Shown in pieces: positions 1 to 64,000 of a stretch of 64,000 bases of DNA. Under the pieces are notes generated by a model. That model did no database searches. It saw only the letters and a program-made list of their open reading frames with translations, and was not told where the DNA came from. Within the stretch, counting starts at the first letter, position 1; the number at the start of each line of letters is the position of its first letter. The DNA is from Candidatus Calditenuis fumarioli (lineage in GTDB: Archaea > Thermoproteota > Nitrososphaeria_A > Caldarchaeales > Calditenuaceae). The DNA is taken from contig JANVYR010000001.1 of assembly GCA_030059665.1 (NCBI GenBank), forward strand, positions 39,203 through 103,202, written 5' to 3'. Made by a program: the position numbers and the translations under genes.

Positions 1-553
1 TGGCGGCCTCGTAATCCCCGTACTCGTAATCGACGCGGGCAGCTACGTTGGTGCCGATGTTCTCGTGGACCAGCACCTCCTTCTCCTCGAGCGCTTTCCA
101 CGGGTCAGTGACCGGTTTGAGGGGCTCGTACTCGACCTCGACCAGCTCCGCTGCGTCCTGCGCGGCCGACAGAGACTCGGCCACGACCGCCGCCACCGGC
201 TCGCCCTGGTACCTCACCTTCCTGTACGCCATCGAGTAGTCGACCACGTCCGATGCTGGTGGAGGAACCAGTTGCGGGAACGGCTGCTGGACCCTCGCGA
301 TCTCCTCGCCGGTGAAGACGCCGACGACCCCCGGGACCCTCAGAGCCCCCTCAACGGAGATCGACTTGATCCGGGCGTGGGCCAGATCGCTCCTGACCAG
401 AACTGCGTAAAGCTGTCCGGGCATCCTGAAGTCGTCCACGAACCTCCCGAGCCCACGGACGTGCCTCAGCCCCTCCCTCGTGGGAATTCGCTGACCGACG
501 TACTTCCACTTTAAACCGCGCGGAATCGGGGGAAATCTGTCAGACATCTGCAT
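1..553 (-). CDS. Molybdopterin-dependent oxidoreductase large subunit (xanthine dehydrogenase / CO dehydrogenase / aldehyde oxidase family), N-terminal ~184 aa; the gene runs off the left edge of the window
   Basis: Manual translation of the minus strand from ATG at ~553 gives MQMSDRFPPIPRGLKWKYVGQRIPTREGLRHVRGLGRFVDDFRMPGQLYAVLVRSDLAHARIKSISVEGALRVPGVVGVFTGEEI..., with no stop through position 1. This matches the conserved N-terminus of the Ald_Xan_dh_C / CoxL-XdhA family. It is absent from the ORF track because no stop lies inside the window. Confidence 0.55.
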   Translation of the reverse strand, partial: MQMSDRFPPIPRGLKWKYVGQRIPTREGLRHVRGLGRFVDDFRMPGQLYAVLVRSDLAHARIKSISVEGALRVPGVVGVFTGEEIARVQQPFPQLVPPPASDVVDYSMAYRKVRYQGEPVAAVVAESLSAAQDAAELVEVEYEPLKPVTDPWKALEEKEVLVHENIGTNVAARVDYEYGDYEAA

Positions 554-594
554 TACTCGAGAGCCGGTAGCGCCTATTAGCTCTGATTTCGGGC

Positions 595-1788
595 TCAGAA
601 GCTCCTTGGGAGGCCGAGCGCCCTCGTCGCGAGGAAGTTCAGCACCATCTCCTCCGGAACCGGGCCAGTCTTGAAGAGCCGGACGTCCCTGAAGAACCGC
701 TCGACGTCGTTGTCCTCCGCGAAGCCCATGCCTCCGTAGGTCTGGACTGCCCGGTCGGCAGCGGCGAAAGATGCCCTCGCGGACAGCAGCGAAGCTGCGT
801 TAGCCTCGACGGCGCAGTCCCTGCCGGAGTCGAAGAGACGGGCGGCGTGCTGGAGCAAGAGCTTCGCAGCGTAAAGCTCGGCGTAGACCTGTGCCAGCGG
901 GAACTGGATCCCCTGGTTCGAGCCGATGGGCCTTCCGAAGACGACGCGTTCCCTTGCGTACCTCACCGCCGCGGAGAGCGCGTACTCACCGCACCCGAGG
1001 GCGATCGAGGAGGTCGAGAGCCTCTCGGCGTTGAAGACGTGCTTGAGCACATCCCATCCTTTATCGACCTCGCCGAGGACGTTCTCCTCCGGAACCCACG
1101 CGTCCTCGATGTAGAACTGCGTGGAGGTGAGGGGCCTCATCGACATGCCCTTGATCGGGAAGGCCCTGACGTTGTTCCCCCTCGTCTCGAGAAGCATCAC
1201 CGTGAGCCCGTGCGCCTTCGGCTGAGCGGGGTCGGTCGGCGTGGTCCGGGCAATGAGCAGCACGAGGTCCGCCAAGTGGCCCAGCGTTATCCAGACCTTC
1301 TGGCCCCTGACGACGAAGCCACCGTCCTTTTTGACGGCCTTCGTCTCGATCGCGAAAGTGTTCACGCCGGCGTTCGGCTCGGTGTGGGCTATCGCCATCA
1401 GAATCTTACCCTCCACGAGCGCCTGCAGGTACTTCTCCTTGGCCTCCTTTGTCCCGAACCTCGATATCGCGAGCCCGCCGAAGACGAGCTGCCTCATCAG
1501 GACGTCCCCCGCCGGGAGGCCGCCGCCCTGCCTCGAGACCTCGTTCATCGCCGCACAGGCCGCCTCCATCCCCATCCCAAGCCCTCCGTACTCCTCGGGG
1601 ACCGTGATCCCGAAGAAGCCCTGCCTTGCGGCCGCCTCGAAGTACTCTTTTGGGAACTCCCGGTTCCTGTCCTTCTCCCTCCAGTAATCGACGGGGTAGG
1701 AGCGCATCAGCTCCTGTGCCTGGCGCCTCAAGAGCACGAGGTCCTCGCTCTCCGGGAGGTCTATCACGTAGATGAGCGTGTTGCGCAT
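595..1788 (-). CDS. Acyl-CoA dehydrogenase
   Basis: The 397-aa product from the internal M (MRNTLIYVIDLPESED...) has the ACAD fold: an N-terminal alpha domain, a middle beta domain with YGGLG, and a C-terminal domain with GGMGF. The track ORF 595..2121 has a non-homologous N-terminal extension that overlaps the next gene, so it was trimmed to the ATG at 1788. Confidence 0.85.
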   Translation of the reverse strand: MRNTLIYVIDLPESEDLVLLRRQAQELMRSYPVDYWREKDRNREFPKEYFEAAARQGFFGITVPEEYGGLGMGMEAACAAMNEVSRQGGGLPAGDVLMRQLVFGGLAISRFGTKEAKEKYLQALVEGKILMAIAHTEPNAGVNTFAIETKAVKKDGGFVVRGQKVWITLGHLADLVLLIARTTPTDPAQPKAHGLTVMLLETRGNNVRAFPIKGMSMRPLTSTQFYIEDAWVPEENVLGEVDKGWDVLKHVFNAERLSTSSIALGCGEYALSAAVRYARERVVFGRPIGSNQGIQFPLAQVYAELYAAKLLLQHAARLFDSGRDCAVEANAASLLSARASFAAADRAVQTYGGMGFAEDNDVERFFRDVRLFKTGPVPEEMVLNFLATRALGLPRSF

Positions 1789-1848
1789 GTGAAAAACCAA
1801 TGCCGCAAAGGAAGCAGATCTAATTCGCAGCCTATCGGGTGAGATGAC

Positions 1849-2820
1849 GTGGTCCTGGTACTGAGCGGGAAGGATGTGAGGTCCCTCATCGGGCCGAGGG
1901 AGGCGCTGTCGGTGGCCACGGAGTTCTTCAGGACCTTCGACGAGGGCGACTACCGGATCCCCGAGAGGACCGTTCTGGCCGATGAAGGTGAAGGGTACGT
2001 CTGGCTCTTCATGCCCTCCTCCTCGAGGGCCCTTAACGCGCTGGCGCTGAAGGTGGTGAACGAGTACAGGCGGAACCCTGAGCTTGGCCTTCCACACGCG
2101 CAGGGCCTGACGCTGCTTCACGACCTCTCCAACGGAAGACTGCTCTGCCTGCTAGACAGCCACGCGCTGACGCAGGTGAGGACTGCAGCGATGACGTGCG
2201 TCGCCGCGGACCGGCTCTCAAGCGGAGGTGCGGAGGTCCTCGCGGTGATAGGCAGCGGGGATCAGGCGAGGGTCAACGCCGAGTACCTCAAGGAGGTGCT
2301 GAGGCCGTCGTCGATCAGGGTCTACAGCAGGAGCAGGGAGAGGAGGGAGGCCTTCGCGGCAGAGCTGGAGCGGTTGCTCGGGATCGAGGTGACCGTTTGC
2401 GGTTCGCCCTCGGAGGCCTTGAAGGGAGCTGATGCGGTGCTGACCGCGACCAACTCGGCGACCCCGGTCCTGAACGGCGATGACCTTGAGGAGGACGCCC
2501 TCGTGATGAGCCTCGGAGCACTGCCCACCAGGAGGGAGCTGGACCTGCGCACCTTCGAGAGGACCTCTTTCGTCTGCGCCGACAGGAGGGCGAGCGTCGT
2601 GAAGGAGGCGGGAGACGTGATCGAGGCTCTCCGTCGTGGAGTTCTGAGGGAGGATGAGATCGCGGAGCTCCCGGAGGTCGTCAGGGGATCCAAAGAGCCC
2701 GTGACGTCGGGGATCAGGGTCTACAAGTCCGTCGGTTTCGCGGCGATAGACCTGTTCTTCTCATTGAGGCTGTACGAGATGGCCCGCGACCGGAAGGTGG
2801 GACGCGAGGTCGAGCTCTAG
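1849..2820 (+). CDS. Ornithine cyclodeaminase / mu-crystallin family protein (paralog 1)
   Basis: 323 aa. A Rossmann GSGDQARVNAEYL NAD-binding motif and overall OCD/mu-crystallin architecture. The start is MVLVLSGKDVRSL, typical for this family. Confidence 0.8.
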   Translation: MVLVLSGKDVRSLIGPREALSVATEFFRTFDEGDYRIPERTVLADEGEGYVWLFMPSSSRALNALALKVVNEYRRNPELGLPHAQGLTLLHDLSNGRLLCLLDSHALTQVRTAAMTCVAADRLSSGGAEVLAVIGSGDQARVNAEYLKEVLRPSSIRVYSRSRERREAFAAELERLLGIEVTVCGSPSEALKGADAVLTATNSATPVLNGDDLEEDALVMSLGALPTRRELDLRTFERTSFVCADRRASVVKEAGDVIEALRRGVLREDEIAELPEVVRGSKEPVTSGIRVYKSVGFAAIDLFFSLRLYEMARDRKVGREVEL

Positions 2821-3944
2821 AGGGTGCTCGGCAGACCGAGGCCGCGGTGAGCGATGTAGGCCAGCGCGATTTCCTGCGTGACCGGCCCCGCCATCAGAAC
2901 CCAGACCTCCCTCACCAGCCTCTCGACGGTCGTCCCCTTTAGGAAGCCGTGACCGGCGAAGACCCTCATCGCGGTCGAGACCGATTCCATCGCGACCTCA
3001 GCGCCGAGGTACTTGGCAGCCATCGCGTCCACCTCGACCGATTCACCTCTATCGAACCTCTCCGCCACCTGGAGCACGTACGCCTTGAGGGCCGAGAGCT
3101 TAGCGCTGATCGCCGCGAGCGGTAGCTGTACCCCCTGGTTAGCGCCTATTGGTCTTCCGAAGGCCCTCCTCGAGGAAGCCCACCTGATGGCCCTCGAGAG
3201 CGCGAGCTCAGCAATGCCCGCACCGACAGCGCCGTACGCTATCCTGTCGGCCACGAGAGCCCTGGAGAGCGCGACCCAGCCCGCACCCGGCTCGCCGATC
3301 ACGTCCTCCTCTCCCACCGTGCAGCCCTTCAGCACCAGCTCTCCCACCGGAAGATGACCCATAGAGAGCGATGGCCTCACTGCGAACTCGACCCCGGGAC
3401 TCGACTTATCGAGGAGGAAGAGCGTCAACCCCTTCCACCACCTACCGCCCTCAGGCTCGGAGGTCCTGCAGAGGACGAGGTAGTGCGTGGCCCTGATGAG
3501 GTTAGCCACGAGGAACTTCCTGCCCTCGATGACGTACCCGGAACCGGACCTTCGAGCACGTGCCCCGATGCCCGACGGGTCAGATCCGGCCTGCTCCTCG
3601 GTCACCGCGAGCCCGCAGAGGTAACGCCCCTCCGCAAGGCCCCTCAGGAATTCCCTGTGCCTGTCTTTTCCGAAGGACTCTATCACCTTCCCCGCGAGGT
3701 TGTTGCTGATCAGGGGGTAGACGCCGATCCCCGCACCGGACGAGACGATGCCCATCACCGCCTCGCAGAGCTCCCTCAGGCCCATCCCGAGCCCCCCGCT
3801 CTCGCGGGACAGAATCAGTCCTGGCACCCTCCGCTCCGAGACGTGCCTCCAGAACTCCTCCGGGAACCTGCCCTGCGCCTCGCACCCGTTCCAGTAATCG
3901 TCTCCGAAGGGGCTCAGGTCCAGACCATCGACTATTGACGACAT
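2817..3944 (-). CDS. Acyl-CoA dehydrogenase (second paralog)
   Basis: 375 aa from the internal M (MSSIVDGLDLSPFGDDYW...). ACAD middle and C-terminal domains are present (GAGWVALSRALVADRIAYGAVG, ...FAGHGF). The longer track ORF would overlap the downstream gene, so it was trimmed. Confidence 0.8.
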   Translation of the reverse strand: MSSIVDGLDLSPFGDDYWNGCEAQGRFPEEFWRHVSERRVPGLILSRESGGLGMGLRELCEAVMGIVSSGAGIGVYPLISNNLAGKVIESFGKDRHREFLRGLAEGRYLCGLAVTEEQAGSDPSGIGARARRSGSGYVIEGRKFLVANLIRATHYLVLCRTSEPEGGRWWKGLTLFLLDKSSPGVEFAVRPSLSMGHLPVGELVLKGCTVGEEDVIGEPGAGWVALSRALVADRIAYGAVGAGIAELALSRAIRWASSRRAFGRPIGANQGVQLPLAAISAKLSALKAYVLQVAERFDRGESVEVDAMAAKYLGAEVAMESVSTAMRVFAGHGFLKGTTVERLVREVWVLMAGPVTQEIALAYIAHRGLGLPSTL

Positions 3945-4033
3945 TTCACCCGCCTTCTCGCTCGACCCGGGTAAAAAGTTGGTCGATCGCCACGTCAAGA
4001 TATAATAGCTGGACAGTGGGGAATCTCAGTGCT

Positions 4034-5362
4034 ATGGCGACGGCCACTTCCTCAAAACCCTCGAGGAAGACGCTTTACATCGCGGTCGGAGTCGTGATCG
4101 TGATCGCGCTGATAGCCGCTGCGGTCCTCGTGGTGATGAACCCGTTCCAGCAACAGCAGAAGGAGATCGTCATAGGGCTTTCACTTCCCCTGACGAACCC
4201 TGTCGGCATCCACGCGCGTAAGGCGGCCGAGCTAGCGGTGGAGGAGATCAACGCCGCGGGTGGTGTCAGGCTCAAGGACGGAGTTTACAGGCTGAGGCTC
4301 GTTGCGGAGGACACGAACGAGATGGACCCGCTGATCCCGGTAGACCAGGGTGTTGCTGCCTTCAAGCGGCTGATCGAAGTCCACGGAGCTCAAGTGATCG
4401 TCGGCGGCGTTAGGACGGACGTCGTCGTCGCACAGACGCAGCTCCTCTCCCAGTACAAGATCGTGTACCTCGACATTGAGTCGAACCAGGGCATCGTCGA
4501 GGGCAAGGTCAAGGACGATTACCAGAACTACAAGTACTACTTCCACTTCTTCGGAGGAGGCCCCAAGTCGTCTGCAGGGCCGCTGATCATCGGCTTCCTC
4601 CAGCGGCTTAAGGACATGTCCGCGAAGGACCCGAAGATGCCGGACGTCTCCAAGGTGGCCCTCCTGGCTGAGAACGCCCTCTGGACCGTCGGCCTTGCGG
4701 GGAGGCCAGCAGGTAACTCGACGTTCTTCAAGCGCCTCGCCGACCTCGGTTTCAAGCTGGTCTACGCCGAGCTCTACCCGACCACCGAGTCGGACTTCTC
4801 CAGCTACCTCGCCAAGATGAAGGCCCAGTGCCCTGGAGTGATCGTCTTCCTCTTCTCCGGCCCGCCGGGGATAATCTTCACCAAGCAGTGGCAGGACTAC
4901 GACTGGTCGCCGTGCAAGAAGCCGATAGTCTTCGGTCCAGGGCTGCTCGGAGGGTTCTCCTGGTTCTGGGACCAGACGCAGGGCAAGGCTCAGGGAACCA
5001 TCTGGTGGCCCTCCACCGTCAGGGTCCAGGTGACGCCTAAGACGGTCGAGTTCATCGACAAGTTCAAGCGGAGGTACGGAGAGACGCCGAACACCGCCGC
5101 GATCGACGCCTACGACGCCATCTACGTCCTGAAGGATGCCCTCGAGAGGGCCGGTACATGGCAGGCCGAGGAGCTGGTGAAGGCGCTGGAGCAGACCGAC
5201 TACGTCGGCGTCATGGGCCGGATCAAGTTCTCCAGGGAGAACCACGGCCTCGACTTCACGTACGAGAACATCTACAGGTACTTCGGACAGTGGCAGAACG
5301 GAGAGCTGGTCCCCGTCTGGGAGAGCACCTGGCCCGAGATAAAGAACCTCCTGATCCCGTAA
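4034..5362 (+). CDS. Branched-chain amino acid ABC transporter substrate-binding protein (LivJ/LivK-like, type I periplasmic binding fold), membrane-anchored
   Basis: 442 aa from the internal M (MATATSSKPSRKTLYIAVGVVIVIALIAAAVLVV, an N-terminal signal/anchor helix). It lies directly upstream of LivH/LivM/LivG homologs. The track ORF starts 33 codons earlier with no hydrophobic segment. Confidence 0.8.
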   Translation: MATATSSKPSRKTLYIAVGVVIVIALIAAAVLVVMNPFQQQQKEIVIGLSLPLTNPVGIHARKAAELAVEEINAAGGVRLKDGVYRLRLVAEDTNEMDPLIPVDQGVAAFKRLIEVHGAQVIVGGVRTDVVVAQTQLLSQYKIVYLDIESNQGIVEGKVKDDYQNYKYYFHFFGGGPKSSAGPLIIGFLQRLKDMSAKDPKMPDVSKVALLAENALWTVGLAGRPAGNSTFFKRLADLGFKLVYAELYPTTESDFSSYLAKMKAQCPGVIVFLFSGPPGIIFTKQWQDYDWSPCKKPIVFGPGLLGGFSWFWDQTQGKAQGTIWWPSTVRVQVTPKTVEFIDKFKRRYGETPNTAAIDAYDAIYVLKDALERAGTWQAEELVKALEQTDYVGVMGRIKFSRENHGLDFTYENIYRYFGQWQNGELVPVWESTWPEIKNLLIP

Positions 5363-5380
5363 GCCCTCAGTGACAGCATC

Positions 5381-6238
5381 ATGGCCGAACCGCTCGTCGT
5401 TTTCTTCTACGGTCTCGTCACGAGCCTGATCTTCGCCCTCTACTCCGTGGGCTTCTCGCTCGTCTTCGGCGTGGCGAGGGTGATCGACGCAGCATACGGG
5501 ATCTGGTACACGACGGCCGCCTACCTGGTCTACGCCCTGGTGACGAGGTTGCTGCTCCCGCTTCCGGTGACGGTAGTAGTTGTGGTGGCCTCGATGGTCG
5601 CCCTCGGCATCAGCTATTACGCGGTCCTTGTGAGGGGCCTGCAGGAGAAGGTGGAAATGATAATGACCACGTTCCTCGTGGCGCTGATGGCACAGTACCT
5701 GATAGTTGCGATCTTCACCAACTTCCCGTGGTCTATACCGGCCCTCTTCCCAGGGTCTACGCAGGTCCTCGGAGTCTCCCTCTTCAACCAGCAGGTCGCC
5801 GCGGCGATCACCGCGTTCCTCCTACTGCTCGTCCTCTGGTACCTGGTCTACCGGACGAAGATGGGGCTCGCGATAAGGGCGGTCGCCCAGGACAAGGAGG
5901 CGGCCCTCCTCATGGGCATCAACCCCGACAGGGTGATGGCCTTCACGCTGGCGCTCTCCTGCTCCCTCGCAGGGATAGCGGCTCTTCTTCAGGCTCCCAA
6001 CTCGGTGATCTCACCGACGATGGGCTGGCCGATGCTGACCCTCGCCTTCGCGGTGGTGGTCCTCGGGGGAATGGGGGACTTCTTCGGAGCCATCATAGCT
6101 AGCTTCATCATAGGATTCTCCTACCAGCTGATAACTAACCTGGTCAACCCGCTCTACTCGATGGCCGCGGCGCTCGCCATGATCCTCCTCGTCCTCTGGC
6201 TGAGGCCCAGGGGCCTCTTCGGGAGGTCGCTGGAGTGA
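5381..6238 (+). CDS. livH: Branched-chain amino acid ABC transporter permease LivH-type
   Basis: 285-aa polytopic membrane protein with the LivH-family N-terminus (MAEPLVVFFYGLVTSLIFALYSVGFSLVFGV). It sits in an operon with LivM and LivG. Confidence 0.85.
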   Translation: MAEPLVVFFYGLVTSLIFALYSVGFSLVFGVARVIDAAYGIWYTTAAYLVYALVTRLLLPLPVTVVVVVASMVALGISYYAVLVRGLQEKVEMIMTTFLVALMAQYLIVAIFTNFPWSIPALFPGSTQVLGVSLFNQQVAAAITAFLLLLVLWYLVYRTKMGLAIRAVAQDKEAALLMGINPDRVMAFTLALSCSLAGIAALLQAPNSVISPTMGWPMLTLAFAVVVLGGMGDFFGAIIASFIIGFSYQLITNLVNPLYSMAAALAMILLVLWLRPRGLFGRSLE

Positions 6239-7155
6239 TGTCAGCCGTCAGACCCTCGCACCTCGCGGGCATCGCGTTGCTGGTGGTGCTCGCCGTGCTA
6301 CCAGCGCTGCCTGGGATGAGGGCGCTGCTCTTCCCGCTGACGCTCACCAACATAATGGCCACACTGGCGATAGCCTGGAACCTCCTCTTCGGCTACGCGG
6401 GCCTCCTCAGCCTGGGTCACTCGTTCTTCTTCGGTGCTGCGGGCTACGCCTCCGCGATCCTCTCGAAGAGCTACGGGATACCGGTACCGGTCGCGATGGT
6501 CATCGGCGCAGCGGTCTCCTCCGGCATCGCAGCCCTCGTCGGCCTCCCGAGCTTGAAGCTTAGGGGCCACTACTTCGTGCTGGTGACGCTCGTCCTCCCA
6601 GCGGTTGCTTACCAGCTGACGAACGCTCTGGACGTCCTCGGAGGCCACGACGGGATCTTCGGGGTACCGCCCCTTGTCAGGGACTCCTACGCGGTCTACC
6701 TCGGCAGCCTTTTCCTCATGCTCGCATCGCTGGTCGCATCCGCGTTCGTGATCAGGTCCCGGTTGGGGGTGGAGATGATCTCGGTGAGGGAGGACGAGGA
6801 GGCAGCGAAGGCCCTTGGCGTCGACACGCCGAGGGTCAAGCTGTACGCGCTGATGATCAGCGCCTTCCTCTCCGGCCTCGCGGGAGCCTACTGGGCCCAC
6901 CTCAACGGCGTCATCAGCCCATCGGTCTACGAGCTGGAGAAGGCGAGCATGCCACTGCTGATGAGCGTTCTGGGAGGGAAGGGCACGCTCCTCGGACCGG
7001 TGATCGGAGCATACGTGATCCAGACGCTCTTCGAGTCGCTGAAGATCGAGGCTATAGCGACGGCCAGGCTCTTCGTCTTCGCCGCAGCCACCTTCGCGAT
7101 CTACAGGATCTTCCCGCAGGGCCTCATGGGCGTGCTGAGGCGGGTGATAGGTTGA
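6235..7155 (+). CDS. livM: Branched-chain amino acid ABC transporter permease LivM-type
   Basis: 306-aa membrane protein. Its start overlaps the livH stop in a 4-nt ATGA overlap. LivM-like (AWNLLFGYAGLLSLGHSFFFGAGAY). Confidence 0.85.
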   Translation: MMSAVRPSHLAGIALLVVLAVLPALPGMRALLFPLTLTNIMATLAIAWNLLFGYAGLLSLGHSFFFGAAGYASAILSKSYGIPVPVAMVIGAAVSSGIAALVGLPSLKLRGHYFVLVTLVLPAVAYQLTNALDVLGGHDGIFGVPPLVRDSYAVYLGSLFLMLASLVASAFVIRSRLGVEMISVREDEEAAKALGVDTPRVKLYALMISAFLSGLAGAYWAHLNGVISPSVYELEKASMPLLMSVLGGKGTLLGPVIGAYVIQTLFESLKIEAIATARLFVFAAATFAIYRIFPQGLMGVLRRVIG

Positions 7156-7874
7156 GCGAGGTCCTGGTGACTCGGGACCTGAGGAAGTCCTTCGGCGGGA
7201 TCGCTGCGGTCAACGGCGTCGACCTCACGGTCAGGGAGGGCGAGCTGACGGCGATCATAGGCCCGAACGGCGCGGGCAAGACCACGCTCTTCAACCTCAT
7301 CACGGGCTTCGAGCGGCCCGACTCGGGGAAGGTCTACTTCATGGGACGGGACGTGACCGGCGAGAAGCCGTATAATTTGGCGAGGATGGGGCTCATCAGG
7401 ACCTTCCAGATCGTGAGGCCCCTCAGGAACCTGACCGTTCTCCAGAACGTTCTGATAGGGTGCAGGGTGCGGGGACTAGGTCCTGAAGCCGCAGAGGAGA
7501 GTCTCAGGGCCGTCGGGCTCTGGGAGAAGAGGGACGTCCTCGCGTCGCTACTGACGCACGGCGAGCTGAAGAAGCTCGAGCTGGCCAGGGCCCTCGCGAT
7601 GAGGCCGAAGCTGCTGCTCTTGGACGAGCCCCTGGGAGGCCTGACCTTCTCCGAGGCGGAGGAGGTGACCGGCGCTATCCGGGAGGCGAACGCTAACGGC
7701 ACCACGGTCGTTCTGGTGGAGCACCGGCTGAGGGAGACCTTCAGGATCGTGAGGAGGGTCGTGGTGATGAACCAGGGGAGGATCATCTACGACGGCCTGC
7801 CCGAGAACGTGGCGAAGACCGAGGAGGTCGTGAAGGCGTACATGGGAGGGAGGGGGTGGGTCCTCGGGACCTGA
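7152..7874 (+). CDS. livG: Branched-chain amino acid ABC transporter ATP-binding protein LivG-type
   Basis: 240 aa. Walker A GPNGAGKTT, ABC signature region and Walker B LLLLDEP. The TTG start overlaps the livM stop; a GTG 15 nt downstream is an alternative. Confidence 0.85.
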   Translation: MSEVLVTRDLRKSFGGIAAVNGVDLTVREGELTAIIGPNGAGKTTLFNLITGFERPDSGKVYFMGRDVTGEKPYNLARMGLIRTFQIVRPLRNLTVLQNVLIGCRVRGLGPEAAEESLRAVGLWEKRDVLASLLTHGELKKLELARALAMRPKLLLLDEPLGGLTFSEAEEVTGAIREANANGTTVVLVEHRLRETFRIVRRVVVMNQGRIIYDGLPENVAKTEEVVKAYMGGRGWVLGT

Positions 7875-7955
7875 CCTGGAACCGCACCGTCCGCTCAACT
7901 CCAGCACGATCTAACGCCAATATCCCGGATTGGACTGTCAACTTCACGGACTTCC

Positions 7956-8528
7956 TTGATCGCGGAGGCGCTCTCTAGGGTGTTTGCCCGGATCTGGAGG
8001 ATCGAGCCGTACAGGTTCTGGACTCACAAATGCGCGCTCGTCGGTGCGGTCTCGAGAGGCGCTGAGAGGGTCCTGGACGTCGGATGCGGGCCTCGCCTCT
8101 ACAGGAACTGCTGCGAAGCGGTGGAGTACGTGGGCCTCGACCTCCATGGCAGACCGGAGGTCATCGGATCCGCATCAGCGCTCCCCTTCAGGGACGGATC
8201 GTTCGACGCCGTGGTCGCGATGGACGTGCTGGAGCACGTGGAGGAGATCGACGCTGCAGCCTCCGAGTGCCACCGCGTTCTGAGGGAAGGCGGAAGACTA
8301 CTTCTGGTGACGCCCAATGCGCTCGGCTTCGGCACCTTCGACAGCCTCGCGGACCCGACGCACAGGCACCACCTGACCTGGAGGAGCGCGACCGAGCTCC
8401 TGACGAGGGCCGGTTTCAGAAGGCTCTCGAGCGTGACAACGCAGCTCCACGTCTTCCCGCCTCTCAACCGCCGGGTGAGAAGCCTCACCTTCTTGCAGCA
8501 GTCCGTCTGCCTGATCGCGACGAAATGA
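7956..8528 (+). CDS. Class I SAM-dependent methyltransferase (Methyltransf_11-like)
   Basis: 190 aa. Motif I VLDVGCGPRLY, then a DAVVAMDVLEHV motif and GGRLLLVTPN. The TTG start is uncertain. Confidence 0.65.
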   Translation: MIAEALSRVFARIWRIEPYRFWTHKCALVGAVSRGAERVLDVGCGPRLYRNCCEAVEYVGLDLHGRPEVIGSASALPFRDGSFDAVVAMDVLEHVEEIDAAASECHRVLREGGRLLLVTPNALGFGTFDSLADPTHRHHLTWRSATELLTRAGFRRLSSVTTQLHVFPPLNRRVRSLTFLQQSVCLIATK

Positions 8529-9532
8529 ACGTGATCGGCAGGTTCCTCCGGTCGCCGCTCGCGGGCCTACTCATCGCTGGCGTAGTGATCCCTTTGGTCC
8601 TGCTGAGGGCCGGGGGAATAGGGCTGGAGGACCTGATGGACGTGGGGCCGGATCTTCTGGCAACGTCGCTGGCGCTGAACGGGCTCAGGTTCCTCGCGCA
8701 GGGCATGAGGCTCCACGCGCTCCTCAACGCAGCGGGCGTCCGGCAAAAGCTAACCCGCTCCGTGCTTATACGTGGAGCGAGCGAGTTCTTCGCGCTGACC
8801 GTCTTCCCCTTCGGCGCCGACGAGGCCTTCAGGACGGCCGTTCTCACGCGGCTCGGCCTCAGCGTCTGGACCTCCCTCAGGATCGCGTTCGCGGAGCTGA
8901 TCTTCGACGTGATGGTCGTCGCGCCCTTCGCTTTGGTAGCAGGAACCATAGCCCTCTCGGCCGGTAACGCCCACCTCGCCGCCTTACTCATACCGGTCGC
9001 GTCTGTCCAGCTGACGTTCTCGCTCGCGATCTCCAGCGTGGTCCTGAAGGGCACCGTCCCGAGGTCGAGGGTGATCGGGTGGGTGAGCTCGGTGACGTCG
9101 AGGTTCAGGGTCGGTGGCCTCAACCGCCCGGTGAGTGAGGAAGGGTGGACCGATGACCGCTCGGACCTCCGGAAACCCCAGCTCGTCGCGTCGATGACGC
9201 TCCTCTCGTTGGCCGTGATGCTCGCCCACGCGGTTCTTCTTCAGCTAGCGCTGAGCTCCTGGGGCATCGACCTCATCGTGGCCGTCATCGCCTTCTCCTC
9301 CGGCGGCGTTCTCGGATCGCTTCCCGTTACCGTGGGCGGAGCTGGCCTGACCGAGGCCGGGATACACCTCGCGCTCAGGTCCCTCTTCGGCGTCGACGAC
9401 CTGGAGGCCGTGCTGAAGTGGCGGCTGATGACCTACCACGTCTGCCTCGCCCTCTCGGCGCTCATTTTGCTCCTCTACGGCAGGAGAGTTAGGCAAGCTC
9501 CCGCGATCGGCGAGTCTCCCTCTGCCAGATGA
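8525..9532 (+). CDS. Lysylphosphatidylglycerol-synthase-TM / flippase-like (UPF0104-type) integral membrane protein
   Basis: 335 aa from the internal M (MNVIGRFLRSPLAGLLIAGVVIPLVLL...), with multiple TM helices. Its ATG overlaps the methyltransferase stop (ATGA). The longer track ORF 8084..9532 is an out-of-frame N-terminal extension across the methyltransferase gene. Confidence 0.6.
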   Translation: MNVIGRFLRSPLAGLLIAGVVIPLVLLRAGGIGLEDLMDVGPDLLATSLALNGLRFLAQGMRLHALLNAAGVRQKLTRSVLIRGASEFFALTVFPFGADEAFRTAVLTRLGLSVWTSLRIAFAELIFDVMVVAPFALVAGTIALSAGNAHLAALLIPVASVQLTFSLAISSVVLKGTVPRSRVIGWVSSVTSRFRVGGLNRPVSEEGWTDDRSDLRKPQLVASMTLLSLAVMLAHAVLLQLALSSWGIDLIVAVIAFSSGGVLGSLPVTVGGAGLTEAGIHLALRSLFGVDDLEAVLKWRLMTYHVCLALSALILLLYGRRVRQAPAIGESPSAR

Positions 9533-10656
9533 AACCCCTCAAGCTCCGTGATAGGTTTTTGTCAGCTGGCTCACATTACATTGACGTGGCAATCCGCATC
9601 CCCCTCAGGATCGAGCGGAGGCTCGAGGTCCCCGCCTCGGTCTCGCTCGCTATGACGGTCGTCTTCCTGGCCCTCGCGCTCCTCTTCGCGGCGTTCCTGA
9701 TGCAGGCGCTCGGCATCGACGCGATGAGCGTCCTCCACCAGATCGCCACCGTCTTCACCACGCGGGAGCTCCTCACCGCGGCGTTCCTCCGCTCAGTCCC
9801 GATCGGGCTGGCTGCCGTGGGCCTCACCGTCTCCTTCAGGGCCAACTTCTGGAACATAGGCGCCGAGGGGCAGATGTTCATGGGGATGTTCGCCTCCACG
9901 GGAATCGTGCTGCTGCACGCCTACTACGGCCTCATCCCAGGCTGGGCCCTCCTGCCGGCGATGGCCGCTGCCTCCTTCGTCGCCGGGGGCCTCTACTGTG
10001 CGCTTAGTGGGGTGCTGAGGTCGAAGCTCGGCGTCAACGAGGTCCTGACGACCCTGATGATGAACTTCATCGCCATCCTCTTCGTCGACTACCTGGTGTA
10101 CGGCCCCTGGAGGGACCCGAGGGGGTACGGCTTCCCGCTCTCGATACCGTTCCCTCCCGAGGCGAGGTTCGGTGGGCTGATGGGGGAGGCCTATGAGGGC
10201 CTGGCGCTGCTTGCGGTGCTCGCGGTTCTGACCCACCTGCTGATGACCCGCACCACCTTCGGCGTCGACGTCAAGGTCGTCGGCGAGAACCCCTACATCG
10301 CTGGGATCGCTGGCGTCCGAATCCCGAGGACCTACTTCCTCGTGAACCTGATCAGCGGCGGCCTCGCGGGCCTAGCGGGCTTCTTCCTGCTCTCGGGCAT
10401 CATCGGACGTCTGAGGCCCCGCGCCTCACCAGGGTACGGATACACCGCCATCATCATAGCCTTCCTCGCAGGCCTTCACCCGATCCTCGCGATCCCTGCG
10501 GCGGTCTTCATGGGCGGACTGATAGTTGCGGGCGACGTCCTTCAGGCGACGTTGAACCTGCCCTTCGCGGCCGTTCAGCTGCTCCAGTCCACGATCTTCG
10601 TGATGATCGTCGTGGCCGAGTTCGTCAAGCGGTACCGGATCATCTGGAGGTGGTGA
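9529..10656 (+). CDS. ABC transporter permease (BMP/nucleoside-simple-sugar family, YufP-like)
   Basis: 375 aa with a conserved NIGAEGQMFMGMF segment and multiple TM helices. The start is uncertain: it may be at the internal MTVVFLALALLF. Confidence 0.7.
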   Translation: MKPLKLRDRFLSAGSHYIDVAIRIPLRIERRLEVPASVSLAMTVVFLALALLFAAFLMQALGIDAMSVLHQIATVFTTRELLTAAFLRSVPIGLAAVGLTVSFRANFWNIGAEGQMFMGMFASTGIVLLHAYYGLIPGWALLPAMAAASFVAGGLYCALSGVLRSKLGVNEVLTTLMMNFIAILFVDYLVYGPWRDPRGYGFPLSIPFPPEARFGGLMGEAYEGLALLAVLAVLTHLLMTRTTFGVDVKVVGENPYIAGIAGVRIPRTYFLVNLISGGLAGLAGFFLLSGIIGRLRPRASPGYGYTAIIIAFLAGLHPILAIPAAVFMGGLIVAGDVLQATLNLPFAAVQLLQSTIFVMIVVAEFVKRYRIIWRW

Positions 10657-10659
10657 GGC

Positions 10660-11640
10660 GTGGTGGAGCTCTCCTGGATCGAGGGCGTACTGGCCCTGAC
10701 CGTCCAGTTCGGGACCGTTTACCTGCTCGCGTCGCTCGGCGAGATCTACGCCGAGAGGAGCGGTATCCTGAACCTGGGCATGGAGGGGATGATGATAGTG
10801 GGCGCGGCGATCGCCTTCGTCTTCACCAACGCGCTCGGCCACCTCCTGAGCCTCGTCTCGGTCGTCCTGATAGGCGCGCTGATGGGGCTGCTTCTGGCGT
10901 TCCTGGTGGTGACGCTCCGGCTCAACCAGGTCGTGGTCGGCCTGGCCCTTACGCTCTTCGGCTACGGTCTCAGCGGCCTGCTCACCCAGCCCGCGATAAG
11001 GGCGCGGATCATGAGGGCTCTTAACCCGGAGGTCCCGGAGGTGAGGATCGTCACGCAGCAGGCCGAGGCCCTCAGGGCCGTGAAGGTCCCCGTCCTCTCG
11101 GATATACCGGTTGTGGGGCCGGTCCTCTTCTCCCAGAACGCGCTGGTCTACTTCGCCCTAATCGCGGCCGTGGTCATGTGGTTCGTCCTCTTCAGGACCT
11201 CGATCGGTCTGGCCATCAGGTCCGTAGGAGAGAACCCCTCGATGGCCGACTCGTTGGGGATCAACGTCTTCAGGATCAGGTACGTCACCTCGGTGATCGC
11301 CGGCGTCATGGGAGCTCTCGCGGGCGCATACCTCTTCATCGGCTACCAGCCCTTCTGGGTCGAGATGATGACCAACGGCAGGGGGTTCATCGCGCTGGCC
11401 CTGGTGATCCTGGCCTCCTGGAGCCCCATCAGGGCGGTCTTCGGGTCCCTCCTCTTCGGGGGTGTGGAGGTGATCCAGTTCAGGCTTCAGCTCTTCGGCT
11501 TCGCGGCCCAGACGCCGCAGTTCGTGCTGATGCTTCCGTACGTCGTCGCGATAGTGACCCTGACCGTCCTCTCCGTCGAGAGCGTGAGGAAAAGGCTGGG
11601 CGTCCCCGAGGCGCTCGGAAAGCCGTACTATCGCGAGTGA
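10660..11640 (+). CDS. ABC transporter permease (BMP family, YufQ-like)
   Basis: 326 aa with LNLGMEGMMIVGAAIAFVF; it is the second permease of the pair. GTG start. Confidence 0.75.
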   Translation: MVELSWIEGVLALTVQFGTVYLLASLGEIYAERSGILNLGMEGMMIVGAAIAFVFTNALGHLLSLVSVVLIGALMGLLLAFLVVTLRLNQVVVGLALTLFGYGLSGLLTQPAIRARIMRALNPEVPEVRIVTQQAEALRAVKVPVLSDIPVVGPVLFSQNALVYFALIAAVVMWFVLFRTSIGLAIRSVGENPSMADSLGINVFRIRYVTSVIAGVMGALAGAYLFIGYQPFWVEMMTNGRGFIALALVILASWSPIRAVFGSLLFGGVEVIQFRLQLFGFAAQTPQFVLMLPYVVAIVTLTVLSVESVRKRLGVPEALGKPYYRE

Positions 11641-11691
11641 CGTCGGGGGAAGAGCGGAAACGGAAAAATGGGCAACAACAGACCGGAAGCC

Positions 11692-13113
11692 TCACCCTCG
11701 AGGCAGCTCGCTCAGGATGTACTCAACGAACCAGTCCATCTCCCACAGCGCGTCCCTGTCCAGCCTGCCACCCTCCCTCCTCTCGCCGCTGCGCTTGCTG
11801 ACGACGTAGGTCTTGCCGTCGACCATCACCTCTCCGGACTGGTCCCTTATCGGCTCCCCGAGGTTGCCCTCCGGTGAGAAGGGCTCGAAGATCAGCTCCT
11901 TCATCTGCTCGTACCTCCGCTTGATCTCGGCCTGCCACTCGCTCGGGATCGCCGGGTTAAGGGGAGCGAGGTAGACCGTTCCCTCGGGCTGGCCAGCGGT
12001 GCTCTTGTCGACCGGCCTCCTCCACCTGTAGGGCACGTAGTCGCCGATCCTCGTCCAGATGTCAACTGACTGCCAGGTGTTGGTGGCCACCATCCTGTAG
12101 AACTCGAGATAGAGTGGGCCCCAGTTGACCACCTGGCCTGTCAGGTGCGCGTTCGGGCCGTACTGCCTCATGTCGCTGTAGTGGCTGAAGCTCCAGACCC
12201 TCTTCCCCTTCTGGGTCGTGTACTCCTCTGCGACCTGGAGGACCGTCGGGCTGTCCTCCGTGTAGGCTAGCACGTCAGCGTTCTTCTCCTCGATCAGCGA
12301 TATTGCCCCGGTCCTAGCCTTCGCTGGATCGAACCACGAGAAGAGCCAGACGACGTACGCCTTGATGTTCTTCCCGGTCCTCTTCTTGTAAGCGTAGTTG
12401 GCCCCGAGGACGAAGGCGTTGATGTGCCTCACCACCTCTGGTATCGGGTGTGCTGCGACGTATCCCACCACACCTGTCTGGGTGACGGCTCCTGCGGCGA
12501 GGCCGTTGAGGTAGTAAAGCTGGTAGAACTCCGCGAAGGCCGAGCTCATGTTGTTCGGCGCGTTCCCCGCGGCACCGCTCCTGTAACCCGATATGTGGAC
12601 GAAGTAGCGATCTGGATACTTCGCCGCCATCTCGGCCGTCGGGTCCATGTAGCCGAAGCTGGTTGTGATGATCAGCTTCGCGTTCTCCTTGGTGATGAGC
12701 GACTCGATCGCGCTGGCCGCCTGAGGCTCGGGAACGCTCTCGATGTACGCGGACTTGGCTGCTGGGAACCTCTGGTCAGCCCACTTCCTGCCCTGATCGT
12801 GGGCGTGGCTCCAGCCGTAATCGCCGACGGGCCCCACGTAGATGTAGCCGACCTTCAGCTCCGTGACCTGCGGCGCCGTGACCGTTCTCTCGACAGTGGC
12901 GGTCCTCTGCACCGTTACGGTCCTCTCGGCCGCTGCCTGCGTAACCGTGGTTGTGACTGCCCTCGGAGGGGCTGCCGACTGGCCGGCGAGGTAGCCAGCT
13001 ATGCCGCCTATGACTCCGGCGGCCACGATACCTCCGACCGCGGCACCCGTTGAGACGCCGAGGAACTCCCTCCTGGTGATCCTCCTCCGGTCCGTACCGG
13101 ATTTTTCCGTCAT
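11692..13113 (-). CDS. BMP-family (PnrA/Med-like) ABC transporter substrate-binding lipoprotein with a twin-arginine signal
   Basis: 473 aa. The N-terminus DRRRITRREFLGVSTGAAVGG is a Tat motif, followed by a TVT-rich linker and then a BMP-family binding domain (GYIYVGPVGDYGWSHAHD). It is convergent with the two permeases. Confidence 0.8.
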   Translation of the reverse strand: MTEKSGTDRRRITRREFLGVSTGAAVGGIVAAGVIGGIAGYLAGQSAAPPRAVTTTVTQAAAERTVTVQRTATVERTVTAPQVTELKVGYIYVGPVGDYGWSHAHDQGRKWADQRFPAAKSAYIESVPEPQAASAIESLITKENAKLIITTSFGYMDPTAEMAAKYPDRYFVHISGYRSGAAGNAPNNMSSAFAEFYQLYYLNGLAAGAVTQTGVVGYVAAHPIPEVVRHINAFVLGANYAYKKRTGKNIKAYVVWLFSWFDPAKARTGAISLIEEKNADVLAYTEDSPTVLQVAEEYTTQKGKRVWSFSHYSDMRQYGPNAHLTGQVVNWGPLYLEFYRMVATNTWQSVDIWTRIGDYVPYRWRRPVDKSTAGQPEGTVYLAPLNPAIPSEWQAEIKRRYEQMKELIFEPFSPEGNLGEPIRDQSGEVMVDGKTYVVSKRSGERREGGRLDRDALWEMDWFVEYILSELPRG

Positions 13114-13234
13114 AGCGCAATTACACGTTCACCGCGGTGGATAAAGGTATTGGACACGTCATTACACAGGTTTATGCAAATGCGCTCCGTTCCTGTAAAA
13201 ATTGGGGCGCGGAGCGCGGCGATGACCCGACCGG

Positions 13235-14662
13235 TCAGTAGGCTCTCCCGAAGTAGGCGGTGACCCTCGCCTCTCCGCCGCAGTAGATGCATTTCGAGAG
13301 GATCGGCTCCGGCTCGAAGGGTATGACCCTGACGGTGGCGCCCGTGAGCTCCTTGATCGCGGCCTCGCACTCCCTCGATCCGCAGTAGGACGCCTTGATG
13401 AAGCCGCCCTTCTCCTCGAGGGCCCTTGAGAACTCCTCGAGCGACCTGACCTCGGTTATGTGCTCGAGCAGGAACTTCTTGGCAGCCTCGTAAAGGGACC
13501 GCTGTATCTCGGCCAAGAGGCTCCGCACGGCGTCGACCAGCTCCCCATCGCCAACGGTCACCCGCGTCAGCGTGTCCCTTCTTGCCAGCGTCACCCTACC
13601 GCCCTCGACCTCCTTGGGCCCGATCTCGGCCCTCAGCGGCACGCCCTTCAGCTCCCACTCGTTGAACTTCCACCCCGGAGTGTACTCGGTCCTGTCGTCG
13701 AGGTGGACCCTGATGCCTGCCTCCGAGAGCCGGCGCACGACCTCCCTGCACTTCTCGATCACCGCGGCCCTCTCCTCGTCCCGGTAATGTATCGGGATCA
13801 CCACGACCTGGATCGGAGCTATCTCCGGCGGCAGCCTGAGGCCCCGGTCGTCTCCGTGGACCATGATCACGGCCCCTATGACGCGCCAAGAGAGGCCCCA
13901 CGAGGTGCTCCACGCGTAGTGCATCTGTCCGTCCGGCCCCAGGTACCTGACCTCGAAGGGGACGGTGAAGTTCTGGCCGAGGTTGTGGGACGTGGCCATC
14001 TGGAGGACCTTGCCGTCGGGCATCACAGCCTCGAGCGTCGTCGTGTAAACCGCCCCCACGAACTTCTCCAGCTCCGACTTGTACCCCGCGAGGACCGGTA
14101 TCGCCAGCTTCTCCTCCACGACCTCCCTGTAGACGTTCAGCATCCTCATCACCTCCTGCTCCGCCTCCTCCTTCGTCGCGTGGATCGTGTGACCCTCCTG
14201 CCAAAGGAACTCGGAGGTGCGGATGAAGGGCTTGGTGGACTTGATCTCGGCCCTGAGAGCGGAGTTCCAGAAGTTCACCAGTACCGGGAGCTCCCTCCAA
14301 CTCTTTATCGAGGCTCCGAAGGTGGCGTAGAAGAGCGTCTCAGAAGTGGGCCTCACCGCAAGCCTCTCTCCCAGCGGGTCGTCGCCCGAATGGGTGACCC
14401 AGAAGACCTCGGGCGTGAAGCCCTTGAAGTGCTCCGCCTCCTTCCTCAATAGCGATTCGGGTATCAGCACCGGCAGGAACGCGTTCCTGTGGCCCGTCTC
14501 CCTGAACCTCCTGTCCAGGTGGGACCTGATCAGCTCCCAGATCTCGTACCCGTAGGGGAGCAGGTATATCGTCCCCTTCACCGGCGCGTACCCCGCCAGC
14601 CCCGCCTCCTCGACCACCTCCAGGTACCACTCCGAGAAGTTCTCGGACTTCTTGTGCTTCAT
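13235..14662 (-). CDS. proS: Proline--tRNA ligase (archaeal/eukaryotic type)
   Basis: 475 aa. Class II aaRS motifs, an anticodon-binding domain, and a C-terminal zinc-binding CGSRECE...CIYCG region typical of archaeal ProRS. Confidence 0.9.
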   Translation of the reverse strand: MKHKKSENFSEWYLEVVEEAGLAGYAPVKGTIYLLPYGYEIWELIRSHLDRRFRETGHRNAFLPVLIPESLLRKEAEHFKGFTPEVFWVTHSGDDPLGERLAVRPTSETLFYATFGASIKSWRELPVLVNFWNSALRAEIKSTKPFIRTSEFLWQEGHTIHATKEEAEQEVMRMLNVYREVVEEKLAIPVLAGYKSELEKFVGAVYTTTLEAVMPDGKVLQMATSHNLGQNFTVPFEVRYLGPDGQMHYAWSTSWGLSWRVIGAVIMVHGDDRGLRLPPEIAPIQVVVIPIHYRDEERAAVIEKCREVVRRLSEAGIRVHLDDRTEYTPGWKFNEWELKGVPLRAEIGPKEVEGGRVTLARRDTLTRVTVGDGELVDAVRSLLAEIQRSLYEAAKKFLLEHITEVRSLEEFSRALEEKGGFIKASYCGSRECEAAIKELTGATVRVIPFEPEPILSKCIYCGGEARVTAYFGRAY

Positions 14663-14775
14663 CGCGCCCTGCAGGTCTCCCCCAGCTCGTCTTATGACCT
14701 TAGCGCGCTCCTTCCCGCAGGAGGACCGGAAGGGAACCGTATATCTCGTGGTTAGGCGATATCACGTCGGAAGCC

Positions 14776-15108
14776 ATGGGGAAGAGGAAGATCATCTCCG
14801 AGCCGAAGGAGCTGGAGCAGATGCCAGAGCTGGGACCGGGAGACGTCTACGGCGTGGTGGTGAAGCTCGTGGGATACGACAACGCGCTGGTCGAGTGCTC
14901 CGACGGGAAGCAGCGCCTCTGCCGGATCCGGGGCCAGCTGAAGCGGAAGATCTGGATAAAGGAGGGAGACCTGGTGGCGGTCAGCCCCTGGGACTTCCAG
15001 AGCGACAAGCGGGGCGACATATGGTGGAGGTTCACCAAAAACCAGGCGCTGGAGCTGGCACAGAAGGGAGTTCTGCCGGACTTCCTCAGGGCGAAGATCG
15101 AGGGCTGA
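14776..15108 (+). CDS. eif1a: Translation initiation factor aIF-1A
   Basis: 110 aa. An S1-like OB fold with VYGVVVKLVGYDNALVECSDGKQRLCRIRGQLKRKIWIKEGDLV, the classic eIF1A signature. Confidence 0.9.
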   Translation: MGKRKIISEPKELEQMPELGPGDVYGVVVKLVGYDNALVECSDGKQRLCRIRGQLKRKIWIKEGDLVAVSPWDFQSDKRGDIWWRFTKNQALELAQKGVLPDFLRAKIEG

Positions 15109-15171
15109 GCTCACCTCACCGGAACCGATTTAACGGACAAGCCTATTATCGGGATTTGGGAACATCGCGGT

Positions 15172-15786
15172 ATGGGCAGGGAGGTCTCGCTCGGGAAGGA
15201 ACGCTTCCTCCTCCTGGACTGGGACGACATCGTCTCGGGGGTCGAGGAGCTGGCCAGCAAGATCGCGTCATCGGGTTTCAGGCCCGAGGTGATCGTGGGG
15301 ATCCTGAGGGGAGGGCTCTTCGTGGCCAACCTGCTGTCCGACGTGATGGACGTTGAGGACGTGATACCGCTGGGGATCCGGAGCTACGTCGGCGTCAAGT
15401 CCAGAGGCACGCCGGTTGTCTACCACAGGCCCTCCCTCGAGGAGCTCACCGGAAAGAGGGTGCTGCTGGTGGACGACGTCTCTGACGAGGGGAAGACTTT
15501 GATGACGGCCCACTCCCTCATCCGGAGTTCATCTGACCCGGCCGAGCTGAAGACCTCGGTCCTCCACATCAAGCCCTGGACGAAGTTCGTCCCCGACTAC
15601 TACGTCCTCATGACCTCCCACTGGATCCTCTATCCGTGGAGCAGGTACGAGAGCGCGAGGCTCCTCTGGCGTCAGATGTCCCCGCACGTCCCCGGCGAGG
15701 ACCTCCTCCCTCAGCTCTCATCGCTGCTCGGGCTGGACGAGGAGAAGATACGGAGGGTGATTCTGGGGGCACAGCAGCCCGGCTGA
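15172..15786 (+). CDS. Phosphoribosyltransferase (purine PRTase-like)
   Basis: 204 aa with the PRPP-binding motif VLLVDDVSDEGKTL (type I PRTase). Confidence 0.75.
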   Translation: MGREVSLGKERFLLLDWDDIVSGVEELASKIASSGFRPEVIVGILRGGLFVANLLSDVMDVEDVIPLGIRSYVGVKSRGTPVVYHRPSLEELTGKRVLLVDDVSDEGKTLMTAHSLIRSSSDPAELKTSVLHIKPWTKFVPDYYVLMTSHWILYPWSRYESARLLWRQMSPHVPGEDLLPQLSSLLGLDEEKIRRVILGAQQPG

Positions 15787-15849
15787 CCTGCGTCACTTAG
15801 GAACAGATGGTTAAATGGCCCATTAGGTCTGACGGGTGACGGACAGGAA

Positions 15850-17175
15850 ATGCCGAAGGTCTACGTCGAGAGCTACGGATGCGCGGCGAACCTCCACGAC
15901 ACCGAGATCATGAAGGCCCTCCTCGCGAGGGCCGGGTACGAGGAGGCGTCGTCGCCGGAGCAGGCAGACCTCCTCCTGATCAACACCTGCACGGTCAAGA
16001 CGCCCACCGCCAACCGGATGGTCCACAGGATCGCGACGCTCTCCGGATACGGGAAGCCGCTGATCGTTGCGGGGTGCTTCGCCAAGGCGCAGCCGGAGCT
16101 TGTCGAGCGGATCAACCCGAGGGCGTCCCTGCTGGGTCCAGACGCGGTGGACGAGGTCGTCCGTGTGGCAGAAATCGCGCTCTCCGGCGGAAGGGCGTCC
16201 GTTCTCGACGGTAGGCGTGCCGAGAAGACCCTCCTGCCCAGCGTGAGGACGAACCCCGTGGTCGAGATCGTCGAGGTCTCAAGCGGCTGCCTCTCCTCCT
16301 GCACCTTCTGCCAGACGAAGCTCGCCCGCGGCACGCTCTTCAGCTACAGGCCTGCTACCATCCGGGAGAGGGTCAGGGCAGCGGTCGCGGAGGGGGTGAA
16401 GGAGATCTGGCTGACCTCACAGGACATGTCGGCCTACGGAAGGGACATCGGCACGAACCTCGCTGAGCTGCTGAGGAGCATCACGTGCAACGTCCAGGGC
16501 GACTACCGGATCAGGGTCGGGATGATGAACCCGCTACACTTCAGGAAGCTCGAGCTGCAGGAGCTGATCGAGGCGTACCTCGACGTCCACGTCTTCAAGT
16601 TCCTCCACCTCTGCGTCCAGTCTGGAAGCGACAAGGTCCTCAGGGACATGAGGAGGGGATACACCGTCGCGGACTTCGAGGAGTACGTCTCCGCTTTCAG
16701 GTCAGCCATCCCGGACATGACGTTGATGACCGACGTCATAGTGGGCTACCCGACAGAGGAAGAGGAGGACTTCGAGATGACGCTGAGGCTACTCGAGAGG
16801 ACGAGGCCGGACTTCGTCAACATCTCCCGTTTCTTCCCCAGGCCCAAGACCGAGGCGGCCAAGCTCAGGCAGCTTCGGCCTGAGGTGGTCAACAGGAGGA
16901 GCAGAGAGATCACGGAGCTCTGCGAGGAGATCGCGCTCCGTAACATGTCCAAGTGGATCGGGTGGAGCGGGCCGGTTCTGATCGACGAGGTGGGCCAGAA
17001 GGGCGAGGTCATCGGAAGGACGGACCACTACAGGCCCGTCGTGATCAGGTCGCCCGACGCCAGATCTCTTTTCGGAAGGTGGGTGGAGGTGGTGGTGGAG
17101 GAGGCGAGGCCCTACTGCCTGATCGGCCGCCCGATATCCAGGGAAGTGGATCTGGCGCAGGCTCAGGCGACGTAG
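15850..17175 (+). CDS. tRNA methylthiotransferase, MiaB/MtaB (CDKAL1-like) radical-SAM family
   Basis: 441 aa. An N-terminal MTTase domain with three Cys (YGCAAN...NTCTVK...AGC), a radical-SAM CxxxCxxC site (SSGCLSSCTFCQ), and a C-terminal TRAM-like domain. Confidence 0.85.
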   Translation: MPKVYVESYGCAANLHDTEIMKALLARAGYEEASSPEQADLLLINTCTVKTPTANRMVHRIATLSGYGKPLIVAGCFAKAQPELVERINPRASLLGPDAVDEVVRVAEIALSGGRASVLDGRRAEKTLLPSVRTNPVVEIVEVSSGCLSSCTFCQTKLARGTLFSYRPATIRERVRAAVAEGVKEIWLTSQDMSAYGRDIGTNLAELLRSITCNVQGDYRIRVGMMNPLHFRKLELQELIEAYLDVHVFKFLHLCVQSGSDKVLRDMRRGYTVADFEEYVSAFRSAIPDMTLMTDVIVGYPTEEEEDFEMTLRLLERTRPDFVNISRFFPRPKTEAAKLRQLRPEVVNRRSREITELCEEIALRNMSKWIGWSGPVLIDEVGQKGEVIGRTDHYRPVVIRSPDARSLFGRWVEVVVEEARPYCLIGRPISREVDLAQAQAT

Positions 17176-17654
17176 GTCAGGTTCTCGTCGTCGAAGTCCC
17201 TCACCAGGACCGGCTCTCCTTCACCGATCTGGTGGGAAGCCTCCATCAGCCTCCTCACGGTCATCTCGTCGAGCGGCCTGAGAGCGGCCTCGTAGGCGGG
17301 ATGGTCCTCCCCGAAGACCTCCCTGGTCAGCTCGGCCACAAGCCTCCTGACCTCCTGCTCGTCGAGGAACCCCAGCGAGTGCAGGTACTCGTGGAGTAGA
17401 ACCGTAAAGAGGTACGAGTTCAGCCGGACCCTCGGGAGGCCGGAGGAGAGCAGCGCGCCCAGCACCCTCCTGTTGACGACGATGAAGTTGGTGCCGACTC
17501 CGTGGAAGGCCAGGACGTAGGCCGGAGCGTCCGCGAGGACCAGCATCAGGCCAGCCCTCCTCAGGCCCAGCTTCTCCTCGACCACGCGCTTCACCAACCT
17601 GAACACCTCCTTGAAGGAGCCTGCCGCCTCGAGCTCCTCCCGGACCTTCTCCAT
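17163..17654 (-). CDS. Hypothetical small protein with an HExxH motif (putative metal-dependent hydrolase/peptidase)
   Basis: 163 aa from the internal M (MEKVREELEAAG...). It contains LLHEYLHSLGFLDEQE. The longer track ORF (to 18338) is an antisense extension across pdxT and is rejected. Confidence 0.5.
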   Translation of the reverse strand: MEKVREELEAAGSFKEVFRLVKRVVEEKLGLRRAGLMLVLADAPAYVLAFHGVGTNFIVVNRRVLGALLSSGLPRVRLNSYLFTVLLHEYLHSLGFLDEQEVRRLVAELTREVFGEDHPAYEAALRPLDEMTVRRLMEASHQIGEGEPVLVRDFDDENLTYVA

Positions 17655-17762
17655 CCCTCCCTCCACCGACCGGCCGCCGAATAAGGGTGCCACCTCTACG
17701 CGGTCGACGGGCCGCACGGATAAGCATAATACCGGAGGAGGTCCGGCCGTTACTGGAGCGGC

Positions 17763-18380
17763 ATGGTCCGGATCGGCGTCACGACCTTCCAGGGCGACGT
17801 GGAGGAGCACCTGGCGGCCACGAGGGAGGCGCTTCGGAGGCTTGGGGTACCCGGAGAGGTGGTGACGGTCAAGCTGCCGGAGGAGGTGGAGGGCCTCGAC
17901 GCCCTGATCATACCCGGAGGCGAGAGCACCGTGATGGGGAGGCTCGCCCAGAGGACGGGTGCGCTGGACGCCATCAGGAGGAGGGTGCTGGAGGGGATGC
18001 CTGTGCTGGGGACGTGCGCGGGGCTCATCTTCCTCGCCAAGCGCGTCTACGACCGCGTCGTCGGCGAGACGGGCCAACCTCTTCTTGGGGTTCTGGACGT
18101 CCTCGTCGAGAGGAACGCCTACGGCAGGCAGCGCGAGTCCTTCGAGGTCGAGCTGGACATACCCGCTCTCGGAGCAAGGGGGTTCAGGGCCGTCTTCATC
18201 AGGGCCCCGTCGATCCTCGAGGTGGGGGAGGGCGTCGAGGTCCTCGCCAGCTACGGCAATAGGCCGGTCGCGGTGCGGCAGGAGGCCGTCTACGGGACCA
18301 CCTTCCACCCCGAGCTCTCGGGGAGCACCGCCTTCCACGAGGCGCTGGTGAGGGAGGCGGTCAGGTTCTCGCGGCGCTGA
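17763..18380 (+). CDS. pdxT: Pyridoxal 5'-phosphate synthase glutaminase subunit PdxT
   Basis: 205 aa, class I glutamine amidotransferase, SNO/PdxT family (GTCAGLIFLAK catalytic Cys; ...TTFHPE). Confidence 0.85.
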   Translation: MVRIGVTTFQGDVEEHLAATREALRRLGVPGEVVTVKLPEEVEGLDALIIPGGESTVMGRLAQRTGALDAIRRRVLEGMPVLGTCAGLIFLAKRVYDRVVGETGQPLLGVLDVLVERNAYGRQRESFEVELDIPALGARGFRAVFIRAPSILEVGEGVEVLASYGNRPVAVRQEAVYGTTFHPELSGSTAFHEALVREAVRFSRR

Positions 18381-18435
18381 AGGAGGCCTTTCGTCCCATC
18401 AAAATGATATTAGCAGGACGGAGACCTCTGGAGCG

Positions 18436-19386
18436 ATGAGGTTCGTCAGGGACGACGAGGTGGCCTCGGCCATACCGATGAGGGAGGTGATCGATGCGGT
18501 GGAGAGGGGGTTCGCGCTCTACAGCCTCAGGCGCGTCAGGATGCCACAGCGCGTCAGGACCGACGTCCCCGAGCACAACGGCGCGATCCTGCTGATGCCG
18601 TGCCTCGTCCCTGAGCTGGAGGTCTACAGCGTCAAGTACGTCACCGTCTATCCCGATAACCCCTCGAGGGGCCTGCCCACGATCTTCGCGGCGCTTCTCA
18701 TCTCCGATCCCAGGACCGGTGAGCCCAAGGTGCTCGCGGAGGCCAGGGCGGCCACGGGGCTCAGGACCGGTGCGGCGACTGCGGTCTCGATCAAGCACCT
18801 CGCCAGGAGGGACGCGGAGAACCTCGGCATCATCGGTTGCGGGTACCAGGCCAGGTGGCAGCTGAGGGCTGCGGCGGAGGTGATGCGCTGCAGCGCGGTG
18901 AGGGCGTACGACGTCGTGAGGCAGAGGGCCGAGGAGCTGGCCTCCGAGGCCTCGAGGGAGCTGGGGCTCGAGGTCAGGGTTTCGGATACGGCGGAGGAGG
19001 TCGTCAGGAGAAGTGACGTGGTGATCACCGCGACCACCTCGAGGACGCCCTTCGTGAAGAAGCAGTGGGTCAGGCCTGGTACGCACTTCTCCGCGATAGG
19101 CGCCTTCACTCCGGACATGGCCGAGCTCGAGGCGGAGCTGGTCGCATCGTCGAAGGTCTACGTCGACTCGCTCGAGGCCGCTAAGGAGGAGGCGGGGGAC
19201 ATCATCCAGGCGGTCGCCAAGGGGCTAATGCGGTGGGAGGACGTCAGGGCCGAGATAGGCGAGGTCGTCGCGGGCCTGAAGAAAGGGAGGGAGAACGACG
19301 AGGAGGTGACGGTCTTCAAGAGCGTGGGGATCGCCGTGCAGGACGCCGCTGTGGCCGCGCTCATCCTCCGGCACCTAGGGGAGTGA
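18436..19386 (+). CDS. Ornithine cyclodeaminase / mu-crystallin family protein (paralog 2); possibly alanine dehydrogenase-like, as in Archaeoglobus
   Basis: 316 aa. A Rossmann GIIGCGYQARWQLRAA motif and overall OCD-family similarity. Confidence 0.8.
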   Translation: MRFVRDDEVASAIPMREVIDAVERGFALYSLRRVRMPQRVRTDVPEHNGAILLMPCLVPELEVYSVKYVTVYPDNPSRGLPTIFAALLISDPRTGEPKVLAEARAATGLRTGAATAVSIKHLARRDAENLGIIGCGYQARWQLRAAAEVMRCSAVRAYDVVRQRAEELASEASRELGLEVRVSDTAEEVVRRSDVVITATTSRTPFVKKQWVRPGTHFSAIGAFTPDMAELEAELVASSKVYVDSLEAAKEEAGDIIQAVAKGLMRWEDVRAEIGEVVAGLKKGRENDEEVTVFKSVGIAVQDAAVAALILRHLGE

Positions 19387-19392
19387 CCCTTC

Positions 19393-21969
19393 TTGCGGGG
19401 ATCATCAGGTCCCTCCGTCGCCTCGTTCGCGCTTCTGGTGTTCTCCCTTCTGCTGGCTCTCGGTTCGCTGGTCCTCCTCACCGAGCCCGCGTCCGCACAG
19501 CCCAGGTGGAGCTTCCGCGCCAACGTAACCGGCACGCTCTACCCAGGAGAGGAAGGGACGATCCTCGTCTCGGTGATGAACACCGAGTGCGTGAACAGGG
19601 TCCGGATGGCCAAGCTCGACTACACCAGGCACGACTTCGTCAGGAACGTCGAGGAGCCCCAGATCGAGGCCATCAGGGCAAGGCTCGAGGAGCTGAAGGG
19701 GCTGAACCTCATCGGGAACTATCTGATCGCAGAGAATTCAAGCCAGCTCTTCGGGAGCGTCGTCCGGTTCAACCTAACGGTCTTCGTCTACGACTACTGC
19801 ACGGGCCGTAACGCTCAGGTCCAGAAGGCCAGGGTCTGGTTCACATGGCCGGGTTACGGCAGGTCCTACAGCTCCGAGGTCGTCGTGGGGAGGACGCTAC
19901 CGCCGTTCGACGTGCTCGGGTACGTCGTCACCGGCTCCACCTCAGGCTTCAGGATCGACCTCTCGTTCGCATTCAAGGTGCCGAAGGACATCGACTCGGA
20001 GCTCCTGGTGCCCTCCACCCCGGTCGTCGAGCTGGACGCGGTCGTCACAAGGGATCAGTACACCTTCGGAGGGCCGTTCGGTCTGAGGGAGGTCGTGGTG
20101 ACCGGATCGGTCAGGATAGAGCCGTTCAGGACCTTCGAGCTCCTGATCACCGACAGCTACGGCGAGAGGCCACTGCCTTCTGCGACTCTTCGGCTACAGG
20201 CCCACGTCTACCCCTTCTCGCTCGAGCTCCGAACGGGACCTGACGGTAGGCTATTGATCAGGAGGCTCCCCGACCAGTACAGCTACAGGGCCTACGTGCT
20301 CTTCCAGACACCGGTCGTAGAGGAGCCGATCACGGTAGCCGTGCTCGACGTCGAAGCGAGGGAACTTGCGGCTTCCGGAACCATCAGGACCGAACTGTAC
20401 ACGGTGAGGGTCTCCGTGCGGGACTCGAAGGGCAAGCCTGTCCAGGGAGCTGACGTGACCCTTTCGCCGATCGAGGTGATCTACGCCAAGGAATGGAGGC
20501 CGGTTTCGGTGACCACGACCGGTGAAGGCAAGGCCGAGTTCCCGCTGATATCTCGAGGCAACTACTCGGTCTCCGTCAGAAGACTCGGGATCGAGGTCTT
20601 CAGCTCCTCGCTCTACGTGGGATATCACCCGACGTACGGCTTCAGGGAGCCAAACCTGGACGCGGTCGCGAGGCTCGACGACCTGAAGGTCTCGGTGGTG
20701 GACGGCAAGGGGAGGCCGGTGCCCGCGAACGTGGAGGTCATGATGTCCCCAAGCGGAGAGGTCCTCGCCTCGCTCACCGCACCCGATGGGAAGGTCCTTC
20801 TGGCCCAGATCCCCGTGATCGATTACCGCATCAGGGTCAGCGTCAAGTCGTCGCTGGGAACGGCGCTGGTCAGCGAGGCCACCGCGAGGCCTGGCGATGG
20901 CGAGGGTGTTACGGTCCGGATGCCTTTGTTCAGGGTGAGGCTCGAGGCCCGAACCGCAGACGGCAGGCCCCTGCCGGAGGGAACGGTCAGGGTCGACGGC
21001 GCGAGCTTCGAGTTAGTGGGCGGCTCGATAGCTCTGGACCTGGTCCCTGAGGGACCACACCGGATCTCGGTCACGTTCAGGGGAGCGGAGGTCTTCACGG
21101 GCGAGCTCGTGGTCGCTGACGACCAGGAACGGGTGCTCCCGGCATCGGTCTACAGGCTGGATCTGAGCTTCGTGGACGCCGAGGGGAACCCTGTCGACGT
21201 CTCGTGGCGTGCATCGGGGGCCGGCCTCAGAAAGGAGGGCACAGGCCGCTCCGTTACGCTCGATCTAGTCCCGGACGTTCAGCTCGAGCTCTCCGTGACC
21301 TACCGCTTCCTCAACACGAGCGCGGATCTGCTGCGGCTGACCGAAAGGGTCTCGTCCCTCGCGAAGGAGGACCGGCTGGTTCTGCCGCTGGCGAGGCTCA
21401 GGGTCTCGGTGGTCTGGGACTACGGCGCGCCCTTCTCAGGTTCCATCTCCCTGACATATGGGAACGCATCCGTGACAGGCCAGGTGAGGAACGGCGAGTT
21501 CTCCACAGGAGTTCCAGTCCCCTTCGGCAACTACTCCTTCAGGGTCGCTGACGGTTTCGGAAACGTCCTGAGCTCGGGCGTCGTCCATCACCGTGGCGAG
21601 ACCATCAGGATCACCGTGAGGACCGTCCGGATCGCGGTGGACGTGATAGACCTGTTCGGCACGCCTGTTCCGGGAGCCAACGTCAGGGTCCTCCTCGGAC
21701 CATCTCCCTACCGCATGGGTATCACCGATCTGACCGGAAGGGTCGAGTTCACGGGCCTTCCCGAGCGCCTCTCCCCGTATGTGGTGGAGGTAACCGTCAG
21801 GGATTACGTGGAGCGCAAAATGGTGTCCGCGTCATCAACCTTCACCGTCCCCTACGTCCGCGTGCTGGACTCGCTGCTGTCGTTGCTCGAACTCGGAATC
21901 GTTGCTGTTGCCGTCTTAGCCGCCAGTGCCGCACTGGCATTATACTCTATCCGGCGACCAAGGTCCTGA
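19393..21969 (+). CDS. Large secreted cell-surface glycoprotein (S-layer-like), with an N-terminal signal peptide and a C-terminal TM anchor
   Basis: 858 aa. The N-terminus is a signal peptide (hydrophobic FALLVFSLLLALGSLVLL, then ASA-QP). There are many N-x-S/T sequons (NVTGT, NSSQ, NLTV, NYSV, NTSA, NASV, NYSF). Repeated beta-sandwich-like segments resemble carboxypeptidase-regulatory domains. The C-terminus has a TM helix plus a basic tail (LGIVAVAVLAASAALALYSIRRPRS). The start is TTG, so the exact start is uncertain. Confidence 0.65.
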   Translation: MRGSSGPSVASFALLVFSLLLALGSLVLLTEPASAQPRWSFRANVTGTLYPGEEGTILVSVMNTECVNRVRMAKLDYTRHDFVRNVEEPQIEAIRARLEELKGLNLIGNYLIAENSSQLFGSVVRFNLTVFVYDYCTGRNAQVQKARVWFTWPGYGRSYSSEVVVGRTLPPFDVLGYVVTGSTSGFRIDLSFAFKVPKDIDSELLVPSTPVVELDAVVTRDQYTFGGPFGLREVVVTGSVRIEPFRTFELLITDSYGERPLPSATLRLQAHVYPFSLELRTGPDGRLLIRRLPDQYSYRAYVLFQTPVVEEPITVAVLDVEARELAASGTIRTELYTVRVSVRDSKGKPVQGADVTLSPIEVIYAKEWRPVSVTTTGEGKAEFPLISRGNYSVSVRRLGIEVFSSSLYVGYHPTYGFREPNLDAVARLDDLKVSVVDGKGRPVPANVEVMMSPSGEVLASLTAPDGKVLLAQIPVIDYRIRVSVKSSLGTALVSEATARPGDGEGVTVRMPLFRVRLEARTADGRPLPEGTVRVDGASFELVGGSIALDLVPEGPHRISVTFRGAEVFTGELVVADDQERVLPASVYRLDLSFVDAEGNPVDVSWRASGAGLRKEGTGRSVTLDLVPDVQLELSVTYRFLNTSADLLRLTERVSSLAKEDRLVLPLARLRVSVVWDYGAPFSGSISLTYGNASVTGQVRNGEFSTGVPVPFGNYSFRVADGFGNVLSSGVVHHRGETIRITVRTVRIAVDVIDLFGTPVPGANVRVLLGPSPYRMGITDLTGRVEFTGLPERLSPYVVEVTVRDYVERKMVSASSTFTVPYVRVLDSLLSLLELGIVAVAVLAASAALALYSIRRPRS

Positions 21970-22146
21970 ACTCCGACGGTCATATCCGGGAATTGGTTTC
22001 CTGAGGTCCTACGGAATTTTTGGGAAAGGTCATGTGATCCGCAGGGAATCCTCGTATATCATCCCGCATCTGACAATAATATGGTGCTGGTGGGCGAAAT
22101 CTATCACGGTTATAGTGGGTTTGTGGCCAATTGAGCCCGAAGACCG

Positions 22147-23268
22147 ATGCAGAGGTTCGTAGAGTACGTCTCGAGCTACGAACTCGAGGGCGGTTGGAAA
22201 ACTGAGAAGAGGAAAAGCCACCCACTCCACTCCCTATGCTCACGGACCGGTTCCTTCCCACCGGCTTTGGCGAGGTGGTACATCGAGCGCTGCTCGGCAC
22301 CTGGAGGCGTTGTGTTGGACCCGTTCTCCGGGAAGGGGACGGCGCCCCTGGAGGCTTGCCTGGGAGGCAGAATAGGCATCGGCAACGACCTAGCGCCCGA
22401 GGCGTACATCCTGACCAGGGCTAAGGTGAGGCCGGTGACGTTCGGGGAGGTGAAGGGGTGGGTTGAGAGGAACAGGCGCTTCATCGAGGGCTACAGATCC
22501 TCCGATGCTCCGGAGGAGGTGGAGGTCTTCTACAGCAGGAGGACGCTCAGGCAGATACTCGCCGTCAGGGAGCTGCTGAGGGAACCTGAGGAGGACGTGG
22601 ACTGGTTCGTGAGCGCGGTGATGCTGGGAATCCTGCACGGCTCATCCAGCGACTCGCTATCGGTCAAGTGCTCCCACTCCTTCTCGATGTCGCCCGGATA
22701 CGTCAAGAGGTCGGTCAGGGAGCTGCGCCTTAGGAAGCCGGAGAGGAACGTTCCCGATTGCATCCTGATGAGGGCGAGGAGGGTGCTCTGCGAGGGGATC
22801 CCGAGCGTGAGGGGTGATGCGTTCAACGTCGACGCCAGGTCGCTGCCTCTCGGAGACGAGTCGGTGGACCTGATCGTGACCTCGCCGCCCTACTTCAGCA
22901 TGCAGACCTACGCGTGGGACAACTGGCTCAGGCTTTGGTTCCTCGGCCACGACTACCGTGAGGTAGCCAAGAGGCTCTTCCACACCAGCTCCGTCCCCAA
23001 GTTCCTCGAGTTCATGGAGGAGGTCCTCAGGGAGTCGCACAGGGTCCTGAAAAGGGGAGGAGCCTGTGTCCTGGTCCTCGGCGTGGTCAGGTTGAAGGGG
23101 GTGCTGATCAACATGGCGGAACTCCTCCTCCCCGTCGCGGAGAGGGTCGGGTTTGAACCGATCAGGATAGTGGCCGACGAGATACCGAAGGAGCGGAAGT
23201 ACCTGATGTACCTGGACAGGTCGCAGGGCGTGGGGAGGGAGGTGGTCCTGGAGCTGAGGAAAAGGTGA
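22147..23268 (+). CDS. DNA amino-methyltransferase (N6-adenine or N4-cytosine), PF01555-like motifs in permuted order
   Basis: 373 aa. The N-terminal segment HPLHSL...FPPALARWYIERCSAPGGVVLDPFSGKGTAPLEACLGGRIGIGNDLAPEAY matches the motif X / motif I (DPFxGSGTT) region of amino-MTases. Motif IV, IVTSPPYFSMQTY, is near residue 245. An AT-rich spacer lies upstream. Confidence 0.7.
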   Translation: MQRFVEYVSSYELEGGWKTEKRKSHPLHSLCSRTGSFPPALARWYIERCSAPGGVVLDPFSGKGTAPLEACLGGRIGIGNDLAPEAYILTRAKVRPVTFGEVKGWVERNRRFIEGYRSSDAPEEVEVFYSRRTLRQILAVRELLREPEEDVDWFVSAVMLGILHGSSSDSLSVKCSHSFSMSPGYVKRSVRELRLRKPERNVPDCILMRARRVLCEGIPSVRGDAFNVDARSLPLGDESVDLIVTSPPYFSMQTYAWDNWLRLWFLGHDYREVAKRLFHTSSVPKFLEFMEEVLRESHRVLKRGGACVLVLGVVRLKGVLINMAELLLPVAERVGFEPIRIVADEIPKERKYLMYLDRSQGVGREVVLELRKR

Positions 23269-24395
23269 TGGACGTGATCGTGGAGACGCACGGAGAGGTC
23301 TGCCGCCTCGGATACCTCAGGGCCATCACGGCGATAGCCGCATCCCTCGGTGAGGGCACCACCCTGGAGTACATAGCGGCCATGCTCCACAGCCTCGTGC
23401 AGAGCACCCCGCTCGTCGACCAGTCCGAGGAGAAGTTGACCGGCTTCATCAGGAACCCGGTGACCGCGAGGAACTACGTCACCCTGGCGAGGGACCTGGG
23501 CTTCGTCGGCGGCGAGAGGACCGGCGGGCTCGGAACATGGGGTAGGATATACATGGCGATGAAGTCGTCGGCGAAGTTCTCGGCGTACGTCAGGGGAGAC
23601 GTGAAGCTGAGCCACAGGGACCTGATATCGCTCAACCCGGTCGAGAAGTTCCTGATGCTGTACGTCGTCCTCCAGCGAGACCACCTGATGACGAAGAGGC
23701 TCCTCGAGTTCGCGATCGAGAGGGGCGAGTTCACCAGGAACGAGGCGATGATCTTCCTGATGGAGGAGGTCTACCCGGAGGTTTTGAGGACGCTGATGAG
23801 CTCGGCCGGGAAGAGGAGGAGGGCGGAGCTGATGCAGAAGCTTGAGGAGGCCCAGCGCTTCAGGGAGCTCAGGGAGAGCTTCGGGAGGAAGTCCGAGTGG
23901 ATCAGGTCCCCGCTATACGCGAAGTACCGGCACGTCGCACCTCCGAGGCTCGAGTGGCTGGTGGACCTCGACCTGCTATCGAAGGTGAGGCGCGGAAGGT
24001 ATGCGGTCTCAGAGCTCCTCAGGAACAACTCCTCCATTTTCAGGAAGGTGCTGGGCTTCCCGCCCTCCTCGCTCCCTGACCAGCTCTTCGCCAACATCGC
24101 ACCCGTTTACCTGAAGTACGTGAAGTCGCCTCCCAGGGGCATGTCGCTCCAGGCACTGCTGACAGCGTTCCGGCAGCTCTCGAGGGACGGGAGGGAGCCG
24201 GTGAACGTCAAGACGCTCGAGGTCGCAACCTCCTTCCTGCTGCTGGAGAACAACCTGCTGATGACGCCGAAGGAGGCGCACGAGTTCCTGAACGGCCTAT
24301 CGCTGATCCACTCGGACAAGATCTTCATGACGCCGATGGAGGACGGCCTTTACATCACCCGCATCGCGCTGAGGGAGACGGACCTCACCACCTAA
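23265..24395 (+). CDS. Hypothetical protein, translationally coupled to the DNA methyltransferase (candidate restriction endonuclease or defence partner)
   Basis: 376 aa. The ATG overlaps the MTase stop (ATGA). No recognisable catalytic motif by eye. The function is inferred from context only. Confidence 0.45.
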   Translation: MMDVIVETHGEVCRLGYLRAITAIAASLGEGTTLEYIAAMLHSLVQSTPLVDQSEEKLTGFIRNPVTARNYVTLARDLGFVGGERTGGLGTWGRIYMAMKSSAKFSAYVRGDVKLSHRDLISLNPVEKFLMLYVVLQRDHLMTKRLLEFAIERGEFTRNEAMIFLMEEVYPEVLRTLMSSAGKRRRAELMQKLEEAQRFRELRESFGRKSEWIRSPLYAKYRHVAPPRLEWLVDLDLLSKVRRGRYAVSELLRNNSSIFRKVLGFPPSSLPDQLFANIAPVYLKYVKSPPRGMSLQALLTAFRQLSRDGREPVNVKTLEVATSFLLLENNLLMTPKEAHEFLNGLSLIHSDKIFMTPMEDGLYITRIALRETDLTT

Positions 24396-24949
24396 GCGAT
24401 GGACCTGAGGTTCCTGATCAGCTCCCTGACCGCTTTGGCCCTGTGCGACCTGAGGTTCTTCTCCTCGGGAGTCATCTCCGCGAAGGTCCGCTCCGACCCT
24501 TCTGGAACGAAGACCGGATCGAACCCGAACCCGCCGGTGCCCCTCGGACTCTCCGCTATGAAGCCCCTCACCTCGCCGAGGAAGACGCTCACCTTGCCCT
24601 CCCGGTCGACGTGGGCGACGGCGGACCTGAAGACGGCCGACCTGTCCCGGGCACCTCGCATCAGCCGTAGCAACCCATCGATGCCGATGGTCCTGAAGAC
24701 GTACGAGGAATAGGGTCCAGGGAAGCCGTTCAGCGCCTCCACGAAGAGCCCAGCGTCCTCCACGACCACGTCTCCCCCGAACTTCGCGTAGGCGTCGAGG
24801 GCCGAGGTCCTGGCGATCTCCGCCAGATCGTCGGACTGGATCTCGAGGACGCGGGCGTTGATCCGCTCCACCCTGACGGAGTGCTCCGCGAAGACCAGCG
24901 AGACCTCGAGCCACTTGCCGTCGTTGGTGGTTACGAACCTCAGGACCAA
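24392..24949 (-). CDS. Non-canonical purine NTP pyrophosphatase (Ham1/RdgB, ITPase)
   Basis: 185 aa. The Ham1 family signature FGFDPVFVPEGSERTFAEM...EKN is present. Confidence 0.8.
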   Translation of the reverse strand: MVLRFVTTNDGKWLEVSLVFAEHSVRVERINARVLEIQSDDLAEIARTSALDAYAKFGGDVVVEDAGLFVEALNGFPGPYSSYVFRTIGIDGLLRLMRGARDRSAVFRSAVAHVDREGKVSVFLGEVRGFIAESPRGTGGFGFDPVFVPEGSERTFAEMTPEEKNLRSHRAKAVRELIRNLRSIA

Positions 24950-24959
24950 CCCGGCCCCC

Positions 24960-25439
24960 TCAGCCGCCGTAGTACCAGCCGGTGTCCCACATGACGAGGT
25001 ACCGGTCTGCCTGCCTCACGAGCTCGCCGTCGACCACCTTACCCACGTAGATCACGTGGTCTCCCTGATCGACCTTCTCGACCACCTGACACTCGAACCA
25101 GGCAGGGCACTCCTCCAGAACCGGCAGAGAGAGGGTCCTGGAGAGCCTGAACGGGTGGCCGTTGATGTTGTTCCCCTCCACCTTGACGGGCTTGAAGAAG
25201 TCGGCTGCGAGCTGCTTCTGGTCGGCCGAGAGGACGTTCACCGCGAAGGACCTGGAACTCTCTACGGCTCGCTGGAGGCCGCTATCGCGTTTGAGCGCCA
25301 CCACCACCAGCGGCGGGTTGAAGCTCGTCTGCGTCAGGAAGTTCACCGTGGCCGCGGAGAGCTCACCACCGGACCTGCTCGTGACGACGTACAGCCCGTA
25401 TGTCAGGGTCCTGAGGGCCTTCCTGAACGCCTCCGACAC
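24960..25439 (-). CDS. Flavin reductase-like domain protein (FMN-binding split barrel)
   Basis: 159 aa. LYVVTSRSGGELSAATVNF...NPPLVVVAL is typical of the Flavin_Reduct domain. Confidence 0.75.
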   Translation of the reverse strand: MSEAFRKALRTLTYGLYVVTSRSGGELSAATVNFLTQTSFNPPLVVVALKRDSGLQRAVESSRSFAVNVLSADQKQLAADFFKPVKVEGNNINGHPFRLSRTLSLPVLEECPAWFECQVVEKVDQGDHVIYVGKVVDGELVRQADRYLVMWDTGWYYGG

Positions 25440-25488
25440 GCATCAGGACCGCGGGGGCCGCACTTCAACCTTAGCCGATTACTCCGCA

Positions 25489-26148
25489 TCAGTCCTCTAC
25501 CCTCTCCACGTACCTCCCCCTCGCCCTGATCTCCTCGACCCTCTCCAGCACCTCCCTCGTCCTGAGGGGGCCAGCCACCTCCTCGTAGCCCGACCTGAAG
25601 GACTCCATGAAGGCGTCGGCGATCTCCGGGTAGCCGGACCTTAGGCTCCGGTCGAGGAGGTGGTAATCGATCGCGTGCTCCTCGATGTCTGGGGAGTGCC
25701 CCGAGAGGCCGAAGTCGATCAGGTAGGGCTTGCCGCGCTGAACGATCACGTTGGAAGGCACCAGGTCTCCGTGGTAGAGCTCGGCGGAGTGGAGACGAGC
25801 GACGTAGGCGCCGAGGGCCCTCGCAATGGACGGTATGTCGCCCTCCCGTCTACTCAGAACCGACCTCAGGTCGTCGCCGAGGACGTACTGCATGTAGATC
25901 GTTGATGTGGAGAGCTCCAAATGGACGACGGAGGGACACGGAACGCCCAACCGCTTCGCCCTGTGCATGATCCTCGCCTCCCGCTCCGTCCGCTCGGTCC
26001 TGATCTGGTGGTCGACCTCCGGCCTCCTGTAGGGCTTGGGGACCCTGGTCTTCGCGACGAGCAGCAGGCCGTTCCACCGGACGAGCCTCACCACCGCCTC
26101 CGCGCCCACCTGAAGCACCCTCAGCTCCTCGAAGGGTCCGCCATCCAA
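25489..26148 (-). CDS. bud32: KEOPS complex kinase Bud32 (Kae1-associated kinase)
   Basis: 219 aa. An atypical small RIO-like kinase with catalytic HGDLVPSNVIV and DFG (IDFGLSG). It overlaps the end of kae1 by 28 nt. Confidence 0.8.
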   Translation of the reverse strand: MDGGPFEELRVLQVGAEAVVRLVRWNGLLLVAKTRVPKPYRRPEVDHQIRTERTEREARIMHRAKRLGVPCPSVVHLELSTSTIYMQYVLGDDLRSVLSRREGDIPSIARALGAYVARLHSAELYHGDLVPSNVIVQRGKPYLIDFGLSGHSPDIEEHAIDYHLLDRSLRSGYPEIADAFMESFRSGYEEVAGPLRTREVLERVEEIRARGRYVERVED

Positions 26149-27125
26149 GGGACTTCCACCTCGTCTATCCTGTACCTAGGCCTCACCCTGCTCTCCTCTA
26201 TCGGAACCGTCATGCCGTGGAGGTACATCAGGAGACCTGTCCAGGCGATCATGGCCCCGTTGTCGCCGAGCAGGTCGTCGGGTATCTGACGGAACGAGGC
26301 GCCGTGCAGCCCGACCATCCTGGAGACCATCTCGGAGAGCCGCCTGCTCCTCGCCAGCCCTCCCACCACCAGGACCTCCTTCTTCCCGGTCAGGGCAAGG
26401 GCGCGCTCCAGGACCTCGGTCAGCATCGAGTAAACGGCCTCGGTGAGCGAGAGGCAGAGGTCCTCGACCCTGTGGCCGGTCCTTGCGAGGGAGAGGGCCC
26501 GCGTGAGGAGGCCGCTGAAGGAGACGTCCATGCCCTTCACTTTCATCGGCAGGGGCACGTACCTCTCTCCCCTTGAGGCCAGCAGCTCCGGCGCAGGCAT
26601 CGGTCCTATCCCGACCTTGATGCCGAAGGCGTCGAGGCAGTTTCCCGCCGCTATGTCGAGCGTCTCACCGAGTATCCTGTACCTTCCCGCGTTGTGGGTG
26701 GTCACCAGCGTGTTCCCTCCTGCCACGTAGAGCACCACCGGGTCCCTGAAGCCGGTCGACAGCCGGCCGATCTCGATGTGGGCCACTCCGTGGTTGACCG
26801 CGACCAGAGGCCTGTTGAGGCGGTACGCCAGAGCCCTCGCGACGGTCGCACCGGTCCTCAGGCAGGGCCCGAGACCAGGTCCTGCGGTGAAGGCAACCGC
26901 GTCGACCTCCCTCAGCCCGATCCCCGCCCTCTCGAGGGCCCTCTCTAGGACCTCGTGGGCCACCGAGGCGTGGTGCTGCGCCGCCTCCCTCGGGTGTATC
27001 CCGGAGTCAACCGGCCTGTAAACCGCCAGCTCGTTCGCGAGTATCCTTCCGGAGGAGGTGGCTACGCCGACGCCGAAGGTGTGGGCCGACGACTCGATCC
27101 CGAGGCAGATCACCTCTCCGCGCAA
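26121..27125 (-). CDS. kae1: tRNA N6-adenosine threonylcarbamoyltransferase Kae1 (KEOPS)
   Basis: 334 aa. An ASKHA fold with the Kae1/TsaD signatures LGIESSAHTFGVGV, HxxH metal site (VNHGVAHIE) and GGVA. Confidence 0.9.
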   Translation of the reverse strand: MRGEVICLGIESSAHTFGVGVATSSGRILANELAVYRPVDSGIHPREAAQHHASVAHEVLERALERAGIGLREVDAVAFTAGPGLGPCLRTGATVARALAYRLNRPLVAVNHGVAHIEIGRLSTGFRDPVVLYVAGGNTLVTTHNAGRYRILGETLDIAAGNCLDAFGIKVGIGPMPAPELLASRGERYVPLPMKVKGMDVSFSGLLTRALSLARTGHRVEDLCLSLTEAVYSMLTEVLERALALTGKKEVLVVGGLARSRRLSEMVSRMVGLHGASFRQIPDDLLGDNGAMIAWTGLLMYLHGMTVPIEESRVRPRYRIDEVEVPWMADPSRS

Positions 27126-27219
27126 ACCCTCCTGGAGACGGATCGGCTGGGCCGGTCATAAGGTCATTCCGGAAGAGCTCGGAACTAAATTATGGGAAGT
27201 AGGCGGTGGGTGAGGAAGG

Positions 27220-27936
27220 ATGCGGACGATGCTGAAGGTCGAGGGCCTGAGGTCCGGGTACGGAGGGTCGGAGGTCCTGCACGGGGTCTCGCTCGAGGTG
27301 CACGAGGACGAGGTGGTCTCGGTGATAGGCCCGAACGGCGCCGGGAAGTCGACGCTGCTCCTGACGATCGCCGGGATAGTTCGGCCTCACGAGGGCAGGA
27401 TCCTCTACGACGGCGTTGACGTGACGTCGCTACCGGTCCACGAGCGGGTGAGGAGGGGTCTGGTCCTCTGCCCGGAGCGTAGGAGGCTCTTCCCGGAGAT
27501 GACGGTCGGTGAGAACCTCCTGGCCGGAGCCTACCTGAGAAGGGACAGGGAGGGCGTGAGGAGGGACCTGGAGAAGGTCTTCGAGATCTTCCCGTTCATC
27601 AGGGAGAGGTGGAACCAGATGGCGGGAACCCTCAGCGGCGGCGAGCAGCAGATGGTCGCCATCGCGAGGGCCCTCATGTCCAGGCCGAGGCTACTGATGT
27701 TGGACGAGCCGAGCGTGGGGCTGGCGCCGGTGATGAAGGTGACCGTCTTCGAGAAGGTAAGGGAGATCCGGGAGAGGGAGGGGATACCGGTGCTGGTCGT
27801 GGAGCAGGACGCTTACCTTGCCATGTCGGTCTCCGACAGGACCTACGTCCTCGAGAGCGGCTCGGTCGTCCTCGAGGGGAGGTCGTCGGAGCTCATGTCG
27901 AACGACGACGTCAAGTCCCGTTACCTCGGCCTCTGA
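27220..27936 (+). CDS. livF: Branched-chain amino acid ABC transporter ATP-binding protein LivF-type
   Basis: 238 aa. Walker A GPNGAGKST, signature LSGGEQQM and Walker B LLMLDEP. It is typical LivF but lies 19 kb from the livHMG genes. Confidence 0.85.
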   Translation: MRTMLKVEGLRSGYGGSEVLHGVSLEVHEDEVVSVIGPNGAGKSTLLLTIAGIVRPHEGRILYDGVDVTSLPVHERVRRGLVLCPERRRLFPEMTVGENLLAGAYLRRDREGVRRDLEKVFEIFPFIRERWNQMAGTLSGGEQQMVAIARALMSRPRLLMLDEPSVGLAPVMKVTVFEKVREIREREGIPVLVVEQDAYLAMSVSDRTYVLESGSVVLEGRSSELMSNDDVKSRYLGL

Positions 27937-27948
27937 GGGAGTCCTCCC

Positions 27949-29268
27949 TCACCTCAAAGCCTCCACCACCTCCTGGGCCTCCTCCAGCAGCGCCTCCACG
28001 TCAACCCCCACAAGACTGTGGTCGCGGACCACGAACTCGCCGGCGACGATCAGGTGCTCTGCGGTCGAGGTGATGTCGCCGTACGCGAGGGCCTGTACCG
28101 GGTCGCCAAGGGGCAGGAGCCCCACGGATCTTCGCAGGTCGAAGACCGCCAGGTCAGCGGGACCGCCCACCGTGATCCTCCCCGCACCCCTGACGCCGGC
28201 GACCTCCGACGCACTGGTGGTTGTCAGCGAGAGGACGGAGCCTGACGAGAACGCGGCCGGGTCCGACGAGAGGTCCTTGAGGAGGAGAGCCAGGAACGCC
28301 GCCGCCCTGAGCGGGCTGAAGGACCTCGAGGATGGACCTCCGTCGGTCCCGACGCAGAGCCTCACTCCAGACCTGATCAGCTCGAGGTAACGGCCCTTGA
28401 CCGAGAGGCCCTTTCCCTTCATCGCACCGGAGACCGGACAGACCACAACACCCGATCCGGACCGCGCTATCCTTGAGACGTCTTCGGAGTCGAGGTATAC
28501 GGCATGGACCAAGACGGTGTCCCGGTCGAGGACGCCGAGCGACTCGAGGTACCGGATGGGCGTCATGCCTGTCCTGGAAGCGACCCGCTCGACTTCTGAG
28601 AGCGTCGATGCCGCGTGGACGTAGATCCGCCAACCCCTCTCCGAGGCAACCCTCTTCGCCTCCCTGATCAATTCGGGGGAGCAGGTGGACGCCGAGATCG
28701 GCGCCAGGCCACAGCTCACCCTGCCCTTGAACTCGCCGACGGACCTCTCCAGCTCGTCCGCGACCCTGACGACCTCGTCCGGACTCGTCCTGTTGAACTC
28801 GGGTAGGTCCCACAGCCAGGGACACAGGATCGACCTGAGCCTGATCCGCCTGAGCGCATCGAGGTGAGCGGAGAGGTGAACGTAACCGGCCTCGACATAG
28901 AGCGAGACGCCCTGGAGGGCCATCGTCGCCAGCTGCAGCTCGACCGCTACCCGCTCCGCCCGCTCGTCAAGGGAAGCGTGGTAGGGCATCGCGTACCTCG
29001 CCATCCATTCGTCGGGTGCCACCGTGTCGGGGAAGAGGAAGGCCGCCAACCTCTCCCTCGAGTGGACGTGAGCGTCGATCAGCCCCGGCACCACAACCCT
29101 TCCCTTACCGCCCACGACGAGCTCCGGCCTGTGGGCCTCGATCACCTCCCTCGCGGGACCCAGACCGATAACCCTCCCCTGCTCGATCGCTACCGCGGCG
29201 TCCCTCAGCACCGGCGCGCCCGGATCCATCGCGACCACGTAATCGCCGACGACGCAGACCGTCCCCAT
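27949..29268 (-). CDS. Amidohydrolase family protein (MtaD / SAH-MTA deaminase-like or guanine-deaminase-like)
   Basis: 439 aa. An N-terminal metal-binding HVH motif (PGLIDAHVHS), then HAASTLSEVE and a C-terminal D for metal binding. Cytosine-deaminase-like TIM-barrel architecture. Confidence 0.75.
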   Translation of the reverse strand: MGTVCVVGDYVVAMDPGAPVLRDAAVAIEQGRVIGLGPAREVIEAHRPELVVGGKGRVVVPGLIDAHVHSRERLAAFLFPDTVAPDEWMARYAMPYHASLDERAERVAVELQLATMALQGVSLYVEAGYVHLSAHLDALRRIRLRSILCPWLWDLPEFNRTSPDEVVRVADELERSVGEFKGRVSCGLAPISASTCSPELIREAKRVASERGWRIYVHAASTLSEVERVASRTGMTPIRYLESLGVLDRDTVLVHAVYLDSEDVSRIARSGSGVVVCPVSGAMKGKGLSVKGRYLELIRSGVRLCVGTDGGPSSRSFSPLRAAAFLALLLKDLSSDPAAFSSGSVLSLTTTSASEVAGVRGAGRITVGGPADLAVFDLRRSVGLLPLGDPVQALAYGDITSTAEHLIVAGEFVVRDHSLVGVDVEALLEEAQEVVEALR

Positions 29269-29347
29269 GCCCGCTGTGGATGAAGATGCAATTCAAAACC
29301 GTCTCCAGGAAACGCAAATATACCCTTCACACAGCAGGTGACTCGCG

Positions 29348-30760
29348 ATGCCGAACAACAACGTGAACAAGGTCGTTCTCGATGAGGACGGCATACCGAA
29401 GGAGTGGTACAACATCCTGCCCGACCTTCCGGTACCTCTGCCGCCGCCTATCAACCCGGCTACGCGGGAACCGGTCAAGCCGCAGGACCTCGAGAGGGTC
29501 TTCGCGAAGGAGCTGATCAGGCAGGAGGTTAGCCAGGAGAGGTGGATACCGATACCGGAGGAGGTGAGGGAGGTCTACAGGATCTGGAGGCCGACGCCCC
29601 TCTACAGGGCGAGGAGGCTCGAGCAGTACCTGAAGACGCCCGCCAGGATCTACTACAAGTTCGAGGGCGTAAGTCCACCGGGCTCCCACAAGCCGAACAC
29701 CGCCGTGGCGCAGGCGTACTACAACATGAAGGAGGGGATCGAGAGGCTCACGACCGAGACCGGTGCGGGACAGTGGGGCTCGTCGCTTGCGTTCGCCACG
29801 ATGCTCTTCGGCCTCAAGTGCACCGTCTACATGGTCAGGGCCTCCTACAACCAGAAGCCGTACAGGGCCATCCTGATGAGGAGCTGGGGAGCCGAGATCT
29901 ACCCGAGCCCGAGCGACAAGACCAACTTCGGCCGCTCGCTTTACCAGAAGGACCCGAACCACCCGGGAAGCCTGGGGATCGCCATCAGCGAGGCCCTCGA
30001 GGACGCCGTCACCCACGACAACACCAGGTACTCCCTGGGTTCGGTGCTGAACCACGTCCTAATGCACCAAACGGTTCAGGGGCTCGAGGCGAAGAGGCAG
30101 CTGGAGATGCTCGACGAGTACCCTGACATAGTGGCCGGATGCGTCGGAGGAGGGAGCTCCTTCTCAGGGCTTTTCTGGCCGTTCTACTACGACGTTTACG
30201 TCTCGAAGAAGGCCCCGAAGAAGACCAAGTTCGTCGCCACAGAGCCCACGGCGTGCCCCACGATGACGAAGGGGATCTACACCTACGACTTCGGTGACAC
30301 CGCGAAGATGACGCCTCTGCTGCCGATGTACACGCTCGGATCGGACTTCATCCCGGCACCGATCCACGCCGGCGGCCTCAGGTACCACGGCGACGCGCCG
30401 ACGCTCTGCCTCCTCCTGAAGAAGGGGTACATCGAGCCCCACGCTTACAACCAGGTCGAGGTCTTCCAGGCGGCAACGATCTTCGCGAGGACCGAGGGGA
30501 TAATTCCGGCGCCGGAGCCCTCCCACACCATCAAGTACGTCATAGACGAGGCCCGCAGGTGCAAGCAGACAGGAGAGGAGAAGGTGATCCTCTTCAACCT
30601 CTGCGGCCACGGCTACTTCGACCTGCAGGCGTACCTCGACTTCTTCGAGGGGAAGCTCCAGCCCTTCGACTACCCGGAGGAGGCCATCAGGAGGTCCATA
30701 GAGCGCCTGAAGAGCGAGTTGCCCTGGATCGACCAGCTGCCCTACCTCAAGAACCTCTGA
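29348..30760 (+). CDS. trpB2: TrpB-like PLP-dependent enzyme (tryptophan synthase beta chain 2, TrpB2 family)
   Basis: 470 aa. The PLP lysine region SHKPNTAV and GGGS loop ([12 protein letters not shown]) are present. It has the longer TrpB2-type N- and C-terminal extensions and no neighbouring trpA. Confidence 0.8.
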
Positions 30761-30802
30761 CCGCGACCTGTTCGGCAGCTTTTTTCAGCGCGCATTTCCC
30801 CA

Positions 30803-32095
30803 TCAGAAGACGAAGGACTCGGGCTCAGCCCTTCTCCCCCTTATCCCCAGCCAGGAGACAGGGACCCTCTCGCCGGTGTAAAGGACGAACTCCTCCTCGC
30901 CCAGCAGGAGGGAGGTGACGGCCCTTCCTATGGCGTCGCACTTCATCACCCCGGAACCGCTGCCCCCGGTCGCTACCACCATGTTCATCGACCTGAAGAC
31001 GATGGGGTTCTCGTCGATCGTGTTGATCGAGTAGCAACCGGCCCACATGCTGGTGGGTCTGACGTCCTTGAGGACCGGGAAGATCTTGCTGACCATCGGG
31101 TAGATGTTGTCGTAGTAGAAGCTCTCCTCCGGCGTGAAGTCGATCCCCCATGGCCTCCCCACGTCGTCGCTGTACCCGAGCCAGAGGGCCCTCTCCCTGA
31201 CGCGGGGTGCGACGTATGGGCCTCTGGGGACGAACGTCATCGGCATCGAGCGGTGGCCGTTGAAGCCATCGACGTCGAAGAACTTCGCCAGCTCTCCGCG
31301 CGCCTCGACCGAGAAGACCTGCCTCTTCTTCGGCTTGACGTGCGAGTCTATCCCGAGGGGGTCCAGCAGCTGGTTGACCCATGCGCCCGCTGCGACCACG
31401 ACGTTCTCCGCGGAGACGTCTCCGTTGTCCGTCTCGATCGCTCCGACCCTCTTCGCCTGCCAGGCCAGAGGCTCCCGCGGGTGACCGATGCTGATCACCG
31501 GGCTCAGCCTCAGGCGCTTGACGGTGGTCCCGAACCGGAACTCGACGCCTTTGTCCAGCAGGTCCCTGTAGTAGTGTGCCACGAGCTTCTCGACGTCGAG
31601 GTAGCCGGAGCTCGGTGAGAAGACGGCGGCCTCCACGTCCCTCATCCCCAGAAGCTGCGCCTCCTCGTCGTCCCCGAAACGCAATTTCATCCAGGGAACC
31701 ATGGATCCGAGCTCGTCTGCACCCATCACCCGGGCGTTCCCCTTCCTGACGAACTCCTCGATCGCTGCGGAGTTACTCTCAAGCGCCTCCGAGTCGAGCA
31801 GTATCAGGTACCCTATGGGATGCATGCCAAGGTCGACGCCGGACCTCTGAAGGTCCTCGAAGAAGGCCACGGTGGACTCGGAGAGGAGACGGTTGAGGTT
31901 GGAGGTGAATATCCCCTTCCGGTAGCCGCCGACGCTCCTGCCGGTGTTCCCCTGACCTGGGCCGCTGAGGGCATCGAGGACCACCACCTTCCCGCCAGCC
32001 CTCCTGACGTAGTGGTACGCCGAGGCGAGCCCGAAGATCCCAGCTCCTATCACTGCGAGGTCGTATCTCTCCAACCCGGTTAAGGGAAACCTCAC
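30803..32095 (-). CDS. FAD-dependent oxidoreductase (DAO family, sarcosine/glycine/D-amino-acid oxidase-like)
   Basis: 430 aa. The N-terminal dinucleotide-binding motif is DLAVIGAGIFGLASA. Confidence 0.75.
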   Translation of the reverse strand: MRFPLTGLERYDLAVIGAGIFGLASAYHYVRRAGGKVVVLDALSGPGQGNTGRSVGGYRKGIFTSNLNRLLSESTVAFFEDLQRSGVDLGMHPIGYLILLDSEALESNSAAIEEFVRKGNARVMGADELGSMVPWMKLRFGDDEEAQLLGMRDVEAAVFSPSSGYLDVEKLVAHYYRDLLDKGVEFRFGTTVKRLRLSPVISIGHPREPLAWQAKRVGAIETDNGDVSAENVVVAAGAWVNQLLDPLGIDSHVKPKKRQVFSVEARGELAKFFDVDGFNGHRSMPMTFVPRGPYVAPRVRERALWLGYSDDVGRPWGIDFTPEESFYYDNIYPMVSKIFPVLKDVRPTSMWAGCYSINTIDENPIVFRSMNMVVATGGSGSGVMKCDAIGRAVTSLLLGEEEFVLYTGERVPVSWLGIRGRRAEPESFVF

Positions 32096-32189
32096 TCGCT
32101 TATAACGGATGATTGAGAGAGCAGCATGGGGCTAAACCCACACGGTCACGCTGTCCCAGAAAATGAGAGGAGTCGAATCGGAAGACCGC

Positions 32190-33212
32190 TCAGAGCTTCA
32201 GCGGAATTCCCAGCGAGGCATCGGTCCTGGAGGCGCTCTCCCGGTACGGAACGTCCGTGACGAGGGCCCTCACGGCGTCGACGTTCTCCGGCACGACTAT
32301 CGCCTCCTGGTGGACCCCCATGAAGAACATCACCTCGTTCCCGGAGACGCTGATCGAGTCCCTCCAGACCACGACCTCGTACAGGTCCCCACGCGGCCTG
32401 CCGGCCTCCCGGGCCAACTCGATCAGGCTGGCGGTGGACTTGAAACCGACCTTGGACTCCAGCAGGAGGATCCTCCGGGAGGAAGCGAGGGCCTCGATCA
32501 CCTGGTCCCTGGTGATGCTCTGACCGGAGACCCGGCCGATGAAGGAGTGGATGTGGACCTGCGTGTTGGGGACCTTCATGGCCATCGTGACGATGTCGAA
32601 CCCCTTGATCACAGTTCGGACGTCGTCGGCGTGGTGCGATGGCACCTCCACGGGGTCGAGCACTATCGCGTTGATCGGGCCCTTCGAGACCTCCTCCGGG
32701 TCGGCGGCCCTCCTCGCGATCACAACCCGCGCTGATCCGAGACCGATGCCCTTCACCAGCGCGTTGATGACGCGGCAGAGGCCCGTCGTGTTGCACGACA
32801 CGACCCTGACGTACCTCCTGCCCCTCGCCTGGTCGTAGTTGCACTCGGCCACGAAGGAGACCTCGCCGACGTCGGCCTCCTCACCTCCCTGGAAGATCGC
32901 CGGCTTACCGAGCTCCCGGTAGAGGGAGAGGTTCTTCGCTCCGACTCCGTCGGGGGTCGCGTCGATCGTCACGTCCGAAGCCCTGACCGCGTCGGCCGTC
33001 AGTCCGGCGACCTCGATGCCCAACGAGGAGAAGGCCTGGGCCTCCTTCTCTGACGGCACGTAGATCCTGTAACCCTTAACCGCGGCCAGCCTAGCCTTGT
33101 AGTCGGCCTTCGTCTTCCCTATACCGATGAGCTCCATGTCCGTCTGCCGCGCGATCGCATCGGCCACCCTCCTCCCGATGACGCCGTACCCGTTTACGAA
33201 CACCCTCCTCAT
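32190..33212 (-). CDS. gap: Glyceraldehyde-3-phosphate dehydrogenase, archaeal type II (phosphorylating)
   Basis: 340 aa from the internal M (MRRVFVNGYGVIGRRVADAI...). The catalytic Cys is in VVSCNTTGL. The ATG overlaps the pgk stop. Confidence 0.85.
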   Translation of the reverse strand: MRRVFVNGYGVIGRRVADAIARQTDMELIGIGKTKADYKARLAAVKGYRIYVPSEKEAQAFSSLGIEVAGLTADAVRASDVTIDATPDGVGAKNLSLYRELGKPAIFQGGEEADVGEVSFVAECNYDQARGRRYVRVVSCNTTGLCRVINALVKGIGLGSARVVIARRAADPEEVSKGPINAIVLDPVEVPSHHADDVRTVIKGFDIVTMAMKVPNTQVHIHSFIGRVSGQSITRDQVIEALASSRRILLLESKVGFKSTASLIELAREAGRPRGDLYEVVVWRDSISVSGNEVMFFMGVHQEAIVVPENVDAVRALVTDVPYRESASRTDASLGIPLKL

Positions 33213-34477
33213 GCTCCTCCCCTCCCCTTGGCGACATTTGACCATGTCTCATACGAAACGGCCAGCGCCTCGAACATCGGCATCTTCTTCCCGGCCAGGT
33301 ACATGACCAGCGCACCACCTGCGGTGCTGACGTAGTCGATCCAGTCCTTGACCCCGAGCTTCTGGAGGGCAGCGTTCAGATGGCCTCCGCTGACGATCGT
33401 GATGCCGAGCGAGCTCGCGGTCGCCTGCAGTATCTCGTAGGTCCCGTAGGAGAAGCGGTCGTCCTCGAAGACTCCTGGTGGGCCGCTGACGAAGACGGTG
33501 CCGGCGCTCTTGATCAGCCTGACGTACCTCCTGACGGTCGCTGAACCTATGTCCCTCACCTGGGTCGGGTCCTCGATGGAGCTCACCGGCAGCTCGACGC
33601 GCTCGCCGTTCCTCTCGACCGCAAGGTCCTCCGGCAGCTCGAACTTCTCGTCGTACTTCTGGTAGATCGTTCTCGCCTTCTCGACCATCTGCTCCTCGTT
33701 CTGGAGGTTCAGCTTGCCCTTGATCTTGCCGACGGCCTTCAGGAAGACCAGCGCGATCAGCCCGGTCAGCAGGATCTTGTCGGCCTTCCCTCCCTGTATC
33801 AGGGCCTCCATAGCCTCGAGCCTGTCCCTCACCTTCGCACCGCCCAGGACCGTCACGAAGGGAGCCTTCATCACCGACTGGATCTTGCGGAGCGACTTCA
33901 GCTCCTTCATCACCAGCCTGCCTGCCATGGTCGGCTTCACCTTCGCGAACCCCACGATGGAGGGATGGGCCCTGTGGGCGGTGGGGAATGCGTCGAGGAC
34001 GCAGAAGTCGATCACGGACGAGAGCCTCCGGACGAAGTGGGTCCTCATAGCCTCATCGATGGTGAACTCGAAGTTCTCCTCGGCCGCGAACCTTAGGTTG
34101 TCGAGGACGAGGACCTCGCCGTCGCTGAGCGACCTGATCTCCTGAAGCGCAGCCCTCCCCATCACGTCGTCCACAAATTTCACCGGCCTCCCCAGGTACT
34201 CCTCGAGGATCCTGGCGTGCTGCTCGAGGGAGACGTAGTCGTGACCTCCGACCCTGCCCTGATGGGAGGCGACGACGACCTTCGACCTGGCCAGGTCCCT
34301 CAGCGTGACAGCCGCCTCGGCTATCCGCGAGTTGTCCATGATCTTCCCGGTCCTGGGATCTATAGAGCTGTTCATGTCGGCCCTCACGAAGACCGTCTTC
34401 CCCTCGAGGTCGAAATCGTCCAATGTGAGAACGTTCGCGTTCGCTGAGGACAACACAGGCACCCCTTGCAGTTTCAA
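33209..34477 (-). CDS. pgk: Phosphoglycerate kinase
   Basis: 422 aa. The PGK N-domain is (FVRADMNS...), the hinge is GGAKV, and the C-domain nucleotide site is GGG (VSGGHLN). It forms the classic archaeal pgk-gap operon. Confidence 0.9.
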   Translation of the reverse strand: MKLQGVPVLSSANANVLTLDDFDLEGKTVFVRADMNSSIDPRTGKIMDNSRIAEAAVTLRDLARSKVVVASHQGRVGGHDYVSLEQHARILEEYLGRPVKFVDDVMGRAALQEIRSLSDGEVLVLDNLRFAAEENFEFTIDEAMRTHFVRRLSSVIDFCVLDAFPTAHRAHPSIVGFAKVKPTMAGRLVMKELKSLRKIQSVMKAPFVTVLGGAKVRDRLEAMEALIQGGKADKILLTGLIALVFLKAVGKIKGKLNLQNEEQMVEKARTIYQKYDEKFELPEDLAVERNGERVELPVSSIEDPTQVRDIGSATVRRYVRLIKSAGTVFVSGPPGVFEDDRFSYGTYEILQATASSLGITIVSGGHLNAALQKLGVKDWIDYVSTAGGALVMYLAGKKMPMFEALAVSYETWSNVAKGRGGA

Positions 34478-34617
34478 CTCACTCCATCCAAGTGATAAGT
34501 GTTTGTGTCAGTTCGGGCATCACTCTTCATCCCCGAAGGTCAGAAATACCCGCTCACTTCATCCACGTGATCTACTGTGAAGCCGTCTAATGAACGTTCC
34601 ACGGAACGGTTCTCCGG

Positions 34618-37335
34618 TTACGGAGACCTGAGGCGTTTGAGCAGCTCGATGCTGGCGAAGGTGACCACTCCTCCGAGAACGCACCACAGCACGTCTTCCG
34701 GTGTCGGCACAGTGAGGTGGAGCAGCTCCCTCGTAACCGGAACCGATACGAGGACCGTGATCAGGATAAGCTCCCAGATCACCGAGAGCACCAACCACCT
34801 GTGCGGCCTCACCCTGAAGACCGTATGCCTCAGTGACCTGCAGTTGAGGGCGACGACTAGCTCGATCGCGATGAATAGCAGGAATAGCCTGGTCCTGGCC
34901 GCATCGATGCCGTTCGGGAGGGCGAAGTAGAACGCGGCTATCAGCAGGGGCGACTCGACCACGACCGCCCTCACCAGGAAGCCGACGACCTCGGAGCTCA
35001 GCACTCCTTCCCCCCTCCTCGGTGGAGGTCTCCTCATCAGGTCCGGATCCGGTGGGCTGACGCCCAGCGCGAGGGCCGGCAATCCGTCCGTGGCCAGATT
35101 GATGTACAGGACGTGGACCGGCAGAAGGGCCAGCGACTCCTCTCCCGAGTATCCGAGGGCCCTCAATATCACGAGAGTCGTGACGGAGAGGACGACGATC
35201 TCGACGAGGTTCGCCTGGAGCAGGTACGCCAGGTACTTCTTGATGTTGTCGAAGATCCACCTCCCCAGCTCGATCGCCTTCACCAACGTCGACAGGCTGT
35301 CGTCCGTGAGTATGATGTCGGAGGCCTCCTTCGCCACCTCGGTCCCCCTCATCCCCATTGCAACACCTATGTCGGCCCTCTTCAGGGCTGGAGCGTCGTT
35401 GACCCCGTCACCGGTCATCGCAACGATGTAGTCCTTACGCTTCCAGGCCTCGACGATCTTCAGCTTCTGGGACGGCGTGGTCCTGGCGTAGACCCTGACG
35501 CGCTCCACGACCTCTGCCAGCTCTTCGGCCGACATCCGCTCGAGCTCCTTCCCCGTCAGGACGAGGTCCACGTCGATCCCGCACTCCCGTGCGATCGAGA
35601 CGGCTGTGAGCCTGTGGTCACCGGTTATCATGACAGGTATGACGCCTGCCGATTTGGCGGAGGATATGGCCTCAATCGCCCCTGGCCTCGGCGGATCGAT
35701 CATGCCCACGAGCCCCAGCAGGACCAGCGAGGACTCGGGGTCGTCGTCGGGCCCCGCCATCTCCTTGTAAGCCACCGCCAGCACCCTCATCCCCTCGGAG
35801 GCCAGCTGCTCGCTCACCTGAAGGACCCTCATCCTCTCGGCCTCGTCGAGCGGCCTCACCACACCGTCGCGCATGACCCGATCGCACCTAGAGAGAACGA
35901 CCTCGACCGCGCCCTTCACGTGAGAGACCAGCTTTCCATCGACCAGGTTGACCGTGCTCATCATCATCCTGTCGCTGGTGAAGGGCCTCTCCGAGACGCG
36001 CGGCGCAGCAGACCTGACCTCCTCGGGATCGATCCCTGTTCTCTTCGCGAGGACGAGGAGTGCCACCTCCGTCGGGTCTCCCGAGTGCTGGTGTTTGCCG
36101 TCAGGGGAGTGAAGCCTCGCGTCGTTGCAGAGGACGACCGCCCTGAGCAGGCTCCTGAGCGTGGGAGATTCCGGGGTGTAGGCCGAGCCGTCCTCTGAGA
36201 CCAGACCACGATCGGAGTCCCTCAGCAGCCTGTCGTCGACGTAGACCGCCCTCACCACCTGCTCACCCTTGGTCAGGGTGCCCGTCTTGTCGAAGCACAT
36301 CACCTGCGTTGATCCGAGGCTCTCGACCGCCGAAAGCCTCCTGACCAGCGCTCCGTGCTTGGCGAGCGTCCAGGCACCGATGGCGAGGGACGCGGTCACG
36401 ATCGCCGGCAGCGCCTCCGGAACTGCGGCCACCGCGAGGGCGACACTGAACAGGAAGACCTCCAGCAGGAAGCCGAGGCTCGCGTCACCTGCGATAAGGG
36501 ATTCGATGAGCTCGACGACGAAGAGGACCGCGATGATCGCGAGCGCCAGAATGCCGAACTTTTTGCCGAGGTCCTCCATGCGTGCCTCGAGCGGCGTCCT
36601 CTCCTCCCGCATCTGACCCGTGAACTCGGCGATCCTCCCCAGCTCCGTCGATTTGCCTGTGGCGGTGACCACCGCCTTCCCCTTTCCGGAGACGACGAGG
36701 GTTCCGGCGTAAACCACGTTCACCCTGTCGGCCATCGGCGTCTCCTCAGGCAGGGGGTCTGTCCTCTTGTCGACGGGGACCGACTCACCGGTCAGGGGCG
36801 ACTCGTCCACGCGGAGCCCGACCGACTCTATCACCCGCGCATCGGCAGCCACTATGTCTCCCTCCGACAGCACCAGAACGTCGCCCGGGACCACGTCCTC
36901 AGACGGTATCACCTGGACGGAGCCGTCCCTGAGCACCTTGCACCTGGGAGCCGTCAGCTCCCTCAGCTTCTCCAGCGCGCGCTCCGCCCTGTACTCCTGC
37001 AAAAAGCCCATCACCCCGATGAAGATCAGGATGACGCCGATCACGGCCGCCTCGATCACGTCACCCAGCAGCGCGCTGATCGCGGTCGCAGCCAGCAGTA
37101 TCAGCACCAGCACGCTCCTGTACTGGTTCAGGAAGACCATCACGGGGTTCGGCCGCCTGACCTCGACGATCGCGTTGGGTCCGTGGATCCTCCTCCGGCG
37201 CTCGACCTCCTCGACCCTCAGCCCAGTCGCTGGATCGACGCCGAGCGCCCCGACCACCTCCTCGACCGTCATGCTGTGGTAGGCCCGACGGACCTCCGCC
37301 ATCTCCTCCCCGACCCGGTCCGACGCCCCTCTCAA
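34618..37335 (-). CDS. P-type cation-transporting ATPase (type IIA/IIB-like, Ca2+/cation)
   Basis: 905 aa. TGES, DKTGTLT phosphorylation site, TGDGVNDAPALKRADIGVAMG and ten predicted TM helices. The TTG start is at 37335; an alternative is the internal MAEVRRAYHSMTVEEV 11 codons downstream. Confidence 0.9.
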   Translation of the reverse strand: MRGASDRVGEEMAEVRRAYHSMTVEEVVGALGVDPATGLRVEEVERRRRIHGPNAIVEVRRPNPVMVFLNQYRSVLVLILLAATAISALLGDVIEAAVIGVILIFIGVMGFLQEYRAERALEKLRELTAPRCKVLRDGSVQVIPSEDVVPGDVLVLSEGDIVAADARVIESVGLRVDESPLTGESVPVDKRTDPLPEETPMADRVNVVYAGTLVVSGKGKAVVTATGKSTELGRIAEFTGQMREERTPLEARMEDLGKKFGILALAIIAVLFVVELIESLIAGDASLGFLLEVFLFSVALAVAAVPEALPAIVTASLAIGAWTLAKHGALVRRLSAVESLGSTQVMCFDKTGTLTKGEQVVRAVYVDDRLLRDSDRGLVSEDGSAYTPESPTLRSLLRAVVLCNDARLHSPDGKHQHSGDPTEVALLVLAKRTGIDPEEVRSAAPRVSERPFTSDRMMMSTVNLVDGKLVSHVKGAVEVVLSRCDRVMRDGVVRPLDEAERMRVLQVSEQLASEGMRVLAVAYKEMAGPDDDPESSLVLLGLVGMIDPPRPGAIEAISSAKSAGVIPVMITGDHRLTAVSIARECGIDVDLVLTGKELERMSAEELAEVVERVRVYARTTPSQKLKIVEAWKRKDYIVAMTGDGVNDAPALKRADIGVAMGMRGTEVAKEASDIILTDDSLSTLVKAIELGRWIFDNIKKYLAYLLQANLVEIVVLSVTTLVILRALGYSGEESLALLPVHVLYINLATDGLPALALGVSPPDPDLMRRPPPRRGEGVLSSEVVGFLVRAVVVESPLLIAAFYFALPNGIDAARTRLFLLFIAIELVVALNCRSLRHTVFRVRPHRWLVLSVIWELILITVLVSVPVTRELLHLTVPTPEDVLWCVLGGVVTFASIELLKRLRSP

Positions 37336-37387
37336 AACGTTACCCCAAATCTTCGCTGATGGACCTTTCCGCCGTCGCCTCGCTGCG

Positions 37388-37401
37388 TTAAACTTTAAGG
37401 C
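37388..37401 (+). promoter_or_regulatory. Putative archaeal BRE/TATA promoter for tRNA-Gly
   Basis: gttaaactttaagg is centred about 30 nt upstream of the tRNA 5' end. Coordinates are approximate (plus or minus 2 nt). Confidence 0.5.
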
Positions 37402-37425
37402 TCGAGGAAGGAGCTCCGATCCGGC

Positions 37426-37499
37426 GGCCGTCGTCTAGCCTGGTAGGACGGCGGGGCCCCGGCCCGCAGATCCCGGGTTCAAATCCCGGCGGCCGCATA
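37426..37499 (+). tRNA. tRNA, anticodon CCC (Gly?), 74 nt, no intron; atypical anticodon loop
   Basis: Manual cloverleaf:
- Acceptor gcggccg/cggccgc, U8.
- D-stem gtct/ggac with a GG-containing D-loop.
- Anticodon stem gcggg/cccgc with loop gcCCCgg.
- T-arm ccggg-ttcaaat-cccgg, discriminator A.
Position 33 is C and position 37 is G, both unusual, so the isotype is tentative. Coordinates are plus or minus 2 nt. Confidence 0.6.
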
Positions 37500-37567
37500 T
37501 GCTTCTAGAAACGACATCCGTGAAGGTTCTAGAGGCGAGCTGAGCGCCGTTGCTCGGTCGTTAAAGA

Positions 37568-38938
37568 ATGCTTAAAGATGAGCAAACAAGGAGTGCGAAA
37601 TGGATGTCGGAACGAGAAGTAGACCGAAGGCGACACGAATTAAAAGCAAAGAAAGCAAGGGAATTAAAACCAGATAAACTAACGTTAGAACCTCGAAGGA
37701 TCTACGTAAAGGACTTCGGCCCTATCAGGGAGGCTGATATTGAGTTGGGTAAGTTAACAATACTCATGGGACCGAATAACACAGGCAAGACCTTTACAGC
37801 TGCGCTGATACCTGCTCTAGAAGGTCTGATCATTAGCCTAACAATTATTGCAAGTGTGCCAATTTTCAAGTCTGATGAAAAGGAATATGAAAGATTTCTC
37901 AAAAACAGATTTAATGAGATTGTAATTAACATATATTCGGTTGATGATCCGAGACAGCTTATCAGACGAGGTTCTGATAATACAGTTTTAAGCTATTGGT
38001 TAAGTCCTATTGAAGTTTTGAAAGGAGATCACCAATTAAAAATAGAGTTCGATAGAACAGGTGGGATGACTTTTGATTTAGATGGGCTTAGGGAGTTGAT
38101 CAATAATAAAATAGCCCCCCTGTTATCTCCTGTTGTTTTCATACCTGCCGAGAGGGCAGGAATAATGAGGACCTACAAGCAGCTGCTCAGACTTCACTTA
38201 GAGACGAGCTGGTCTTTTGTTCCTCCATCGCTCAGGCAAAAGGTCGTGGAACTGTTAGGCAGCAAAGTGCGGCTTCCTGGACTCGTGAGGATGCTACTTG
38301 ACGAGATACTCAGCATAGAGAGGTTCACCTTAGAGGAACGGCAGAGGTCCGATGTAGGAGGAGCACTAGAAGTGCTGGAGGAAGAAGTTCTGCGAGGAAG
38401 GTTAGAAATGGGGGAAGACCTTTCGGTAAAGTATCACGAGGCGGCAGCTGAGAACCCAATAGACCTGATTAATGCATCCTCCATGGTATCCGAAGTCTCA
38501 GCAATCTACCTGCTGTCTGGAATGTTGAGACGCGGCGGGTGGCTAATCATCGAGGAACCGGAGGCCCATGTCCATCCACGGGGACAGATGGGACTGGCCA
38601 GGTTCATGGCCAGGCTGGTCCGACTCGGCGTGAACGTCGTTGCCACCACCCACAGCGACCTGATAGCGCTCAAGCTGGCGCAGATGGTCGGCCTCGCCAA
38701 ACTAAGCCCAGAGCAGCGGCGCAGTCTCGGGTACCGGGAAGACGAGTACCTCCAGAAGGACGAGCTCGCCCTTTACTTCTTTGAGCCGACGGAGAGCGGC
38801 TCCGTGACAAGGAAGGTGGAGGTCTCGGAGACCGGTGAGGTGGAGGACCTACCAACATATTCTAGAGTTACGGAGGAGATGTACGGTGAAGCCGTCAAAT
38901 TGCTCGAGCTTCATGGGAAAATTCCAAAACTACCTTAA
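37568..38938 (+). CDS. AAA_15/AAA_21-family SMC-like ABC ATPase (OLD/PtuA/GajA/AriA-like ATPase subunit of defence systems)
   Basis: 456 aa, or 444 aa if it starts at the internal MSEREV at 37604, which sits about 28 nt downstream of a TTAAAG TATA-like element. Motifs:
- Walker A: GPNNTGKT.
- Q-loop-like: FIPAERAG.
- Walker B / D-loop: WLIIEEPEAHVHP.
- H-loop: VVATTHS.
- A long helical insert between the ATPase half-sites. Confidence 0.7.
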   Translation: MLKDEQTRSAKWMSEREVDRRRHELKAKKARELKPDKLTLEPRRIYVKDFGPIREADIELGKLTILMGPNNTGKTFTAALIPALEGLIISLTIIASVPIFKSDEKEYERFLKNRFNEIVINIYSVDDPRQLIRRGSDNTVLSYWLSPIEVLKGDHQLKIEFDRTGGMTFDLDGLRELINNKIAPLLSPVVFIPAERAGIMRTYKQLLRLHLETSWSFVPPSLRQKVVELLGSKVRLPGLVRMLLDEILSIERFTLEERQRSDVGGALEVLEEEVLRGRLEMGEDLSVKYHEAAAENPIDLINASSMVSEVSAIYLLSGMLRRGGWLIIEEPEAHVHPRGQMGLARFMARLVRLGVNVVATTHSDLIALKLAQMVGLAKLSPEQRRSLGYREDEYLQKDELALYFFEPTESGSVTRKVEVSETGEVEDLPTYSRVTEEMYGEAVKLLELHGKIPKLP

Positions 38939-39317
38939 ACACAGAAGCTCGGACCTGCAGTTTTACGACTTCGAGAACGCAGTGTTAACTGTGAACGGCG
39001 TGGAGAAAGCTAAGGGCGGGTGCGACTATGCCGTATTATCAAACGAAGGGGAGAACTGCAACCTCATACTCGTTGAGTGCAAGCGCGGACGACTTGGGGT
39101 AAGAGATTTCGAGCAAGGGAAAGCGCAGCTAGAGTGTGGGATCCGCTTCATTTTCAACGCGTTCGGCGAACCGCCTGATTTGGCGGTCCTATGCTGCGAG
39201 AAACTCGATCCTATGGTAACCAAGATTCTACAACTACCCAAAAACCAAAGATTGGTCCATAATGTCCCGCTCATCCGCAAAGGGCTAAAAGAATCCGATT
39301 GTAGATGCTGCCGCTAA
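38913..39317 (+). CDS. Small protein with a PD-(D/E)xK nuclease-like core (candidate effector partner of the ATPase)
   Basis: 134 aa from the internal M (MGKFQNYLKHR...). It overlaps the ATPase 3' end by 26 nt in a different frame. GGCDYAVLSNEGENCNLILVECKRG gives a D ... (18 aa) ... E-x-K pattern with a hydrophobic beta-strand before ExK. The C-terminus is Cys-rich (ESDCRCCR). The track ORF begins 26 codons earlier, with no ATG there. Confidence 0.45.
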   Translation: MGKFQNYLKHRSSDLQFYDFENAVLTVNGVEKAKGGCDYAVLSNEGENCNLILVECKRGRLGVRDFEQGKAQLECGIRFIFNAFGEPPDLAVLCCEKLDPMVTKILQLPKNQRLVHNVPLIRKGLKESDCRCCR

Positions 39318-39383
39318 TGAGATTCGACCTCTTTCTCACTCTCGTGCACTTCAACCGGAAATCTCAACTCGTAGAAATCGTTG

Positions 39384-39472
39384 AGCCCCGGGAGGGATTC
39401 GAACCCTCGACCACCGGCTCACCCGGATCAGGGTCATACGAGGCCGGCGCTCTACCGCTGAGCTACCGGGGC
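39384..39472 (-). tRNA. tRNA-Thr (anticodon CGU) with a 17-nt intron after position 37
   Basis: Minus-strand cloverleaf: acceptor gccccgg/ccggggc, U8, D-arm gctc-agcggta-gagc, anticodon stem ccggc/gccgg with loop cuCGUa + intron tgaccctgatccgggtg + a, variable tggtc, T-arm gaggg-ttcgaat-ccctc, discriminator U. Total 89 nt. Confidence 0.7.
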
Positions 39473-39493
39473 CCTCGGCCGTATCGCCCTACC

Positions 39494-39509
39494 AGTTTGA
39501 ATTTAACCC
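39494..39509 (-). promoter_or_regulatory. Putative TATA box for tRNA-Thr
   Basis: The minus-strand sequence gggttaaattcaaactgg is centred about 30 nt upstream of the tRNA 5' end. Confidence 0.45.
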
Positions 39510-39518
39510 TCAGCCCCG

Positions 39519-39953
39519 TCAACGCCGTCTGGGCCTCGAGAGCCCCCAGCTGACCTTCTTCTCAGGAACAAGCTTGATCACCACCGCCTCGCCCTCGTCC
39601 CAGGGGTCGGCCCGGGCCCACTCGAACCTCTCGTAGAACACCTCCGAGACCCTCCTGAACTCCTCTCCGGAGGTCAGAAGCTCGACGGGCCCCTCGACGA
39701 GGACTGCCCTGTTGGGCTTGTAGACGTCGACGACCAGCGCCGCGTAGGGGTTCCTCTCGAGGTTCCTGTGCTTCTTGGTTCCGGGATCCGTGACCATGTA
39801 GAACGCGCCGTCGAGGTAGACGTAGCAGATCGGTACGACGTGGGGCCTGCACCGCTCGTCGACCGTCGCCAAGCGGCAGAGCTCCATCCTCCTGAGGAAC
39901 TCCAGCTCGGCATCCGTGAAGCTCACCGGGGCCACAACCGTCCTGCCGCACAA
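39519..39953 (-). CDS. Pyridoxamine 5'-phosphate oxidase-like FMN-binding family protein (PPOX class, possibly F420/FMN dependent)
   Basis: 144 aa. ELEFLRRMELCRLATVDERCRPHVVPICYVYLDGAFYM is typical of the PNPOx-like split-barrel family. Confidence 0.7.
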   Translation of the reverse strand: MCGRTVVAPVSFTDAELEFLRRMELCRLATVDERCRPHVVPICYVYLDGAFYMVTDPGTKKHRNLERNPYAALVVDVYKPNRAVLVEGPVELLTSGEEFRRVSEVFYERFEWARADPWDEGEAVVIKLVPEKKVSWGLSRPRRR

Positions 39954-40479
39954 CGGCCTAATACCGCTATCCCGATCCGCGGAGCCGGAAATTCCCGTTT
40001 ATTACGCGGTGGGGAAGTGCTGGGCCGAATTGTGGCTCGAGGAGTTCCGGGAGGGGATGACGCTCTCAACGCGGAGCAGAACCGTTACGCCCTCCGATGT
40101 GGACCTCTTCGCATCGCTCACTTGGGCCGTCAACCCGATCTTCCTCAGCGACGAGGTGGCGAGGTCCAGGGGCCTTCCCGGTAGGGTCGCACCGGGAGCG
40201 CTGACCCTCTCCTACGCGATCGGCCTCCTCTACCAGACCGGAGTCTTCGACCACATACAGGCGCTGACCAGGATATCGGAGGTCGAGTTCAAGTCTCCCG
40301 TAAGGCCTGGCGACGAGATCTCGGTCGAGGCCGAGGTGGTTGAAGTCAGGGAGGTGAGGCAGGACGCCGGTGCGGTCACTTTGAGGTTCAGGGTGCAGAA
40401 CCTCAGCTCCGGAAGGACCTCGCTGACCGGGTCGCTAACCGTCATCGTCCTCAAATCGAGGCCGCAGGGCTCTAAGTGA
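39916..40479 (+). CDS. MaoC-like (R)-hydratase/dehydratase, hotdog fold
   Basis: 187 aa. RTVTPSDVDLFASLTWAVNPIFLSDEVARSRGLPGRVAPGALTLSYAIGLL is the MaoC dehydratase signature. The start is uncertain: it could be at an internal GTG, or the ATG at 39916 overlapping the divergent gene by 38 nt. Confidence 0.65.
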   Translation: MKLTGATTVLPHNGLIPLSRSAEPEIPVYYAVGKCWAELWLEEFREGMTLSTRSRTVTPSDVDLFASLTWAVNPIFLSDEVARSRGLPGRVAPGALTLSYAIGLLYQTGVFDHIQALTRISEVEFKSPVRPGDEISVEAEVVEVREVRQDAGAVTLRFRVQNLSSGRTSLTGSLTVIVLKSRPQGSK

Positions 40480-40550
40480 AAGAGTGCGAGCTCCCACCGG
40501 AATCGGCACTAACCGATTTATCCAGGGCCGGCGACGTGAACACGGAGAGG

Positions 40551-41264
40551 ATGGAGTTCAGGATCAGCCGGATCGCCCCGAGGGCGAAGGTCCTCGTGAC
40601 GGGCCTGCCGGACATGGGGAACGTGGCCGGGATATCGATGGAGGTACTGGTGAGGTCCTGCAACCTCGAGGAGTTCGCATCGGCCCTCGGAGACTGGCCG
40701 CCGTTCGTCACCCACACCGGCAGCATGATCAGGTTCGAGCGGGGTTGGTACAGGTTCTACGGAAGCGACGCCCACGATTTCGTCGCGCTGACCGGGAGCT
40801 ATCAGCCGCCAGAGTCGAACGCGCTTTACGAGCTCTGCAACGCGGTGCTCGACCTGGCCCAGTCGATAGGCGTGGAGACCGTCATCTCGCTCGGCGCAGC
40901 CCACTTCGGCGAGGGCTTCATCGAGAACCCAAGGGTGTTCTTCGCGGCAACCTCCGAGCGGATGGCTGAGAAGGCCAGGCTTCACGGCGCTCTGCCGTTG
41001 CCTGACGAGGGTTACATCACGGGCTACAACGGGCTCATCCACGGCCTCGCGATGGAGCGGGGCATGGAGGGCCTCTGCCTGCTGGGCGAGATCGGGAACC
41101 CGCGAGTCAGGCAGCCGGCCGCGGCCAAGGCCGTCCTCCAGGTCCTCTCCTCGATGCTGAACGTCTCGATCGACTACACCGACTTGGACAGGGAGATAGA
41201 GCAGATGAGAGCGATGAGGGCCCTCAGGAGGTGGAGGAGGGACCAGCCGCCTGGCGTCATGTGA
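40551..41264 (+). CDS. PAC2-family protein (proteasome assembly chaperone-like, PbaA/PbaB-type)
   Basis: 237 aa from the internal M (MEFRISRIAPRAKVLVTGLPDMGNVAGISMEVLV...). This resembles the PAC2 N-terminal G-rich loop. The track ORF starts 25 codons upstream, overlapping the MaoC gene. Confidence 0.5.
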   Translation: MEFRISRIAPRAKVLVTGLPDMGNVAGISMEVLVRSCNLEEFASALGDWPPFVTHTGSMIRFERGWYRFYGSDAHDFVALTGSYQPPESNALYELCNAVLDLAQSIGVETVISLGAAHFGEGFIENPRVFFAATSERMAEKARLHGALPLPDEGYITGYNGLIHGLAMERGMEGLCLLGEIGNPRVRQPAAAKAVLQVLSSMLNVSIDYTDLDREIEQMRAMRALRRWRRDQPPGVM

Positions 41265-42036
41265 GCCGCAGCAGCCTCCTGATCAGGTACCTGAGGTTCC
41301 AGATGGCGAAGGTCAGGACGTCGTTCAGACCGAGCTTGCTCTTGCCCGAGAGGCGCGGCCTGAACCTGATCGGCACCTCGACTATCCTTGCGCCTGCCCT
41401 GAAGTAAGCGGCGAGGGTCTCGACCTGGAAGACGTAACCCTTCGTGGAAGGCGGTATGCCGGAAAGGACCCGGAGGAGCAGCGAGGAGGAGATGGCCCTG
41501 TAGCCGCTGGTGGCGTCCCTCACCCTGACGCCAGTGCAAAGCCTCGCGAGGAGGTTCGCGCCCCTACTGACGATCTCCCTGAGGCCCTGCCCTCCCTCCC
41601 ATCCTCCGCCCTCCACGTACCTGGACCCGATCGCGACGTCCGCCTCTCCGGAGAGAACAGGCATCACGAGCCTCGGAAGGTCTTTTGGGTCGTGGCTTCC
41701 GTCGGCGTCCATCTCGACCAGCACCCGGACCGATTCGTCCTCCTCCAACGCCCTCCGGAAGCCCTCGAGGTAGGCGCTTCCGATCCCGGACTTGGCCGGC
41801 CTCACGATCAGCCTCACGCGCCTCTCGGTGGACATCAGCTGCCTCACCAGCTCCGCGGTACCGTCGGGGCTGCTGTCGTCCACCACCGTCACGGTGCCGT
41901 CGAGTCCAGCCCTATTCATCGCCTCCAGGACCTCGCCGAGGACCCTGAGGACGTTGCCCGCCTCGTTGTAGGTCGGGATGATCACCGCCACCCTTCGCGG
42001 CCCTGCACCCTCTCCACCCGTGCCGGATCCGCCCAA
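41257..42036 (-). CDS. Glycosyltransferase family 2 (dolichol-phosphate mannosyltransferase Dpm1-like)
   Basis: 259 aa. VAVIIPTYNEAGNV, DDSSPDGT, and a DxD-like EMDADGSHDP motif. Confidence 0.8.
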   Translation of the reverse strand: MGGSGTGGEGAGPRRVAVIIPTYNEAGNVLRVLGEVLEAMNRAGLDGTVTVVDDSSPDGTAELVRQLMSTERRVRLIVRPAKSGIGSAYLEGFRRALEEDESVRVLVEMDADGSHDPKDLPRLVMPVLSGEADVAIGSRYVEGGGWEGGQGLREIVSRGANLLARLCTGVRVRDATSGYRAISSSLLLRVLSGIPPSTKGYVFQVETLAAYFRAGARIVEVPIRFRPRLSGKSKLGLNDVLTFAIWNLRYLIRRLLRLT

Positions 42037-42096
42037 GTCGCCTCCCCGGATTCCCGAACTTTCCGCTCATACCTCCTCAAAACTTAAATCTGGGGC

Positions 42097-42429
42097 ATGG
42101 GATCTGGTGGGCGAATAATGGTGGATTCGTGTCCCACGTGCGGCCTGCCGAGGAGCCTGTGCGTCTGCCAAACGATCGCCTACGAGAAGCAGAAGGTGAA
42201 GGTCAAGCTGGAGACGAAGAAGTGGAACAAGGTCACGACCGTGATCGAGGGGCTGGCCGACTCGGGGATAGACCTGGAGGACCTGACGTCGAAGCTGAAG
42301 ACGAAGTGCGCCTGCGGTGGTGCGGTCAAGAACGGCGTCATCATGCTCCAGGGCGACCAGCGGGAGAAGGTCGTGAGGATCCTCTCGCAGGAGCTCGGGA
42401 TCATGCCGGAGAACATAGAGGTCATCTGA
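42097..42429 (+). CDS. Translation initiation factor SUI1 (aIF-1/eIF1)
   Basis: 110 aa with the SUI1 fold (KVKVKLETKKWNKVTTVIEGL...GGAVKNGVIMLQGDQREKV). An alternative ATG 7 codons downstream (MVDSCPTCG) sits about 30 nt after a TTAAAT box, suggesting a leaderless start. Confidence 0.85.
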   Translation: MGSGGRIMVDSCPTCGLPRSLCVCQTIAYEKQKVKVKLETKKWNKVTTVIEGLADSGIDLEDLTSKLKTKCACGGAVKNGVIMLQGDQREKVVRILSQELGIMPENIEVI

Positions 42430-42507
42430 GGTCGTTCGTCATAGGTATGGCTGGGAAGGAGAGGACGATAAAACGGAGAAGAAACGAAGCGAACGGCTAC
42501 GCGCCTA

Positions 42508-43461
42508 TCAGCCGGAGACCTCTGCGGGCTGCTTCCCCTCGAGGACCTCCTTCAAACCCTTGAACCTGTTCCTCACCGTTACCTCGGTGACGCCCGCGGC
42601 CCTCGCGATGTCCTTCTGGGTCACGTTCTGCATCGTCTCCTGGCAGGCCATGTAGAGCGCTGCGGCCGCTATGCCGACCGGGTCCTTCCCGATGGTGGCA
42701 CCCCGCTTCGCGGCCTCCTTGAGCAGCCTGATCGCCTCCTGCACCGTCCGCTCGTCGACGTTGACCTTCGAGGCTATCTTGGAGACGTAGATCGACGGAT
42801 CCGTGACGGGCACCTTCAGGTTCAGGTGCTTCAGCATCAACCGGTAACCCTGCGCGATCGTCTTCCTCTTCACGAGCGGGTACGCCTTCTCGAACTCCCT
42901 CAGGTCCCTCGGCACACCGCTGAGCCTGCAGGCAGCGTAGACCGCAGCCGCCATGATGCTCCTGATCGACCTGCCCCTGACGAGCCCTGCCTTGAGCGCC
43001 TTCCTGTAGATCAGCATCGCCTGCTCAGCGACTGACTGGGGAAGGTTCAGCTTGTCCATGTAGATGCCGAGGATGTTCGCCGCCTGCTGGAGGTTCCTGG
43101 TCTCGGACGCGTTGACCTGCGAGGTCTGGTCGAGCTTCTTCAGCCTCAGCATCTTCTCCTTCGCCTCCTTCGGGAGCTTCCTTCCTCCGGCGTCCTCGCT
43201 GGTCTGGTCGATCACCGTCGAGAGCCCGAAGTCCTTGTACATGATCGAGAGCGGAGCGCCGGCCCTGGCCTTGCTTCCCTCTCCCTCCTCGACGTTCCTC
43301 CACTCCGGTCCCCTGTTGACGCCGCGCTCTATGACGACCGCACCGCACTCCTGGCATGAGACCTCTCCCGTGACCGGATCGGTGACGAGCTTCGTGCTGC
43401 CGCACTCCGGGCACATCAGGTCCTCCCTCCAAGCCCTTACCTTACCGCTCATCTGGTCCAC
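42508..43461 (-). CDS. tfb: Transcription initiation factor IIB (TFB)
   Basis: 317 aa. An N-terminal zinc ribbon CPECGS...CQECG, a B-reader/linker, and two cyclin-fold repeats. Confidence 0.9.
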   Translation of the reverse strand: MDQMSGKVRAWREDLMCPECGSTKLVTDPVTGEVSCQECGAVVIERGVNRGPEWRNVEEGEGSKARAGAPLSIMYKDFGLSTVIDQTSEDAGGRKLPKEAKEKMLRLKKLDQTSQVNASETRNLQQAANILGIYMDKLNLPQSVAEQAMLIYRKALKAGLVRGRSIRSIMAAAVYAACRLSGVPRDLREFEKAYPLVKRKTIAQGYRLMLKHLNLKVPVTDPSIYVSKIASKVNVDERTVQEAIRLLKEAAKRGATIGKDPVGIAAAALYMACQETMQNVTQKDIARAAGVTEVTVRNRFKGLKEVLEGKQPAEVSG

Positions 43462-43569
43462 CTACCTCCGACAGGGTTTATGCGGAACCCCATCAACCAC
43501 AAATAAGTTTTACCTTTAGATAAATGTTGCGGTAAATGGCGTGCCGGCGTTATTCCGGTATCACTTGAA

Positions 43570-44997
43570 TTAGCTCCGATCGGCCCTCGGACCTGTAACG
43601 CGCCACCTCGGGCCCCTGGACGTGTCCTCAACGACGATGCCGAGCGCGGAGAGCCCTGACCTTATCGAGTCGGCGAGGTCGAACCGGCGTTCTCGCCTCA
43701 GGGTCTCCCTCACCTCCAGCAGGAGGCCGAGGACGCCCTCCAGTAGCCTGCTCTCGGAGGCCCGCTCCTCCGGCAGGATGCCGAGCAACCCGTCCGCAAC
43801 GGCCATCAACCCCTCCGCCTCGACCAGAACGCTGCGGGAGACCTCCTCGCTGTCCTCGAGGTACCTCGCGAGAAGGCGGGTGCCCGCGTGGAGCGACGCG
43901 AGGGCCTCGGGCGTGTTCAGGTCGTCCTCCAGCTGTCCGACGAACGAGTCCCGAAGAGTCCTCAAACGTCCGGCGACCTCCGCGTCCCGCTCCGACTCCT
44001 CGTCCCTGACGTCCCTACGCCGCAGCTCGTCGACGACCGAGACTATGCCGTCAAGGGCCCTCGAGGCCGACTCGAGCTTCTCCCAGTCGAACTCGATGGG
44101 GCTCCTGTAGTGCGACGCCGCGTAGAAGTACCTGAGCTCCTCGGCCCTGAACCTCCTCAGCACTTCTCTTATCGTGACGATGTTCCCGAGCGACTTGGAC
44201 ATCTTCTCTCCTCCCACGGTTAGTAGGCCGGTGTGGACCCAGAACCTGCTGAAGGGAGCGACGCCGGAGTAGGCCTCTGCCTGGACCCGTTCCGCCTCGT
44301 GGTGCGGGAAGATCAGCTCGATCGCGCCTCCGTGTATGTCCAGCTGGGGTCCGAAGTAGGTGAGGATGATCGCGGTGTCCTCTATGTGCCAACCCGGCCT
44401 CCCGTACCCCCACGGCGAGTCCCACCCCAGCTCCTCTTTGGGCCTCCGCTTCCAGAGCGCGAAGTCCTGGGGTCGCTTCTTGGTCGGATCGGGCTCGATC
44501 CTGTGGACGCTCAGCTCCTCCGGCTCCCTTCCCGACAGCTCTCCGTATGGCCCGAAGGCAGAGGTGTCGAAGTAGACGCCGGTCTCCGTGACGTACGCGA
44601 AACCCTTCCTAAGCAGCTCCTCGATGACCGAGATGATCTCGTCGATGTGTTCCGATGCCCTGGCGAAGAGGTTTACGCTGGAGATCCTCAGGTCCCTCAG
44701 GTCCTCCATGAAGTACCTCTCGAACTCCCTCGCGTGCTCGATCGGGTCTACACCACGCTCTGCTGCACGTTGGATGATCTTGTCGTCCACGTCGGTGATG
44801 TTCATCAGGTAGAAGAGCGAGTACCCCCGGAACCTCAGCAACCTCGCGAGGAAGTCGTAGGAGATGTAGGTCCTCGCGTGGCCGACGTGGGAGTAATCGT
44901 ACACCGTGGGACCGCAAACGTACATCTTCACCCTGTTGGACCTCGCTGGCCTGAACTCCTCAACCCTCCTGGTCAGGGAGTTGTAGAGCCGCAGCAC
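43570..44997 (-). CDS. cysS: Cysteine--tRNA ligase
   Basis: 475 aa. HIGH motif (HVGHAR) and KMSKS are present; class I CysRS architecture. Confidence 0.9.
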   Translation of the reverse strand: MLRLYNSLTRRVEEFRPARSNRVKMYVCGPTVYDYSHVGHARTYISYDFLARLLRFRGYSLFYLMNITDVDDKIIQRAAERGVDPIEHAREFERYFMEDLRDLRISSVNLFARASEHIDEIISVIEELLRKGFAYVTETGVYFDTSAFGPYGELSGREPEELSVHRIEPDPTKKRPQDFALWKRRPKEELGWDSPWGYGRPGWHIEDTAIILTYFGPQLDIHGGAIELIFPHHEAERVQAEAYSGVAPFSRFWVHTGLLTVGGEKMSKSLGNIVTIREVLRRFRAEELRYFYAASHYRSPIEFDWEKLESASRALDGIVSVVDELRRRDVRDEESERDAEVAGRLRTLRDSFVGQLEDDLNTPEALASLHAGTRLLARYLEDSEEVSRSVLVEAEGLMAVADGLLGILPEERASESRLLEGVLGLLLEVRETLRRERRFDLADSIRSGLSALGIVVEDTSRGPRWRVTGPRADRS

Positions 44998-45100
44998 AAT
45001 CGGTCATGCACCTTCCCCGCATCACCTCCGGCTACTCATCTACCTTTTCCCGGAGGAGGGCGTTCCGAACAGGGCGAGCACCGGCATTTCTCCACCGCCG

Positions 45101-46450
45101 TTGCCGAGGGGAAAGCGATATGTGTGGTTCCCGGATCTGGACCTGGAGTTGAGAGTCTTCGCGGACCTGCAGATCCACTCCAGGTACTCGGGAGCCACGT
45201 CGGGCAACATGAACCTGGACGAGCTGACGCACTACGCGGACCTGAAGGGGATAGACCTGCTCGGCACAGGGGACGCGCTACACCCGGCCTGGCTGAGGGA
45301 GCTGAGGGAGAACCTGGAGGAGGAGGCGCCGGGGATCTACCGGTACCGGCGTGGAGGGAGGGTCAGGTTCCTGGTCCAGACGGAGGTCGCGACGGTCCAC
45401 GAGCACGCGGGGAAGGTGAGACGGATCCACCACGTGATACTGATGAGGTCGCTGGAGGTCGCCGAGCAGCTCTCCTACGCCCTGAGAAGGTTCGGTGACG
45501 TTTCCTCCGATGGGAGGCCAGTGCTGAACGTCCATCCCGCGGAGCTCGTGGACGTGGTGCTTTCCACCGACAGCAGGTCCTACCTCTTCCCAGCCCACGC
45601 CTGGACTCCCTGGTGGTCCGTCTTCGGAGCGATAGGCGGGGTCGACAAAATCGAGGAGTGCTACGCCGACAGGTCGGACAGGATTCACGCCATCGAGACC
45701 GGCCTCAGCAGCGACCCGCCGATGAACTGGAGGGTGAGCTGGCTGGACCGCTTCCTGCTGCTGAGCTCATCCGACGCGCACAGCCCTTACCCCTATCGGC
45801 TCGGCCGCGAGATGGTGGTCTTCGAGCTGGGGGAACTCAGCTACGAGGAGGTCCTCAGGGCCCTGACGAGGTATCCCGGCAACTCGAGGGTCGTGATGAC
45901 GGTGGAGGTCCCTCCGAGCTACGGGAAGTACCACTGGTCGGGCCACAGGAGGTGCGGTGTGGGGCCGCTCCCTCCTGAGAAGGCGAGGGCGCTGAACTAC
46001 AGGTGCCCCAGGTGCGGCAGGAAGCTCACGAAGGGCGTCGAGGACCGGGTCGAGGAGCTCGCCGACAGGCCGCCGGGTTACAGGCCCGAGAACGCGGTGG
46101 ACTTCGTGTACGCGCTGCCGCTACAGGAGCTGATAGCGCTGTCGATGGGGGAGGACCCGACCGCCACTAACCTGATGTCGAAGAGGATCTGGGGCGAGTA
46201 CGTGAGGCTGGTGAACGCCTTCGGCAGCGAGGTGGAGGTCCTCCTGAGGGCACCGGTCGAGAAGGTGGCCGAGATCGGTGGCCCTCTGCTCGGCAGACTG
46301 ATCTCGATGATGCGGAGGGGTCAGCTCCAGGTGATTCCGGGGTACGACGGCGTCTACGGCAGGCTAGTTCTTCCGGAGGACCTGAGACCGGGGAGGGCGA
46401 GGCGCAGGTCGAGGGGCCCAGCTGACGGCCAGCTCGACGCGTTCGTTTAG
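45101..46450 (+). CDS. PHP-domain nuclease, candidate endonuclease Q (EndoQ)-like
   Basis: 449 aa. The N-terminal PHP motif is DLQIHSRYSGATS, with further His/Asp PHP ligands. There is a Cys4 zinc ribbon (CPRCGRKL with an upstream Cys pair) and a C-terminal helical region. This layout matches archaeal EndoQ. The track start is TTG and the true start is uncertain (a GTG/TTG within 20 codons). Confidence 0.55.
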   Translation: MPRGKRYVWFPDLDLELRVFADLQIHSRYSGATSGNMNLDELTHYADLKGIDLLGTGDALHPAWLRELRENLEEEAPGIYRYRRGGRVRFLVQTEVATVHEHAGKVRRIHHVILMRSLEVAEQLSYALRRFGDVSSDGRPVLNVHPAELVDVVLSTDSRSYLFPAHAWTPWWSVFGAIGGVDKIEECYADRSDRIHAIETGLSSDPPMNWRVSWLDRFLLLSSSDAHSPYPYRLGREMVVFELGELSYEEVLRALTRYPGNSRVVMTVEVPPSYGKYHWSGHRRCGVGPLPPEKARALNYRCPRCGRKLTKGVEDRVEELADRPPGYRPENAVDFVYALPLQELIALSMGEDPTATNLMSKRIWGEYVRLVNAFGSEVEVLLRAPVEKVAEIGGPLLGRLISMMRRGQLQVIPGYDGVYGRLVLPEDLRPGRARRRSRGPADGQLDAFV

Positions 46451-46456
46451 CCCACC

Positions 46457-48367
46457 TCAGTCGCCTGCGAGGTGGATTGAGTCCAGGTTCTTCGGCGCGT
46501 ATATCGAGGCCCCGGGCACGACCTTCCGTGCGACCGAGGAGATCGATCCGACCGCCTCCGGCTCGCCGTGGACGAAGACCAGGTTCCTCGGCTTCGGGCT
46601 GACCCGCTTCATGTAGGCGATCAGCTGCTGCCTGCTCGAGTGCCCGGAGAAGCCCTCGATCTTCTCGACCTGCATGCGAACCGTCAGCGGCTCGTACTTC
46701 CCCTCCTCGTTCATTATCTGGACCTCCCTCATCCCCTTCAGTATCTTCCGGCCGAGGGTACCCTCCACCTGGTAGCTCACGAAGAGGAGCAGGTTCCGCT
46801 CGTCGCCGCAGAGCTTCCTGAAGTAGGACAGCACCGGCCCTCCCTCCATCATGCCCGACGTCGCGAGGATCACCGCTGGCTCCCTCGACTCCAGGACCTC
46901 AGCCCTCTGCTGCGGGCTCCTCACCAGCGTGAAGTAGTCGGAGAGGAAGACGTTACCGACCTCAGCCATCTCCTTCTGCAGCCTCGGCGACATGTACTCG
47001 GGGAACATCATGTGGATGGCCGTCGACTCGATCAGGAGGCCGTCCGCGAATATCGGGACCTCCCTCAGCTTCTTCTCCTCGAAGAGCCTCCTGAGCACCA
47101 GCATCACCTCCTGGGCCCTTCCCACCGCCGGCACCGGCATCAGCACCTGACCTCCCCTCTCGACGGTGCGGGAGATGTGCTCGCCCAGCAGCCTCACCGC
47201 CTCCTCCCTGGTGTAGGGCACAGGCGTGGCTCCGTAGGTGCTCTCCATTATCAGCGTCTCCATCCGGGGGAACTTCGTCACCGCAGGCCCGAGCATCTCC
47301 GTCTCCTCGTACTTGAAGTCCCCGGTGTAGACCACGTTGTAGAAGCCCTCGTCGAAGTGGAGGTGGGCTATGGCGGAGCCTATGATGTGGCCCGCGTTGT
47401 AGAACGTGAGCCTGATGTCCGGGGTTATGTTGGTCACCACGCCGTACTTCAGGGTGGTGACGTACTGGGCCATCACCCTCACGTCGTTCTCGGAGTAGGG
47501 AGCCATCTCGCCCTCCTTCCCCATCAGGTTCAGGTAGTCCAGGTGCTCCATGATCATCAGCGGAAGCGTCGGCTCCGTCATGTACACCGGCCCCCTGTAC
47601 CCGTACTTGAACAGCAGCGGCAGAGCTCCGTGGTGGTCCATGTGGGAGTGCGTGATGACGACCGCGTCGAGCTCGTCTATCAGTTCAGGCCGCGCATCGA
47701 AGCGTGGGAAGGCCTCGGAGACCCTCGAGGCGCCTGCATTTATCCCTGCGTCGAGCAGGACCTTGCTCTCCTTCGTCTCCACGAGGACGCAGGAGCGGCC
47801 GACCTGTAGGCCTCCGCCGAGGAAGGTCAGCCGGACCTCGTTCCCCTGGAGGATCCTGTCCCGGAAGACCCGCTCGCCGATGGAGCGGAGGATCTCGAGC
47901 CTCTCGGATCCAGCGCCGTAGATGTACTTCCTGACCTTCTCCACCGTGGTGGAGGTCATCGGCGGCTCCCTGTTGACGACGACCACCCAATTGAGCCTCC
48001 GCTCGAGCTCCGAGATGACCGACTCGTCTATCGGGACCACGACGTCCCTCGTCTTTATCGTGAGCACCACCTCGCCCAGCTCCTCGTCTATCCTGAGCGA
48101 GTACTGGTGTCCGGAGAAGGCCTCCGCGACGGCCCTCTCCACTTCCTCCCGGGGTGCCCTGATGGACGGGTCGGGCCTGACGATCACGCGCTTCTTGATC
48201 AGGTTGACCAGCTCCCGCGCTATCCTGTTCCTTTCGGCGAAGACCTCCGGCCTGTCGGTGTATATCGCTATCCGGGGCCCCTCGAAGTCGAGCTTCGTCG
48301 CTACCCTCTGGCCGTTCCCGATCGTGGCTAGATACCGGAATATCTCGTCCCTGAGCGCACTGAACAT
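46457..48367 (-). CDS. Archaeal CPSF1 homolog (aCPSF1): beta-CASP / metallo-beta-lactamase ribonuclease with N-terminal KH domains
   Basis: 636 aa. Two KH-like N-terminal modules, an MBL HxHxDH motif (ITHSHMDHHG), and beta-CASP and RMMBL C-terminal motifs. Confidence 0.9.
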   Translation of the reverse strand: MFSALRDEIFRYLATIGNGQRVATKLDFEGPRIAIYTDRPEVFAERNRIARELVNLIKKRVIVRPDPSIRAPREEVERAVAEAFSGHQYSLRIDEELGEVVLTIKTRDVVVPIDESVISELERRLNWVVVVNREPPMTSTTVEKVRKYIYGAGSERLEILRSIGERVFRDRILQGNEVRLTFLGGGLQVGRSCVLVETKESKVLLDAGINAGASRVSEAFPRFDARPELIDELDAVVITHSHMDHHGALPLLFKYGYRGPVYMTEPTLPLMIMEHLDYLNLMGKEGEMAPYSENDVRVMAQYVTTLKYGVVTNITPDIRLTFYNAGHIIGSAIAHLHFDEGFYNVVYTGDFKYEETEMLGPAVTKFPRMETLIMESTYGATPVPYTREEAVRLLGEHISRTVERGGQVLMPVPAVGRAQEVMLVLRRLFEEKKLREVPIFADGLLIESTAIHMMFPEYMSPRLQKEMAEVGNVFLSDYFTLVRSPQQRAEVLESREPAVILATSGMMEGGPVLSYFRKLCGDERNLLLFVSYQVEGTLGRKILKGMREVQIMNEEGKYEPLTVRMQVEKIEGFSGHSSRQQLIAYMKRVSPKPRNLVFVHGEPEAVGSISSVARKVVPGASIYAPKNLDSIHLAGD

Positions 48368-48517
48368 GCTTGATCCATCACCACCGGATAGGGCTTAGCC
48401 CTGCCCGATCAGATGGAGGGCCGGTTATTAGCGTTTCTTCACGCTGCGGTCCCACGCGATCATCGGGTAGCACGGACTCTCAATTCCCATTCGCCGGATC
48501 ACGTTGCTATCAAATTC

Positions 48518-48622
48518 TGCCGGGGGTGGGATTCGAACCCACGACAACCGCGTCTCCCATCGAACCCGATTATGAGCGCGGCCCTGTGGCCGTGAGCCTC
48601 TGGCCAGCTGAGGTACCCCGGC
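48518..48622 (-). tRNA. tRNA-Met (anticodon CAU) candidate with a 17-nt anticodon-loop intron and an extra 14-15-nt insertion between D-arm and anticodon stem (possible second intron)
   Basis: Minus-strand sequence:
- Acceptor gccgggg/ccccggc.
- D-arm cctc-agctggcca-gagg.
- Anticodon stem ccgcg/cgcgg with a perfect elongator-Met loop cuCAUaa, interrupted by about 17 nt.
- T-arm gtggg-ttcgaat-cccac.
Total about 105 nt. The 14-15 extra nt after position 26 are unexplained, so the structure is provisional. Confidence 0.5.
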
Positions 48623-48748
48623 CGATCAGGAGTTCCTCCGACCCTACTCATTAACTTACACTGGACCGAACTCCGACCACCAGCACGCGGAGCCGTGTTC
48701 GGGGCATGAGGAGTCGCCGCCTGGTCACGGCCCGGTGAAAGGCGCGCC

Positions 48749-50212
48749 TCAAGGAGCCCTCCTTTTCGGTGACAGCAGCTGCAAGATGAACGCTCCCTGC
48801 CCCGCAGCCAGCAACGCGCCGAAGGTCAGCAGAGCAGCAACGCCCTCGGAGCCGACGGGCAACGGATAAGCCCTGCGGGGCGCGCCGAGGGAACCCATGA
48901 AGGCCATCGTGTAGAGGAGCCCGAGGGCCGCGACGGCCGTGAGCACTATGTGGGCGTATGCCAGCTTCGGGTTCTCCGGCCTCCCGAAGAGCAGCCTGTA
49001 GCTGTGGTAGAGCGCACCGATCCAGATCAGGGTCACGGCGATCAGGATCGTCATCAGGTGGGCCGTGGCCGCGTAGGTCCCGTGAAGCCTGAAGGCCCAT
49101 CCGATCGTGCCGAGCTGCATCGCGAGAAAACCGTCAGCTATGTAGACGCCGAAGCCGAGCATGGCCGCGAGGACCGCAGGCGTCAGCCGCAGGCCGAAAA
49201 CGTAGGACGTTGCGAGGACGTTGAAGACGGAGAAGGCCGCACCGAACCCCGTCAGCCAGCTGGCGACCTGTCCCGTGTAGCTAAGCCCCTGGGGCTGGGA
49301 GGTGGGCATCGTGAACAGATGGTGGGGGAAGGCCATGATCGCTGCTGTGGAGTAGAAGACGATCGCGAAGAGCCCGAGCTTCTCGCTGAAGAGCGTCCTC
49401 GCCCTCTGCTCCTCCGAGGCCGTGTAGCGCGGGATCAGCCAGTAAACGGTTCCGAGCGCCATTATCCCCATGGCCTCCATCAGGTTGTGGGCGAATATCC
49501 AGAACGGGTAGTTGAAGTTCATGGGTGTAAGAGCCCAACCGATGGAACCCAACGGGACGATGCCGACGAGCGCCAGGCCGATCGCGACCGCACCAACTGT
49601 GATCGCCGCACCGAGGGGAGGCAAGATGAAGACGTAAGGGAGCATCCCGGCCATCCCGGAGGGGTTGAGCGTTCCCATGAACCTCTCGAGGACGAGGGCC
49701 TCCTGCGTCTTGCCTCCGAAGACGAGCCGCGCCAGCGCAGCCGGGTAGAGGGCCACCACCACCGCGAGCACGAGAACCACTCCCCAGACGAAGACGGTCA
49801 ACCCCTCCATCGACCAGAGGCCTTTGAAGACGCCGACCGCCGGCAGCGGGAACATCAGGGTGTAGCTGGTCCTGACGCCGAGGCCGAGGACAGACGCCGC
49901 TATCATCAGCATCCCCAGGTTCAGCAGGACGTATGATGCCTTGACCAGGAGACCCTTCACCGGTTTGCCGTAGCAGAATCCAGCCCTCAGCAGCGAGAGG
50001 CCCATCATCAGCTGGAAGAGGCCGCCGAAGGTCATGACGGTCCCGTGGAAGGTGAGAAGCGTGTTGTATTCCGGTATCCTCAGCAGACCGGTGGCGTGGG
50101 CCAGGACCATCAGCAGCCCAGCGGTGCCGCCGGCGAGGAACCAAGCCAGCGAGGTCAGCACCATCAGCCTCGGATACCTCGTCAGGTCCTCCAGTTTCAC
50201 GCCGGCCTCCAC
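48749..50212 (-). CDS. Heme-copper oxidase subunit I (B-family-like, compact)
   Basis: 487 aa with about 12-13 TM helices. Conserved His ligands are present (FPHHLFT, HNLMEAMG region). Confidence 0.8.
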   Translation of the reverse strand: MEAGVKLEDLTRYPRLMVLTSLAWFLAGGTAGLLMVLAHATGLLRIPEYNTLLTFHGTVMTFGGLFQLMMGLSLLRAGFCYGKPVKGLLVKASYVLLNLGMLMIAASVLGLGVRTSYTLMFPLPAVGVFKGLWSMEGLTVFVWGVVLVLAVVVALYPAALARLVFGGKTQEALVLERFMGTLNPSGMAGMLPYVFILPPLGAAITVGAVAIGLALVGIVPLGSIGWALTPMNFNYPFWIFAHNLMEAMGIMALGTVYWLIPRYTASEEQRARTLFSEKLGLFAIVFYSTAAIMAFPHHLFTMPTSQPQGLSYTGQVASWLTGFGAAFSVFNVLATSYVFGLRLTPAVLAAMLGFGVYIADGFLAMQLGTIGWAFRLHGTYAATAHLMTILIAVTLIWIGALYHSYRLLFGRPENPKLAYAHIVLTAVAALGLLYTMAFMGSLGAPRRAYPLPVGSEGVAALLTFGALLAAGQGAFILQLLSPKRRAP

Positions 50213-50213
50213 G

Positions 50214-50765
50214 TCACACCACCCTGAACTTCGATGCCATCGCGGAGTGGCCGTCGCCGCAGTACTCGAGGCACCTCACCGTGTACTCTCCTGGTTCCCT
50301 CAGCTCGAGGACGATCTCCTCGGTCATACCAGGCATCAGCATGACCGTTGCGAGCAGCTCTCCCTTCGGCGAGTAGACGGCAAACGCGTGGATCGCATCG
50401 AGGCTCCTGGCGACGAACTTGACGACCCCGGTTCTGAGCTCGTACGCGTCCAGCCTGTAGCCCCACATGAAGGCCTCCACCTGGACGACCTGCGTGGGCT
50501 CCTGTTGCGTCGAAACCGCTGTCTGGGCCTGGATCCAAGGTATCCACTGGATGCTGACCAGGTTGATCGCGGTCCACGTCAAGCCGATCGCTATCAACCA
50601 TACCACCTCCGCGGCCCTGATGAGGCGCTCGTTCTCCCGCAGTCCCTCCGCTGAAGCTCGCTTCCCCCTCCTCACCGAGAGCAGGAACAGCGCGACGAAT
50701 ACCACTAGGAAAGGTGCCGTGAGGTAGACGAAGATCAGGACCGCGCCGGCACCTGTGCCCATCAT
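50214..50765 (-). CDS. Heme-copper oxidase subunit II (CuA cupredoxin domain)
   Basis: 183 aa. An N-terminal TM helix and a CuA site CLEYCGDGHSAM (H...C.E.C...H..M). It precedes subunit I with a 1-nt gap. Confidence 0.8.
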   Translation of the reverse strand: MMGTGAGAVLIFVYLTAPFLVVFVALFLLSVRRGKRASAEGLRENERLIRAAEVVWLIAIGLTWTAINLVSIQWIPWIQAQTAVSTQQEPTQVVQVEAFMWGYRLDAYELRTGVVKFVARSLDAIHAFAVYSPKGELLATVMLMPGMTEEIVLELREPGEYTVRCLEYCGDGHSAMASKFRVV

Positions 50766-50783
50766 CGCCAGACCCTTTTCCCC

Positions 50784-50799
50784 GTCAATATATAGCCGT
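50784..50799 (-). promoter_or_regulatory. Putative TATA box for the coxB-coxA operon
   Basis: The minus-strand sequence ggctatatattgacgg is centred about 27 nt upstream of the coxB ATG. Confidence 0.45.
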
Positions 50800-51010
50800 T
50801 ATACTGGAATTAGGCTGCAATAAGACCACCAAAAAGGGAACCGCAGCGACGGGCTGTTCGCCTAGGGACCACCACAGAGCGGGCCGGTTAGCTCCACGAG
50901 GAGAGGACGGTCCATCGAGACGGCGCGAGCGGAAAGGTCAGGGACGCGTCTGCTGGGTGGCATCGGTGGGAAGACGCGCGTTAAACGCTTAAATCAAATG
51001 CGCTGGGGAT

Positions 51011-51586
51011 GTGGGTGTGAGCCTGAACCTGAAGGTGACGACGATAATGAACCGCGACATAGCAGCGGTCGATGCGGACAGCACCGTCGAGGAGGCTGCG
51101 AGGGTGATGGCGTCCCGGAACATCGGTGCTATCGCGGTGAAAAGGGGAGGAGAGATCGTGGGGATCATGACCGAGCGGGACGTTCTGAAGCGCGTGGTGG
51201 CGGCCGGTAGGGATCCGAGGACGACGCGGGTGGAGGAGGTGATGAGCAGCCCTCCGATATCGGTGGACTCGAACGCCACGGTGGGAGAGGCCGTCGACCT
51301 GATGAACAGGAGGGGAATAAGGAGGGTCTTCGTCAGGGAGGGCGGAAGGATCGTTGGGATCTTCACCCAGCGCGACGTGCTCGCCCTGATGAGGGTCTGC
51401 CTCTACTGCCTCGGGGAGATAATCCGTACGCCCGGCGCTCCGAGCTCAGGCCTCATCGGCTGCAGGTGCGGTGCCCTCTACCACGCAGACTGCGCCAGAA
51501 CGGTGGTTTACTGCATCGACTGCGGATCGAAACTGGTCGAGCTCGTCGAGTACACGTCACCTGAAGACACGATGGCTGCCGACTGA
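51011..51586 (+). CDS. CBS-pair domain protein with a C-terminal Cys-rich zinc-ribbon
   Basis: 191 aa. Two CBS motifs (IMNRDIAAVD...GAIAV; VMSSPPISVD...RRVFV), then CLYCLGE...CRCG...CIDCG. The start is GTG; an ATG at codon 13 (MNRDIAAV) is an alternative. Confidence 0.65.
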   Translation: MGVSLNLKVTTIMNRDIAAVDADSTVEEAARVMASRNIGAIAVKRGGEIVGIMTERDVLKRVVAAGRDPRTTRVEEVMSSPPISVDSNATVGEAVDLMNRRGIRRVFVREGGRIVGIFTQRDVLALMRVCLYCLGEIIRTPGAPSSGLIGCRCGALYHADCARTVVYCIDCGSKLVELVEYTSPEDTMAAD

Positions 51587-51597
51587 GGGGGCGATCG

Positions 51598-52398
51598 ATG
51601 GACTTCGAGATCCCCTTCTTTTTCTATCACCAGGGGAGGAGGTTAGCGACCGTCTCGATTGAGCTGATGAGGCCGGTCCGGAACCTCGGAAGGGTGCTCG
51701 ACGCGCTTGAAAGTTCAGGCATCTCGGTGCTCGGGCTCACCAGCTGGTTGCCGTCCGGTGACTCGGAGTGCGTGGGCTTCCTGATGGTGGTGGACACGAC
51801 AGGACACGGAAGCGATCCGGGTGAGCTGGTCAGGAAACTCTCCGAGCTCCCTGGGGTCACTAACGTCAGGATCTGGCGCTCCGGGATCGACGGTTTCGCG
51901 GCGATGACGCCGAACGGCTTCCCGACCTTCATCGGCGAACGGGTGTACGTCATGCCATCGGTCGTCTTCAAATCCATCTACCACGCTCTGTACAGGAGCC
52001 ACGGAAAGACCCTCTTCGTCATCCTTTACCTCGCAGGAAAGGCAACGGGCGAGAGGGCAGCCGAGCTCAGATCCCTCTTCATGGATCAGGAGGCGGAGCC
52101 ACTCGAGTCGCTGGTCGCGATCCTCAAGGTGCTCGGCCCTCCGCTGGGAGTCCTAAGGGACGTCGAACGTTTGGAAACGAATGGAGACGTCACGAGGCTG
52201 ATGGTCGAGGATCTGGCGGACTGCGTGGCTCTGAGGGAGCTGAGCCCAAGAGCTCCGACAGGTCACTTCCTCCGCGGGTTCATCGAGGGCTTCATGCGGT
52301 CGCTCGGCGAACCGGTCGAGGTCTTCGAGACGGAGTGCATCAACCTCGGACACCCGAGCTGCGAGTTCGAGCTGAAGCGCACCGGTGTCCACAGCTGA
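51598..52398 (+). CDS. ACT-like + V4R (4-vinyl reductase) domain protein, putative small-molecule-binding regulator
   Basis: 266 aa. The C-terminal ETECINLGHPSCEFELK is the V4R signature. The N-terminal ~80 aa are ACT-like. Confidence 0.55.
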   Translation: MDFEIPFFFYHQGRRLATVSIELMRPVRNLGRVLDALESSGISVLGLTSWLPSGDSECVGFLMVVDTTGHGSDPGELVRKLSELPGVTNVRIWRSGIDGFAAMTPNGFPTFIGERVYVMPSVVFKSIYHALYRSHGKTLFVILYLAGKATGERAAELRSLFMDQEAEPLESLVAILKVLGPPLGVLRDVERLETNGDVTRLMVEDLADCVALRELSPRAPTGHFLRGFIEGFMRSLGEPVEVFETECINLGHPSCEFELKRTGVHS

Positions 52399-52452
52399 TC
52401 CATTGGACTGGAGAAATGAGAAGAGGCGGACAACAAAATCGCCTTCTCGATT

Positions 52453-53925
52453 TCAGAACTGATACCTCTCCCTGAGGGCGTGGTACAGGTCGAGGTCCGA
52501 GACCACCTCATCGACCGGTGCGGGGTCGAGCTCCCTCGGATCCGATATGCGGCCGTTGATGGCGGATGCGGCGGCGGTCGCTGGGCTAGCCAGGTGGGTC
52601 CTGGCGTTGGGGCCCTGACGGTGCTCGAAGTTCCTGTTCGACGTCGAGACGCACCTCTTACCCGGCTCAACCCTGTCGCCCGGAGCCATCGCGATGCAGT
52701 AGCTGCATCCGGAGTTCCTCCACTCGAACCCAGCCTCGATCAGCACCCTGTGGATGCCGAGACGCTCCGCCCACCTCTTCGTTACCATCGATCCCGGAAC
52801 GACCACTGCCTTGACCCCTGGAGCCACCCTCCTCCCCTTCACGAGACGGGCCACCTCTATCAGGTCCGAGAGCCTCGCGTTGGTGCACGAGCCGATGAAG
52901 ACCACGTCAACGGGCGTCTCCGAGATCTTCTGGCCCGGCCTCAGGCCCATGTACTTCAGAGCCCTCTCCACCGAGACTCTCTGCGCCGGATCGGCGAAGT
53001 CCTCGGGCGATGGCACCTCCTCCGTGACGCCCACCGTCTGGGCCGGGTTGGTGCCCCAGGTGACCTGAGGCTCGATCCGGGAGACGTCGAACTCGTGCCT
53101 CTTGTCGTAGACCGCGTCGTTGTCGGTCCTGAGCTGGGCCCAGTACCTCACCGCCTCCTCCCAGTCCTCGCCCCTCGGTGCCAGCGGCCTCCCCTTCAGG
53201 TACCTGAGCACCTTCTCGTCAGGGGAGATTATCGCGGTCCTCGCGCCCCCCTCGATGGACATGTTGCAGAGGGTCATCCGGTCGTCGACGCTCATCCTTT
53301 CGACCGTCTCGCCGGTGAACTCCATCACGTGCCCGATGCCTCCTCCTGTCCCGATGCTGCGGATCACGTAGAGGATCACGTCCTTGGCAGACACGCCCTC
53401 CCTCATCTGCCCCCTCAGCCTGATCTCCATCTTCTTGGGCTTCTTCAGCCAGAGCGTCTGCGTCGCGAAGACGTGCTCGCCCTCGCTCGTCCCGATCCCG
53501 AAGGCTAGGGCACCGAAGGCGCCGTGGGTGCTGGTGTGGGAGTCGCCGCAGGCCACGGTCAGACCCGGGAGCGTGAGGCCGAGCTCCGGCATGATCACGT
53601 GAACGATCCCCTGGTAAGGGCTGAAGTAGTCGAACAGCGTTACGCCGAACTCCCTCGCGTTCCTCTTGAGGGCCTCCATCTGGGCCGCCGACATCTCGTC
53701 CGTCACGGGCAGCGTCCTGTCGTAGGTCGGGACGTTGTGGTCCATCACCGCGAAGGTCAGGTCCGGCCTCCTCACCTTCCTCTTAGCGGCCCTCAGCCCC
53801 TCGAAGGCGATCGGAGAGGTGACCTCGTGCGTGTAGTGGCGATCTATGTACAGGAGGGTCATGCCGTCCTCGCGCTCAGCCAGGGCGTGTGCGTCCCAGA
53901 TCTTCTCGAAGACCGTCCTTCCCAC
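52453..53925 (-). CDS. Aconitase-family dehydratase large subunit (3-isopropylmalate dehydratase LeuC-like / homoaconitase-like)
   Basis: 490 aa. Fe-S cluster cysteines (GSCTNARLSD; CSYCIAM) and the LeuC large-subunit layout. No small subunit is adjacent. Confidence 0.8.
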   Translation of the reverse strand: MGRTVFEKIWDAHALAEREDGMTLLYIDRHYTHEVTSPIAFEGLRAAKRKVRRPDLTFAVMDHNVPTYDRTLPVTDEMSAAQMEALKRNAREFGVTLFDYFSPYQGIVHVIMPELGLTLPGLTVACGDSHTSTHGAFGALAFGIGTSEGEHVFATQTLWLKKPKKMEIRLRGQMREGVSAKDVILYVIRSIGTGGGIGHVMEFTGETVERMSVDDRMTLCNMSIEGGARTAIISPDEKVLRYLKGRPLAPRGEDWEEAVRYWAQLRTDNDAVYDKRHEFDVSRIEPQVTWGTNPAQTVGVTEEVPSPEDFADPAQRVSVERALKYMGLRPGQKISETPVDVVFIGSCTNARLSDLIEVARLVKGRRVAPGVKAVVVPGSMVTKRWAERLGIHRVLIEAGFEWRNSGCSYCIAMAPGDRVEPGKRCVSTSNRNFEHRQGPNARTHLASPATAAASAINGRISDPRELDPAPVDEVVSDLDLYHALRERYQF

Positions 53926-53989
53926 GTCCTGCCTCTAAAAAAGAACCCTCCTAAAACCCTGTTGCTCGATCCGGGGCGGATGGGTTGCC

Positions 53990-54460
53990 TCAGATCTTCC
54001 GGACAGGCGTCCGCGCGCCGCAGGCCTCGCAGACGAGGAACCTGAACCTCTTCTCCGCGACGATCTGGGTGTCTATCCCTCCGCAGACCGGGCACTTCAC
54101 GAACTCCTTGTAGTAGAGCTGGAGCAGCTTCCCCAGCTCCTGCTCACCTATTTTTCCGTTGATGACGAGCCTCTCTCCCTCGAGCGTTCCGGGCTTACCC
54201 GTCTCCTTGAAGATGAACCTGGCGAGGTGCTCAGGGTCACGTCCCAAGGCGTCAGCCAGCTGCTTGAAGTTGGTTATCACGGTCCTCCGGTGGTCCTGGA
54301 GCAACGTCGGCCTCAGCGCGATCTCCCTCTCACCACCTCCTGCAGCTCTGCCCTTCAGCTGCGAGTAGAGCCGGTCCAGCAGGGCCACGTACGCTTCCCG
54401 TCCCGAGAGCTCGGTCAACGGCGACGAGTTGTTGGCAGCCGTATTTGGCTTTGAGCGCAC
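53990..54460 (-). CDS. Translation initiation factor 2 subunit beta (aIF-2 beta)
   Basis: 156 aa. The C-terminal zinc ribbon is CPVCGGIDTQIV...CEACGA. Confidence 0.8.
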   Translation of the reverse strand: MRSKPNTAANNSSPLTELSGREAYVALLDRLYSQLKGRAAGGGEREIALRPTLLQDHRRTVITNFKQLADALGRDPEHLARFIFKETGKPGTLEGERLVINGKIGEQELGKLLQLYYKEFVKCPVCGGIDTQIVAEKRFRFLVCEACGARTPVRKI

Positions 54461-54607
54461 GACGTCCTTTCGCCCTTTGGGAGCCCAGGGATCGCGGACA
54501 AACCAATTAGCTGGACGGATCGGTCCGGTCCATGGGCGCCCTCTCGTCAGAGGAATCGCATGCGAACCGGTTAAGGGTCCGTCGTCCCGTCCAGGTGCGG
54601 CGCTGAG

Positions 54608-55741
54608 GTGGTCGCGGTGAGGGTCGCCGTTGTTGGCGGCGGGCCTGCGGGTCTCGTGGCGGCGAGGGAGCTGGCGTCTTCAGGTTTCGAGGTGACCGTC
54701 TTCGAGGAGGACGAGGTCATCGGCAGGCCCGAGCACTGCGCAGGCCTCTACAGCGTCTCTGGTCTCCGCCGGATCGCGGGACTTGAGAGGAGGTTCCTTC
54801 TGAATGCGATCAGAGGGGCAGTCTTCACGTCCGTCAGGGGGAGTACGTTCGAGCTCAGGTTCCCCCATCCCGTGGCCGTGGTCGCCGACAGGGAGGAGCT
54901 CGACAGGCACCTCGCCGAGCAGGCCCTTTCAGCGGGGGCCGAGATCCGCCTCGGCACCGGGGTCGTGGGCGTCAGGAGGGGCATGAGGCACTCCGTGGTG
55001 ACGAAGGAAGGGTCGTCGGAGTTCGATGCGGTGATCGTGGCAGAGGGGATGTCGCGCAGGCTCACCCGGTCCCTCTTCGGAGACCCCTTCGGAAGGCCAC
55101 CGCTCCCGATAGCGCAGTTCCTGATCAGCCGCCACGGCCTCGAGCGCGACAAGGTCTACGTCTGGTTCGAGCGGTACCTCGACGAGTACTTCTCGTACGC
55201 CGTCCCGATCGACGAGGAGCTGGCGCGCGTCGGTCTGGCCTGCAGGAGGAACGTGATGGAGCTCGCCCGGAGGTTCCTGAAGGAGAGGTTTCCGGAGGCC
55301 AGGGTCCTGGGCCACTACGTCCACTCGATATGGCTCGACGGCCCGGCCAGCGTGGGGCTCGACGGAAGCGTCGTCCTCGTGGGAGACTGTGCGGGCCAGA
55401 ACAAGCCTCTCACAGGTGGGGGCGTCGTGGTGGGAGGCCTCTGCGCTCTGGCAGCGGCGCGCCACGTAGCGGTGCTCCTGAACGAGGGAAGGGACGGCAC
55501 CTACCGGAGGCTCGTCAGGGGGATCTACAGGGACCTGAACTGGACCAAGAGGCTCAGGGACTGGGCCTCCAGGAGGATCGACCCGTCAGACGTCGTGGAG
55601 CTCGCTGCCGAGGCCGGTCTCGATGACGTGCTGAGGAGGGTCGGAGACATGGACATGCACTTCCGGACGCTGCTCATGTCCCTCCCTAACCCACGGGGCC
55701 TGATGTTCCTCGCGGGCCTCATCCGGTCGCTGCTGGTCTAA
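54608..55741 (+). CDS. Geranylgeranyl reductase family FAD-dependent oxidoreductase
   Basis: 377 aa. An N-terminal VAVVGGGPAGLVAARELA FAD-binding motif and a GDCAG (VGDCAGQ) motif. GTG start. Confidence 0.75.
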   Translation: MVAVRVAVVGGGPAGLVAARELASSGFEVTVFEEDEVIGRPEHCAGLYSVSGLRRIAGLERRFLLNAIRGAVFTSVRGSTFELRFPHPVAVVADREELDRHLAEQALSAGAEIRLGTGVVGVRRGMRHSVVTKEGSSEFDAVIVAEGMSRRLTRSLFGDPFGRPPLPIAQFLISRHGLERDKVYVWFERYLDEYFSYAVPIDEELARVGLACRRNVMELARRFLKERFPEARVLGHYVHSIWLDGPASVGLDGSVVLVGDCAGQNKPLTGGGVVVGGLCALAAARHVAVLLNEGRDGTYRRLVRGIYRDLNWTKRLRDWASRRIDPSDVVELAAEAGLDDVLRRVGDMDMHFRTLLMSLPNPRGLMFLAGLIRSLLV

Positions 55742-56874
55742 CCCCTGGCCTCTATCGGCACGTACCTCTGTCCCGGCTCGGGTCCGGTGTACAGGTGGAG
55801 GGGCCTGATGAGCCTGTTGTCCTTCCAGTACTCGAGGACGTGCGCCACCCACCCGACGACCCTGCTGACCGCGAAGACCGCTGTGAAGTACCCGGGAGGT
55901 ATGCCTATCGCGGTGTAGACGATCGGCGTCCAGAAGTCCACGTTGGGGAATAGGCCCCTCGAGGAAAGCTTCTCGATGGCAGCCTGCTCGAGCCTGACCG
56001 CGATCTCGTACAGGGTCTTCACGCGCCCACCCGCCAGCTCCGCGGCCCTAGCGGCCATCGCCTTCACGTACTTCGCCCTCGGGTCGTAGATCTTGTAGAC
56101 CCTGTGGCCGAAGCCCATCACCCTCCTCTTCTCAGCGAGCGTCCTCTCCAGCCAGCTCTCAACCCTGTCCGGATCGCCGATCTCCACGAACTGGTAGTAT
56201 GCAGCCTCGGCAGCGCCGCCGTGGAGGGGGCCCTTCAGCGTCATCAGACCGGTGACGATCGAGGAGTAGACGTCGCTCAGCGTGGAGGCCGTAACGACCG
56301 CACCGAAGGTCGAGGCGGGGACGCCGTGCTCCGCGTGGAGGATCAGGATGTCGTCGAGGAACTCCACCTGGTACTGCTCCGGTCTCTTGGAGGTGACGAG
56401 GTAGATCAGGTTCCCTGCGATCCCCAGCTCGGGCTGCGACTCGATCGGCTCCTCCCCCCTCTGGACCCTGATCGTGTTCCCCAGGACAGAGCCGGCCTTG
56501 GCCACCGCTTTGATCGCGTGCTCCATCTGGTCCTTCGCCTGCGGCGGGTCCTTCGACGCGAAGAGGTAGAAGGCCGCCAGCGCGTCCATCGGGCCCGTTC
56601 GCTTCGCGGCGTACTGGACGTCCCTCTTCTCCTCCGGGGTGAGCTCCATCTCGGACCTGAGCTTCGTCAGGAACGCCTCGAACTCCGACCTGCGGGGAAG
56701 CCTGCCGTTCAGGAGGAGGTAGGAGACCTCCTCGTAGCTGCTCTTCTCCGCCAGCTCCTCCACGTCATATCCCACGTAGTACAACTTCCCGTGCTCGGTG
56801 TCGATCAGGCAGAGCGAGCTCTCGAGGACGTAAACGCCCTCGAGCCCCTTATGCACTCGTTGAGCTGCCTCCAT
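55738..56874 (-). CDS. Citrate synthase (or 2-methylcitrate synthase)
   Basis: 378 aa. The catalytic region GFGHRVYK, the His/Asp residues and the citrate synthase fold are present. Confidence 0.9.
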   Translation of the reverse strand: MEAAQRVHKGLEGVYVLESSLCLIDTEHGKLYYVGYDVEELAEKSSYEEVSYLLLNGRLPRRSEFEAFLTKLRSEMELTPEEKRDVQYAAKRTGPMDALAAFYLFASKDPPQAKDQMEHAIKAVAKAGSVLGNTIRVQRGEEPIESQPELGIAGNLIYLVTSKRPEQYQVEFLDDILILHAEHGVPASTFGAVVTASTLSDVYSSIVTGLMTLKGPLHGGAAEAAYYQFVEIGDPDRVESWLERTLAEKRRVMGFGHRVYKIYDPRAKYVKAMAARAAELAGGRVKTLYEIAVRLEQAAIEKLSSRGLFPNVDFWTPIVYTAIGIPPGYFTAVFAVSRVVGWVAHVLEYWKDNRLIRPLHLYTGPEPGQRYVPIEARG

Positions 56875-57003
56875 GCATATTGTAAAATGCGTCCCCCTCT
56901 TTTAAATTTAGTCCGACGGTTCGACGGGAGACCGAAAAGAAAGATTCGGCCTGCAGCGCTGACGGTCGGAGCGATCGAACCCTGCGGGGTTGGGGTTTCG
57001 AGC

Positions 57004-58368
57004 TCACAACGCGAAGTGGGAGGTGATCCGCGATAGGTCGTCGAGCTCCGGGAGCCTCCAGGCCAGCCCGTGCAGCTCCTCCGCCCTCTCACGGCCGAGG
57101 ACTGGCGATGCAAGCCTGAGGAACTTCTCCGAGAGCTGTCGGTCGGTCATCGGGTTCCTGAAGTGTCCGGACGGGTAGATCACCTCCTCTGTGACGGTCC
57201 TGCCGTCGGAGGTCCTCACGCTCACCCTGTTGGGCACCGCCTCGGGGTAGAGCTCGTCGTACCTCGGGTCGACCTCGACCCTCGTCCGGGACATGAGCTC
57301 GAGGAGCCTGGGATCGCTCAGCTTGTCGGGCGTGTACGAGTCCGTCCATATGTCGCCGTCGAGCAGCGTCCTGACGGTTATGTAAGGCAGGCTGTGGTCG
57401 GCGGTCTCCCTCGTCCTCGGCCTCCACTTCTCCGGGTCCTTCGCGATGATCTTGTGGGAGACGGTGAAGGTAGCGATCTCGATCGACTCGATCGCCGCGC
57501 TTCCGATCCTCTCCTTGATCCTGATGGCAGCCTCGACCGCAGACATGGAGTGGTACTCGACGGGCCACCTCTTGATGCTGGTCCTCAGGAGCCTGAAGGG
57601 TTCGCCGTCAACCCCTCCCAGCCTCGGCAGCTGGTGCATCCCGCCCGCAACGACCCTCCAGAATCCCATCTCGCCCTCGAAGATCGGTGAGGGACCGGTC
57701 ATGCCGTTGGACGCGAGGAGGGCCGCGAAGACCCCGTGTCTAGAGGCGTTCGCTGCCGCACAGCCCTTCCACATGCTGAGCTCCCCGGCCCTCGTCTGCC
57801 TCAGCGCAGCCGCGTTGACACCGGCGATGTTCACCGCCTGCTCCGCCCTCTCCGGATCGAGCCCCAGGAGCCTCGAGGCCCCCGCGGCCGCGCCGATCGC
57901 GATGTAAGCGACGTGATCGTACCCCCTGTCCCTCAGGGTGGCCGTGTCCGCGAGCGCCAGTGCAACCTCGTAAGCCACCGCGATGGAGGCGATCAGGTCA
58001 CGGCCGGTTGCGCCGAGGGCCTCGGCCAGCGCGAGGAGCCCGGGTATCATGTCGCTCGGGTGAAGGGCCTCCCTCGAGAGGTACGTGTCGTTGAAGTCGA
58101 GGTACCTCACGGCGACCCCGTTGACGAACGCGGCCCAGTCGGGGGAGGATTTCGCTTTCGAGCCGAAGAGGGATGAGGGCCCGCCCGAAGCGAACCTCTC
58201 CGCGGCCCTTCTCGCGGCCTCGAGCGGCTCGGAGCCGTGGGCGCCGTACATCACCCCGAGCGAGTCGACGAACCTCCGAACGACCTCCCGCACGACCTGT
58301 TCCGGCAGGTCCCGGAAGCTCAGAGACGACGAGTACTCGGCGATCAGGCGCGCAGCGGTCCTCACCAA
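57004..58368 (-). CDS. prpD: MmgE/PrpD family protein (2-methylcitrate dehydratase-like)
   Basis: 454 aa with full-length similarity to the PrpD family. Confidence 0.85.
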   Translation of the reverse strand: MVRTAARLIAEYSSSLSFRDLPEQVVREVVRRFVDSLGVMYGAHGSEPLEAARRAAERFASGGPSSLFGSKAKSSPDWAAFVNGVAVRYLDFNDTYLSREALHPSDMIPGLLALAEALGATGRDLIASIAVAYEVALALADTATLRDRGYDHVAYIAIGAAAGASRLLGLDPERAEQAVNIAGVNAAALRQTRAGELSMWKGCAAANASRHGVFAALLASNGMTGPSPIFEGEMGFWRVVAGGMHQLPRLGGVDGEPFRLLRTSIKRWPVEYHSMSAVEAAIRIKERIGSAAIESIEIATFTVSHKIIAKDPEKWRPRTRETADHSLPYITVRTLLDGDIWTDSYTPDKLSDPRLLELMSRTRVEVDPRYDELYPEAVPNRVSVRTSDGRTVTEEVIYPSGHFRNPMTDRQLSEKFLRLASPVLGRERAEELHGLAWRLPELDDLSRITSHFAL

Positions 58369-58407
58369 GTCGGACTCACCGCGTTCCTCGCAATTCCCAT
58401 CAACAGA

Positions 58408-59169
58408 TCAACCCTCCTCCCTCGTAGGCCTTGTGGCCGCGTGGGCACCAGCTGTGACGTCGATCCTCGAGATGGCCCTGAGGACTGCCCTGCCTACCCT
58501 CTCGACGTGGCCCTTGAGCTCCTCGGCGTGGTGCATAGGAACGTGCTCCACGAGGTTGTCGCTCACCAGAAGTGCCGCACCCGACTTGACGCCGCGCATC
58601 ATGCAGATCCCGAATACCGTGGCGCACTCCATCTCCACGGAGATGTACCCGCGGCCGACCCACTTCCTGACGAACTCGGGGTCCTCGGCGTAGAAGGCGT
58701 CGCTAGAGAAGACCGGCCCGATGAAGTGCCTTATGCCTTCCCGCTCGAGCTCCTCGACCGTCGCCCTCAGGACGTCGAAGGAGGGCACCGGGGTTATCCT
58801 GGCGTCAGGGATGTACTGGAGCAACGGGCCGCTGACGTACGCCGCTCCGGTGGGAACCACCACGTCGCCTATCCTCATCCCCGGGAGGAAGGCCCCTGTG
58901 GTGCCGAGCCTGAAGATCAGCCTCGATCCAAGCATGATCAGCTCCTCGACGATCCCCGCAGCTGACGAGCCGCCGACCCCGTGGGTCGCAACGGTGACTC
59001 GCACGCCGCCGAACCTGCCGGTGTAGGTCAGGAAGCCCCTGCTCTCGTTCACCAGCTTGGCGTCCTCCAGAAGCCCCGCCAGCTGCCTCGCCCTCGCGGG
59101 ATCCCCCACCACGATCGAGCGCTCGGCGATCTCCCCTGGTTTAGCCCTGATGAAGACCGGCTCCGGCAC
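58408..59169 (-). CDS. Purine/uridine nucleoside phosphorylase (PNP/UDP-1 family)
   Basis: 253 aa from an internal GTG (VPEPVFIRAKPGEIAERSIVVGDPARAR...). The family motif GYISVEMECATV is present. The upstream 96 codons of the track ORF have no homology and extend into the divergent promoter region. Confidence 0.65.
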   Translation of the reverse strand: MPEPVFIRAKPGEIAERSIVVGDPARARQLAGLLEDAKLVNESRGFLTYTGRFGGVRVTVATHGVGGSSAAGIVEELIMLGSRLIFRLGTTGAFLPGMRIGDVVVPTGAAYVSGPLLQYIPDARITPVPSFDVLRATVEELEREGIRHFIGPVFSSDAFYAEDPEFVRKWVGRGYISVEMECATVFGICMMRGVKSGAALLVSDNLVEHVPMHHAEELKGHVERVGRAVLRAISRIDVTAGAHAATRPTREEG

Positions 59170-59285
59170 GCGGCCCGTCCCCCGCTGGGCCTTTTGAGCT
59201 TTCCCCCCAGCCTGAACTGAACGGATCGGTCGAAGGTTCCGACCCCGCTGATTCTTACCGGCAGGGGAACGCGGCCACGGAATCA

Positions 59286-59296
59286 CTTTTATTAGG
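59286..59296 (+). promoter_or_regulatory. Putative TATA box for the ubiquitin-like / E2 / E1 operon
   Basis: cttttattagg is centred about 30 nt upstream of the ATG at 59321 (a leaderless configuration). Confidence 0.45.
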
Positions 59297-59320
59297 GGTA
59301 GTTGCGGACTCGTCCCAGCG

Positions 59321-59557
59321 ATGAAGGTCAGGATCGTGCCGGCGGTTGGTGGAGGGCCCCCTTTGGAGATAGACGTTCCTCCCTCAACGACCATCGGGGC
59401 GATCAAGCTCAGGGTCTGCGCGATGAAGAAGCTCAGGCCCGACGACACCCGTCTCACCTACAAGAACAGGGCCCTCAGCGACACTGAAACGCTCGAGTCG
59501 GCCGGGGTCTCCGACGGCGACAAGCTCGTCCTCGTGACAAGGACCGTCGGGGGCTGA
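59321..59557 (+). CDS. Ubiquitin homolog (beta-grasp, C-terminal Gly-Gly)
   Basis: 78 aa, MKVRIVPAVGG...LEIDVPPSTTIGAIKLRV...TRLTYKNRALSDTETLESAGVSDGDKLVLVTRTVGG. It aligns along its length to eukaryotic ubiquitin (LEVEPSDTIENVKAKI ... [36 protein letters not shown]) and ends in GG. Confidence 0.7.
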   Translation: MKVRIVPAVGGGPPLEIDVPPSTTIGAIKLRVCAMKKLRPDDTRLTYKNRALSDTETLESAGVSDGDKLVLVTRTVGG

Positions 59558-59594
59558 GCGGTTGCAGAGGGAGGTCCAGGAGCAGATCGGCTTC

Positions 59595-60065
59595 ATGCCG
59601 GAGCCCCTCTGGTTCAAGAGGATAGCGCTGGAGTACCAGCTGATCAGGAACTACGAGCCCACCTTCGACGCCGTCGACGGCGACCTCACCCATTACAGAG
59701 GCGTCATAGTGGGGACGGGCTACTACGAGGGCGGTTTCTTCCTGGTGGAGATCTTCCTGGACCGCACCTTCCCCTACACGCCCCCCAGGGTGGTCTGGCA
59801 CACCAGGATCTGGCACCCCAACTTCACCGATGAATCGCCAGCGAGGATCTGTGAGTCGATCCTGACGAAGGACTGGCACCCCAACACCAACGTGATAGCT
59901 GTGATCGAGGCGCTGAAGAACCTCCTCTCCAACCCCAACCCCGACGACCCGCTCAACGCATGGGCGGCCTACGAGATGAAGAACTCCTTCCACACCTTCA
60001 TCGCAAGGGTCCGGCAGTACATCGAGCTGTACGCGTCCCCGGAGAAGGTGCTGAGGCAAGGGTAA
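59595..60065 (+). CDS. Ubiquitin-conjugating enzyme E2 (UBC fold)
   Basis: 156 aa from the ATG (MPEPLWFKRIALEYQLI...), preceded by an AGGAG RBS-like element. The track ORF starts at a TTG 11 codons upstream. YEGGFFLVEIFLDRTFPYTPPRVVWHTRIWHPNF has the E2 HPN motif. The catalytic Cys is in ARICESIL, and there is a C-terminal helix. Confidence 0.75.
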   Translation: MPEPLWFKRIALEYQLIRNYEPTFDAVDGDLTHYRGVIVGTGYYEGGFFLVEIFLDRTFPYTPPRVVWHTRIWHPNFTDESPARICESILTKDWHPNTNVIAVIEALKNLLSNPNPDDPLNAWAAYEMKNSFHTFIARVRQYIELYASPEKVLRQG

Positions 60066-60069
60066 CGAC

Positions 60070-61254
60070 TTGAGCGCAGGGAGCGAGCTGAGCGAGCGCT
60101 ACGACCGCCAGATGCGGATCTCCGGATGGAACCAAGAGCTGGTCAGCGGAGCCTCCGTGCTGATCGCCGGCGTAGGAGCCCTCGGCTGCGAGGTCGCCAA
60201 GAACCTCGCCCTCTCCGGTGTCGGCAGGATAGTCTTGGTGGATCGGGACGTCGTGGAGCTCAGCAACCTGAACAGGCAGATGCTCTTCGACGAGTCCGAC
60301 ATAGGGAGGAAGAAGGCGGAGGCTGGCGCTGAGAAGCTGAGGGCCATGAACCCCCACATCAGGATCGAGGCCTACCCCTCAGACCTGAGGGACCTCCCCG
60401 CGGAGCTCTTCGCCTCGGTCGACGTGATCTGCTCGTGCCTCGACAGCTGGGGCATCAGGAGGTGGCTCAACTCCGTCGCGGTCCTGAACAACAAACCCCT
60501 CGTCGACGGCGGCATCGAGGGCATGGTCGGGAACGTGCAGGTCGTGATCCCGGGCAGAACCGCGTGCCTCGAGTGCCACGGGACCACCCTCATCCCGCAG
60601 GAGGAGAGGATGGCCGAGTGCACGCTCCGACGGAGGAGGCCGGAGGAGCTGATCGAGGACCTCAAAGCTCAGGGCCTCGAGATCTCCCGAGAGCAGGCGG
60701 AGGCCCTCTTCAGGCACAACCTGAAGACCGTCTTCGACCTGAAGTACACGCCACCCGAGTCGGTCCCAGACGGAGAGGTCAGGTCGCTCCTCGAGTCCAT
60801 CAGGGAGAAGCTCAAGCCGAGGATGCCGGCAGTCCAGAGCGTCTCGTCCGTGATCGCCGGGATCGTCTCGACCGAGGTGCTGAAGATAATCCACCGCGGA
60901 TCCATCGGTAGACCCATGAGGGGCCTGCTGGTCTACGACGCCTCCAACTCGAGGTTCACGAGGGTGCCTCTGAAGAGGATGGAGAACTGCATAGTCTGCG
61001 GCCAGGTGGACACCTCACCGCCCGAGGTCACCCTGGAGGACGGCGCCACCGTTTACAGGCTCAAGGAGGTGATAGCGGAGAGGTTCGGCTTCCCGGATGC
61101 GGAGGTGATCCACGGTACCCGCGTGCTCGGGGAAGACGCGCCGCTCTCCTCCGTCCTCGGGCCGTCCGGGGAAGGGCTCCTGTACGTTGTCACGACGAGG
61201 AGGTACGAGCCCCTTCCCATCGTCGTCAAGCTCAGGGCACCGGGAGACCGGTAG
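60070..61254 (+). CDS. E1-like ubiquitin-activating enzyme (ThiF/MoeB/HesA superfamily)
   Basis: 394 aa. RYDRQMRISGW...VLIAGVGALGCEVAKNLALSGVG is the nucleotide-binding Gly-rich motif. Zn-binding CLEC...CIVC pairs are present. The C-terminal domain is about 140 aa. TTG start, 4 nt after the E2 stop. Confidence 0.8.
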   Translation: MSAGSELSERYDRQMRISGWNQELVSGASVLIAGVGALGCEVAKNLALSGVGRIVLVDRDVVELSNLNRQMLFDESDIGRKKAEAGAEKLRAMNPHIRIEAYPSDLRDLPAELFASVDVICSCLDSWGIRRWLNSVAVLNNKPLVDGGIEGMVGNVQVVIPGRTACLECHGTTLIPQEERMAECTLRRRRPEELIEDLKAQGLEISREQAEALFRHNLKTVFDLKYTPPESVPDGEVRSLLESIREKLKPRMPAVQSVSSVIAGIVSTEVLKIIHRGSIGRPMRGLLVYDASNSRFTRVPLKRMENCIVCGQVDTSPPEVTLEDGATVYRLKEVIAERFGFPDAEVIHGTRVLGEDAPLSSVLGPSGEGLLYVVTTRRYEPLPIVVKLRAPGDR

Positions 61255-61305
61255 TGCTTCGGGAAAGGACAAAAGGACGCATGCCCTCTGTTCCCGGGTA
61301 GGAGG

Positions 61306-61869
61306 ATGGCGTCGGACGAGGAGGGAGCTGGCAGGTCCCAGGAGCTCGCGGAGCTGAAGTCCTGGCTTGAGAGGAGGATCTCGGAGCTCTCGGCAGAGCT
61401 GGAGAGGCTGCGCGCGGTCATGAGGTACGTCGACGAGCTCCTCGCCGAGTCGAGCTTCAGGAGGGCCGACTCCCTGGTCACGAGGAGAGCGACCGAGGAG
61501 ATGAGGGCGCCGCATCCGGAGGAGAGGCCGTCCCTGAGGACGATCAGGAGCAGATCCGGAACCGCACTGGCCACCCTCACCTACACGCAGGACGTCGCCA
61601 GGTTCGTGCTGAACCCTGACATCGTGGTTACGAAGGACCACAGGCCCTTCGCATCGTTCCTGCTGAAGAAGGTCCTCGAGGGCTACGTCAACCAGGACAT
61701 GGAGCTGGTGAGCAGGGGCCTGCTCGACGCGAACCTCGCTTTCAGCTACGAGGTGGTCTACGAGGGCGAGAGGGTCAAGGAGATCGAGGTGAGGAATTAC
61801 CGGGAGGAGGCGAGGTTGAGGGAGATCATCAACGCCGTCCGTTGGACGCTCGAGACCGCGCTTGCCTGA
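61306..61869 (+). CDS. Hypothetical coiled-coil protein downstream of the E1 (no Cys/His metal motif)
   Basis: 187 aa. An N-terminal coiled-coil (ELAELKSWLERRISELSAELERLRAV), preceded by a GGAGG RBS. No recognisable domain. Confidence 0.4.
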   Translation: MASDEEGAGRSQELAELKSWLERRISELSAELERLRAVMRYVDELLAESSFRRADSLVTRRATEEMRAPHPEERPSLRTIRSRSGTALATLTYTQDVARFVLNPDIVVTKDHRPFASFLLKKVLEGYVNQDMELVSRGLLDANLAFSYEVVYEGERVKEIEVRNYREEARLREIINAVRWTLETALA

Positions 61870-61884
61870 TCGCTCCTCCTCCGA

Positions 61885-62760
61885 TCAAGCCTGCGACTGG
61901 CTCCCAACAGAGACGTCCTCGGCCGGTCTCCAGACGTCCCTCAGGCGGTCCATCAGCGTCCTCCTGAGCCTGACCGTAACGTTCCTCGAGACCTCGATCA
62001 TCTCGTCGAGGAGGGACTCCGGTATCAGGCCCGGCGAGTCCTTCTGGATGGCCGCCAGCTCGTCGTCCGTTCCCCACCCTATCACGATCGAGGCGTCCAG
62101 CGCCGGCTCCTCAAGCGCCGTCGGGTCCACGATCACCTTGTCCCTGAGGATCCCGATCATCGCCGCGGTCGGGAGCTTCACCAGCGGAAGCGGCACCCTC
62201 TCGCCAGCGACCTTCGTGACCACCCCGTTCTGGACCTCGTACCTCTGGACCCTTGCCGATGCGAGGGCAGCGGTGGCCGCCAGAACCGCAGGCGCGAAGT
62301 AGTCGCCGTCGAAGTCGAGGACGTAGACGTCGACGTAGACGACTCCCACCTTCTGACCCGGGACGTAGACCAGCTGGTCCAGCCGGAGTGCCTGCGACTC
62401 CCTGATGCACCTGTCGACGAACCTGGAGAGTTCTATCGCGTTCTCGTCCGGAGGCCCCGGCTCGAAGGTCCTCGACGCGAGGGGTAGGAGCTCCGCGTTG
62501 ACCGTCAGGTTCCCCTTGTCAGGCGTGTCGGGGTAAGGCGACCCCAGATCGTACTTCACGCCAGCGACGACCCTCGTCTTCCCGAGCGTGACCATCGCCG
62601 AGCCCTCCGCCTTCTCGACCACGTTCAGCTCCACCGAGACGGGCCTGTGCTGGAGGAGGCCCCTGCCGTCGATCCGTCTGCCCTGGAGCAGCAGCTCGTA
62701 CAGCTTCCTCTGCAGTATCTGCGTCGGGTAGGGCTTCTCGCCGAGCCGGAAGACGCTCAA
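61885..62760 (-). CDS. rrp42: Exosome complex component Rrp42
   Basis: 291 aa. An RNase PH-like fold lacking phosphorolytic residues, positioned after rrp41. Confidence 0.85.
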   Translation of the reverse strand: MSVFRLGEKPYPTQILQRKLYELLLQGRRIDGRGLLQHRPVSVELNVVEKAEGSAMVTLGKTRVVAGVKYDLGSPYPDTPDKGNLTVNAELLPLASRTFEPGPPDENAIELSRFVDRCIRESQALRLDQLVYVPGQKVGVVYVDVYVLDFDGDYFAPAVLAATAALASARVQRYEVQNGVVTKVAGERVPLPLVKLPTAAMIGILRDKVIVDPTALEEPALDASIVIGWGTDDELAAIQKDSPGLIPESLLDEMIEVSRNVTVRLRRTLMDRLRDVWRPAEDVSVGSQSQA

Positions 62761-62761
62761 C

Positions 62762-63490
62762 TCAATCGGTCACCTCTCCGTAGGCCGCGAACCTCTTCTG
62801 GAGCGCCTTCTTCTGGGCCTCGTAGAGGACCTCTATCCCCTTCTTGGCCATACGCATGGCCTCCGAGAACTCCTCCCTCGTGAGCCGGCCGTTTAGCTGG
62901 AGCAGCACGATCGAGTTTATCGAGGGAGCCATCCCAACCGGCAGGTCGGCCTCGCAGTTCTTGTCCTCCTCCTCGCTCAGGTCCAGGACCAGCCTACCGG
63001 CAACCTTACCCACGGCGACGCCCGCAACGAGATCGGCCATAGGAATCCCAGCGTCGGCCAGCGCCAGAGAGGCGGCCGTGAGCCCTGCGGTCCTGGTTCC
63101 TGCGTCGGCCTGGATCACCTCCACGAAGACCTCGATCATCGACCTCGGGTACTCCTCCAGGAACAGGACGCTCTCCAGGGCCTCCCTGATGACCTTCGAG
63201 AGCTCGTGCTCCCTCCTCGTCATCCCAGGGGCCTTCCTCTCGGAGACGCTGAAGGTCGCCATGTGGTACCTGCACTGGAGGATGGCCCTGTGGGGCTGCG
63301 CGATATGCCTCGGATGCGCCTCCTTCGGGCCGTAAACCGCGGCGTAGATCTTGGTCTTCCCCATCTCGATGTAGGCGGAGCCGTCGGCGTTCTCCAGGAC
63401 CCCGACCTCCATCCTGAAGGGCCTCAGCTCGTCGGGCTTCCTGCCGTCGACGCGGGTACCGTCCTCCCTGATGAGCAATGCCTTCTCCAT
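62762..63490 (-). CDS. rrp41: Exosome complex exonuclease Rrp41
   Basis: 242 aa from the internal M ([17 protein letters not shown]...). An RNase PH domain with the phosphate-binding region. Its ATG overlaps the rrp4 stop (ATGA). Confidence 0.9.
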
Positions 63491-64000
63491 CACTCCTCCA
63501 CCAGCTCCTCCCAAAGCGCCCTCCTCAAGACCCCCATCACCTTCTCCTTAAGGCCCTCGAGCGTCGGCTCGGTATCGACCAGCCTGATCGCCGACGCGGC
63601 TGCGAACTCGTTCTTCGTCGACGGCCCGACGATCGCGATGTAGCCGTTCATGCCGATGTAGAGCTTGCACTGGGACTCGCGCTCGATGGTCTCTTGGAGC
63701 TCCCTGTCCCGCACCAGCAACCTCGGTACCCTCGTGGGCGACATGGTGACTATGAAACCCCGGGTTATCCTGTGGGCGTCCTTTCCTCCCTTCAGCATCA
63801 CGCCCTTCACCCCCGCGAAGGCGATGGCCGTGTAGATCACGTCGCCTATCGTGACCTGGGACTCCTTCCCGGACTTCTTCGCTTTCTTGGCCCTGAGGAT
63901 GCCGGTTATGCCCCAGCCGAGGTCGAGCTCGTAATAACTCGGCTTGATGTCGACGACGATCCCTATCACCCGGTCGTTCTCCCTCGGCTTGTAGGGCCCC
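63490..64000 (-). CDS. rrp4: Exosome complex RNA-binding protein Rrp4 (S1 + KH), C-terminal part; the N-terminus lies beyond the right edge of the window
   Basis: The translation continues without a stop to the window edge (..[30 protein letters not shown]...[14 protein letters not shown]). The KH domain is visible. Confidence 0.7.

Follow-up and report, generated by a model that had tools for sequence, protein, structure and literature searches.

The ubiquitin operon of Caldiarchaeum subterraneum is said to have been described by Nunoura in 2011. Archaeal operons of this kind are models for the ancestor of eukaryotic ubiquitin signalling. The C. subterraneum operon (CSUB_C1473-C1477) encodes Rpn11, ubiquitin (Ub), E2, E1 and a small RING protein, and has been reconstituted in vitro (Hennell James 2017, PMC5654768); structures of the system are available as well (Fuchs 2018, PMC6043591). 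ATP-dependent formation of E1~Ub and E2~Ub thioesters and conjugation to lysines were shown for the C. subterraneum proteins, with the RING required in vitro for modification of the substrate (PMC5654768). A Ser-to-Gln replacement in loop 7 of the E2 impaired RING-dependent ubiquitylation, and the Pro-Tyr of loop 4 was essential to it (PMC5654768). The natural targets and the cellular role of the archaeal system are obscure, since C. subterraneum is uncultured (PMC5654768).

The DNA analysed here is a 64-kb stretch, called the window, from a genome of Candidatus Calditenuis (Calditenuaceae, Caldarchaeales). We read its positions 59321-61254 as an operon of three genes for a working ubiquitylation system, of the type known from Caldarchaeales ('Aigarchaeota'), with a probability of roughly 85% and with the thioester chemistry assigned by homology. 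An earlier note on this DNA had proposed a eukaryote-like Ub/E2/E1 cassette of the Caldiarchaeum type flanked by a divergent PNP/UDP phosphorylase and a coiled-coil protein. The cassette is borne out by Pfam and PDB matches, a model of the E2 and the conserved gene order; all three ORFs are present with the motifs claimed for them, and both neighbours were found (Table 1). A ubiquitin system as such was already known in the Calditenuis lineage, so that what is modestly new is its reduced variant.

Table 1. Features of the cassette and its flanks (window positions).
Feature	Coordinates	Strand	Description
PNP/UDP-type phosphorylase	58408..59169	-	253 aa; Pfam PNP_UDP_1, E = 1.8e-38
TATA-like element	59286..59295	+	cttttattag, read from the sequence; putative promoter
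Ub gene	59321..59557	+	78 aa, ATG start; Pfam ubiquitin PF00240
Ub Gly77-Gly78	59549..59554	+	
E2	59562..60065	+	167 aa, TTG start; Pfam UQ_con, PDB E2s, AlphaFold model
E2 HPN motif	59814..59822	+	residues 85-87
E2 catalytic Cys97 codon	59850..59852	+	
E1	60070..61254	+	394 aa, TTG start 4 nt past E2 stop; Pfam ThiF
E1 GxGxxG	60169..60186	+	residues 34-39
E1 catalytic Cys184 codon	60619..60621	+	
p187	61306..61869	+	187 aa; long N-terminal helix and alpha/beta domain

As judged by sequence comparison, the Calditenuis proteins are orthologous to those of the biochemically reconstituted C. subterraneum system, from the same order of archaea: Ub is identical at 57 of 78 positions (73%), E2 at ~60% and E1 at ~46-53%. 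Both loci have the order Ub-E2-E1 on one strand, and the proteins share the TVGG end of Ub, the HPN motif and Cys of E2, and the catalytic Cys in CTLRRR and two CxxC pairs of E1. The Calditenuis locus differs from the C. subterraneum operon in lacking the small RING E3, a second RING with a membrane anchor, Rpn11 and the conserved coiled-coil genes; the PNP gene and p187 fill the flanking positions. Its Ub lacks the nine-residue tail that follows GG in C. subterraneum, and loop 7 of its E2 reads WHPN instead of WSPS.

The 78-aa protein is a ubiquitin homolog with a GG end, as had been claimed. Pfam PF00240 matches it with E = 1.2e-11 (44.6 bits against a cut-off of 25.4), and the solved structures of C. 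subterraneum ubiquitin (6FJ7, 2MQJ, 6FNN and 5ZEW) match with E ~1e-35. Human ubiquitin aligns over residues 12-78, with 22 of 78 positions (28%) identical. Lysines are found at residues 2, 29, 36, 37, 48 and 68. The C-terminus is ...TRTVGG followed directly by TGA; Ub is thus translated in its mature form, and a processing protease would not be needed.

The E2 is matched by Pfam UQ_con (E = 3e-26, 92 bits) and by E2 proteins in PDB (1e-19 to 1e-20). Its AlphaFold model has a mean pLDDT of 93.4 and, in a Foldseek search, superposes on UbcH5A with TM 0.83 at 30-33% identity to UbcH5. Across 14 homologues (alignment A1), neither IWHPNF nor the active-site Cys varies. Identity of the E2 is 97% to that of a Ca. 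Calditenuis MAG and 58-62% to those of Caldarchaeum. Loop 4 has the sequence FPYTPP and loop 7 (residues 104-108) the sequence DWHPN.

The earlier note had described the E2 as a 156-aa protein behind a 37-nt spacer, which corresponds to a start at ATG 59595. We replaced this start by TTG 59562, almost certainly the correct one, because the TTG 4 nt past the Ub stop is kept in the Calditenuis-genus loci examined (L006, L007, L009 and L010), the same four loci have a Leu codon (CTA or CTC) in place of the window's internal ATG, and the peptide preceding this codon is conserved. The HPN motif, the active-site Cys and the UBC fold stand, while the length becomes 167 aa and the spacer 4 nt. Non-ATG starts had been claimed for both E2 and E1, in contradiction to the 156-aa version itself, and both are indeed TTG. 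With the 4-nt spacer before E1, which had been described correctly, both junctions of the cassette consist of a 4-nt spacer and a TTG, an arrangement that suggests coupled translation.

The E1 matches Pfam ThiF with E = 2e-61 and is identical in GCA_038741315.1. The Gly-rich nucleotide loop and CxxC pairs ascribed to it were found: GxGxxG, Asp125, the zinc cysteines 166, 169, 307 and 310, and Cys184 are invariant across 64 E1 sequences. Cys184 lies in 'CTLR' and aligns with Cys600 of yeast Uba1. The extension of ~80 residues after the ThiF domain may be a ubiquitin-fold domain serving E2 recruitment; the corresponding region gives weak ubiquitin matches in four loci (L015, L061, L068 and L090), and BLASTP produced no alignment between the C-terminus of the window E1 and Ub.

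Compared with the eukaryotic cascade (Uba1/UBA3, a UBE2D-type E2 and ubiquitin), the Calditenuis proteins have the same folds and catalytic logic, and the active adenylation domain and catalytic Cys motif of E1 align with eukaryotic Uba1. In contrast to Uba1 (~1000 aa), the E1 is a single-domain protein of 394 aa that would need dimerisation; there is one E2, and the neighbourhood has no E3 or DUB families.

A beta-grasp modifier with a GG end and a ThiF-family E1 are also found in the SAMP/UbaA system of Haloferax and in Urm1-type systems, which have no E2 and whose modifiers double as sulfur carriers. Could the locus be of this type, with a ThiS/MoaD-type modifier and a MoeB/UbaA-type E1 serving sulfur transfer or sampylation? 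The adenylation domain of E1 does match models of ThiF and MoeB (1e-34 to 1e-41), as that of every E1 does; however, all ThiF, MoeB and UbaA scores are far under the curated cut-offs (UbaA 109 bits against 450, MoeB 117-138 bits against 266-376). Eukaryotic Uba1 and UBA3 match better (1e-40 to 1e-42, against 3e-28 for MoeB), including over the catalytic-Cys region. The small protein belongs to the ubiquitin family and had no ThiS/MoaD match in the Pfam search, and the Ub and E1 genes are separated by that of a genuine UBC-fold E2, an enzyme absent from SAMP systems. The earlier note had named a ThiS/MoaD-type modifier and the lack of a UBC fold as signs of a sulfur-transfer locus; the proteins found here have neither property, with pLDDT 93.4 and TM 0.83 for the E2. 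We therefore reject the sulfur-carrier reading, to which we give next to no weight.

Our comparison set consisted of 80 genome loci. The order Ub-E2-E1 on the same strand is kept in ~70 of them, with identities to the window proteins of 64-100% for Ub, 58-97% for E2 and 44-85% for E1. The TATA-like element ends 25 nt before the Ub ATG (TTTTATTA core: 26 nt), in a 151-nt divergent intergenic region common to the Ub and PNP genes, and presumably acts as the promoter of the cassette. L006 and L011 have the identical element, equally far from the ATG; in L007-L010 its place is taken by the variant 'ccttatttag'.

With two of the five classic components missing at the locus, one may ask whether the three genes are a decaying remnant, unused after loss of the E3 and the deubiquitinase. 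This is very improbable given that seven distinct genomes or contigs of the genus Calditenuis carry intact copies of the three ORFs, the catalytic residues are invariant, and the promoter box and the start codons are conserved. Comparisons within the genus gave dN/dS values of 0.02-0.08 (Ub), 0.04-0.11 (E2) and 0.13-0.33 (E1), at a synonymous divergence of 0.6-1.25. By this measure the three genes are under purifying selection, a sign of a system still in use.

An antiviral defence module, Bil or CBASS-Cap2-like, that tags phage or host proteins upon infection, as opposed to a housekeeping system of proteostasis, was considered as well. The E1 adenylation domain matches CBASS 'E1-E2' (Cap2) models, up to 4.6e-25, and 20 kb from the cassette there is a defence-like ATPase island. 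The PADLOC match, though, is to the generic E1 adenylation domain (residues ~19-180), and no match was obtained for E2 or Ub with the library used (PADLOC 2.0.0, from 2023), which may lack Bil models. Moreover, the E2 is a eukaryote-type UBC protein unfused to E1, and the GC content of the cassette equals that of the genome. Throughout the order the cassette has been conserved by vertical descent, at a stable place on the chromosome where housekeeping genes (PNP, exosome) surround it. A role in defence is thus very unlikely.

The functional ubiquitylation operon that we favour is a reduced one. Most Caldarchaeales loci contain a coiled-coil gene, Rpn11, Ub, E2, E1, a small RING and a second RING. 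In the 64-kb window, no RING and no JAMM gene was detected by tblastn with the C. subterraneum proteins, by motif scans or by profile HMMs run unfiltered on six-frame ORFs, in agreement with the earlier note; by the same methods, neither was found up to 8 kb on either side in six other Calditenuis-genus genome loci. RING genes were not found at any of the 23 Calditenuaceae loci (tblastn and unfiltered HMM, applied to the loci), while positive controls in L061 gave 6e-29 and 2e-20. JAMM was missing at E <= 10 from the window and from L001-L011; in L012-L022 it was found at ~1e-78. Among the loci compared, adjacent Rpn11 is missing only in the genus Calditenuis, where the divergent PNP gene occupies the position that Rpn11 has in other Caldarchaeales. 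The start of this PNP gene is at 59169, and the same 253-aa gene call was made in L001-L005.

The other Calditenuaceae, HRBIN02 ('Candentenecus') with its relatives (L012-L022 and L090) and 'Caldaricola' (L042 and L091), resemble the window in being RING-less, in having a Ub that ends in GG-stop, and in an E2 (63-77% identical) that has Asn as the last residue of loop 7: W[YF]PN in L012-L022 and L090, WYAN in Caldaricola L042. Unlike the window, they keep Rpn11 and its coiled-coil neighbour, which are divergent beside Ub or, in Caldaricola, stand with Ub elsewhere. The comparison supports a stepwise, lineage-specific reduction in which the RINGs would have been lost in the family Calditenuaceae and Rpn11 later in the genus Calditenuis, and gives support at the level of loci to the 'reduced variant' suggested in the earlier note. 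The mature form of Ub was rejected as a correlate of Rpn11 loss, as many loci with Rpn11 also have GG-stop, among them L012-L022 and several RING-bearing genera. The Asgard clusters (Heimdall-, Hermod-, Thor- and Baldr-archaeota, L073-L085) also have UBC-type E2s, 42-50% identical to that of the window, and in L075 and L080 the genes RING-Ub-E2-E1 stand in a row; they differ in more distant sequences, in the upstream position of the RING and in many solitary E2s.

In the E2 sequences, the loss of the RING coincides with a change in the loop that touches the RING in C. subterraneum. Loop 7 is W[HYEF]PN in the 23 RING-less Calditenuaceae loci, and WxP with S, T, A, G or P as the next residue in every RING-bearing locus, a correlation that counts as a single evolutionary event. 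The Pro-Tyr of loop 4 is retained in the window, which may be due to E1 binding or to an E3 that is still present.

Are the missing components encoded at another site? We searched for Rpn11 in a set of 5.8 billion proteins with a word index, a method that can miss divergent relatives, and found no Calditenuis orthologue among the 93 proteins returned; all 87 that were mapped to loci (87/87) match a non-Calditenuis lineage best. Among the 93 was the Rpn11 of the sister genus Caldaricola, which is unlinked, so the search is able to find unlinked copies, and Calditenuis is well sampled in the same database, with 80 member sequences in the E2 cluster. We consider it somewhat more likely than not that an Rpn11-type deubiquitinase has truly been lost in the genus.

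Still, a complete system, whose E3 (a RING or another kind) and Rpn11-type deubiquitinase lie elsewhere on the Calditenuis chromosome and whose cascade runs as in C. subterraneum, has a substantial chance, though one short of even. Besides a RING, genes at other sites may code for a U-box protein or other E3, or for a JAMM from a different subfamily. The cluster can be broken: in Caldaricola, E2-E1 adjoins the gene for a proteasome subunit and Ub-Rpn11-coiled-coil stands far from it, and in Terraquivivens transporter genes separate E2 from E1. The retained Pro-Tyr of loop 4, required for RING-dependent activity, and the need for a RING seen in vitro for substrate modification (PMC5654768) point the same way. 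The Rpn11 matches speak against it, as do the 64 kb devoid of RING and JAMM, the Asn at that position of loop 7 where RING-dependent activity was weakened by a bulky polar residue, and a Ub that requires no processing.

Alternatively, Calditenuis may have neither a RING E3 nor Rpn11 genome-wide, with Ub, E1 and the loop-7-remodelled E2 being self-sufficient. We put this forward as a tentative and rather unlikely possibility. The E2 itself would then pick the targets, and Ub would be removed by a non-dedicated protease or not at all. If true, this three-protein set would be the simplest ubiquitin system approachable in living cells, since a Calditenuis species can be kept in laboratory enrichment.

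Reasoning from homology for transcription, thioester chemistry and targets alike, we propose the following course for the three-gene operon. A single transcript from the TATA-like box would carry Ub, E2 and E1, and Ub would be produced already mature with its Gly-Gly end. E1 would bind ATP and adenylate Gly78 of Ub, which would move onto Cys184 of E1 as a thioester, be handed to Cys97 of the UBC-fold E2 and be placed by the E2 on lysines of target proteins. The transfer to targets would be E3-independent or would go through an unlinked, unrecognised E3, with roughly even odds.

The loci form a natural series inside one archaeal order, starting with five or more components and ending with three, with a matching change in the RING-facing surface of E2, which makes the dispensable parts directly testable. 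One Calditenuis species grows in a stable laboratory enrichment, where it makes up to 49% of the community, and has a public metaproteome (PMC12979851); natural substrates may therefore be searched for via Lys-TVGG remnants.

Several other candidates in and around the loci were rejected. A degenerate RING after E1 in L017 and L020 had a best HMM E-value of 0.43; it is an unstarted frame with no RING pattern that overlaps a convergent gene. The JAMM motif at window positions 53495-53536 is in the wrong frame within an aconitase-family gene. The p187 gene, which encodes the flanking coiled-coil protein on the same strand as E1 and 51 nt beyond its end, was considered as a substitute E3 or adaptor; the protein has no cysteines and no family match, and it is probably outside the ubiquitin system because in other Caldarchaeales the homologues of p187 come after the DNA ligase gene, not after the Ub genes. 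Finally, the antisense ORF 59475-60059 that overlaps the cassette is spurious, with a third-position GC of 0.53 against 0.84-0.91 in the Ub, E2 and E1 frames.

The three cassette ORFs are adjacent on the forward strand (positions 59321–61254; see the table), and third-position GC in their frames is 0.84–0.91, like that of the remaining window (63–64% GC). A long antisense ORF over the Ub and E2 genes is spurious, as its third-position GC is only 0.53. Matches to the Pfam families ubiquitin (E = 1.2e-11), UQ_con (3e-26) and ThiF (2e-61) all exceed the curated cut-offs; the first ORF is indeed, as the earlier note had proposed, a 78-aa ubiquitin homolog ending in GG.

Coordinates of the features discussed in the window and at related loci (L handles)
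Feature	Sequence	Position	Strand	Remarks
tRNA-Gly(CCC) gene	window	37424–37497		start of low-GC island
Low-GC island	window	37424–39553		GC 0.555 (window ~0.63); third-position GC 0.52
AAA_15/AAA_21 ATPase gene	window	37568–38938		456 aa; PD-T4-4_A model 4.9e-32; also Gabija/OLD-type ATPases
Odd tRNA-like call	window	39383–39472	−	near island end
TATA-like element	window	59286–59295	+	cttttattag; conserved; ends 25 nt 5′ of Ub ATG
Ub gene	window	59321–59557	+	78 aa; N-terminus MKVRIVPAVGGG; C-terminus TRTVGG, then TGA
Antisense ORF	window	59475–60059	−	
E2 gene	window	59562–60065	+	167 aa; TTG start, argued from relatives
First WHPN of E2	window	59811–59822		residues 84–87; catalytic HPN
Second WHPN of E2	window	59874–59885		residues 105–108; loop 7
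E1 gene	window	60070–61254	+	394 aa; TTG start
p187 gene	window	61306–61869		187 aa
Exosome genes Rrp42, Rrp41, Rrp4	window	61885–63969	−	convergent, 3′ of cassette
N run and duplicated E2 fragment	L001	9262–9525		GCA_038741315.1, JAVYLA010000002.1
Separated E2 and E1, Terraquivivens	L030	8469–10500		
Separated E2 and E1, Terraquivivens	L050	8469–9357		
Caldaricola (JANXDH01), E2-E1 site	L042	6212–9651		same genome as L091
Caldaricola (JANXDH01), Ub-Rpn11 site	L091	5585–7388		same genome as L042
Coiled-coil gene, ~260 aa	L061	6170–6964	−	
Coiled-coil gene, ~100 aa	L061	9883–10194	+	
p187 homologue	L086	6001–6606		
p187 homologue	L088	6001–6555		

The E2 gene had been read earlier as starting at ATG 59595, with a product of 156 aa and a 37-nt spacer; the gene stands, while its start, length and spacer have to be changed. 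The codon matching this ATG is CTA (Leu) in the closest relative (L006, E2 97% identical) and CTC or CTA in L007, L009 and L010; L008 has Leu there at the protein level. The peptide encoded 5′ of this position is kept among relatives (EQIGF / EEVGL), and a TTG occurs exactly 4 nt past the Ub stop in the window, L006, L007, L009 and L010. Given the Leu codons, the kept upstream peptide and the conserved TTG, we place the start at TTG 59562, as do several public gene calls. The Ub/E2 and E2/E1 junctions then become alike (stop, 4 nt, TTG), and a single transcript with coupled translation is plausible for the three genes. At L001 an N run and a duplicated 5′ fragment of E2 lie between Ub and E2, probably an artefact of scaffolding, and they account for the unusual E2 gene call of 170 aa at that locus; the window sequence is clean at the same place.

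The Ub protein matches the solved ubiquitin structures of Caldiarchaeum subterraneum (6FJ7, 2MQJ, 6FNN and 5ZEW) at ~1e-35, and its residues 12–78 match human ubiquitin and NEDD8; identity is 57/78 to C. subterraneum ubiquitin and 22/78 to human ubiquitin. The E2 matches UBE2D-, UBE2K- and UBE2N-type structures at 1e-18 to 1e-20. Its AlphaFold model, based on 14 homologues, has a mean pLDDT of 93.4 and superposes on UbcH5A/B/C with TM 0.83 (identity 30–33%); HPN (residues 85–87) and the catalytic Cys97 (167-aa numbering) are invariant in the alignment. The sequence WHPN occurs twice in this E2, the second copy being species-specific (WEPN or WYPN in relatives). The E1 matches Uba1 (7e-42) and UBA3 (7e-40) in their active adenylation domain more strongly than it does MoeB (3e-28) and ThiF (7e-26), and its Cys184 (MAECTLRRRR) aligns with yeast Uba1 Cys600 (IPLCTLRSF). 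Among 64 E1 sequences from related loci, GxGxxG (34–39), Asp125, Cys166/169/307/310 and Cys184 are invariant. The reading as a SAMP or sulfur-carrier locus, which the earlier note had set against its own, is rejected: Ub belongs to the ubiquitin family, an E2 with a modelled UBC fold is present, and the Uba1-like E1 scores far under every ThiF, MoeB and UbaA equivalog cut-off of NCBIfam.

The cassette represents the same system as first described in C. subterraneum, whose E1/E2/RING cascade has been reconstituted in vitro (PMC5654768) and whose ubiquitin and Rpn11 have solved structures (PMC6043591). The ubiquitin system is already established in Caldarchaeales; in one survey, each of the five component types was recorded in six genomes (PMC6053391). 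We obtained 80 loci by scanning species-representative genomes. The nearest belong to Ca. Calditenuis and Calditenuaceae MAGs (E2 83–97% identical); E2 identity is 58–77% for other Caldarchaeales and 42–50% for Asgard archaea. The identical E1 protein is present on five public contigs, including that of L001. Genus names follow PMC12979851 (JGI-OTU-1, Calditenuis; HRBIN02, ‘Candentenecus’; JANXDH01, ‘Caldaricola’).

All loci were compared by tblastn, the queries being the window proteins plus Rpn11, the small RING protein and a pair of adjacent coiled-coil proteins from C. subterraneum; three layouts were distinguished. Most Caldarchaeales (Caldarchaeum, Terraquivivens, Wolframiiraptor, Geocrenenecus, Pelearchaeum and others) have a ~260-aa coiled-coil gene, divergent Rpn11, Ub, E2, E1, small RING and a ~100-aa coiled-coil gene, with a membrane protein carrying a C-terminal RING ~2 kb beyond; both RINGs were confirmed as zf-RING_2. 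Calditenuaceae except Calditenuis (L012–L022, L090) have the coiled-coil gene, Rpn11, Ub, E2 and E1, with no RING in the 4–7 kb downstream; at L017 the gene next after the cassette is convergent and threonine-dehydratase-like. In Calditenuis (window and L001–L011) the order is Ub, E2, E1, p187 and convergent Rrp42-Rrp41-Rrp4, with neither Rpn11 nor RING at the locus; GC is 60–67% there vs 37–58% in other loci. On the 5′ side the Calditenuis loci have a PNP/UDP-type phosphorylase gene (window, L006, L011) or genes for 167-aa and MCM-like 668-aa proteins (L007). The exosome neighbourhood is kept at all loci of the genus, and SBDS comes next in L001. In Terraquivivens the operon is interrupted, as E2 and E1 stand 0.9–2 kb apart; the insert in L030 holds two opposite-strand membrane (transporter-like) ORFs.

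Profile HMMs made from 87 Rpn11 homologues and 77 RING segments were run unfiltered on every ORF in the six frames of the window and of L001–L022. JAMM matches were confined to L012–L022 (~1e-78), and at E ≤ 10 neither JAMM nor RING appeared in the window or L001–L011; as controls, the C. subterraneum proteins gave 1e-85 for JAMM, and 6e-29 and 2e-20 for the two RINGs. The lack of a RING E3 and a JAMM protein in the window, noticed earlier from the sequence alone, is thus confirmed, and the idea of a reduced variant is borne out at the level of the locus, with Rpn11 and the RINGs gone at all Calditenuis loci.

Despite the absent partners, the cassette is under purifying selection. Nei–Gojobori dN/dS values against L006 and L007 (synonymous divergence 0.6–1.25) were, respectively, 0.02 and 0.08 for Ub, 0.04 and 0.11 for E2, and 0.13 and 0.33 for E1; this range, 0.02–0.33, leads us to reject a decaying relic. 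A bacterial-type defence module, to which matches of Cap2 models might point, is unlikely, as these are limited to the generic E1 domain, and inheritance of the cassette is vertical, with housekeeping genes around it and GC equal to that of the genome. Our reading is a functional Ub-E2-E1 cassette that has undergone lineage-specific reduction at this locus (probability about 0.85).

Whether the reduction extends to the genome was addressed for Rpn11 by searching a collection of 5.8 billion proteins with the nearest Rpn11 (from L017). Of 93 proteins recovered, 87 were mapped to loci, every one with a best match at a non-Calditenuis locus; there was no Calditenuis orthologue among these 87. Full-length matches were mostly 73–100% identical to their best locus, with lower values for the database proteins P0071 (65%), P0079 (68%), P0130 (51%) and P0145 (38%); the evidence on P0071 points to a different lineage, whose E2 shares 71% identity with that of the window. 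A complete system with partners encoded in trans is a serious alternative, since cluster splitting does occur in Calditenuaceae: in Caldaricola the E2-E1 pair lies near a proteasome subunit gene, with one gene between, and Ub (79 aa), Rpn11 and a coiled-coil gene stand together at a distant site. The search recovered this Caldaricola Rpn11, though not beside E2-E1, and can therefore detect unlinked copies. On balance we lean towards true loss of an Rpn11-type deubiquitinase in Calditenuis; that the genome has no E3 of any kind is more doubtful. The Caldaricola E2 has an insertion ahead of the catalytic Cys.

In the C. subterraneum E2 the RING-binding surface consists of loop 4 (Pro67-Tyr68) and loop 7 (Pro103-Ser104, WSPS); RING-dependent ubiquitylation was abolished by PY-to-AA, considerably impaired by PS-to-AQ and not by PS-to-AA (PMC5654768). 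In all RING-bearing loci, loop 7 is WxP and the next residue is S, T, A, G or P; a few loci with WSPS counted as RING-less, but these are contigs that end just past, or before, E1. In RING-less Calditenuaceae, 23/23 loci have W[HYEF]PN (WHPN in the window), and the Caldaricola E2, unmatched by the motif scan, has WYAN. The change fits an E3 interface that has been relaxed or altered, but is suggestive only, because it represents a single evolutionary event and loop 4 (FPYTPP) is kept in the window.

By homology with the reconstituted C. subterraneum system and eukaryotic E1/E2 chemistry, E1 would adenylate mature Ub at Gly78, Ub would pass to E1 Cys184 and then to E2 Cys97, and finally, as the least certain step, to lysines of target proteins. 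This last transfer could be E3-independent by E2, or use an unlinked or an unrecognised E3. In C. subterraneum, Rpn11 trims a 9-residue tail off the newly made ubiquitin (PMC6043591), whereas the window's Ub ends in GG-stop and so needs no processing. The GG-stop end occurs in all Calditenuaceae and in several RING- and Rpn11-bearing genera; it is not peculiar to Rpn11-less genomes.

In the Calditenuis and Caldarchaeales papers checked, we met no description of the operon without RING or without Rpn11; they bring up ubiquitin at most in introductions, and the Calditenuaceae paper of 2026 is silent on it. The practical worth of the Calditenuis form is in the hunt for archaeal ubiquitin substrates: Cal. 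ramacidaminiphagus (GCA_050589285.1) is kept in culture and the metaproteome of the G-10 culture is public (MassIVE MSV000093641; PMC12979851), which makes natural substrates of the system directly searchable.

Two coiled-coil genes without a Pfam family are conserved in the classic cluster, as in L061 and at the same positions in >40 other loci. The ~100-aa gene is directly 3′ of the small RING; the ~260-aa gene adjoins Rpn11, stays with it even in the split cluster (L091) and is lost alongside it in Calditenuis. Both may encode parts of the system that have so far gone unnoticed.

The p187 gene follows E1 at all Calditenuis loci. It was rejected as a system component: its homologues in other Caldarchaeales (42–53% identity) come directly after the gene for the ATP-dependent DNA ligase and have no Ub gene near them, and p187 itself lacks cysteines and matches no family in Pfam, NCBIfam or PADLOC. 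It represents a protein family conserved in Caldarchaeales, without assigned function, and a comparison of 23 sequences shows 39 invariant positions; a confident model gave no informative fold match.

Elsewhere in the window, the low-GC island begins with a tRNA-Gly gene and carries an ATPase matching PD-T4-4_A, a defence-candidate model; these features suggest an integrated element or a defence islet.
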